32,000 bases of DNA from Staphylothermus hellenicus DSM 12710 (GTDB lineage: Archaea > Thermoproteota > Thermoprotei_A > Sulfolobales > Desulfurococcaceae), in NCBI RefSeq assembly GCF_000092465.1, contig NC_014205.1, forward strand, positions 90,001 through 122,000, read 5' to 3'. A model generated the notes under the pieces. The model ran no database searches, was not told the origin of the DNA, and saw nothing but the letters and a program-made list of their open reading frames with translations. Numbering within the stretch: the stretch's first letter is position 1; the number at the start of each line of letters is the position of its first letter. Below, in pieces: positions 1 through 32,000 of this stretch. Position numbers and translations under genes: made by a program.

Positions 1-669
1 AGAGGAGCTGCTGGTAGGTATCCTGAGAATACTTTGAAATCAATAGAGTACGCTATTGGTTTGGGTGTTGAAATAGTCGAGGTAGATGTTAGGGCTACGA
101 GGGATGGAGAAATAATTGTTTTCCATGACCCTGATCTTAAGAGATTGTTTGGAATAAGTAAATCTGTTGGTGAACTGGATTATTCATGGATAAGAAATAA
201 TTTGAGGCTTGGCAGCGAATATATACCATTGTTGAGAGAGGTTTTAGAGCTTGTCAAGGATCGTGTTGGCTTGTTTGTTGAGGTAAAGGAACCCGTTATT
301 ACTCGTAGAGTGGTAGAGCTTATCAGTAAGTATAATATGATAAGTGATGTAGCAATTATTAGCTTCTATGATGAAGCACTTGTAGAAGCTAAACAATTGA
401 TCCCAAACATTGTTACTGGGTTAATATATTTTAAGCCCCCAGGTAGATTATTTGATGCTAAAAAACTCGGAGCAAACATTGTGCTTCCACGCTACAATAT
501 AGCAACATTGAAAGCTAACCAGCTGGCACACAAGCTTAAGCTCAAAGTAGTTGTTTGGACAGTTAATAGTGAGAAACTAGTCTATGAAATGATTAGGAGG
601 GAAGTTGATGGTATTGCTAGTGATTATCCAGACCTCCTAATAAATATTAGAAAGAAACTATCTGGTTAG
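1..669 (+). CDS. glycerophosphodiester phosphodiesterase (GDPD family), 5'-partial at window edge
   Basis: Frame 1 is open from nt 1 (RGAAGRYPENTLKS..., matching the GDPD N-terminal HRG..PENT region). It continues with VEVDVRATRDGEIIVFHD and VVVWTVN. Stop at 667-669. Confidence 0.8.
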   Translation, partial: RGAAGRYPENTLKSIEYAIGLGVEIVEVDVRATRDGEIIVFHDPDLKRLFGISKSVGELDYSWIRNNLRLGSEYIPLLREVLELVKDRVGLFVEVKEPVITRRVVELISKYNMISDVAIISFYDEALVEAKQLIPNIVTGLIYFKPPGRLFDAKKLGANIVLPRYNIATLKANQLAHKLKLKVVVWTVNSEKLVYEMIRREVDGIASDYPDLLINIRKKLSG

Positions 670-673
670 CTAT

Positions 674-1309
674 TCACTTATTTTTAACCATATACTTTAA
701 AACATCAATTACTAGTTGCTTCAACAAATCAATACTCCACATATTCACATATGTTCTGCTAAGCCTATGCTTCAATACACCAACAGGCGGCACATGTATG
801 AATAATGCTTTAGAATTATGTTTGGAGGCAAACCTATATATCGTGTATGCTACAGCATTGCACAAGTAAAGCCCAGCAGTATTTGATGGTGCAACATCGT
901 ATCCCTTGCTCCACAAATACTTTAATAAATCAAATAATTCTATTTGCACACTAATACATAGAGGCGAATCACTGTATAGCTTAGAAGCATTTCTCTCATC
1001 CTCACGGTTTTCGAAGCGAACATTAACAGCAGAAGCCTCCAACAATGGAACAGTAGTAAGAGGGTGGAGACCGAGCCCAACAACGCCAACAGGTTTAAGC
1101 TTCTCTAAAATCTTGTCAAGCTTCTCTATACTAGGATAATCAACATCTAAAACAACACCCCTGACACCACAACCCCCAACAACCTCGCCATCAAGCAGAG
1201 AAGCAACAATACCGGAAGGATTAGGATAATATAAAACCCAACCACCCCTTCCACGATACCAGTCAAAACCAGAAACAATAAACCAGCAATCGCCCAAACT
1301 AAATACCAC
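674..1309 (-). CDS. pcp: pyrrolidone-carboxylate (pyroglutamyl) peptidase I, peptidase family C15
   Basis: SNTAGLYLCNAVAY (catalytic Cys motif), LFIHVPP (catalytic His motif), LLEASAVN (Glu region) and an N-terminal SGFDW...NPSG segment. These align well by eye with archaeal Pcp. GTG start at 1309. Confidence 0.85.
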   Translation of the reverse strand: MVFSLGDCWFIVSGFDWYRGRGGWVLYYPNPSGIVASLLDGEVVGGCGVRGVVLDVDYPSIEKLDKILEKLKPVGVVGLGLHPLTTVPLLEASAVNVRFENREDERNASKLYSDSPLCISVQIELFDLLKYLWSKGYDVAPSNTAGLYLCNAVAYTIYRFASKHNSKALFIHVPPVGVLKHRLSRTYVNMWSIDLLKQLVIDVLKYMVKNK

Positions 1310-1381
1310 CTCCTAATACATAAACAAATCAAAAACATACTAAACTATAAAAACATCCCAAAACAAATAATAGAATACAGC

Positions 1382-1442
1382 AAGGGCCCGGACTAAGAGC
1401 GAAAAGCAATGAAGAACCCAGGCCACAAAACCACAGCCCGGC
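1382..1442 (-). repeat. degenerate, inverted, intron-less partial copy of tRNA-His (anticodon arm to 3' acceptor end)
   Basis: Read on the minus strand: GCCGGGCTGTGG (12/12 match to tRNA 1481-1492), then GGCCTGGGTTC (compare GGTCCCGGGTTC), then CCGGGCCCTT (10/10 match to the tRNA 3' end plus flank). The blocks are collinear with the tRNA. Confidence 0.5.
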
Positions 1443-1454
1443 AACCCCATAAGT

Positions 1455-1566
1455 GGCCCGGGTAGCTCAGCCGGTAGAGCGCCGGGCTGTGGACAAAAAC
1501 CCCAATGATAAAAGAGGGGAAAAGGCAGAAACCCGGAGGTCCCGGGTTCAAATCCCGGCCCGGGCC
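1455..1566 (+). tRNA. tRNA-His (GUG) with encoded G-1 and a 38-nt intron at the canonical 37/38 position (about 1493-1530)
   Basis: Acceptor GCCCGGG/CCCGGGC, D arm GCTC-AGCCGGTA-GAGC, anticodon stem CCGGG/CCCGG with loop CTGTGGA, T arm CCGGG-TTCAAAT-CCCGG. The extra 5' G at 1455 faces discriminator C. No encoded CCA. Confidence 0.9.
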
Positions 1567-2060
1567 CTTTCATTTATGTTTGGATCCCTCTCCTTCACTT
1601 TATTGATAATCTGCTAGTTTAGATTCTATAATGCACTCTCACACCTGAATCAGTTGCCCAAGCATTTTAGGTTCATGGAAGAATATGTTAGGATAGCTTC
1701 AGATATCCTTGTCTCCGCTGTTCTCCTCATACATTCGCAGGAGTCAGGAATCTACCGTAAGACAATAGCATCCCTTCTCCCAGAGCTTCATGTAGAAATA
1801 TTAGATGAATTACTAAAGACATCAAATGGATCCACTATCACATTTACAGGTTCCCAACATTATTCTCTTAATAACATATAGGCTGAAGTCCATGTCCTTG
1901 TAGCGTGTGCTCCCGGGTATAAGTGTCTTAGCTCTTAAGCTGACATATAGGTCTTTGTTAATCGAGTGGCCTTTCCATGCTTCTTTTTAAGAACTGTGCT
2001 TTTTAATAATGGATTATTATAGTGATGGGTTGGGGTTATTGATTCGAGGTTGTCCATATT

Positions 2061-3134
2061 GTGAGATTTTATTTAGGCTTTGGCTTTGTCTATTATTTGG
2101 AGGGGTGTTTTGTTTTGTCTAAGCAACTTGAGGTTGAGCCTGAGTTTGCTGAGAAGATTAGTAGTGATGATCTGGGATGGCTTCTTGAAAAACTAGCTGA
2201 TCGTGTTGAGAAGGAGATTGTGTTGATTGCTAAGAACCCTAATTTGTATAGGCGTATTGAGCGTATTGTGTTCACTCTTCCAACCCGCCATATAATATAT
2301 CATGGGGACTCCCGCAACCTATCCTTTATTCCTAGTGAAAGCGTTCACCTTGTAGTTAATTCTCCACCGTACTGGATTGTTAAGAAGTATAAGCCTATAC
2401 CTGGTCAATTAGGTGTTATAAAAGATTATAATAAATTTCTAGAGGAGCTTGGGAAGGTTTGGCGCGAGGTTTACCGTGTACTCGTTCCCGGTGGTAGGTT
2501 GATAATTGTTGTCGGTGATGTATTGCTTCCCCGCAGAAAATATGGTAGGCACAGAGTTATACCATTACACTCCGACATTATTAAGCAGTGTACAAGTATT
2601 GGATTCGAATATTTAGCACCTATAATATGGTTTAAGATCGGCAATGTTAGTAGAGAAGTCCCCGGTAGAAGCGGTTTCCTAGGTAAACCCTATATGCCGA
2701 ACGCGGTTATCAAGAACGATATCGAGTATATATTAATGTTTAGGAAGCCTGGCTACCGCAGTGTTTCACGTGTGAGAATGAAGCTAAGCGTTATACCTGA
2801 GAAATTGTTTAAAGAATGGTTTACACAGATATGGCGATTACTAGGTGAGTCCACAAAACATCATCCAGCACCATTCCCATTAGAGCTGGCTGAGAGGCTT
2901 ATACGTATGTATAGCTACGTATACGATACCGTCCTAGACCCATTCATGGGAACAGGGACGACATTATTAGCAGCAGCTAGAACTGGGAGGAACAGTATTG
3001 GTGTAGAAATAGATCCTGAATATGTTAAGTATGCATATAATAGGCTTAGAAAAGAAGCACAATCTCTATTTGGAAAACGAGAAATAATATTGAAAGAGAT
3101 GAGCAATGAACAATCCTATCAAGGAATGGGTTGA
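2061..3134 (+). CDS. DNA methyltransferase, beta-class N4/N6 family (PF01555-like); the SPPY motif suggests N4-cytosine
   Basis: Motif IV VVNSPPYW lies upstream of motif I DPFMGTGTTLLAAARTGRNSIGVEID, which is the permuted beta-class order. The start is uncertain: GTG 2061, or TTG 2097 or 2115. Confidence 0.85.
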   Translation: MRFYLGFGFVYYLEGCFVLSKQLEVEPEFAEKISSDDLGWLLEKLADRVEKEIVLIAKNPNLYRRIERIVFTLPTRHIIYHGDSRNLSFIPSESVHLVVNSPPYWIVKKYKPIPGQLGVIKDYNKFLEELGKVWREVYRVLVPGGRLIIVVGDVLLPRRKYGRHRVIPLHSDIIKQCTSIGFEYLAPIIWFKIGNVSREVPGRSGFLGKPYMPNAVIKNDIEYILMFRKPGYRSVSRVRMKLSVIPEKLFKEWFTQIWRLLGESTKHHPAPFPLELAERLIRMYSYVYDTVLDPFMGTGTTLLAAARTGRNSIGVEIDPEYVKYAYNRLRKEAQSLFGKREIILKEMSNEQSYQGMG

Positions 3135-3855
3135 ACTAAATAAAGTCATTGTTAATAAGAAGTTATATTTTAAAGATATAGAAGACAGACTCATAGATAT
3201 TATTTGGAGACTTGACAAGTTGTGGAGGAATGAATTAATAGAGCAGGGAGAATACCGGCAGAAGGGAAACTATTATCGAGACACCATAATATCCCTTATA
3301 AAGGCGTGTTGCTTAGAGGAAGGCTTTAGGATAGAGATAAGAGAGGCTAGGCTTGAGGGTCGGACAGACAAGGTCCATAAGGTTGATTTCGCATATATAG
3401 GTAGGAATAATGTCCCAATTATTGCCGGCGAAGTTAAAGCGATCGGTAGCCCGCCACACAGAATAGGGGGTAGAACATATCCTGAGAGAAACATTAGTAT
3501 TGATACTGATAAGAGGATTAAGGAGGTAAAATATACACCAATAGATCTTAAGAGGAAATATGATCCGCTTGTCTCAAAACCTTGGAATCAATGGATTGAT
3601 GAAACACCACCAAAATTCTATACATTCTGGCTCCTAAGACTAGGCTCCTCAAACAGGCTAAACCACATACTCGAAAAAATAAGAGGTTTGAAAGAATACA
3701 ATAATGGAGTATCAGCAATCATATATACAGAAAGCAGGAGAGGCTATAGATGGGTCTTCATGAAAGACAATATTATTCGAGGAGTAGATGAGCTAACGCA
3801 GGAAATAGCGCAAGAAATAATACGCTCAATCAAAAGCAGGCCCTACATTATTTAG
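3106..3855 (+). CDS. putative type II restriction endonuclease (PD-(D/E)xK) partnered with the upstream methyltransferase
   Basis: ATG overlaps the MTase 3' end by 29 nt. The segment KVDFAYIGRNNVPIIAGEVKA gives a D-x15-E-x-K nuclease signature. No other recognisable domain. Confidence 0.6.
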   Translation: MNNPIKEWVELNKVIVNKKLYFKDIEDRLIDIIWRLDKLWRNELIEQGEYRQKGNYYRDTIISLIKACCLEEGFRIEIREARLEGRTDKVHKVDFAYIGRNNVPIIAGEVKAIGSPPHRIGGRTYPERNISIDTDKRIKEVKYTPIDLKRKYDPLVSKPWNQWIDETPPKFYTFWLLRLGSSNRLNHILEKIRGLKEYNNGVSAIIYTESRRGYRWVFMKDNIIRGVDELTQEIAQEIIRSIKSRPYII

Positions 3856-4374
3856 CACTACTTTATCAGTATTGATTAATGCTTCAGTTTCATATTGAGC
3901 ATCAGGAATACGTGAATAGCTTAATGTATCTGATTAAAGCATACTCAATTAGTATCTGTACTGTTTCTCCTCATTTCATAGAAATATTATTCCTTCAACA
4001 TTACCATAGGTCCTTTAAACACTTCCTGTACATCATCAAAGACCTTATTGCCTCAAGCTAATGAGACTGGGCGAACAAGTGCTTTCACAACCCCTCAAAC
4101 GCTCTCACCATACAGTTGAGAATACTATACACAGTGTTGGCAATTATAGCTATTGCGATCATGGTATTAGTGGTTGTTGCTGCAGCAAGGAGGGGAGAGC
4201 TAGACAGTTCTAGCATGTTTATATCTAGGAACTCCTCAACACGATGTATTTTTCCTTTATCTAAAATAAATCAATACTTTATCCGGAATGCCTTTTTATT
4301 CAAATACTAGTAAGTGGAATTAAGAATATAGATTTATGTTATAGACATTGTTATATAATACTAGTGTGGGGACC

Positions 4375-5622
4375 ATGCATCTGAGCCTTGATAATCTCAG
4401 GTCTTTTCTTGTAGATGTTGGTAGGCTCTATAACATAACTTCAGCTATCAAGGATTATTATGATGAAGTTGTTAGGCCGTTAAATGGAAAGAATATAGAT
4501 GAGCTGCCTAGAGATCTCAAAGTTGCTGTTCTAGGAGGACTGAAACCTGATGGTGAATATGTTGATAACGCCTATGCTATGTTTATCAAGGACTTCATAG
4601 GATTATATATCGAGGATCCAAAACTTTATGTATTTATGCTAAAACGTGGAAGAATACCTAGTGTTAAAATAATTACTAGTGCAACCAAATTCGTAGAATT
4701 CGTTTATTTATTAAATGGGGTATCCGGGTTTATAATAAGTAAAGCGAGAAATCTAGGTCTGATTCATAATAGTGTGAAATCTAGTAAAACTGAGATTAAT
4801 CAATTAAATATTGAGGACGCTATAACTGAGTTAATAAATACAATATTAAATTTAAGTGTTGGTACGAATTCTTTTACTACCGGTATTTGGGGGCTTAGAA
4901 AAACAACTCTGCGATATGCAAAGAAAGCATATGGAAAATTGCCTGAGAATCTATTAGAAGTATTAGGATTTTCAAAGCTGGTAGATTTGAAAAATTACCA
5001 GTTATGGGGGTTTCCAGATTATGTTACAAAATGCAGATTATATCAATACGAATACAATGAATATGGTCTAATTATAAATGGACTGCCTATTGTATCTGAG
5101 TATTTAAGGAAGATCCCTGGTTTAAGTTCTATAGCTTTAAATACTTTAGGAGGAGCTATTTGTATTCTAAATGAGGTTATTTGGAGATATATTGATCTAT
5201 TATATAAGGATTTAAATAAATGGTACAAGAACAGCATTAACTTGGAGAAAGAATATGTGAGAAAAGCATGGAGATCGCTTGACGAGATCGGATGGAGCAT
5301 GCCAGAATATTTAAAGTCTTTGTATGTTGACTTTCGTGAAGCACTGGATGGTCGAGTTGGCTCGTCTTACGGCTCGCCATTTAAGTTTTTACACTATGAT
5401 GAGAATGGTGTAATAAAGGAGTATACTCAGTGGTTTTATCGTGGTAGTTATGAACGTAGCGGATTCTATACATATAAACTATCACAGTATATTTATCTTC
5501 CAGAATTACTCGATGACTTAATGCCTGCAATTTATCTAGGCGTGGTTGATACTACATTATATCTAAATAGTGGAAGAGCTCTTCTCATACTTATTAGAAG
5601 TCCCTCGAGGGAAAAACTATGA
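4375..5622 (+). CDS. hypothetical protein (about 415 aa), first gene of a three-gene operon
   Basis: Long ORF. ATG 4375 lies about 20 nt downstream of the TATA-like ttatataat (alternative TTG start at 4348). Aromatic-rich, with no motif I recognise. The stop overlaps the next start (ATGA at 5619-5622). Confidence 0.6.
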   Translation: MHLSLDNLRSFLVDVGRLYNITSAIKDYYDEVVRPLNGKNIDELPRDLKVAVLGGLKPDGEYVDNAYAMFIKDFIGLYIEDPKLYVFMLKRGRIPSVKIITSATKFVEFVYLLNGVSGFIISKARNLGLIHNSVKSSKTEINQLNIEDAITELINTILNLSVGTNSFTTGIWGLRKTTLRYAKKAYGKLPENLLEVLGFSKLVDLKNYQLWGFPDYVTKCRLYQYEYNEYGLIINGLPIVSEYLRKIPGLSSIALNTLGGAICILNEVIWRYIDLLYKDLNKWYKNSINLEKEYVRKAWRSLDEIGWSMPEYLKSLYVDFREALDGRVGSSYGSPFKFLHYDENGVIKEYTQWFYRGSYERSGFYTYKLSQYIYLPELLDDLMPAIYLGVVDTTLYLNSGRALLILIRSPSREKL

Positions 5623-6245
5623 CAAAGTCTGATGAAGCCTCTATTAAAGAAGAGTTTAAAAAATTAATTAAAGCAATTTATACACTACTCCCATCTAGGA
5701 ATAAGGTATCACAATTAATAATGTTATTGCCTTTAAAAGAAGAGGTTATCCAAGACTTATACCCCGAACTTTTCGAAGATATCGAGTATTGGGAGATGTT
5801 CAACTCTGCACTAGGATTGTACAGAAGTTCAGAGGGAAAAATTCATGCCTCTGGCTTAGCGGATGCACTCAAGGACTTCATTAACAGAATATTTCAGATA
5901 CTTCGGGATGAAAAGTATAGAGCCGCTATCTCCGCTTTACTCGGAGAAATATCGCCTAATCCGGAGCGTGAGTGGTTAGAGGTAAGGATAAAGGCTGTTC
6001 TGAAAGATCCATCAATAGGTTCTGCTGCCAAGAAAGTTTTAATGCTACTAGTTGAAACCCGTAGCGCTAGTACCAAAGAGCTTCCTAGCAAGTTAAATAT
6101 TGATGAGCAGGAGTTACAACATACTATTTACGCATTGAAAAATCTCAAATTAGTCGAGATTAATGGCGAAACTATTTCTTTACCATATGATATTCGGGAA
6201 AGATATACTTTATACGTTAAGAAACTGCTTGAGGAAAGTAGATAA
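5619..6245 (+). CDS. hypothetical helical protein with C-terminal winged-helix-like domain
   Basis: C-terminal segment KKVLMLLVETRSASTKELPSKLNIDEQELQHTIYALKNLKLVEINGETISL has an HTH-plus-wing pattern. The gene is translationally coupled on both sides. Confidence 0.6.
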   Translation: MTKSDEASIKEEFKKLIKAIYTLLPSRNKVSQLIMLLPLKEEVIQDLYPELFEDIEYWEMFNSALGLYRSSEGKIHASGLADALKDFINRIFQILRDEKYRAAISALLGEISPNPEREWLEVRIKAVLKDPSIGSAAKKVLMLLVETRSASTKELPSKLNIDEQELQHTIYALKNLKLVEINGETISLPYDIRERYTLYVKKLLEESR

Positions 6246-8284
6246 TGGGGAAAGATATAGGCTCTAAACTAGGAAGAGGACGGAAGCATATACACATAGA
6301 CCTTGGAGAGGCAACTATCTCAGAACATAAGAGGGTTGTAAAGGAGGATCTAAAGAAGACAGGAATTGGTTTAGAAAAAGAGGCGGAAGCCAAGGATACG
6401 GGTACAGCGACTAGATCTACTAGACCCCGCATACCTAGACCTCCAATTATACGTTCCGAGCCTGTATCTCCTAGTGTTAAAACTGAGCCTCAAGTAATAT
6501 TTCCAAAAGTAACATTAAGCGGAAAACAGAAGGCTATTCTATATATACTCTATCATTTATTTAGAGAAAAGAATTTTAAAGATGCATTATCTCGGATGAA
6601 TAGTGTTCTGGAATATGAACCTGAGGACATACTCCATAATATAATATACTTGGAAAATCAAAATCTTATAAAAATAGATGCTGATAAAATAGTATTTACA
6701 GATAAGGGCGAAATATTGGCAAGGAGTATAGCTGTTGATAATAGCATAATTAACAAAATAAAAGAACTAAAATATAAAATACCTGAGGCTTCTTCGATTG
6801 CAATACCACAGATTATTAGAAAAACATTAGATAAACATATTTATCAAATATCTCCTGAAATTCTTAGAGAAGAATTAATTGTGCCAACTATTCCAAAAAT
6901 TCAGCTCAGCACATTAATTCTCTCAACGATAAACAAGAACATAACTAGTATCTTTATTAGCACCTCTATTTATAAGGATAAAAACATTGTTATACCACAT
7001 ATTCCCCGGATAACCTATGGAAAAATAGCTACCATTTCCATGAATAAAAATATTCCTCCTTTAAACCATGAGGTTGAGAAGAAATCACTTGTTAAAACTA
7101 TTGAAAAAGCTAAAGAAACTGTTAGAGTAAAGAAATGGCGCTTACCCCCCTCTTTGCTTACGATGCTGTTTAAACCTATTAAGAAATATAATGTTAAGGG
7201 ATTGATCTCTGTAAAACCAGATAGACCAGTAATAATTGTGGCAATTAAATCTCCGGATGAAGAATATATCTTTACTCTTCTATCAATTCTTCGTGAAATT
7301 TATCGTATGAAGGTGGGAGGGCTGCCTCTCAGTAGATATGTGAGCGCTAAGAGAACAAAGTATATTGCCGAAGAAGAAATGATGCGGCAAGGACTTATTA
7401 AGGTAATAGATGATTCAACTGCTGATTTTCTGGAATTTTTCGGAATAAGTAAAATAAAGGATTTCGACAAGATAAACCTAGATAGTCTAAAAGATAGATT
7501 AATCGAGCTCTCCGTAGGAGGGCTGAGCTTTTTAATATTCTATATTGATGAGAACAAGAAAGATCAGCTCCTCGGATATTTGTTATCTATAAGGGATAGG
7601 ATAGCTCCTGCAAAAATAATTATAGTACAGCCTCGCAAATTAAATAGTGAATTGAAAAGAGAATTAGCACGAGCATCTTGGGGCTTCGTTGATCCCTCAG
7701 AACCCCTATTAAAGGATACTCTGGATAAAAATTTCAGGCTCAGAGAAGAAGAATTCTATAACAAACTGGAGAATATAGCTACTAAGCAGGAATATGCAGA
7801 ACTTGTTAGAGAGAGTGTGGAAGACGAGGAGGGTCTGGAGAGTTTTGAGAGCCCATTACATTACCAGTTAAAGGTGTTTGTTGTTTACTATCTTATGAAA
7901 AAATTAAAGATTCCAGAAGAAGATATAGAGACTGAAGCTGAAGTAGTTAAAGGAGTTATACCAGATATATACGTCAAATCAAAAAGGTTAGCGATAGAAA
8001 TCGAGACCTTTTATGGGACTGGGCTATCTCCTTGGAGAAAGCTTGAAAGAACCATAGAGAAGTATAAGAAGAATAATGTAACAAATGAAGTATGGATCAT
8101 AATACCTCCCCTACAGACAATGCTATACTTAAAAGATTTAATACACAAAGTTAAGAGGCTAAAAGAAAAGGGATATGGTTTCATAAAATTATACACTGTT
8201 AATATATCTAAAAAGAAGCTTATACCTATAAAAGAAATACCTGTAAAACTAAGTAGATTATTTTCTAAACAAGCACAAGTATAA
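6245..8284 (+). CDS. multidomain protein: basic disordered N-terminus, wHTH, alpha/beta middle domain without P-loop, C-terminal PD-(D/E)xK (CoiA-like) nuclease domain
   Basis: The start overlaps the upstream stop (TAATG at 6243-6247). wHTH-like segment: KQKAILYILYHLFRE...IIYLENQNLIKIDADKIVFTDKGEILA. Nuclease pattern: ESPLHYQLK (7851), IPDIYV (PD at 7961), LAIEIET (7991), then R..Y and VWIIIP. No GxxxxGK[ST] motif. Confidence 0.65.
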   Translation: MGKDIGSKLGRGRKHIHIDLGEATISEHKRVVKEDLKKTGIGLEKEAEAKDTGTATRSTRPRIPRPPIIRSEPVSPSVKTEPQVIFPKVTLSGKQKAILYILYHLFREKNFKDALSRMNSVLEYEPEDILHNIIYLENQNLIKIDADKIVFTDKGEILARSIAVDNSIINKIKELKYKIPEASSIAIPQIIRKTLDKHIYQISPEILREELIVPTIPKIQLSTLILSTINKNITSIFISTSIYKDKNIVIPHIPRITYGKIATISMNKNIPPLNHEVEKKSLVKTIEKAKETVRVKKWRLPPSLLTMLFKPIKKYNVKGLISVKPDRPVIIVAIKSPDEEYIFTLLSILREIYRMKVGGLPLSRYVSAKRTKYIAEEEMMRQGLIKVIDDSTADFLEFFGISKIKDFDKINLDSLKDRLIELSVGGLSFLIFYIDENKKDQLLGYLLSIRDRIAPAKIIIVQPRKLNSELKRELARASWGFVDPSEPLLKDTLDKNFRLREEEFYNKLENIATKQEYAELVRESVEDEEGLESFESPLHYQLKVFVVYYLMKKLKIPEEDIETEAEVVKGVIPDIYVKSKRLAIEIETFYGTGLSPWRKLERTIEKYKKNNVTNEVWIIIPPLQTMLYLKDLIHKVKRLKEKGYGFIKLYTVNISKKKLIPIKEIPVKLSRLFSKQAQV

Positions 8285-9510
8285 TATTTTCATAGGCTCT
8301 ATAGTTGCTTAATAGTTAAATTAAATGTATTTTCAACAATAATTTGCATCTATTGGACTTGACCCTCTACACCTTAAACACTCGATTTCCATTATCACTA
8401 TTATTTAATTTATTAAGTAGTAATGCAAAGCTAAGGAGAGCATATACTTATTATTCATTACTTCATTAATAAGTCGTTGGTGCTACTACCGGGAAAAGGA
8501 TGGCGATAGCTTGAAAGAAAAGTAAGGGAATAAAGGAGAGATTATTACTAGTTTACTAGAGTAAATACGTTCTTCCACAGTTTTAACATATGATCACCAG
8601 TTTTCCTCTTTTCTTATGTTGAATTTTTCGCTTTGTTTTCCCCTGCTTTAATCATCCATTGGTTTTCACAATCTTTGCGGTGGACATATACTAGTTTTCC
8701 ATTCGCGAATACTAGCTGTACCGCTTTAAATAGTATGTATGCAAGAAAATCATTTGTTTAGCCCTATTCATAATTTTTTGTTTCTATTAGTTCCTCTCCC
8801 TTCTTAGATTTCACTCCAATATTAAGGGACTCTTTGATTAAGAGTTTTCTTCTACAATTACTTATTTAAGTCCATATATGAATAAGCTGTAATGGTAATG
8901 TTTCCCTCTTAGTCTTATCAGCTATATTCACAGATCTGCCACGAATAGGTTATTTTATTCAAAGCACATCTCTATCTAACAGTAGTAGAGAATATGTACT
9001 ATATAGTGATGATCATCTACGTATTTATTTTCTATATCTTTATTATGAATGTTGCTAATGTCCCCAAATATGCAGGTAGGCGTTTAATCTATCTTTCTTC
9101 TTAACAAATTTCATTTCTTCTATGCGATCCCTCCGCTTCACGAATTTATACATTTCCGCCCCATTTCTGATTAGTTCAATGATCTTTATTATCAAATATT
9201 TGAGAAGTATTCTTATCGCACTTCTTATTACTTCTTCAATGAATATATTTATGATTATTTCGTCAAAGCCTAGAGGTATTTGTTGGATAAACATCTTTAT
9301 TCTTTTCATCATTTTTATACACCTTAATTGATAAACATAATACTTATTCCAAATCTTAATAGAAATATTAGACCTTTGAAAAATATAAGGTTAGTTTATT
9401 CTTGATCATTCCGCTAGTGATAGTGATCATGGCTCGTGATAGGTATAGGAATTATATTTTGTTAAAAATTATTAATAGTATTGTTTAAGACATAATTGGC
9501 GTGATTCTCT

Positions 9511-9924
9511 ATGAGTATGGAATATGTTGATTTGCTGCGAAATCGTGCTAAAAGGTATTTGGAGTCGGCGGTGAATAATTTATTGAGTAATAGATTTGAT
9601 GTGGCAATTGTTGAGGCAGAAATAGCTTCTCAGCTTGCTTTGAAGGCTTTAATAGTTAAAATAGGTTTTGAACCTCCTAGAACGCATATGGTTAGACAGT
9701 TATTCTCGTTTATAATAGATAATAAGCTCTTGCCAGATAATATGCTGAATATTGTTAGGAACTATGTTAAAAAGAACCGTGAAAAACTAATAATTCTTGA
9801 AAGAGCTAGGATTGTGGGACAGTATGGAGCATCAATTGTTGATCATGATGAAGCAGAGATAGCAGTAAATACTGCTAAGGAGGTTCTCAGCGTTGTCGAG
9901 AAACTTTGGAAAATGGTTATCTAA
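9511..9924 (+). CDS. HEPN domain protein (toxin-type partner of the MNT)
   Basis: 137-aa helical protein. It has an R-T-H...L segment (PPRTHMVRQLF) in the position of the HEPN catalytic motif. It overlaps a downstream minimal nucleotidyltransferase gene, the classic HEPN-MNT pair. Confidence 0.7.
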   Translation: MSMEYVDLLRNRAKRYLESAVNNLLSNRFDVAIVEAEIASQLALKALIVKIGFEPPRTHMVRQLFSFIIDNKLLPDNMLNIVRNYVKKNREKLIILERARIVGQYGASIVDHDEAEIAVNTAKEVLSVVEKLWKMVI

Positions 9925-10258
9925 AAGAAGACAGGTGTTAAGGAATTGGGATAGCATAGCGAAAACCATAGCATATATTCTAAAAAAGGTTATGCCAGAT
10001 ATTATGGAAATATATGTTTTTGGCAGCGTTGTCGATGGCAAGTTTACAGGTGCAAGTGACCTAGACTTACTAATAGTTATTCCTGAAAAATATGATGAAT
10101 CTAAAACATATATACTATTCAACAAGATACTAGAGGAGAAACTGGGAGAAATAGCATATATGATCGACCTACACATAATCAATAAAAATAAGCTAGCCAA
10201 ACCACCCTATACCTGGTGGCTGAAGAAATCATACAAGATTAATTCTATGAAACACTAG
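9893..10258 (+). CDS. minimal nucleotidyltransferase (MNT) domain protein
   Basis: IYVFGSVVDGKFTGASDLDLLIV matches the GS-x(n)-D-x-D Pol-beta-type NTase signature. The start is ambiguous (TTG 9893 or GTG 9935). Confidence 0.8.
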   Translation: MSRNFGKWLSKRRQVLRNWDSIAKTIAYILKKVMPDIMEIYVFGSVVDGKFTGASDLDLLIVIPEKYDESKTYILFNKILEEKLGEIAYMIDLHIINKNKLAKPPYTWWLKKSYKINSMKH

Positions 10259-10326
10259 TATCTAAAACATTGTTCTCTTAACAAAGTTCTTCGACAGAAA
10301 ACATCTATATCTCCATTCTCAGCTAG

Positions 10327-10713
10327 TTTCCATTCCTCCCCCTGCTGAGAAAGGCTCCGTGGGCTTCAATAGTGAATGTTGCATCTGTAGCGGGCCAGAC
10401 AGGAAATGTGTTTGCATCTGTAGCTTACTGTGCATCAAAGGCTGGAGTTATAGGGCTTACACGTAGACTCGCTGTTGAGCTGGCACCACATATAAGAGTT
10501 AATGCTGTAGCACCAAGTTTTGTTGAAACCGATATGGTGAGGGAATTCGTGGATACACCGGAAAAACGAAAAAGAATCGCCGATCTTCACCCATTAAAAG
10601 ACATAGCTAAACCAGAAGATATTGCCAACGCCATATATTTCCTTGCAACCAAAGAATCAAGATTCATTACTGGACAAATACTTTCAATTAATGGAGGCCG
10701 CTTCACCTGTTAA
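10327..10713 (+). pseudogene. 5'-truncated short-chain dehydrogenase/reductase (FabG-like) remnant
   Basis: Only the C-terminal half is present: SIVNVASVAG, catalytic YCASK (YxxxK), NAVAPSFVETDM, ITGQILSINGG. The frame opens right after a TAG at 10324-10326. The Rossmann TGxxxGxG N-terminus is absent. Confidence 0.7.
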
Positions 10714-10803
10714 CCTCTACTATATTATATAAGTTAATAAGGTACGGTAATTAAATATCATTATGTTAAAAATATTGTCACAGTTGTCTTGGTGGTATAA
10801 GTA

Positions 10804-11574
10804 ATGGTTTGGGTTAGTGTTGAAGCTCCAATTATTCCTAGTCTTGAAAAATATGGTTCTGAAAAGGCTAGGATATTCATTGATACATGTATTACTCATT
10901 TAATAATGCATCGAGAAGGCTGGATTGGGAAGAAGATGGAGGAGCTAGGCATTAAATCTCCCCGTGAAGCTGTTGAATTCGTTATAAACAATATAGATTA
11001 TCCCTCCACTCTAGAAACCCCTGACGACAAACATGTTTGGGAAGCGTTTTCAGGAAAGATCAAATATGTTGTCTTCAAGGATTACTGGAGCAGTGCTTCA
11101 GAAGTATTAATGACCTATATTTTAAACAAGAAACTATACGGTAAGCCTGGCTATGGGGACTTCGAGGACACCAGCATACTCGCAACAAGTATGCTGCGCA
11201 TCCTCAATACACCAGCCTACGAAGTATTCGGTGCAATATATAGTAATAATACACTATTAGGAGGACATGCCTGGACAATTGCTAAGCTAGAAGATGGAAA
11301 ATGGCATCTCATCGAAACATTCCTCACCCAACCACCCAAATACCCCAGCAACTACCCAGTCATCAACCCAGAAGAGAACAAGTGGAGAATAAGAAACACA
11401 ATATATGAGGGATGGATAAAATTCAACGAGAAAGAATACTATGAATGGAGAGAACCCGGAACACAGTATAGCCTAGAAAAATACTTAGCATTCGAGAAAA
11501 AAGATAAGTATAATATGAGAAAATATGAAGCCCTCGAGAAAGCGTGGAGGATAAAAACAAAAGTTAAAATATAA
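10804..11574 (+). CDS. transglutaminase-like fold protein, apparently lacking the catalytic Cys
   Basis: GYGDFEDTSILATSMLRILNTPAYEVFG...GGHAWTIAKLEDGKWHLIETF resembles the transglutaminase core (G.C.dfA...lRa.GiPAR...HaW...W..D). No Cys occurs at the nucleophile position. Confidence 0.45.
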   Translation: MVWVSVEAPIIPSLEKYGSEKARIFIDTCITHLIMHREGWIGKKMEELGIKSPREAVEFVINNIDYPSTLETPDDKHVWEAFSGKIKYVVFKDYWSSASEVLMTYILNKKLYGKPGYGDFEDTSILATSMLRILNTPAYEVFGAIYSNNTLLGGHAWTIAKLEDGKWHLIETFLTQPPKYPSNYPVINPEENKWRIRNTIYEGWIKFNEKEYYEWREPGTQYSLEKYLAFEKKDKYNMRKYEALEKAWRIKTKVKI

Positions 11575-11794
11575 TGAAACAAGCTCCTAGATTTTAAAAC
11601 AGTCCAAACAATCATTAGCTGTTTCATATAAAAATGTTTTAGCCATAGCAGGAACAAGTACCTTCCACAACGATACCCATCATACCTCGAAGAAAAAAAA
11701 GGTGCATTAGGACAGGAAGAAAAATAAATAGGCAGAAAGGAGGGCAATAAGCTTTAAATATTTCGGATTATGTCTCCTTGTATTGATCTATATC

Positions 11795-11900
11795 CCTGTG
11801 GGTTGATGGGAGCTTTGCTCCGAGACTCATGGGGCTTGTGCCGTTGGCCCCTGACAGCCACACATGACACCATAGTCCTCGAGAGAAGACTATGGGCGAG
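11795..11900. ncRNA. GC-rich structured patch: candidate small structured RNA of unknown class and strand
   Basis: GC content is visibly well above the surroundings. Three compact hairpins: GGAGC-ttt-GCTCC (11809-11821); GGGGC-n11-GCCCC (11831-11851); CCATAGTC...GACTATGG (11870-11895), with an inner TC/GA pair and a GAGA (GNRA-type) loop on the plus strand. TATA-like boxes occur on both sides. Confidence 0.3.
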
Positions 11901-11906
11901 GTGGAA

Positions 11907-11977
11907 GTCCCTACCGCAGATACAGCCAAATATATAAACATATAGAATGACACGGTAGGGACAAACGGCAGATACAT
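11907..11977 (+). promoter_or_regulatory. promoter region of the downstream gene bracketed by a 10-bp inverted repeat and a 12-nt direct repeat
   Basis: GTCCCTACCG (11907-11916) and CGGTAGGGAC (11953-11962) flank the TATA-like aaatatataaac. Each arm is followed by C(C/G)GCAGATACA (11914-11925 and 11966-11977). Confidence 0.4.
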
Positions 11978-11982
11978 TAATA

Positions 11983-13395
11983 GTGGTGGAAATGATTGGG
12001 CAAGGTGATGGTTGGTTAGGAAGAAAGATTGCACTCATACTTATTGTGGTTTTAGTGGCTGGGATTGTTGCAGGTGCTCTTAGTTATTACTTGTACTCAC
12101 AGCATAAACAAAAACCAGAAAAAACTACCACTCAACATCCCTACCCATCAACAACTTCTACACAACCTCCAACAACTACTCAAATACCTGGGGATAAAAC
12201 TCCTCCCAGAATCTATTCGATTAATTACGAGTTTTTACCGCCCGATTCTGTTTCGATTACTGTGAATGCTACAGATAATTCTGGAATATCCAAAGTATTA
12301 GCTGAAGTTCAAGGGGAGAATTATTCCCTAGCTTTAGTAGATGGCTTATGTGCTGAAAACATAACAGTTGGAGCGATAAGCGAGATTAAAGAATTGCCTG
12401 TCAAGATTTATGTTTTCGACAAATTCAACAATTATGCAAAAACCAAGTTAACTGCTGTGCCAAACTTGGAGGAAAAATTTGTTAGCCTTGGTATGAGCAA
12501 CAAGATATCTAAGAGTAGTGCAGAAGAGTTTTACTCAGACTATCAGCAGCTAGTCCAGCAGTTATACCCTGAAAACAAGTCCCTGCTAATACCCCTGTTA
12601 AAGCTTTACTCAAAAAATTCCACGATATTTAGCATGTTGTATCAAAGTGTTTCGCAAGATCCTCAACTAAGCAAGTATTCTTGCCTAGAGAAAGATGAAT
12701 TGATATCTTCAGCTTCTCAGCTGTTCTTGGATCTAGGATATACGGGGAAGGTTAAAGTTTTAATTCCTGGAACCAATAATTACAGGGAAGAATTTTTAAC
12801 TAAGCCTACAATACAAGCTTTTGGAAACTATTCTGTTGCAATAGATTCGCTTGGTTTGCCTAAGCATAACAAAAGCACTTTATTCTTGTTGGGAAATGCT
12901 ACCCAGATTAATCCAGCGATAGTTGATTTTGAGCCGGTAATAGTTAAGGACATGAATGGTAAAACTTTTGTTATAAAAAGCAAGAACATAGCAAGAGATG
13001 TCTGGATGATTGCTGAACATTTGAGGCGTACTCCTTACGTTGTTAATTACCCAGAGATGTATGAAGCCTTTAGCATAAAAGTCCAGCAAAACGCTTTTGA
13101 TATTCTAGATAATCCTGAGATGCATGAGTTAGGCGAGCATTATAAACCTACGGATAAAATTATCTGGGAGAAAGTGATTATTCCTCAATGGAAATATTAC
13201 TGGAATTCTACTCCTCAGGCTGGAAATTTGAGCAAGAGGATTTGTGTGTTTCCTTGGTATAATTCTACCTTGCTAAAAGAATGGATTTCGAACAAAACTG
13301 ATAGGAAGATTGCTTTGATGTACTTTTGGGAGTTGTTGCCAAGGGTTGCTGATCTGGATGAATGGCTAACTCACAAAAAAAACAGTCTATCATAA
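11983..13395 (+). CDS. membrane-anchored extracellular protein with Thr/Pro-rich stalk, function unknown
   Basis: N-terminal TM segment KIALILIVVLVAGIVAGALSYYLY, then a TTTQHPYPSTTSTQPPTTTQIPGDKTPP linker and many N-x-S/T sequons. Start is GTG 11983 or ATG 11992. Confidence 0.65.
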   Translation: MVEMIGQGDGWLGRKIALILIVVLVAGIVAGALSYYLYSQHKQKPEKTTTQHPYPSTTSTQPPTTTQIPGDKTPPRIYSINYEFLPPDSVSITVNATDNSGISKVLAEVQGENYSLALVDGLCAENITVGAISEIKELPVKIYVFDKFNNYAKTKLTAVPNLEEKFVSLGMSNKISKSSAEEFYSDYQQLVQQLYPENKSLLIPLLKLYSKNSTIFSMLYQSVSQDPQLSKYSCLEKDELISSASQLFLDLGYTGKVKVLIPGTNNYREEFLTKPTIQAFGNYSVAIDSLGLPKHNKSTLFLLGNATQINPAIVDFEPVIVKDMNGKTFVIKSKNIARDVWMIAEHLRRTPYVVNYPEMYEAFSIKVQQNAFDILDNPEMHELGEHYKPTDKIIWEKVIIPQWKYYWNSTPQAGNLSKRICVFPWYNSTLLKEWISNKTDRKIALMYFWELLPRVADLDEWLTHKKNSLS

Positions 13396-13408
13396 AGGGT
13401 TGGATGCA

Positions 13409-14083
13409 ATGATTTATCAAATCCAGCAAATGCCTAGATTATACAAGGAAGTCATGAGTAAGTACCCAAACGGAAAATTGTATGATAGTGATGTACGTTT
13501 TTGGTACTACTCTTGGCTTGAAGATAGACAGGTTCATGGGTTAGATAGTGCGATTAAACAGTTTGCAGGTGATTTACAGGGTAATTGGACTAACTTGCTT
13601 AAGGATCCAAGCATAATGCTTCAATACAATACTATAGATACTTATCTAACCAAAAACTTCTCTTATTGGGATTTAATAAAATTTATACACGGTTACGGAC
13701 AAAAGTGGGGTGGTGGAGACTCCGAGAAACATTTTCTTTACTATCCAATAGCATTTAAAGCATTCGGTATTCCAATCCATTACTTTACCACATACTATGA
13801 GTTTTACATTAATGCGCCAGCTAGGTATGCTATTTTTTATGAAGGTACGTTTTTTGGTTTACCCGACTCAGTGTTAGAACCATTAAAACAAGGTAAATAC
13901 AATGAAGTATTAATCTTCCCAGGTAATGGTATATCCCCGATAGGCTCTCCGTTGTATGGAATTAAAAAAGACTTAGAGTATGGAGAGCAACACCGTGTAG
14001 AGCCAAACGCAAAATACATAGAAATGTATTTACCGGTAAGAGGCAAGAAGATTTATTTGTTTAAGGAAGGTAAAGAGGGTTGA
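13409..14083 (+). CDS. hypothetical protein, probably co-transcribed with the upstream secreted protein
   Basis: The ORF starts 14 nt after the upstream stop (ATG 13409; the ORF track used TTG 13400). Aromatic-rich, with no recognised motif. Confidence 0.5.
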   Translation: MIYQIQQMPRLYKEVMSKYPNGKLYDSDVRFWYYSWLEDRQVHGLDSAIKQFAGDLQGNWTNLLKDPSIMLQYNTIDTYLTKNFSYWDLIKFIHGYGQKWGGGDSEKHFLYYPIAFKAFGIPIHYFTTYYEFYINAPARYAIFYEGTFFGLPDSVLEPLKQGKYNEVLIFPGNGISPIGSPLYGIKKDLEYGEQHRVEPNAKYIEMYLPVRGKKIYLFKEGKEG

Positions 14084-14523
14084 GCAAAGATATTTTGGAA
14101 GAAATTCAAAATTGATTCAAAAATCATGGGCTTAGTTTCCTTGTTTACTTCTTGATTTTCAACACTACCCCATCCAGGAGGGTCACAAAGATAGGATTTT
14201 CCTCCATAATTTGTAATATTTCCTTTCTCCACACATTTCTTCTCACCAGTTTGAGGTCCATTAGGATCGTCGGTGCAACAATAATCCTTAGCACATTGAC
14301 CGTTATCAGTACAACTCCTATAACATTTACAAGTATAACTACCCGTATCACAATAAGATGCATAAGCTCCACAATTCATTCCAGCACAATTATCATTGTT
14401 TTGACAACAAACTACTCCATTAGGTCCAGTCTTGCCAGCACAGTCTGGGTCTGCACAATCTATAAAGTCACCAAGATCGTCATCATTGCCATTGTCGCAT
14501 ATTTCAGCTGAAGGACAAGTCAA
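14053..14523 (-). CDS. Cys-rich protein with a CxDGxDDD...DCxDPDC-type repeat, possibly a 5'-damaged gene
   Basis: EICDNGNDDDLGDFIDCADPDCAG plus about 20 Cys. The frame stays open upstream to about 14690, but TTG 14523 is the only ATG/GTG/TTG codon in it, and there is no signal peptide. Confidence 0.4.
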   Translation of the reverse strand: MTCPSAEICDNGNDDDLGDFIDCADPDCAGKTGPNGVVCCQNNDNCAGMNCGAYASYCDTGSYTCKCYRSCTDNGQCAKDYCCTDDPNGPQTGEKKCVEKGNITNYGGKSYLCDPPGWGSVENQEVNKETKPMIFESILNFFQNIFAQPSLPSLNK

Positions 14524-14802
14524 GTCTTTTATTTCGCAGTTATTGGTTTCATTGCTTTCTGAAACATCATCGTGAATATTTGCACATACTGTTATTATAT
14601 AGGTTTTTCCTGCAGTGCAGGTCCAACCATAGAAGTATCTGTTGCTCGAAGAGCCTGCTGATAAGCTTGAAATATAATCATAGTCTTTTGATGAGCCATT
14701 GACATATAATCTAGAATAGTTATATCACCGTTTATTCTTACTTTTGTCTAGTAGTACCTTTATATAGTAGTACTATCATATATTCTTCTAAGGGATTATT
14801 GT

Positions 14803-15084
14803 ATGAGTATAGTGAAGGTTACTAGGAAAAGACAGATAACATTGCCTAAGAAAATTTGTGATTCCTTAGGGATTTCTCCCGGTGACTATGTTAGAGTATA
14901 TATTGATGAAAATGGTAAGATCATTGTCGAAAAGGCGTTTAGTATTGATCAATTAGCTGGATCACTTAATCCAAGCCGCCCACTCGAGAATCTAGCGGAA
15001 GACTTAGACGAGGATAGAAAAGTAATAACATTAAAAGAATTGAAAGCGGCGGCTTCTTCTCCAAGGATCTCCCCTGTCTTATAA
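14803..15084 (+). CDS. AbrB/SpoVT-family (VapB/MazE-like) DNA-binding protein
   Basis: MSIVKVTRKRQITLPKKICDSLGISPGDYVRVYIDENGKIIVEKA is a canonical swapped-hairpin AbrB domain, followed by LAGSL. The 3' end is uncertain because it overlaps a convergent ORF. Confidence 0.65.
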   Translation: MSIVKVTRKRQITLPKKICDSLGISPGDYVRVYIDENGKIIVEKAFSIDQLAGSLNPSRPLENLAEDLDEDRKVITLKELKAAASSPRISPVL

Positions 15085-15395
15085 TAGGTAGCAACACTAA
15101 AAGAATTGAAAAAAGTCTCTCCATTTATGCCGAAGATCTCCTCCATAGGTTTCGCAGATATAATCTTTATTGCATCATTCTCAACTCTTATAACAACCCT
15201 ATTCCTTACCGGTTTGGTTAGCCGTAACTTTTTTGCATTTGGTATGTTTGTTATGGCTAGCCTTCCAGCCTTTGGTTTCATTGGCTGGCTTTCGGGGAAC
15301 GGGTGCTCCTCACATCTTTGAATACTTCTAACTCCGTGTCCTTTTAGGCTTAGCTTACCCCACATATCGGGCGCAGGCTTATGTCTCATCATCAA
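14949..15395 (-). CDS. AbrB/SpoVT-like protein (boundaries uncertain; alternative start ATG 15281)
   Basis: AGRLAITNIPNAKKLRLTKPVRNRVVIRVENDAIKIISAKPMEEIFGI resembles an AbrB domain plus the ..eelfG tail. The C-terminal about 45 aa are antisense to the plus-strand AbrB gene and may not be real. Confidence 0.35.
   Translation of the reverse strand: MMMRHKPAPDMWGKLSLKGHGVRSIQRCEEHPFPESQPMKPKAGRLAITNIPNAKKLRLTKPVRNRVVIRVENDAIKIISAKPMEEIFGINGETFFNSFSVATYYKTGEILGEEAAAFNSFNVITFLSSSKSSARFSSGRLGLSDPAN
15027..15158. repeat. diverged 66-nt tandem duplication
   Basis: aacattaaaagaattgaaa (15027-15045) versus aacactaaaagaattgaaa (15093-15111), 18/19 identical. Internal ccaaggatctcccc matches ccgaagatctcctcc at equivalent offsets. 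Confidence 0.6.
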
Positions 15396-15546
15396 AAATT
15401 ATACTAGATAAATATACATAATAGACATTCCCTACGAAGCAGAAACATGCAAATATTACGAAAGTAGCACTACATGTTTCAGCCCCAATGGCTTTACAGA
15501 TCTCGGCAGGTATAACAATTTGCCCCTTTTTACTTACATGAACCAA
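15379..15546 (-). pseudogene. AbrB/SpoVT N-terminal half-domain fragment
   Basis: A TTG-initiated 55-codon ORF, too short for the supplied track. It reads (M)VHVSKKGQIVIPAEICKAIGAE, then loses similarity (TCSATFVIFACFCF...). It ends 17 nt inside the next minus-strand ORF in a different frame. Confidence 0.45.
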
Positions 15547-15944
15547 ATACTCTTTCTTTACTTAAAAATTACTTAAAAATATGTTTTACTTTAAAATCTT
15601 AAGCCATGAGACTTTCTATAAATTATTAAAAATTTACATTTAATGCACCTTTAGTAATAAGCGTAAAAACTTCATAATTATTATGATTATTGTTTTAAGT
15701 AGTCTTTTCCACTATTATTTGCTGAATTAATGTTTTTAACGTATATGATTATGAGTGAATTCATTATATCAGCTAATTAATCATGATAATTGTTTATTCT
15801 TAAAGGGCGTAGAGTTCTTAGTATTTCTCCACTTTGATAAGAATCTGTTATATATTGGATCAATCTATTGCTTTAAGATTTCTTATATGACGTTGAGTTC
15901 AATATGTAAAAATTATTATTACAGTTTTAATCTAGAATAAATAC

Positions 15945-17117
15945 CTAGATGAGTAGACCGAGTGTGAGAAAATAGGTTATACCCATTGTTGCTGGAAGTG
16001 ATATTAGCCATAGAGTAAAGATTCTAGCTAGTAGTTTTAGGTTAACGCTTCGTGTTCCCCTAGAGAATCCTACACCCATTACTCCCCCGACAATAGCCAT
16101 TGATGTTGATACTGGTAGTCCTAGTCTTGAAGCGGCTAGCATTGTTAGTGTTGCTGATAATTGTGCTACATAAGCTGTTGGGGGTGTTAGGGGGGAGATT
16201 TTTTCTCCTATAGTATCTATGATCTTTGATCCCCACATAATAATGCCTGCTGAGAGACCTATTGATGCAACAATAATTGCTATCCACATAGCTGTTAGGG
16301 ATTCCTTTATTCCTAGAGCATATAGTATAGCTGCTAATGGCCCGGCAGAGTTGGCTACATCATTTGATCCGAAGGAGAAAGCCATGGCGGCAGCAACCAT
16401 TATTAATAGTATCCTGGATGCCTCGTGCAGGGGCGAGCCTCCTTCAGCTATTCTTCTTTTCCAGTATAGATATACCATTATCGTTGTTAATGTGCTAATA
16501 GTTACTGTTGTGATTGATGCATAAACTATGCTTGACACATTAATAGTTTTTACCAATATAAGAATTGTGGGGGTTGCAGATGTTATATATGATGAGACTA
16601 TTAAGGAGGTTTTCGCCGGTCTTTTCTCCCTGAATGATCGGCTGAACGCTGGATACAATATATAAGCTATACCTGTTGCTGCGAATGGGACAATTAACCA
16701 TGCAATCATAATCACCAATATTGTTTCCCAGCTTATAAATGAGGAGCCAATTGCCAGGCCGAAACCAATTATGCCACCAATTATTTCTACATGAACACTC
16801 ATAGGCACCTTAAGATATGTGCTGATCAATGTATATATACCAGATGCTATCAATACCGAGATCATTCCCTTAACAACATATGGTGCAGGCATATTGAGAG
16901 TATTAACTATGCCTTTCATCACAGTATTAGTAACGTATATTCCTAAACTAATAGATCCAGCGAAACTAGCTATTGTAGCCATTATTAAGGCTTTCCTAAC
17001 ATCAAGCACTTTTGCACCAACAGCTGTCCCAATAGCGTTGGGGGCATTATTCGATCCATTATTCCATGCAACGAAGAATGCCGCTAAAACCCCTATAATA
17101 AACCATAGTAGGTCCAT
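15945..17117 (-). CDS. inorganic phosphate transporter, PiT (PHO4) family
   Basis: Duplicated signature: WNNGSNNAPNAIGTAVGAKVL and FSFGSNDVANSAGPLAAI. Polytopic membrane protein. Confidence 0.85.
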   Translation of the reverse strand: MDLLWFIIGVLAAFFVAWNNGSNNAPNAIGTAVGAKVLDVRKALIMATIASFAGSISLGIYVTNTVMKGIVNTLNMPAPYVVKGMISVLIASGIYTLISTYLKVPMSVHVEIIGGIIGFGLAIGSSFISWETILVIMIAWLIVPFAATGIAYILYPAFSRSFREKRPAKTSLIVSSYITSATPTILILVKTINVSSIVYASITTVTISTLTTIMVYLYWKRRIAEGGSPLHEASRILLIMVAAAMAFSFGSNDVANSAGPLAAILYALGIKESLTAMWIAIIVASIGLSAGIIMWGSKIIDTIGEKISPLTPPTAYVAQLSATLTMLAASRLGLPVSTSMAIVGGVMGVGFSRGTRSVNLKLLARIFTLWLISLPATMGITYFLTLGLLI

Positions 17118-17293
17118 TACTATTACCTACCCATACCAGTATATAGTATAACTATTTATACATACTCCTAAATAGCCGAATATATTATTCATATAGATAT
17201 GTTTAGGAAAGATATAAAGGTTTCCCCATAATTCTGATTAGAAGAATACTTGGTATATTAGGTTAGGTATTTCCCGGTGAGAATCTAGATAGC

Positions 17294-17716
17294 TTATAAT
17301 GAATCAAATACTTTATCTAAACGAATACCTGTTCTTACTAATTCTTTAAAATACATTATTGATTTTAACGCGTATCTATTAGCATATTTCTCGTTGCCAG
17401 GGTATTCCCGCCTCGAATTTCTTAAATGATGATAATATTCGTGGAGAACTACGAATGGGTTCCCATATTCTTCACTGCTCCTGAGACATATAGTCTTCTT
17501 AACTGGATCATAGCATCCTAGAGCTTTAGAGTGCTTCTTAGGTAAACCTATTCTGATCCTAGGAGTTAGTATTCCATAATATCTTGAAAGAACTGATAAG
17601 GCCTTCTCAGAATCTCTCTTTACTATAAGATATACAGCATAAGCTCTAACAATCTCCTCCGGCATAGAACTGTTGCTCAACTTAGATGCTCCCATATTAT
17701 TTTTCCTAGCTCCCAA
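17294..17716 (-). CDS. small putative zinc metallopeptidase (HExxH, SprT/zincin-like)
   Basis: ALGCYDPVKKTICLRS...NPFVVLHEYYHHL contains HEYYH in the context typical of minimal zincins. Confidence 0.4.
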   Translation of the reverse strand: MGARKNNMGASKLSNSSMPEEIVRAYAVYLIVKRDSEKALSVLSRYYGILTPRIRIGLPKKHSKALGCYDPVKKTICLRSSEEYGNPFVVLHEYYHHLRNSRREYPGNEKYANRYALKSIMYFKELVRTGIRLDKVFDSL

Positions 17717-17855
17717 CTACCTTAACCAAAAGCTCTTCTTACTCTTAGTAAAATACTAACATATTGGGTAAATAAATAATCGATTACTAATTGAATAAGC
17801 CTTACTTATTGTATTTCTCAATAATATAATTATTTGGAGAAAAAAATTGTTTTAT

Positions 17856-19748
17856 TTAGCCAGGTAATAGTCCTTCTTCTTCTAGTCTGTCTGCTACCCA
17901 TTTAAGACCTAGTTCTTCCAGTTTTGCTCTTGTTGGTCTTCCATCTATCCATCCTCTTAGCTTATAGTATTCGTCTAGCATCTCGTTTAGCCTGACAACG
18001 TGTCCTTTTGATGGTCCCTCCGGCATTGGTTCTTCGAGAAGTCTCTTCGGCAGTGTATCATATTCTCTTCCATCGCCAAAGCTTAGTACGTTAAATGCTC
18101 TTTCAGCATTGTATATTCTCTCACCGATCTTGTGTACTTCATCCTTGGAGACATCCCAGCCTGTTACAGCACTTATTATTTCAGCATAGTCTTCATCCCA
18201 TATGGCGAAGCTTGAGAACAAACATACGATCATAGAGTCTACTACGGCGGTGACATCTTGGAACTCCTTGACAAGAGCGGGCTTGCCCTTGGTTGTAAAC
18301 CTGTCCACAAGTTTTGGTACACCGAGGACCTCAGGTGATATCAGGTATGCTCTTACGTGGCATCCTCCACGATTACTTGTAGCATATGCTAAACCTTGGC
18401 CCTGTGCCCCTCTTGGATCATATGCTGGCAGCTCCTGTCCTCTCACACTCATCGATACTTCTGGTGCACCATATTTTTGTGCTAATCTCCAAGAACCCTC
18501 AGCTAGCTCATCGCCTATACCGCTCCTATACGCTGTTCTCCATACAAGCTCAACTATAGCATCTGGCGAGCCCCATTTAACATTTAGTCCGCGAAGCTTC
18601 TCTGGAGGAATCTTGCCTAGCTCTACAAGCTCCATCAACGCACCAATAGTATTGCCCATACTTATAGTGTCAAGCCCTAGCTCATTACATAGATAGTTAG
18701 CCTTGTTAATAGCTTCCAGATCGTCTGTGCCTGTTTGCGCGCCAAAGGCCCAGATCGTCTCATACTCTGGGCCTCCTCCCTCCCCACTAAATGGGGATTT
18801 TCCTACCTTAGTATATCTTCCACAAGTGATTACACAGCCCCAACATGATTCTTCAACACTCTTTTTCTTATCAAGATACTTCTCAGCTAATACTTCGCCG
18901 CTAATCTTTTCCGCACCCTCAAATACACCTGTACGGAAGTTCCTTGTCGGGAGCATGCCTGCCTTATTGATAATGTTTACCAGTATCGCTGTACCCAGCT
19001 TAGGCAGCCCCTCCGAAGTAACCGGGTTTTCACGATGCTTCTTAACCATCTTAATAACTACTTCCTTAAACATCTCCTTCTTAGCAATCTCTGGCTTCAT
19101 GTGGCCGCGTACAGCTATTGCTTTAATCTTCTTACTACCCCATACAGCTCCATGGCCTCCTCGGCCGGCAGCTCTGTACTTATCATTCATTAATGCAGCA
19201 AATCTTACAAGGTTTTCTCCAGCGGGCCCTATTGCTAATACTTTTACCTTCTTAGCCTCATCCCTACCGATCTCGGCTGCAAGTTCTTCCTGGATAATAT
19301 CAGTAGTTGAATGCACATCCTTGCCCCATAAATGGGTAGCGTCTCTAATCTCGACTTTGCCATCATGTATCCATAGATACACTGGTTTCTCGCTAATATC
19401 CTCTAATATAATAGCATCGAACCCTGCAAACTTTAGTTCAGGCCCAAACTTTCCACCGCTCTGAGAATCATGTATTGTATCTGTTAATGGAGACTTTGTT
19501 ACACTACACCATCTACCAGCTTCTGGTATGCCTGCAACACCTGTTATAGGGCCTGTCATAACAAATGCTTTATTCCTTGGACCAAGGGGATCAGCTTTTG
19601 GATCAATTTCTTTCAACGCAAGGTAAACGCCTAATCCTCTTCCACCCAGCCAGCTTCTAAGAACAGTCTCTGGAGGCAATGGCTCAATATAGTATTTATT
19701 TCTCCATAAGTTGACACGTAGGATTCTACCCATATACCCGCCAAGCAT
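17856..19748 (-). CDS. aor: tungsten-containing aldehyde:ferredoxin oxidoreductase
   Basis: Collinear with P. furiosus AOR as I recall it, from MLGGYMGRILRVNL through GRGGHGAVWGSKKIKAIAV, GPEYETIWAFG, ELPAYDPRG and NRGGCH to LPKRLLEEPMPEGP...YYKLRGW. Start placed at the internal ATG 19748 rather than the ORF-track start at 19778. Confidence 0.9.
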   Translation of the reverse strand: MLGGYMGRILRVNLWRNKYYIEPLPPETVLRSWLGGRGLGVYLALKEIDPKADPLGPRNKAFVMTGPITGVAGIPEAGRWCSVTKSPLTDTIHDSQSGGKFGPELKFAGFDAIILEDISEKPVYLWIHDGKVEIRDATHLWGKDVHSTTDIIQEELAAEIGRDEAKKVKVLAIGPAGENLVRFAALMNDKYRAAGRGGHGAVWGSKKIKAIAVRGHMKPEIAKKEMFKEVVIKMVKKHRENPVTSEGLPKLGTAILVNIINKAGMLPTRNFRTGVFEGAEKISGEVLAEKYLDKKKSVEESCWGCVITCGRYTKVGKSPFSGEGGGPEYETIWAFGAQTGTDDLEAINKANYLCNELGLDTISMGNTIGALMELVELGKIPPEKLRGLNVKWGSPDAIVELVWRTAYRSGIGDELAEGSWRLAQKYGAPEVSMSVRGQELPAYDPRGAQGQGLAYATSNRGGCHVRAYLISPEVLGVPKLVDRFTTKGKPALVKEFQDVTAVVDSMIVCLFSSFAIWDEDYAEIISAVTGWDVSKDEVHKIGERIYNAERAFNVLSFGDGREYDTLPKRLLEEPMPEGPSKGHVVRLNEMLDEYYKLRGWIDGRPTRAKLEELGLKWVADRLEEEGLLPG

Positions 19749-19931
19749 TATATACACCAGAACACGATTTTCCCACATAGTATTATTCTAACGGATTCTT
19801 ATATAAGGATTTTCTGAATGAATAAAATCAGCTTCCTAATAGAAATATTAGGATTTCCTAACATGTTAGGTAAAAATGAATAAATAAGCATTCATAGGTC
19901 AATGGAACCTAGTATTTCTAGGTGAATAATT

Positions 19932-20147
19932 GTGTCTATAGAAAAGAATTCCTCATCGATCATCATTGGTGACTGGAAAATATCCCTTAATGAAAAATCG
20001 CATCCTAAAGAGATAATGGTTGAGGTAACTACTAGATGCAATTATGACTGTATATATTGTTTTCGGAGATCAATTATTGGCGAAGGCTTTCATGATATGA
20101 ATAGAGATTTATTTTACAAAATAATAGAATACCATGGTATCTTGTAA
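19932..20147 (+). pseudogene. radical SAM N-terminal fragment (truncated after about 71 codons)
   Basis: VEVTTRCNYDCIYCF carries the CxxxCxxC cluster motif, but the frame stops 30 codons later. No GGEP or later motifs follow in any frame. Confidence 0.55.
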
Positions 20148-20253
20148 AGATATCCGTATTGTTATGAGCTAGAGTAGTTGTGGGACTAGCTTTATATCGG
20201 TATACATAAGTGTAGTAAATGAGTTATCTTTATTATTTACCTTACAATGTTAA

Positions 20254-21228
20254 ATGCTCGATATTGCAATATACGCTACCATGTGGGAAGGCATGGTTTT
20301 GAAGATCTTAATAAGTAATTTATTGGAAAAATCTCCGATAAAGATCGGCAGGATTGTTTTTTACGTGTTAGTTTTTACCATAATATTTCTAAGCATATCT
20401 GTTGCATCAATACTTGTACTGCTCTCTAATGCATCAGCAGTAGCATGTGCTTTTTGGAGAACTTTTTTATCAGCCATTATTCTATGGTTTATAAAACTAT
20501 TATTAAATAGATCATGGGTTGGTTTAAGAAATTATAAGGTTTTATCATTAATTGTTTTATCTGGTGTTTTTCTCGCAGCTCATTTTCTTTTTTGGATGGA
20601 ATCCCTGTTTCTAGTACCAGTTGCAATTAGTACCACTATTGTTGTATCTTATCCATTGTTCTCACTAGTGGTTGATAAGATCATATATAATGAACGGATT
20701 TATGGGATCCAATATATAGGGTTGACTACAGGATTCATAGGGATAGCGTTTTTTATGGAGCCCAGACTTATTGGTGAATATAGTGTATCTGGTGTTATAT
20801 TAGCATTATTGGGTGCTGTTGCTGCTACAGGTTATTTTAGTATTGGTAGAAGAGTTAGAAAGGTTGTTGGTTTATTAGAATATACTACTATAGCATACTC
20901 CAGTGCAGCTATAACTTTACTAGTATATTCCTTATTTACAGGTGCTAATCTGGTACATTATGGACTAAATAGCTACATATATTTCTTCTTATTAGCAATA
21001 ATACCTATGCTTGGAGGACATACACTACTAAATTATGTTTTAAAATACATAAAAACAAGTTCGGCAACATCAATAGCTTTAGGAGAGCCTGTTGGCGCAT
21101 CTATATTAGCATATATTTTTCTTGGACAAATAATTACTCCTATTCAAATATTACTAATAATAGTGATTCTCCTCTCTATAGCTCTCGTTTTATATCCGGA
21201 GATAAGAAATATTACAGAGAAAAAATAG
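20254..21228 (+). CDS. EamA/DMT-superfamily transporter
   Basis: About 10 predicted TM helices, two-repeat architecture and a length of about 300 aa. The call rests on hydrophobicity pattern only. Confidence 0.6.
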   Translation: MLDIAIYATMWEGMVLKILISNLLEKSPIKIGRIVFYVLVFTIIFLSISVASILVLLSNASAVACAFWRTFLSAIILWFIKLLLNRSWVGLRNYKVLSLIVLSGVFLAAHFLFWMESLFLVPVAISTTIVVSYPLFSLVVDKIIYNERIYGIQYIGLTTGFIGIAFFMEPRLIGEYSVSGVILALLGAVAATGYFSIGRRVRKVVGLLEYTTIAYSSAAITLLVYSLFTGANLVHYGLNSYIYFFLLAIIPMLGGHTLLNYVLKYIKTSSATSIALGEPVGASILAYIFLGQIITPIQILLIIVILLSIALVLYPEIRNITEKK

Positions 21229-21349
21229 TTACAGATTATAACTCAGATAATTATCGGAGATTTGATATTATGGTTGTTAATAAATTATTCTATGAAAGTT
21301 TTATTTTATCCTATAATAATTGATATATTCTAGCTATCAGGTGATACTA

Positions 21350-22774
21350 TTGAAGGTGCTGTTATCTCTACCGCCAGAAGTTCACAAGCTTGAAATATAC
21401 AAGGTCACCGGTATGAGTGCTCCTCCTCTAGGCTTAGCATATATTGGCGCAGTTCTTGAAAATGCAGGTCATAAGGTTAGAATAATAGATTCCCCAACTC
21501 TTAAAATAAATTTCAAGGACTGGATCAGTGAGGTTAAATCTTGGGATCCCGACATAGTTGGTATATCCATGCTAACCCCTCTAGCACCTAAGGGATATGT
21601 TGCAGCTAAACTTGTAAAGGAGGAACTGGGCAATGATGTAATAGTTATAGCCGGCGGCCCCCACCCCACATATATGTATGAGGAAGCACTCAGCAACGGC
21701 ATAGACGTTGTTGTTAGGGGCGAGGGAGAATATACTACATTAGAACTTGTCAATACTATTGAGAAATACGGGTTAGACAAGAATACTTTGAAGGAGATAA
21801 AAGGTATTGCTTTTAAAGATGATTCTGGTAAAGCTGTTGTGACCCCGCCTAGACCATTTATACAAAACCTAGATGAGCTCCCATGGCCTGCAAGGCATCT
21901 GCTTCCAATGGATAAATATACGCTTTTCGGGAAACCTATAAGGATAGCACATGTAATGGCCAGTAGGGGTTGTCCATATGGATGCATATATTGTATAACA
22001 AGCTATTTCTGGGGCCGCAGAATAAGGTTTAGATCAGCGAAGAATGTTGCTGATGAGGTAGAGTTCCTAGTGAACAAGTATAAAGCTAACCATATAGCTT
22101 TTAGCGATGACGACTTGGTTATTAATAGAAGATTCGTGCTTGGATTTATTGATGAGATCAAGAAGAGAGGACTAGATATAACATTCTCGTGTGGTTCTAG
22201 AGTTAACCATATAAACAAGGAGATCCTTAAAACCCTCTACGATAATGGTTGTACAGCACTATATTTCGGTGTGGAATCAGCTAGTCAAGAAACACTTAAC
22301 CGTATAGGTAAGAGAATAACTATTGAACAAGCTGAAAGAGTATTTAAATGGGTTAAGGAGCTTAAAGGCTTCGCTCTAGGATCATTCATACTGGGATTTC
22401 CATGGGAAACAATAGATGATATGAAGAAAACAGTTGATTTCGCAATAAAACTTGATCCAAACTATGCACAGTTCACAGTATTAACACCATATCCTGGAAC
22501 ACCGCTCTTCGAATATGCTAAAAAATATAATTTAATAGAGGATTGGAATTGGGAACACTATACCACTGTTAAACCTGTTATGAGAGGTTTCCACTTCACA
22601 ACAAAGGATCTAGGAAAAATGATCAAATATGCTTACCGTAAGTTCTATCTAAGAACAAAGTTTATTATGAGAGAACTTAAGGCAGGTAGGCTTAAAGATC
22701 TCTCAGGCATTCTCGTGAGAGAAGTCTTTTCTTGGATGAGAGATAAAGTCTACGAGTACTTGAGGTGGAAATAA
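21350..22774 (+). CDS. B12-binding-domain radical SAM protein (class B-like)
   Basis: N-terminal KVLLSLPP...LGLAYIGAVLENAGHKVRIID...IVGISMLT (cobalamin-binding-like domain), then ASRGCPYGCIYC (CxxxCxxC). Start set at TTG 21350 (MKVLL...); the ORF is open from 21320. Confidence 0.8.
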   Translation: MKVLLSLPPEVHKLEIYKVTGMSAPPLGLAYIGAVLENAGHKVRIIDSPTLKINFKDWISEVKSWDPDIVGISMLTPLAPKGYVAAKLVKEELGNDVIVIAGGPHPTYMYEEALSNGIDVVVRGEGEYTTLELVNTIEKYGLDKNTLKEIKGIAFKDDSGKAVVTPPRPFIQNLDELPWPARHLLPMDKYTLFGKPIRIAHVMASRGCPYGCIYCITSYFWGRRIRFRSAKNVADEVEFLVNKYKANHIAFSDDDLVINRRFVLGFIDEIKKRGLDITFSCGSRVNHINKEILKTLYDNGCTALYFGVESASQETLNRIGKRITIEQAERVFKWVKELKGFALGSFILGFPWETIDDMKKTVDFAIKLDPNYAQFTVLTPYPGTPLFEYAKKYNLIEDWNWEHYTTVKPVMRGFHFTTKDLGKMIKYAYRKFYLRTKFIMRELKAGRLKDLSGILVREVFSWMRDKVYEYLRWK

Positions 22775-24294
22775 TGAATAATAAATCACAAGATAATTCT
22801 AAATCTGATCAAAGAGGTGGTATTGGAGCATTACTAGCTGGGCTTAGAACTCTCTTCGATAATCCTGTATCAAGGATCTTCTTGAAAACAGCCACTATAG
22901 AGTCGGAGTGTAATCATAATGGTAGAAAAGTCACGGCACCAATAGTATATCATGCATTATCAATGTATGCAGGCGAACCAGTTAGTTCATGCCCAATAAC
23001 AGCTAGGTTTATTGGATCAATTGTTAATGCCATTATGAGGCTTGGTATAAAACTGTTAAAGGGTAGAGAAGATGAGGTTATTGAGGCATTAAAGGATCCA
23101 GCTCTTAGACGTGGGGTTTCACTAGTCTTAAAGGGACTAGGTCTTTACGGAGTAACTGTTCCCCAAGAGCTCCCCGCACCATTCCTCATAGTATGGAACT
23201 TTACTAACATGTGTAATCTAAAATGTAAGCATTGTTATCAAAGAGCAGATAAGCCATTGCCTAATGAGCTCTCCTTGAAGGAGAAAATAATGGTTGTGGA
23301 TCAGCTTGATCGTGCCGGTGTTGCAGCAATAGCGTTGAGCGGTGGAGAACCCACTATTCATCCACATTTTCGGAGAATCTTGTACGAGATAGCTTCGAGA
23401 GGCATGTATGCAGCTGTAGCAACTAATGGCTGGGTATTTGCTGATATAGAGAAGTTGAAGGAAGCAAAGAAGCTTGGGCTTAGATATGTTGAGGTATCAG
23501 TTGACAGCGCTGATCCTAAGAAGCATGATTGGTTCAGAGGGGTTCAGGGATCATGGGAGAGAGCTGTGAAAGCTTTAGAAAACGCTGTTAAGCTTGGCAT
23601 AAACCATGCTATGGCTACAACTATTACTAAGATGAACATTAATGAAGTAGAGGATCTTCTTGATCTAGCTGAATCCATAGGTGTTAAGAGAGTAGTATTC
23701 TTTAACTTCGTGCCTGTAGGTAGGGGGAAAGATAATATATGGTTAGACCTTGACCCCTTGGAGAGAGAAGAATTTCTCAGAACAATATATAAGGAGATGA
23801 GCAAGCGTAAAATGGAGATTGTCAGTACCGCGCCACAGTATGGGAGAGTATCTCTACAATTAAGTGGTGGTAAAGAGGTTGCTCCAACACATTTCTATGT
23901 TGGAGGAGATCCTATAGTTAGGGCTGTTGCAGAATTTGTTGGCGGATGCGGTGCGGGGAGAATATATGCAGGTATACAGCCTGATGGAACACTTATACCA
24001 TGCGTATTCCTGCCCATACCAGTAGGAAATCTGCGTGAGAGAACATTCTGGGATCTATGGGTTAACGCCCCTCTCTTCAAATTATTAAGGGATAGATCTA
24101 AGCTCCAAGGAGCATGTGCTGTATGCCCATATAAAAACATATGCGGAGGATGCAGAGCTAGAGCATATGCATACTTCAACGATCCAATGGCTCCCGATCC
24201 CGGCTGTCTCTATAACATTAAATACTGGAAAAAACTAAAAGAAGAAGCAAAAACCGCCTCCCACATAAAGATAAAGGTAGGTAGCAAAGACTAA
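22774..24294 (+). CDS. radical SAM protein with about 140-aa N-terminal extension and C-terminal SPASM/twitch-type Cys-rich domain
   Basis: NFTNMCNLKCKHCYQ, ALSGGEPT, C-terminal GGCGAG...PCVF...GACAVCPYKNICGGCRARAY. ATG 22774 shares one base with the upstream stop codon (TAATG). Confidence 0.8.
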   Translation: MNNKSQDNSKSDQRGGIGALLAGLRTLFDNPVSRIFLKTATIESECNHNGRKVTAPIVYHALSMYAGEPVSSCPITARFIGSIVNAIMRLGIKLLKGREDEVIEALKDPALRRGVSLVLKGLGLYGVTVPQELPAPFLIVWNFTNMCNLKCKHCYQRADKPLPNELSLKEKIMVVDQLDRAGVAAIALSGGEPTIHPHFRRILYEIASRGMYAAVATNGWVFADIEKLKEAKKLGLRYVEVSVDSADPKKHDWFRGVQGSWERAVKALENAVKLGINHAMATTITKMNINEVEDLLDLAESIGVKRVVFFNFVPVGRGKDNIWLDLDPLEREEFLRTIYKEMSKRKMEIVSTAPQYGRVSLQLSGGKEVAPTHFYVGGDPIVRAVAEFVGGCGAGRIYAGIQPDGTLIPCVFLPIPVGNLRERTFWDLWVNAPLFKLLRDRSKLQGACAVCPYKNICGGCRARAYAYFNDPMAPDPGCLYNIKYWKKLKEEAKTASHIKIKVGSKD

Positions 24295-24438
24295 AATGCT
24301 TAATAAATATATTCGATCAAATAATGTTTTTATATGTTTTTTATCACCTCCTAAATCTATAATGATATTTTGACAGGATAGATCTTAAAAACTCAAAATA
24401 TATAAGCATATAAAATCATTGTTTGTTTGGAGGCCTTT

Positions 24439-24906
24439 ATGTTGGATAATACGGAGCTATTTCAGAAGATATTGTATACAACCGATTTTTCCAAGGCTTC
24501 AGAAAAAGCATTGGATTATGTAATAAAGTTAAAAGGAGCTGGAGCAGAGGAAGTTATAATATTACATGTCGTGGATATCAGTACTCTTGAAGCTTATGAA
24601 GACATATATTCACTTAAAGGTATGAGTTCGAACCAGATAATAGAGACTATAAAGAATGAGATAAAAAAGAAACTTGAAGGGATAGAGGAGAAAATACGTG
24701 CTCAGGGATTAAAAACAAAAGTGCTGGTTAGAATAGGGAAATCCTATAAAGAGATCGTTAAAGTAGCAGAAGAAGAAAATGTTTCCCTTATAGTGATCGC
24801 TTCAATAGGTAGGGGGGTTAAGTGGGGCGTGTTTGATGTATTTTTGGGTTCGACTGCTGGAAAAGTAGTGGCTCGCGCTAAAAGACCTGTTCTAGTGGTG
24901 AAGTAA
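24439..24906 (+). CDS. universal stress protein (UspA family)
   Basis: ILYTTDFSKASEKALDYV...VIILHVVD...GSTAGKVVARAKRPVLVVK. GGAGG lies 5 nt upstream of ATG 24439. Confidence 0.85.
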   Translation: MLDNTELFQKILYTTDFSKASEKALDYVIKLKGAGAEEVIILHVVDISTLEAYEDIYSLKGMSSNQIIETIKNEIKKKLEGIEEKIRAQGLKTKVLVRIGKSYKEIVKVAEEENVSLIVIASIGRGVKWGVFDVFLGSTAGKVVARAKRPVLVVK

Positions 24907-24911
24907 TAGCA

Positions 24912-25408
24912 ATGATGCTTGACCTTCTAATAACGCCTAGCTTAATGATCTCATTATCAACAATATTTCCAGCATCAACCTATATGAAGATCTAGCCTTT
25001 ACCCTTATCTATTGCTCCAGCATCCAGCATGGGTCTAGACTATCTCGGATTATCAGGCGGAGACATGCTAGCAGGAGCAACAATAGTAGCACTAGCATTC
25101 ATTCTATATTATTCTATGGAATAACAATCTTCATGCTCATAATACTTAACAAGAACATGTTCAAATTCGAATATTGATCAAACCAAGCAATAGTATTCAC
25201 TATAATAGCAGGCAAAAATGTATCAATAACAATAGCAATACTAGTATTAGTCTTTGGAAAAGCAGGCCAGTTCATGGCTGTATACCCACCAACAATGTCG
25301 ATCTTTCAAACACCTATATTGGTAATGTATCTAAGATGCAGCGATAAAATAAAGAAACTATTCGAAACAATGGAGAAAGAAACACACATAATTCCAAAAC
25401 AGGTATAA
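24912..25408 (+). pseudogene. decayed paralog of the adjacent ACR3/BASS-family transporter
   Basis: Three collinear fragments lie in different frames, separated by stops. ITPSLMISLSTIFPASTYM matches HMSPVLSLGLILATVVPCSSMA. DYLGLSGGDMLAGATIVALAF matches AYTGLSEGNIELATVIVALSF. AGKNVSITIAILV...PPTMSIFQTPILVMYLRCSDKIKKLF matches VGKNEGTAIAIAV...PPAITPILQIPFLVGYLKLSQKIRKWW. Confidence 0.7.
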
Positions 25409-25607
25409 TTAAAACCTAACATCTTCACCATGCATTATCTATTAAAAACATATTATATTTTCACATAACATTTAAGCGGATCAAATGAGAAATATTGTTA
25501 ATAACTAGTATGTTCTAACTGCTTCAACAATATTCATGGCAGTAATCAACAGAAATAATCATTACTAAAAACATTAAATAATCATCCCTCCTAAGAAATG
25601 CAAAACT

Positions 25608-25633
25608 GATTCTATACTTGCTTGTATAGAATC
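25608..25633. other. perfect 10-bp stem / 6-nt loop hairpin downstream of the transporter gene
   Basis: GATTCTATAC-ttgctt-GTATAGAATC, about 70 nt 3' of the minus-strand stop at 25701. Function unknown (terminator-like or protein-binding palindrome). Confidence 0.2.
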
Positions 25634-25700
25634 TATTATATTCTAAGAGGCAAAATATTTCTGGGATTAATAAAAACTACTAGTGTGTCATTATACGGAG

Positions 25701-26936
25701 TTATTTTGCCCACCATTTCCTTATTTTCTGCGAGAGTTTTAGGTATCCTACTAGGAACGGTATCTGCAATATCGGCGTTATTGCTGGAGGAATGGCCATT
25801 AAACCCATTCCTGCCGCAACAGCGATTGCGATAGCTGTTCCCTCATTTTTCCCTACCGAAGTGAATACTATGGCCATGTGATCCTCGTAGTTCAAACCTA
25901 TTTTCTTATCAAGATAAGTCATAAGTAATAATGTTATTGAATAGTATAAAGCCAGAGGTATTATTACCATACCTACAACGGATGGTTTACTAGCTAGGAG
26001 CTTAGCTTTTTCCATAAATATAAGCGCCACTATCGCGAACATACCGAGAATAGATATAGATGGAAACAACGGTCTTAGCCTTTCAAAACCCTTAACCCCC
26101 ATCTTGCTCAACAGCAAGATACGTGTAATATAACCTAAGATCAAAGGTACAATTACAACGATAAGTATTGTTTTAATCAACAACCATGCAGATACAGAGA
26201 GATGGTAAGCGCCAGCAAATATGCTGAGCCAGCCTGGAACAGTTACTATTGCTAGCGTAAAGCTTAGAGCAACAATTACTGTGGCCAATTCTATATTGCC
26301 CTCAGATAAACCTGTATATGCTATTGCCATTGATGAACAAGGAACGACTGTGGCAAGGATAAGTCCTAGAGAGAGAACTGGGCTCATATGTAGTAATAGG
26401 GTTAAACCAAAAACAAGTAGTGGAGCATAAATGAGACCAATGAGTATAGCAAGAGTTAACTGCTTCCATGATTTAGATGCTTTGGCTAATGCTTCTATTC
26501 TAAGATTGATCATCATCGGATAAATCATTGTAATAACTACGATCATGTTTAAGGTGCTAAATATGTTTTTATAATGTTCTACATTAATATGTAATCCCGC
26601 AATAAATCCTAAAATCATGGCTACAACAACGTATGGAATCAAATACTTGTCTAAGTGAACCTTTAGCTTCATAAAATCTATTGTCTCCACTAATTGCTTT
26701 ACAGTGCTCTTAATCTTCTTCTTAATATTATCAAGTGAGAGGTTAATCATTGGATAAGTTGTCATTAATATTTGATAAATTGCCATGAATATTCTAAGGA
26801 TAATGAATTCAGATAGTTTTAATAAGTTTATTAAATAATATCCAGTAATCAAGCCCATGGCTATTGCTAGAGTTGAATACAGCGGCATATTGGTGGCCAG
26901 GTTCTTCTGCATCTTCTTTATGTTCATTTTGCTCAC
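25701..26936 (-). CDS. ACR3 / bile acid:Na+ symporter (SBF) family transporter with N-terminal extension
   Basis: MIYPMMINLRIEAL, VVPCSSMAIAYTGLSEGNIELATVIVALSF and SVGKNEGTAIAIAVA fit the ACR3/SBF pattern. Start is GTG 26936 or ATG 26927. Confidence 0.7.
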   Translation of the reverse strand: MSKMNIKKMQKNLATNMPLYSTLAIAMGLITGYYLINLLKLSEFIILRIFMAIYQILMTTYPMINLSLDNIKKKIKSTVKQLVETIDFMKLKVHLDKYLIPYVVVAMILGFIAGLHINVEHYKNIFSTLNMIVVITMIYPMMINLRIEALAKASKSWKQLTLAILIGLIYAPLLVFGLTLLLHMSPVLSLGLILATVVPCSSMAIAYTGLSEGNIELATVIVALSFTLAIVTVPGWLSIFAGAYHLSVSAWLLIKTILIVVIVPLILGYITRILLLSKMGVKGFERLRPLFPSISILGMFAIVALIFMEKAKLLASKPSVVGMVIIPLALYYSITLLLMTYLDKKIGLNYEDHMAIVFTSVGKNEGTAIAIAVAAGMGLMAIPPAITPILQIPFLVGYLKLSQKIRKWWAK

Positions 26937-26945
26937 CAGATCTTA

Positions 26946-27028
26946 TGTGCATATGCTTATAATTTTTCACGTATATGTGCATATGCACACACCTTAATAA
27001 ATTTTTTCATTAGAAATTTGTGCATATG
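26946..27028. promoter_or_regulatory. three copies of a TGTGCATATG(CACA) palindromic operator-like motif in the transporter promoter region
   Basis: tgtgcatatgc (26946-26956); perfect 14-nt palindrome tgtgcatatgcaca (26976-26989); tgtgcatatg (27019-27028). TATA-like elements (cttataattttt, tttatataag) lie between and next to the copies. Confidence 0.55.
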
Positions 27029-27076
27029 TTTATATAAGAAGAATTAACTAGTCATAGCCTATAGAATATAGAATAG

Positions 27077-27151
27077 CGCCGCCGCCGGGATTTGAACCCG
27101 GGTCACGGGCTCGACAGGCCCGCATACTATTCCGGGCTATACTACGGCGGC
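27077..27151 (-). tRNA. tRNA-Asp (GUC)
   Basis: Reverse complement: acceptor GCCGCCG/CGGCGGC, anticodon stem CGGGC/GCCCG with loop CTGTCGA, T arm CCGGG-TTCAAAT-CCCGG, discriminator G. No intron and no encoded CCA. Confidence 0.9.
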
Positions 27152-27250
27152 TTTTTTCCGTGTTTTTATTGTTTTTGTTTTTGGGTTTTTATGTTTTATG
27201 GGTTTTATTTTTATTATTTTATATTGTATTTTGTTTTGGGGTGGTGTTTT

Positions 27251-28489
27251 GTGGAGGATTTCATTGATCTTGTTTTGGCTTTGTTTTTAGCTTTTAGTGT
27301 TGGTCGTTTGTTGGAGGAGGGTTTTTCTCGTTTGGGTGTTCCTTCTGTTTTGGGTGATTTGACTGTTGGTATTATTTTTGGGGCTAGTTTGTTGGGTTGG
27401 TATCCTGTTGGGGGTGTTGTTAAGGCTTTTTCTGTTTTTGGCGTGTTTTTGCTTTTGTTTTATGCTGGGCTTGAAACTAGGTATTCTGAGTTTATGCGTA
27501 GTTTGCCTGTTTATGGGATTATTACGTTGGGCGAGGTATTGGTTGCTTTTAGTCTTGGATACATTATAGGTGTTTCGTTTGGTTATCCTCCTAAATCTGC
27601 TTATTTTGTTGGAACAGTTCTTGTAGCGACGAGTGTTAGTGTATCTATTAAGACGCTTGTTGAGATAAATAAGCTTCATACCTTGGAGGGATACACGGTT
27701 ATGGGGATAGCTGTCCTAGATGATTTAGCAGCGCTTATAACAATTGTTGTGGGTGCATCCCTGGTAAAAACAGGCACGATTAGTTTTGGAACAGTATCTG
27801 AAATATTATTAATAGCTATTTCTGCATGGCTCATAATCGTAGTACTCCTACACAGATATGGAAGCTATATATCGAGACTAGCCAGCCACTTACACACAGA
27901 TGAATCTATCCTAGTATCTATTTTAGCAACAGTGTTTGGACTAACACTGTTATCACAATACATTAACTTATCACCACTAGTAATAGCATATGCTGCAGGG
28001 CTAGGGTTCTCAGAGGCGTGGGGCTCGAGAACAGTAGCTGAAAAAGTTAGATTATTAGCAGTACTATTCTCACCATTATTCTTCATAACAACCACTGCAG
28101 AAATAGATTTAAAAACAGCTATTGTGCCACAATATATACTATTTTATACGGTAATGATTATAGCAGCCTTCGTAGGCAAATTATTAGGGGGAGGGCTAAC
28201 ATCTTTCCTAGTAGGCTACCCGGCATGGGCCTCGCTCAGAATAGGAGTAGGCTTGTTTCCAAGAGCTGAATTCTGCATTATAGCAGCGTATATGGGTTAT
28301 TCATACCATGTTATCGGAGCAGATGTGTATTTGGCGGCACTACTAATAATTGTGGCAACCAACTTTTTAACTCCACCAATACTCAAATATGTATATTCTC
28401 ATGGGCCACAATATGACCCATTAAAATTTAAGCCTAAAATAGTATTATTCATGGAGAAATTAATGAGGAAAACAAAGAGAACAGGGTGA
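27251..28489 (+). CDS. cation:proton antiporter (CPA2 / Kef-NapA type, Na+/H+ exchanger family)
   Basis: LALFLAFSVGRLLEEGFSRLGVPSVLGDLTVGIIFGASLLG is the typical CPA N-terminus, followed by about 12 TM helices. The ORF-track start at 27092 lies inside tRNA-Asp, so the start was moved to GTG 27251 (ATG 27191 also possible). Confidence 0.75.
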   Translation: MEDFIDLVLALFLAFSVGRLLEEGFSRLGVPSVLGDLTVGIIFGASLLGWYPVGGVVKAFSVFGVFLLLFYAGLETRYSEFMRSLPVYGIITLGEVLVAFSLGYIIGVSFGYPPKSAYFVGTVLVATSVSVSIKTLVEINKLHTLEGYTVMGIAVLDDLAALITIVVGASLVKTGTISFGTVSEILLIAISAWLIIVVLLHRYGSYISRLASHLHTDESILVSILATVFGLTLLSQYINLSPLVIAYAAGLGFSEAWGSRTVAEKVRLLAVLFSPLFFITTTAEIDLKTAIVPQYILFYTVMIIAAFVGKLLGGGLTSFLVGYPAWASLRIGVGLFPRAEFCIIAAYMGYSYHVIGADVYLAALLIIVATNFLTPPILKYVYSHGPQYDPLKFKPKIVLFMEKLMRKTKRTG

Positions 28490-28499
28490 ACACATATAA

Positions 28500-29816
28500 G
28501 TGTATGGCATACTAGTATTATCACTGCTCATATTAATGATTATACTGGTAGCCATAGGCAAACCTAGTAGGGAATATATTGGATTAATACTGATAATAAC
28601 CCTTCTAATAACAAGAACAATTAGCATTGAAGAATTCATATTATATGTGAACTGGGATGTTTTAGGCTTAATTGTTGGAATGAGTATGTTCTCAATACTC
28701 TTGGAGGAGTCGGGCATCGTAGAGTTAGTCTCAATATATATACTTAGAAAAACAACATCGCCGAGAAACATATTGTTTCTATTAACCCTAACAGCAGGAC
28801 TTGTAAGTATAGCATTGGAAAATGTGACAGTAGTACTGTTATTTGCACCTATAGCGTTCAATATAGCGAGAAAACTCGGAATAAAACCGACATATATGAT
28901 TATAGGTATAGCTCTAGCATCAAACATGGCTGGCTCCGCAACAATGATCGGGGATCCGCCGGCAATAATTGTGGCAGGCCACTATGATCTATCGTTTGCA
29001 GACTTCATAATATACAATGGTAAACCATCCATGTTCTTCATAACACTCGTGCCAATGATAATATCAACATACATATACACTATATTATCAACCCACGAGG
29101 AGGTAGAACCAAGAATTGGCATAATCCAAGCAAACAAAAACAGCTGGGAGAAAACAAACAATATAGTAAAGGATAAGTCTTTCTTAGCAGAAGCACTATT
29201 ATTCCTAACTATAAAAATAACACTGCTCAGCATTAGAGAAACAATAAAGCTCCCACTTACACTTATAGCAGTAATCGGTGTAGGAGGATTAATAACGACA
29301 AGAATACTTTTACATCGAGACACTGAATCAGTAAAGAAAAGTATAAGAGAAGGCTTCGACTGGAAACTCCTCCTATTTCTAATAGGAGTATTCGCTCTCA
29401 GCGGCGCATTTGCAAAATATGGGTTAGCTAATAAATTTGCAGAGGCATTGCTCAAGATCAGTGGAGATAATATATTTATAATTACAGGTATACTTATATG
29501 GTTATCCGTAGCATTCTCAGCAGTAATAGATAATACACCATATGTAGCCACAATGATCCCGGTAATAGATAGTATTGCTGAAAACCTAGGCGTAGAACCA
29601 TTGAGAATTGCGTGGGCGCTTTTATTAGGTGCAACTCTAGGGGGAGGAATAACATATATTGGGGCATCAGCGAATCTAGTAGCGGTTAGATTATTGGAGA
29701 ATAGAGGCTATAGGGTCACATTTACAGATTTCATAAAGAAAAGCCTGCCATTCAACTTATCTAACCTACTAGTAGGATGGCTACTATACATTGTTTTCTG
29801 GATCATATGGTTTTAA
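28500..29816 (+). CDS. ArsB/NhaD-superfamily (citrate-transporter-like) anion permease
   Basis: IGIALASNMAGSATMIGDPPAIIVAG and LGATLGGGITYIGASANLVAV are the paired signature segments of this family. Polytopic. Confidence 0.7.
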   Translation: MYGILVLSLLILMIILVAIGKPSREYIGLILIITLLITRTISIEEFILYVNWDVLGLIVGMSMFSILLEESGIVELVSIYILRKTTSPRNILFLLTLTAGLVSIALENVTVVLLFAPIAFNIARKLGIKPTYMIIGIALASNMAGSATMIGDPPAIIVAGHYDLSFADFIIYNGKPSMFFITLVPMIISTYIYTILSTHEEVEPRIGIIQANKNSWEKTNNIVKDKSFLAEALLFLTIKITLLSIRETIKLPLTLIAVIGVGGLITTRILLHRDTESVKKSIREGFDWKLLLFLIGVFALSGAFAKYGLANKFAEALLKISGDNIFIITGILIWLSVAFSAVIDNTPYVATMIPVIDSIAENLGVEPLRIAWALLLGATLGGGITYIGASANLVAVRLLENRGYRVTFTDFIKKSLPFNLSNLLVGWLLYIVFWIIWF

Positions 29817-29868
29817 ACATAGTATGGATACTGTATAGAATAATAAATTAAAAAATAAGCTATACTAC

Positions 29869-30861
29869 CTATATTAGCAACGCTATAATTAGTGCAGCGA
29901 TGGCGAGGGTTACTGGGTATTTCCATAGAAACCTAACTCCCTGTGTAGGTTTAAATCTCGGCATAACATTGTCTATTACAGATAATAATATGAATACTAC
30001 TATGAACTTGGCAAAGATAACTAGTAAGCCTCCGATATAGTTTGTAGAGATATCGATAGGCCATGAACCACCTAGGAATAGTAAAACATATATTATTGGA
30101 ACAACTATTCTCTCAGCAAACAATATAAAGAATGCTAATGCAAGTCTAGGCCCACCATACTCTGTAAATATACCCCAATATATTTCGCCTTCAGCTTCTG
30201 GGAAATCAAAAGGTTTAATCTCCAATATCCCCATCATGGCGAGAAAACCTGCGATCGCCGCAATTATCATTGCTATGAGGGAGAATACATTATCGGTCCA
30301 TAACTGATAAGATATTAGCGATGATCTATATAGGCTATATTCCACGCCGGGATCTATTTTTGAAGCAATAATCACTGGCACCAAGAAACTACTAATATAT
30401 GCAGGCTCGGCACTGACAAGTAAAGCCATATACCTGCCAACACCAAGACTTGTATAGGGATTAGGGGTTGCTAATCCTAGAAACATTATTGATAAACTAG
30501 CCCATAACGCTAGATAGAAGAATAATATGATGTCGAATGGTGCATGAACAGGGTCATATGCTAACGGCGTCATCAATGTCAATACAGTTATTGCACCAAC
30601 ACCTAAAGCAGCAATAATAACAGGGGCTATCTTCGCCGAATACCTCGATACAACATCTTCCTTAAGCAACAGCTTCATGAGATCAGCGAATGGTTGTAGA
30701 AGACCAAACGGCCCAACATATGTTGGTCCCCGCCTATACTGTACTCTGCCAGCAACTTTTCTATAGATCCACTGCGTAAATATTATCATTATTATTATGA
30801 ATAATAAGCCAGGATATAATAGAGATTGTAAGGTATAGGAACCTAGATCTCCCCATGTCAT
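29869..30861 (-). CDS. NuoH/MbhM/HycD-family membrane subunit of an energy-converting complex
   Basis: RKVAGRVQYRRGPTYVGPFGLLQPFADLMKLLLKEDV matches the NuoH-family R..A..Q.R.GPN.vGp.GllQ..aD..Kl..KE motif. Confidence 0.8.
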   Translation of the reverse strand: MTWGDLGSYTLQSLLYPGLLFIIIMIIFTQWIYRKVAGRVQYRRGPTYVGPFGLLQPFADLMKLLLKEDVVSRYSAKIAPVIIAALGVGAITVLTLMTPLAYDPVHAPFDIILFFYLALWASLSIMFLGLATPNPYTSLGVGRYMALLVSAEPAYISSFLVPVIIASKIDPGVEYSLYRSSLISYQLWTDNVFSLIAMIIAAIAGFLAMMGILEIKPFDFPEAEGEIYWGIFTEYGGPRLALAFFILFAERIVVPIIYVLLFLGGSWPIDISTNYIGGLLVIFAKFIVVFILLSVIDNVMPRFKPTQGVRFLWKYPVTLAIAALIIALLI

Positions 30862-30867
30862 CCATGA

Positions 30868-31218
30868 TCACCCATAAACATATGCTAATACAATTATAGT
30901 TAACAACAATACAAGCATCCATGCGAACCAATTATTTAAAATACTTGTTCCACCGCCCTCCTCAATAATTTTAGAGAGTTTTGGAAGGGATCTTTTAATA
31001 ATATCGGTGAACACGTGTGAGACAGGTGCAGATAAAGTCTCCTCTGTGTATTCTTGGCCGCACATTACAACTTCTTCTTTTAACCTACTCGGGCTCTTCA
31101 GCTTCTCCCCATAAATCTTACCTAATAGTTTATAGAGGATCAAATATATAATTATTCCATTTAAAACCGCTAACCCGGTCACCAGTAGAGTTGCTATATA
31201 GATATCTAACCCATTCAT
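30868..31218 (-). CDS. small two-TM membrane subunit (MbhI/NuoA-like?) of the same complex
   Basis: TM helices at both ends with an amphipathic loop, 116 aa, sandwiched in the operon 6 nt upstream of the NuoH-like gene. The family assignment is tentative. Confidence 0.4.
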   Translation of the reverse strand: MNGLDIYIATLLVTGLAVLNGIIIYLILYKLLGKIYGEKLKSPSRLKEEVVMCGQEYTEETLSAPVSHVFTDIIKRSLPKLSKIIEEGGGTSILNNWFAWMLVLLLTIIVLAYVYG

Positions 31219-31234
31219 TAATGCTCACCCCTCT

Positions 31235-31747
31235 CTAATCAAATATTTTCTTAGCATATTTCTCAAAAACACTAGAGATATGCACCCATGCCCCCTCATC
31301 TGATAGGTCAACTGCTCTTATCCAGTGAACATAGAGGTGTTTCTTGTTCTCATCGACATCGATAGTTATTGTTCCAGGGGTATTTGTTATTGAATTAGCT
31401 ATGGTTGTAACAGCATAATCTGTTTCTACACTATAGGGTATTCTCACAATTGCAGGCTTAACATTTGATGGTTTAAATATCAACTTTATAACCTCCCAGT
31501 GAGCTTTCGCTTCTATTATGGTGAAATATAGTATTGCATAGACTAAGCCCCAAAACCACCTAATAGGACTATATATTTTTCCAGCGTTTCTTACTACAGC
31601 ATCACCGAATAGGTAAGCTACAAATACAGCAACAATTATTCCCAGTAATAACTCGAACAAACTATATGATCCAGTGTAGATTAGGTAAATAATTATTAAT
31701 GGAATAATTAACGCTATAATTGCTTTCACTTTATCCACTCTTCTCAC
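31235..31747 (-). CDS. MrpE/MnhE-family subunit (Na+/H+ antiporter / Mbh module)
   Basis: Two N-terminal TM helices, then AIVRIPYSVETDYAVTTIANSITNTPGTITIDVDENKKHLYVHWI, matching the MnhE ..itLTPGT..vd......l.vH.l pattern. Confidence 0.7.
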   Translation of the reverse strand: MRRVDKVKAIIALIIPLIIIYLIYTGSYSLFELLLGIIVAVFVAYLFGDAVVRNAGKIYSPIRWFWGLVYAILYFTIIEAKAHWEVIKLIFKPSNVKPAIVRIPYSVETDYAVTTIANSITNTPGTITIDVDENKKHLYVHWIRAVDLSDEGAWVHISSVFEKYAKKIFD

Positions 31748-32000
31748 CTCTAATTTTCTTCTCCAACAATCTTACATCCAGTGTTCCATATTTTTGGTAG
31801 AGAAGCAATGTTACATAGCCAAGGAATACGAGAACAGCTAGCCCGATTACTATAGCTGTAACAACTAGGACTTGTGGAATGGGGTCAACAGCTTCTCCAG
31901 CGAAATTCAATAATTCATTGTAACCAGCAACCGGGTGATCTGTAAATGATATTCCCGGGAATACTGGCGGCTTAATCATGCCTGCGTGGACACCGATCAT
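31731..32000 (-). CDS. MrpC/MnhC (NuoK-like) subunit, 5'-partial at window edge
   Basis: DPIPQVLVVTAIVIGLAVLVFLGYVTLLLYQKYGTLDV matches the MnhC C-terminal dPlPQALvLTAIVIgfa...y...gt.d motif. It overlaps the MrpE-like gene by 17 nt, and the frame is open to nt 32000. Confidence 0.6.
   Translation of the reverse strand: MIGVHAGMIKPPVFPGISFTDHPVAGYNELLNFAGEAVDPIPQVLVVTAIVIGLAVLVFLGYVTLLLYQKYGTLDVRLLEKKIRGEKSG

Follow-up and report, generated by a model that had tools for sequence, protein, structure and literature searches.

In Shedu SduA and in the CARF nucleases Card1 and Can2, N-terminal domains for DNA binding, sensing or regulation govern a C-terminal restriction-endonuclease-fold domain. 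XisH, the excision control factor for the fdxN element, CoiA, a competence protein of Firmicutes, and HSDR_N are catalogued members of the PD-(D/E)XK superfamily. HerA-nuclease anti-phage pairs, in turn, display a two-gene ATPase-nuclease layout (PMC11291478). The operon analysed here in Staphylothermus hellenicus, composed of the genes g1, g2 and g3, resembles DUF4297-HerA and Sir2-HerA in combining a putative PD-(D/E)xK-type nuclease and a dedicated partner in one small operon of defence islands. It follows the same logic as SduA and Card1/Can2, with DNA-binding domains in the N-terminal part of g3 and a nuclease-fold domain at its C-terminus. By contrast with the HerA-nuclease pairs, this operon contains no ATPase, g3 possesses additional winged-helix (wHTH), repeat-linker and alpha/beta domains, and Pfam and PADLOC scans assigned neither g1 nor g3 to a DUF4297 or Sir2 family. 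The same scans found no DUF4263 or CARF family for g3, and the presumed sensor is here a separate, obligate protein, g1, with no linked cyclic-nucleotide synthase, unlike in Shedu and the CARF nucleases. Strict pairing, gene overlap, one potentially toxic nuclease and carriage on mobile islands beside other toxin-antitoxin pairs such as HEPN-MNT recall type II toxin-antitoxin and abortive infection systems, but g1 and g3 are far larger than classical components and have no homology to known toxin-antitoxin families. With PADLOC HMMs, none of the validated defence proteins proved homologous, in line with the original prediction that the locus resembles no named defence system. We give an even chance to the reading that this operon is a new, self-contained, horizontally mobile nuclease-based immunity module of archaeal defence islands.

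ORF calling on the window, i.e., the whole stretch of 32,000 nucleotides analysed, placed g1, g2 and g3 in this order on the forward strand, each overlapping the next (Table 1). The junctions are exactly as first described, without any gap: ATGA at 5619-5622 between g1 and g2, and TAATG at 6243-6247 between g2 and g3, with a GAGG-type motif about 10 nt 5' of both internal starts. Translation of g1 most likely begins at ATG 4375, since the deposited annotation uses this codon and homolog N-termini align there, and the position of the TTATATAA box suggests that the operon's first gene has a short leader or none. The three-gene order is not due to chance, because many other archaea have homologs of all three genes in this arrangement. 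A motif scan detected no Walker A motif in g1, g2 or g3, confirming the predicted lack of a P-loop in the operon. The proposed flanks, a type II restriction-modification (R-M) pair on one side and a HEPN-MNT pair on the other, were both borne out by profile matches to the methyltransferase (Pfam N6_N4_Mtase, 5.8e-44; PADLOC MTase_II, 4e-65), the restriction enzyme (PADLOC REase_II, 8.4e-29), the HEPN gene (Pfam HEPN, 4.8e-25) and the MNT gene (Polbeta and NTP_transf_2, both about 1e-10).

Table 1. Features of the g1-g2-g3 operon and of its flanks (positions in the window).
Feature	Position	Strand	Description
tRNA gene with intron	1456-1566	+	Proximal edge of the island; Rfam tRNA, 61 bits
Type II R-M pair	2061-3855	+	MTase 2061-3134, REase 3106-3855
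g1 ORF, longest form	4348-5622	+	424 aa from TTG start; 415 aa from ATG 4375
TATA-like A/T-rich box TTATATAA	4351-4358	+	17-24 nt before g1 ATG; read from the sequence, putative function
g1	4375-5622	+	415 aa, ADI31256.1 / WP_013142454.1
g2	5619-6245	+	208 aa
g3	6245-8284	+	679 aa
g3 residues 1-87	6245-6505	+	Basic, Pro-rich, predicted disorder; pLDDT 25-30
g3 wHTH, residues ~90-170	6512-6754	+	pLDDT 79-89
g3 linker, residues ~175-270	6767-7054	+	Disordered; three ~34-aa peptide repeats
g3 peptide (R)LPSSLLTMLFKP, residues 300-311	7142-7177	+	Near-invariant; directly before central domain
g3 central alpha/beta domain, residues ~325-500	7217-7744	+	Four beta-alpha units; pLDDT 55-69
g3 PD-(D/E)xK-fold domain, residues 535-679	7847-8284	+	Order alpha-beta-beta-beta-alpha-beta (AF2); pLDDT 80-90
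HEPN-MNT pair	9511-10258	+	HEPN 9511-9924, minimal nucleotidyltransferase 9893-10258

Modelling supports a restriction-endonuclease-like fold for the C-terminal domain of g3. Its conserved residues lie in helix 1 (E535, S536, H539 and K543), strand 1 (E564), strand 2 (P573-D574) and strand 3 (E585-I-E587-T-x-Y-G-x-G), followed by K599. The PD at 7961 and the AIEIET at 7991 on which the original prediction relied correspond to P573-D574 and A583-T588, both in invariant columns, and the putative catalytic H, D and E residues are indeed conserved: D574, E585, E587, H539, K543, E564 and K599 are invariant in 11 aligned sequences, including the most divergent homologs. The E..H...K, PD and ExE-T-x-Y-G-x-G motifs are kept in all 27 g3-type sequences examined, and a Halorussus protein carries the same nuclease motifs. 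The best Foldseek match outside the wHTH was to the XisH structures 2okf and 2inb (E 0.015-0.02, about 128 columns), while HSDR_N_2 was the only nuclease profile to match recurrently, if weakly (7/16 g3 members, residues ~547-611), all nuclease-family matches falling below the curated Pfam gathering thresholds. The E...PD motif also matched that of an HSDR_N protein, weakly but in register; g3 profiles found no match among PDB sequences. Taken one by one, these indications of a nuclease are all marginal. The fold and motif order are those of XisH and of HSDR_N and HSDR_N_2 in type I R subunits (E in strand 1, PD in strand 2, E-x-(K/E) in strand 3), but T-x-Y-G-x-G after ExE is a signature specific to the g3 family, g3 lacks an SF2 motor, and HsdM and HsdS are both missing from the operon. 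Of the CoiA-type PD-(D/E)xK domain initially proposed, the restriction-endonuclease-like fold and the order of motifs stand, whereas "CoiA-type" was too specific: CoiA belongs to the same superfamily, but CoiA_nuc matched only one of the 16 g3 members, weakly (E=0.015), g3 has no CoiA N-terminal domain, and its family is archaeal. The motif is, moreover, a D...ExE variant rather than ExK, with glutamate E587 at the canonical lysine position.

This substitution, the sub-threshold profile matches and the presence of two wHTH domains, one each in g2 and g3, would suit a non-catalytic g3, its fold serving DNA binding or dimerisation only, in an operon acting as a transcription-regulatory unit. We find such a regulator quite improbable. 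An E-x-E variant supports catalysis in BamHI, and the acidic residues, H539, K543 and K599 show the pattern of a maintained active site, since they do not vary even between very divergent homologs or between different architectures; many family members do without the wHTH and g2, but not without the nuclease-like cassette. PMC3424549 counts BamHI among active-site variants.

The remainder of g3 is modular. The basic, Pro-rich N-terminus and the wHTH were both found as anticipated, the former being poorly conserved in the family alignment. In Foldseek searches, the wHTH matched SSo2273, MexR, DtxR and SSV1 F-93 with a probability of 0.99-1.0 and also resembled MarR-type winged helices; Pfam AAA_assoc_C, detected in 9/16 members, maps onto this region. 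The linker repeat follows the pattern P-x-x-[PSA]-x-I-x(4-9)-[ILM]-[DN]-K, with 2-3 copies in close homologs versus 0.2-0.4 expected from shuffles; in divergent homologs, similar peptides were seen by eye and the minimal pattern was enriched 2.3-fold only. The central domain contains invariant or near-invariant residues (DRP, Y341, R350/E351/R354, F497), and the alignment revealed neither a Walker A motif nor a conserved acidic catalytic pattern. It had no match among PDB sequences and no similarity to HerA, and would probably serve in regulation or assembly.

The partner protein g1 was confidently modelled by AF2 as a mixed alpha/beta protein (pLDDT 91.3, pTM 0.91), with no Foldseek neighbour in PDB (best E=1.7) or BFVD (best E=0.17) and no family in Pfam, NCBIfam, PADLOC or PHROGs, in agreement with the initial failure to place any motif in it; a conserved catalytic signature is absent from its superfamily. 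The g1 family comprised 177 cluster representatives among the 1.84e9 proteins searched. Of 31 distinct loci that could be evaluated, in Desulfurococcaceae, Ignisphaera and Njordarchaeales, 29 have a g3 homolog 3' of g1 and in the same orientation, and this linkage persists down to about 23% g1 identity. The g1-g3 pair is the conserved core of the module, and g1 is, judging from gene content, an obligate partner of g3. In the g2 protein, the N-terminal part is helical and holds an invariant PSRN motif; the predicted winged helix follows at the C-terminus, with weak matches to TFIIE_alpha (E=1.2e-4, residues 133-182), DUF2582 and TrmB. Its family alignment has a mean column identity of 67%, and a homolog exists in Njordarchaeales (E=2.8e-20). 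The g2 gene occurs in about one third of loci only, between g1 and g3 in seven complete loci (10 including three cut by contig ends) and once 3' of g3. The expectation that the trio would stay together while its surroundings vary and abound in defence genes holds for g1 and g3, with g2 as an optional part.

Related architectures shed further light on the module. Caldisphaeraceae have a fusion of g1 with a HerA/DUF87 ATPase, which bears one linker-repeat copy at its C-terminal tail and lies beside a stand-alone HSDR_N nuclease, an arrangement that resembles the layout of the HerA-nuclease pairs (PMC11291478); PADLOC HerA models matched this single fusion protein only, not the g1 family. In Halorussus, the central-plus-nuclease cassette of g3 is joined to a different 1,000-aa N-terminus, and in some relatives a GHKL ATPase gene lies 3' of g3. 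The proposed ATP-independence thus describes the window locus but is not a family-wide trait, because relatives pair the same parts with a HerA or GHKL ATPase. HerA cooperates with the nuclease NurA in resecting DNA ends in archaea (PMC12977600), so that the fusion, the wHTH domains with the nuclease fold and the housekeeping genes flanking some loci could point to a DNA-binding nuclease complex in host repair, recombination or chromatin processing, analogous to HerA-NurA resection. Such a host role has little likelihood given a very patchy distribution without conserved synteny. Among the matches, the genus Staphylothermus is represented by a single named species, S. hellenicus, and some copies have g3 split into several ORFs, consistent with decay or assembly errors. 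Since the g1 model matches no solved structure, there is no NurA-like match either.

An immunity module is more in line with the gene neighbourhoods, which differ at every locus and are never viral. Genes of R-M, Piwi-like, TIR-like, Mrr, PLD and GHKL proteins, plus integrases or tRNAs, were found near the module, an apparent richness in defence genes that is descriptive. Ignisphaera contributes genes for a Piwi-like and a GHKL+NOV_C protein as well as for a type IIG R-M enzyme, and Njordarchaeales one for a type IIG enzyme of the MmeI type; other neighbours are a translationally coupled upstream gene for a TIR-like protein, Mrr_cat, PLDc_2 and IS605 elements. Some loci are bordered by housekeeping genes only; in L011, g1 starts 13 nt past an inositol-1-phosphate synthase gene. 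As no neighbour recurs across unrelated loci, the module is self-sufficient.

The same neighbourhoods could indicate that the module serves a mobile element, either as an addiction cassette, with g3 as nuclease toxin and g1 as neutraliser, or in controlling excision or integration of tRNA-integrating elements, in keeping with the element-maintenance alternative of the original prediction. The module frequently sits on tRNA/integrase islands. Homologous integrases lie 72 nt upstream of g1, after a tRNA-Gly, in L007 and 735 nt upstream in L019; in L003, a tRNA-Asp and an SSV-type integrase precede the island carrying g1-g3; among the neighbours in new loci, no family recurs more than Phage_integrase (3/59 ORFs); an integrase lies upstream of the Halorussus locus; and the window island starts directly after a tRNA. 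The XisH match, to an excision-controlling factor, and the strict pairing with overlapping genes would also suit this explanation. It nevertheless seems unlikely, though deserving of attention: at most loci no integrase is within reach, the window lacks both an integrase homolog and a second att copy, and g1, with 415 aa, greatly exceeds the usual size of an antitoxin. Homologs were absent from IMG/VR, INPHARED and BFVD, without any informative PHROGs match, and a single one was found among 72,556 plasmids. Defence systems are commonly cargo of tRNA/integrase islands, so integrase adjacency does not separate the two explanations.

From a mechanistic point of view, an immunity module would have g3 as its effector, a modular DNA-binding nuclease. 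The winged helix and basic tail would bind DNA, the long disordered linker carries repeated short peptides, the non-catalytic alpha/beta domain would probably serve regulation or oligomerisation, and the HSDR_N/XisH-like domain would cut nucleic acid at a metal site formed by D574...E585-x-E587. Most likely, g1 would be a sensor or regulator, possibly interacting physically with g3 by docking on the linker peptides, and would hold the nuclease inactive, or target it, until invading DNA appears. In one sub-lineage, g2 would act as an optional winged-helix adaptor or regulator. The S. hellenicus locus has no ATPase; relatives have these parts joined to a HerA translocase or set beside a GHKL ATPase gene. 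Its context suggests that the role of the module is probably antiviral or anti-plasmid.

The window lies on the chromosome of Staphylothermus hellenicus DSM 12710, and the three products of the operon are identical to ADI31256.1, ADI31257.1 and ADI31258.1 of this strain, each deposited as a "hypothetical protein". ORF calling recovered all three genes of the original prediction (g1, g2 and g3) with their exact junctions, ATGA at 5619-5622 and TAATG at 6243-6247, and a GAGG-type ribosome-binding motif lies about 10 nt 5' of both internal starts. The mechanical ORF of g1 opens at TTG 4348, while its annotated start is ATG 4375, with which the N-termini of the homologs line up. The flanks were also as predicted, Pfam and PADLOC placing an R-M pair 5' and a HEPN-MNT pair 3' of the trio, in an island that starts directly 3' of a tRNA gene (see table). 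Further on, a 113-aa ORF (10372-10713, + strand) resembles the C-terminal portion of a short-chain dehydrogenase/reductase and may be a truncated gene at the distal edge of an inserted island. The 1.2 kb past g3 (8285-9510), where all ORFs are of 85 aa or less and the GC content is the lowest of the window (~0.31), may be the remains of degraded genes or a long spacer that separates the operon from HEPN-MNT. A 19-nt direct repeat (GATATTCGGGAAAGATATA / GATAATGGGGAAAGATATA) at 6189-6207 and 6241-6259, with copies 52 nt apart, the second one covering the g2 stop and the g3 start, could be due to chance.

Features of the operon and its surroundings (window positions) and of the g3 protein (residue numbers)
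Feature	Position	Strand	Remarks
Intron-containing tRNA gene	1456-1566	+	111 nt; Rfam 61 bits; missed by ARAGORN
Type II R-M pair, upstream	N6_N4 MTase 2061-3134; REase 3106-3855		PADLOC REase_II 8e-29
TTATATAA box	17-24 nt upstream of g1 ATG 4375		Read from sequence
g1	4375-5622	+	415 aa
g2	5619-6245	+	208 aa
g3	6245-8284	+	679 aa
HEPN-MNT pair, downstream	9511-10258		
g3 N-terminus	Residues 1-87		Basic, Pro-rich, disordered
g3 winged helix	Residues ~90-170		Foldseek to SSo2273, MexR, DtxR, SSV1 F-93, probability 0.99-1.0
g3 linker	Residues ~175-270		Disordered; three ~34-aa repeats
g3 peptide LPSSLLTMLFKP	Residues 300-311		Nearly invariant
g3 central domain	Residues ~325-500		Beta-alpha domain, four units
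g3 conserved residues, first helix	E535, S536, H539, K543		
g3 conserved residues, strands	E564; P573-D574; E585-I-E587		Strand 1; strand 2; strand 3
g3 conserved residues after the strand-3 motif	T-x-Y-G-x-G, K599		

Conservation as a unit was evaluated on 43 fetched loci, 42 with a g1 relative and one, from Halorussus (L043), with a g3-type cassette only. Adding the window and removing duplicates left 37 distinct g1-bearing loci, in which all ORFs were scored with the three family HMMs. A g3 homolog was found downstream of g1, on the same strand, in 29 of the 31 distinct loci with enough downstream sequence, one of them being detected by hhalign alone (E=7.5e-18), and g3 was further confirmed in L003 (1e-93), L018 (3e-58) and the Njordarchaeales locus L017 (8e-34, winged helix included). 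The predicted unit thus holds for g1 and g3, but g2 and the winged helices are accessory. Indeed, g2 stands between g1 and g3 in seven complete loci, or ten with three contig-end-cut loci added, including the Njordarchaeales locus (E=3e-20), while 19 loci display two-gene forms, in which the g3 winged helix is kept in some and absent in others. This pattern of linkage and domains indicates that the core consists of g1 together with the repeat linker, the central domain and the nuclease domain of g3. A single locus (L016, 3676-7243) displays the order g1, g3, then a g2-like protein of 200 aa. In L011 and L023, g2 may have decayed within a 450-635-nt gap between g1 and g3. The g3 gene is broken into two consecutive ORFs in L007/L008, L037 and L039, g1 being also split in the latter; such splits may reflect frameshifts, pseudogenes or faulty assembly.

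The C-terminal part of g3 had been predicted to be a CoiA-type PD-(D/E)xK nuclease. In the AlphaFold2 model, residues 535-679 form a confident alpha-beta-beta-beta-alpha-beta domain (pLDDT 80-90) with the PD-(D/E)xK core fold, its elements being ordered H537-553, E561-563, E575-577, E582-586, H595-608 and E615-620. Foldseek matched the g3 model to the XisH structures 2okf and 2inb over ~128 columns (E 0.015-0.02, probability 0.96-0.99), a match which, as Foldseek gave no query coordinates, we attribute from domain size to this predicted domain. D574 opens strand 2 and E585-x-E587 sits on strand 3, and these catalytic-type residues are invariant in the alignment of 16 close homologs, in the one that includes the most divergent homologs, and in the haloarchaeal Halorussus protein. 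The conserved residues of this domain (see table), all of them invariant in these three sets, occupy the positions expected in PD-(D/E)xK enzymes, which backs the assignment to a nuclease fold. The canonical lysine position is occupied by a glutamate (ExE), a variant known from BamHI, and the invariant K543 and K599 could substitute for the missing active-site lysine. BamHI is entered as an active-site variant, and XisH, HSDR_N/HSDR_N_2 and CoiA are all catalogued, in the PD-(D/E)XK superfamily (PMC3424549). The Pfam family HSDR_N_2 matched 7 of the 16 g3 members at residues ~547-611 (best E=0.02; scores of 12-15 bits, below the cutoff of 25), and hhalign against a bona fide HSDR_N protein gave a weak alignment (E=0.005) in register on E...PD; the search of PDB sequences with g3 profiles returned no match. 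Although each of these lines is individually marginal, they support the predicted membership of the g3 C-terminal domain in the PD-(D/E)xK superfamily. The nuclease prediction is thus supported at superfamily level (fold, motifs and weak HSDR_N_2 matches), but its CoiA type is not: CoiA_nuc (PF06054) misses the window protein and was found in 1 of 16 homologs at E=0.015, and a CoiA_N domain is absent from g3. A metal-dependent nuclease activity of g3 is predicted from these sequence and model features.

The anatomy of the upstream part of g3 was drawn from the 16-homolog alignment and from the AlphaFold model, whose overall pLDDT is 54, with individual domains confident. The window protein has no family match in Pfam, NCBIfam, PADLOC or PHROGs, and Pfam AAA_assoc_C matches the winged-helix region in 9 of the 16 members. 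The disordered linker carries three copies (PEASSIAIPQIIRKTLDK, PTIPKIQLSTLILSTINK and PHIPRITYGKIATISMNK), spaced 34-37 residues, of the repeat P-x-x-[PSA]-x-I-x(4-9)-[ILM]-[DN]-K. Two to three copies occur in most close homologs, where shuffles expect 0.2-0.4. In divergent homologs, several "PK-hydrophobic...hydrophobic-D-K" peptides are visible by eye in the same region, and the minimal repeat pattern is only 2.3-fold enriched. The sole hhalign match between the g3 profile and a HerA-g1 fusion protein of Caldisphaeraceae (P0225) is a repeat peptide, PELPKINFKEVNLIELDKN, at the extreme C-terminus of the fusion, which alone is not significant. We propose that the linker repeats may act as docking peptides for g1. 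As predicted, the central domain lacks a Walker A motif, as do g1 and g2, and the window version of the operon thus contains no ATPase, in line with the predicted ATP independence. The search of PDB sequences returned no match for this domain. It was also considered as a degenerate HerA/P-loop ATPase, a reading rejected because its Walker-B look-alike "FLIFYIDE" is not kept among homologs and because hhalign found no similarity to the HerA fusion, and as a TOPRIM domain, rejected because D389/D390 vary in divergent homologs, in which neither FYIDE nor VIDD is conserved.

The g2 family is well conserved (67% mean column identity), with P25-S26-R27-N28 invariant. Its C-terminal winged helix gave weak matches to TFIIE_alpha (E=1.2e-4), DUF2582 and TrmB, and in PADLOC matched only the wHTH portions of the Csa3, CasR and CARF3 models (E about 2e-3). 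For g1, together with 40 close and 83 distant relatives, no family was found in Pfam, NCBIfam, PADLOC or PHROGs. Its AlphaFold model is very confident (pLDDT 91.3, pTM 0.91), and Foldseek detected no neighbour among PDB structures (best E=1.7). When 1.84 billion cluster representatives were searched with a g1 profile, 177 relatives emerged, of which 82 reach E<=1e-10, most being 360-460 aa in length. The named members are all archaeal, from Desulfurococcaceae, Ignisphaera aggregans (Igag_0716), Caldisphaeraceae, Njordarchaeales and one unclassified archaeon; since the profile search of genome contigs yielded one short MAG contig, the genome-level taxonomy comes from these named database entries. 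The only nearly invariant residues of the superfamily are three Gly and one Ala, besides the start Met, which argues against an enzyme and for a possible role of g1 as scaffold or sensor. A NurA-like nuclease, an idea arising from the HerA fusion, was rejected, as g1 has no Foldseek match in the PDB and its superfamily has no conserved acidic or other catalytic-type residues. A Wadjet/MukFEB-like complex, with g1 as kleisin and g2 as KITE-like wHTH protein, was likewise rejected, as SMC and any ATPase are absent and the g1 model found no match among solved structures, kleisins included.

Part shuffling, which is typical of defence systems, was seen among relatives of g1 and g3. In Caldisphaeraceae (L013, 9189-11884, and L014), the 898-aa protein P0225 joins an N-terminal HerA/FtsK-type ATPase (DUF87, E=1.2e-15) to a C-terminal g1 domain, each forming one half of it. 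In some assemblies, the fusion gene is split into 272 and 627 aa. At this locus g3 is absent, and a stand-alone HSDR_N nuclease gene (E=3.9e-11) precedes the fusion gene, so that g1 once more neighbours this type of nuclease, now with a motor attached. A similar layout is seen in the DUF4297-HerA anti-phage pair (PMC11291478). Such an ATPase, a feature of HerA-nuclease defence pairs, is found in P0225 only and, unlike in those pairs, is missing from g1, g2 and g3. In Ignisphaera aggregans (L001), a 958-aa GHKL (HATPase_c_3) + NOV_C gene (13263-16139, + strand) lies directly 3' of g3. In the Halorussus pelagicus megaplasmid NZ_CP035121.1 (L043, 6055-10266), the last ~400 residues of a 1,403-aa hypothetical protein correspond to the g3 central and nuclease cassette (each about E=1e-24), with the motifs ESTLHFALK...IPDIQ...FEIETLYGTG; the ~1,000 residues before the cassette are unrelated. 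The genes upstream encode an integrase and two unknown proteins of 629 and 792 aa, and a g1 domain, sought at this locus, was not detected. The gene after a distant g1 relative in L015 encodes a 632-aa XRE-HTH (HTH_3) protein, which was compared with g3 and rejected as a homolog.

The prediction that the trio resembles no named defence system was borne out in PADLOC-DB v2, where g1 has no match and g3 only WH_III-A (E=0.51); the g1 superfamily gave no recurrent PADLOC match. Membership in CoiA, HerA-nuclease systems or any PADLOC-listed system is not supported. No publication was found on the accessions of the trio or on Igag_0716, and the locus is also missing from a 2014 survey of archaeal "dark matter islands". 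A viral origin of the genes was rejected: PHROGs gave no meaningful match for the trio, Foldseek of g1 against the BFVD viral structures reached at best E=0.17, and both the IMG/VR scans with g1 and g3 profiles and the INPHARED tblastn (phage and archaeal-virus genomes) were empty. As for plasmid genes, the lone plasmid match is the haloarchaeal megaplasmid.

A variable, defence-rich neighbourhood had been predicted as well, and defence-type genes indeed adjoin the module in unrelated genomes, no two unrelated loci having a common context. This descriptive listing includes R-M, HEPN-MNT, Piwi-like, GHKL+NOV_C, type IIG R-M (twice), TIR-like, Mrr_cat (L012), PLDc_2 (L005) and HSDR_N genes, besides IS200/IS605 elements. 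The Ignisphaera locus has a Piwi-like 821-aa gene (6980-9445, - strand) divergent from g1 and an Eco57I-type type IIG enzyme 5 kb beyond the GHKL+NOV_C gene, and the Njordarchaeales neighbour is an MmeI-type type IIG enzyme. At L018 only (3257-4487, + strand), DUF7718 and TIR_2-like genes (the latter at 27.9 bits for a cutoff of 28) overlap one another as well as the start of g1, which makes the operon one of four genes. A fixed extra component (ATPase, methyltransferase, TIR or Argonaute) was rejected, as unrelated loci shared none of 18 neighbour proteins, which argues that the module can do without one.

Mobile-element signs bear on the main rival explanation, in which the trio would serve mobile islands, through addiction (a nuclease toxin with its neutraliser) or excision control. 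We find a tRNA-Asp followed by an SSV-type integrase in L003 (1750-3213), a tRNA-Gly and then a tyrosine integrase that ends 72 nt before g1 in L007 (8354-9929), and an integrase homologous to the latter (32% identity) 735 nt 5' of g1 in L019 (311-1480). These layouts indicate that the module rides on tRNA-integrating elements in several genomes, and Phage_integrase is the commonest recurring family among 59 newly scanned neighbours. Such associations speak for this rival, as does the best fold match, XisH, an excision-controlling factor. Other copies of the module lie directly between housekeeping genes. The window has a tRNA, but no integrase homolog and no second tRNA 3'-end or att copy was found in it, and the search for an att repeat in L007 was negative. 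We consider a service to mobile islands less likely than an immunity role.

The most economical reading, to which we give about even chances, is that the trio is a portable, nuclease-based immunity module, a proposal that, like all functional claims made here, is drawn from comparative genomics and structure prediction. In this module, g3 would be the effector, g1 its obligate sensor or regulator, and g2 an optional DNA-binding adaptor. A housekeeping role in repair and a purely regulatory role are both less likely, because the distribution is patchy and the catalytic-type residues are strictly maintained. A bolder proposal, which we advance tentatively, is that g1 may found a new fold family of archaeal immune sensors or regulators with a dedicated "EIET-x-YG-x-G" PD-(D/E)xK cassette. 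Several g1 copies would be tethered via the docking peptides of the g3 linker in an ATP-independent surveillance complex of a kind undescribed in bacteria, common to Thermoproteota and Asgard archaea, to which HerA or GHKL motors would have been added in some lineages.

Outside CRISPR, R-M and Argonaute, the immunity of archaea is, to our knowledge, poorly mapped, and catalogued defence systems were mostly discovered and tested in bacteria. The locus appears to encode a defence-island nuclease module with two uncharacterised components, g1, which has no structural relative detected, and the g3 central domain. Three of its traits were undescribed so far: a confidently folding 415-aa protein for which neither structure nor sequence comparison detected a relative, a nuclease cassette marked by a distinctive, invariant signature, and a disordered linker with repeated peptides that may be a multivalent tether. 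That other lineages couple the same parts to HerA or GHKL ATPases suggests an interaction surface, and the relatives form a natural gradation of one system, running from ATP-independent to motor-driven. Were the trio to act in addiction or excision control instead, it would still be informative on archaeal integrative elements, whose maintenance functions are, as far as we know, largely undescribed. As a small, self-contained module of two or three genes, found from Desulfurococcales to Asgard archaea among defence genes, the trio is a practical, concrete and testable candidate for a new archaeal defence system, Asgard archaea included.
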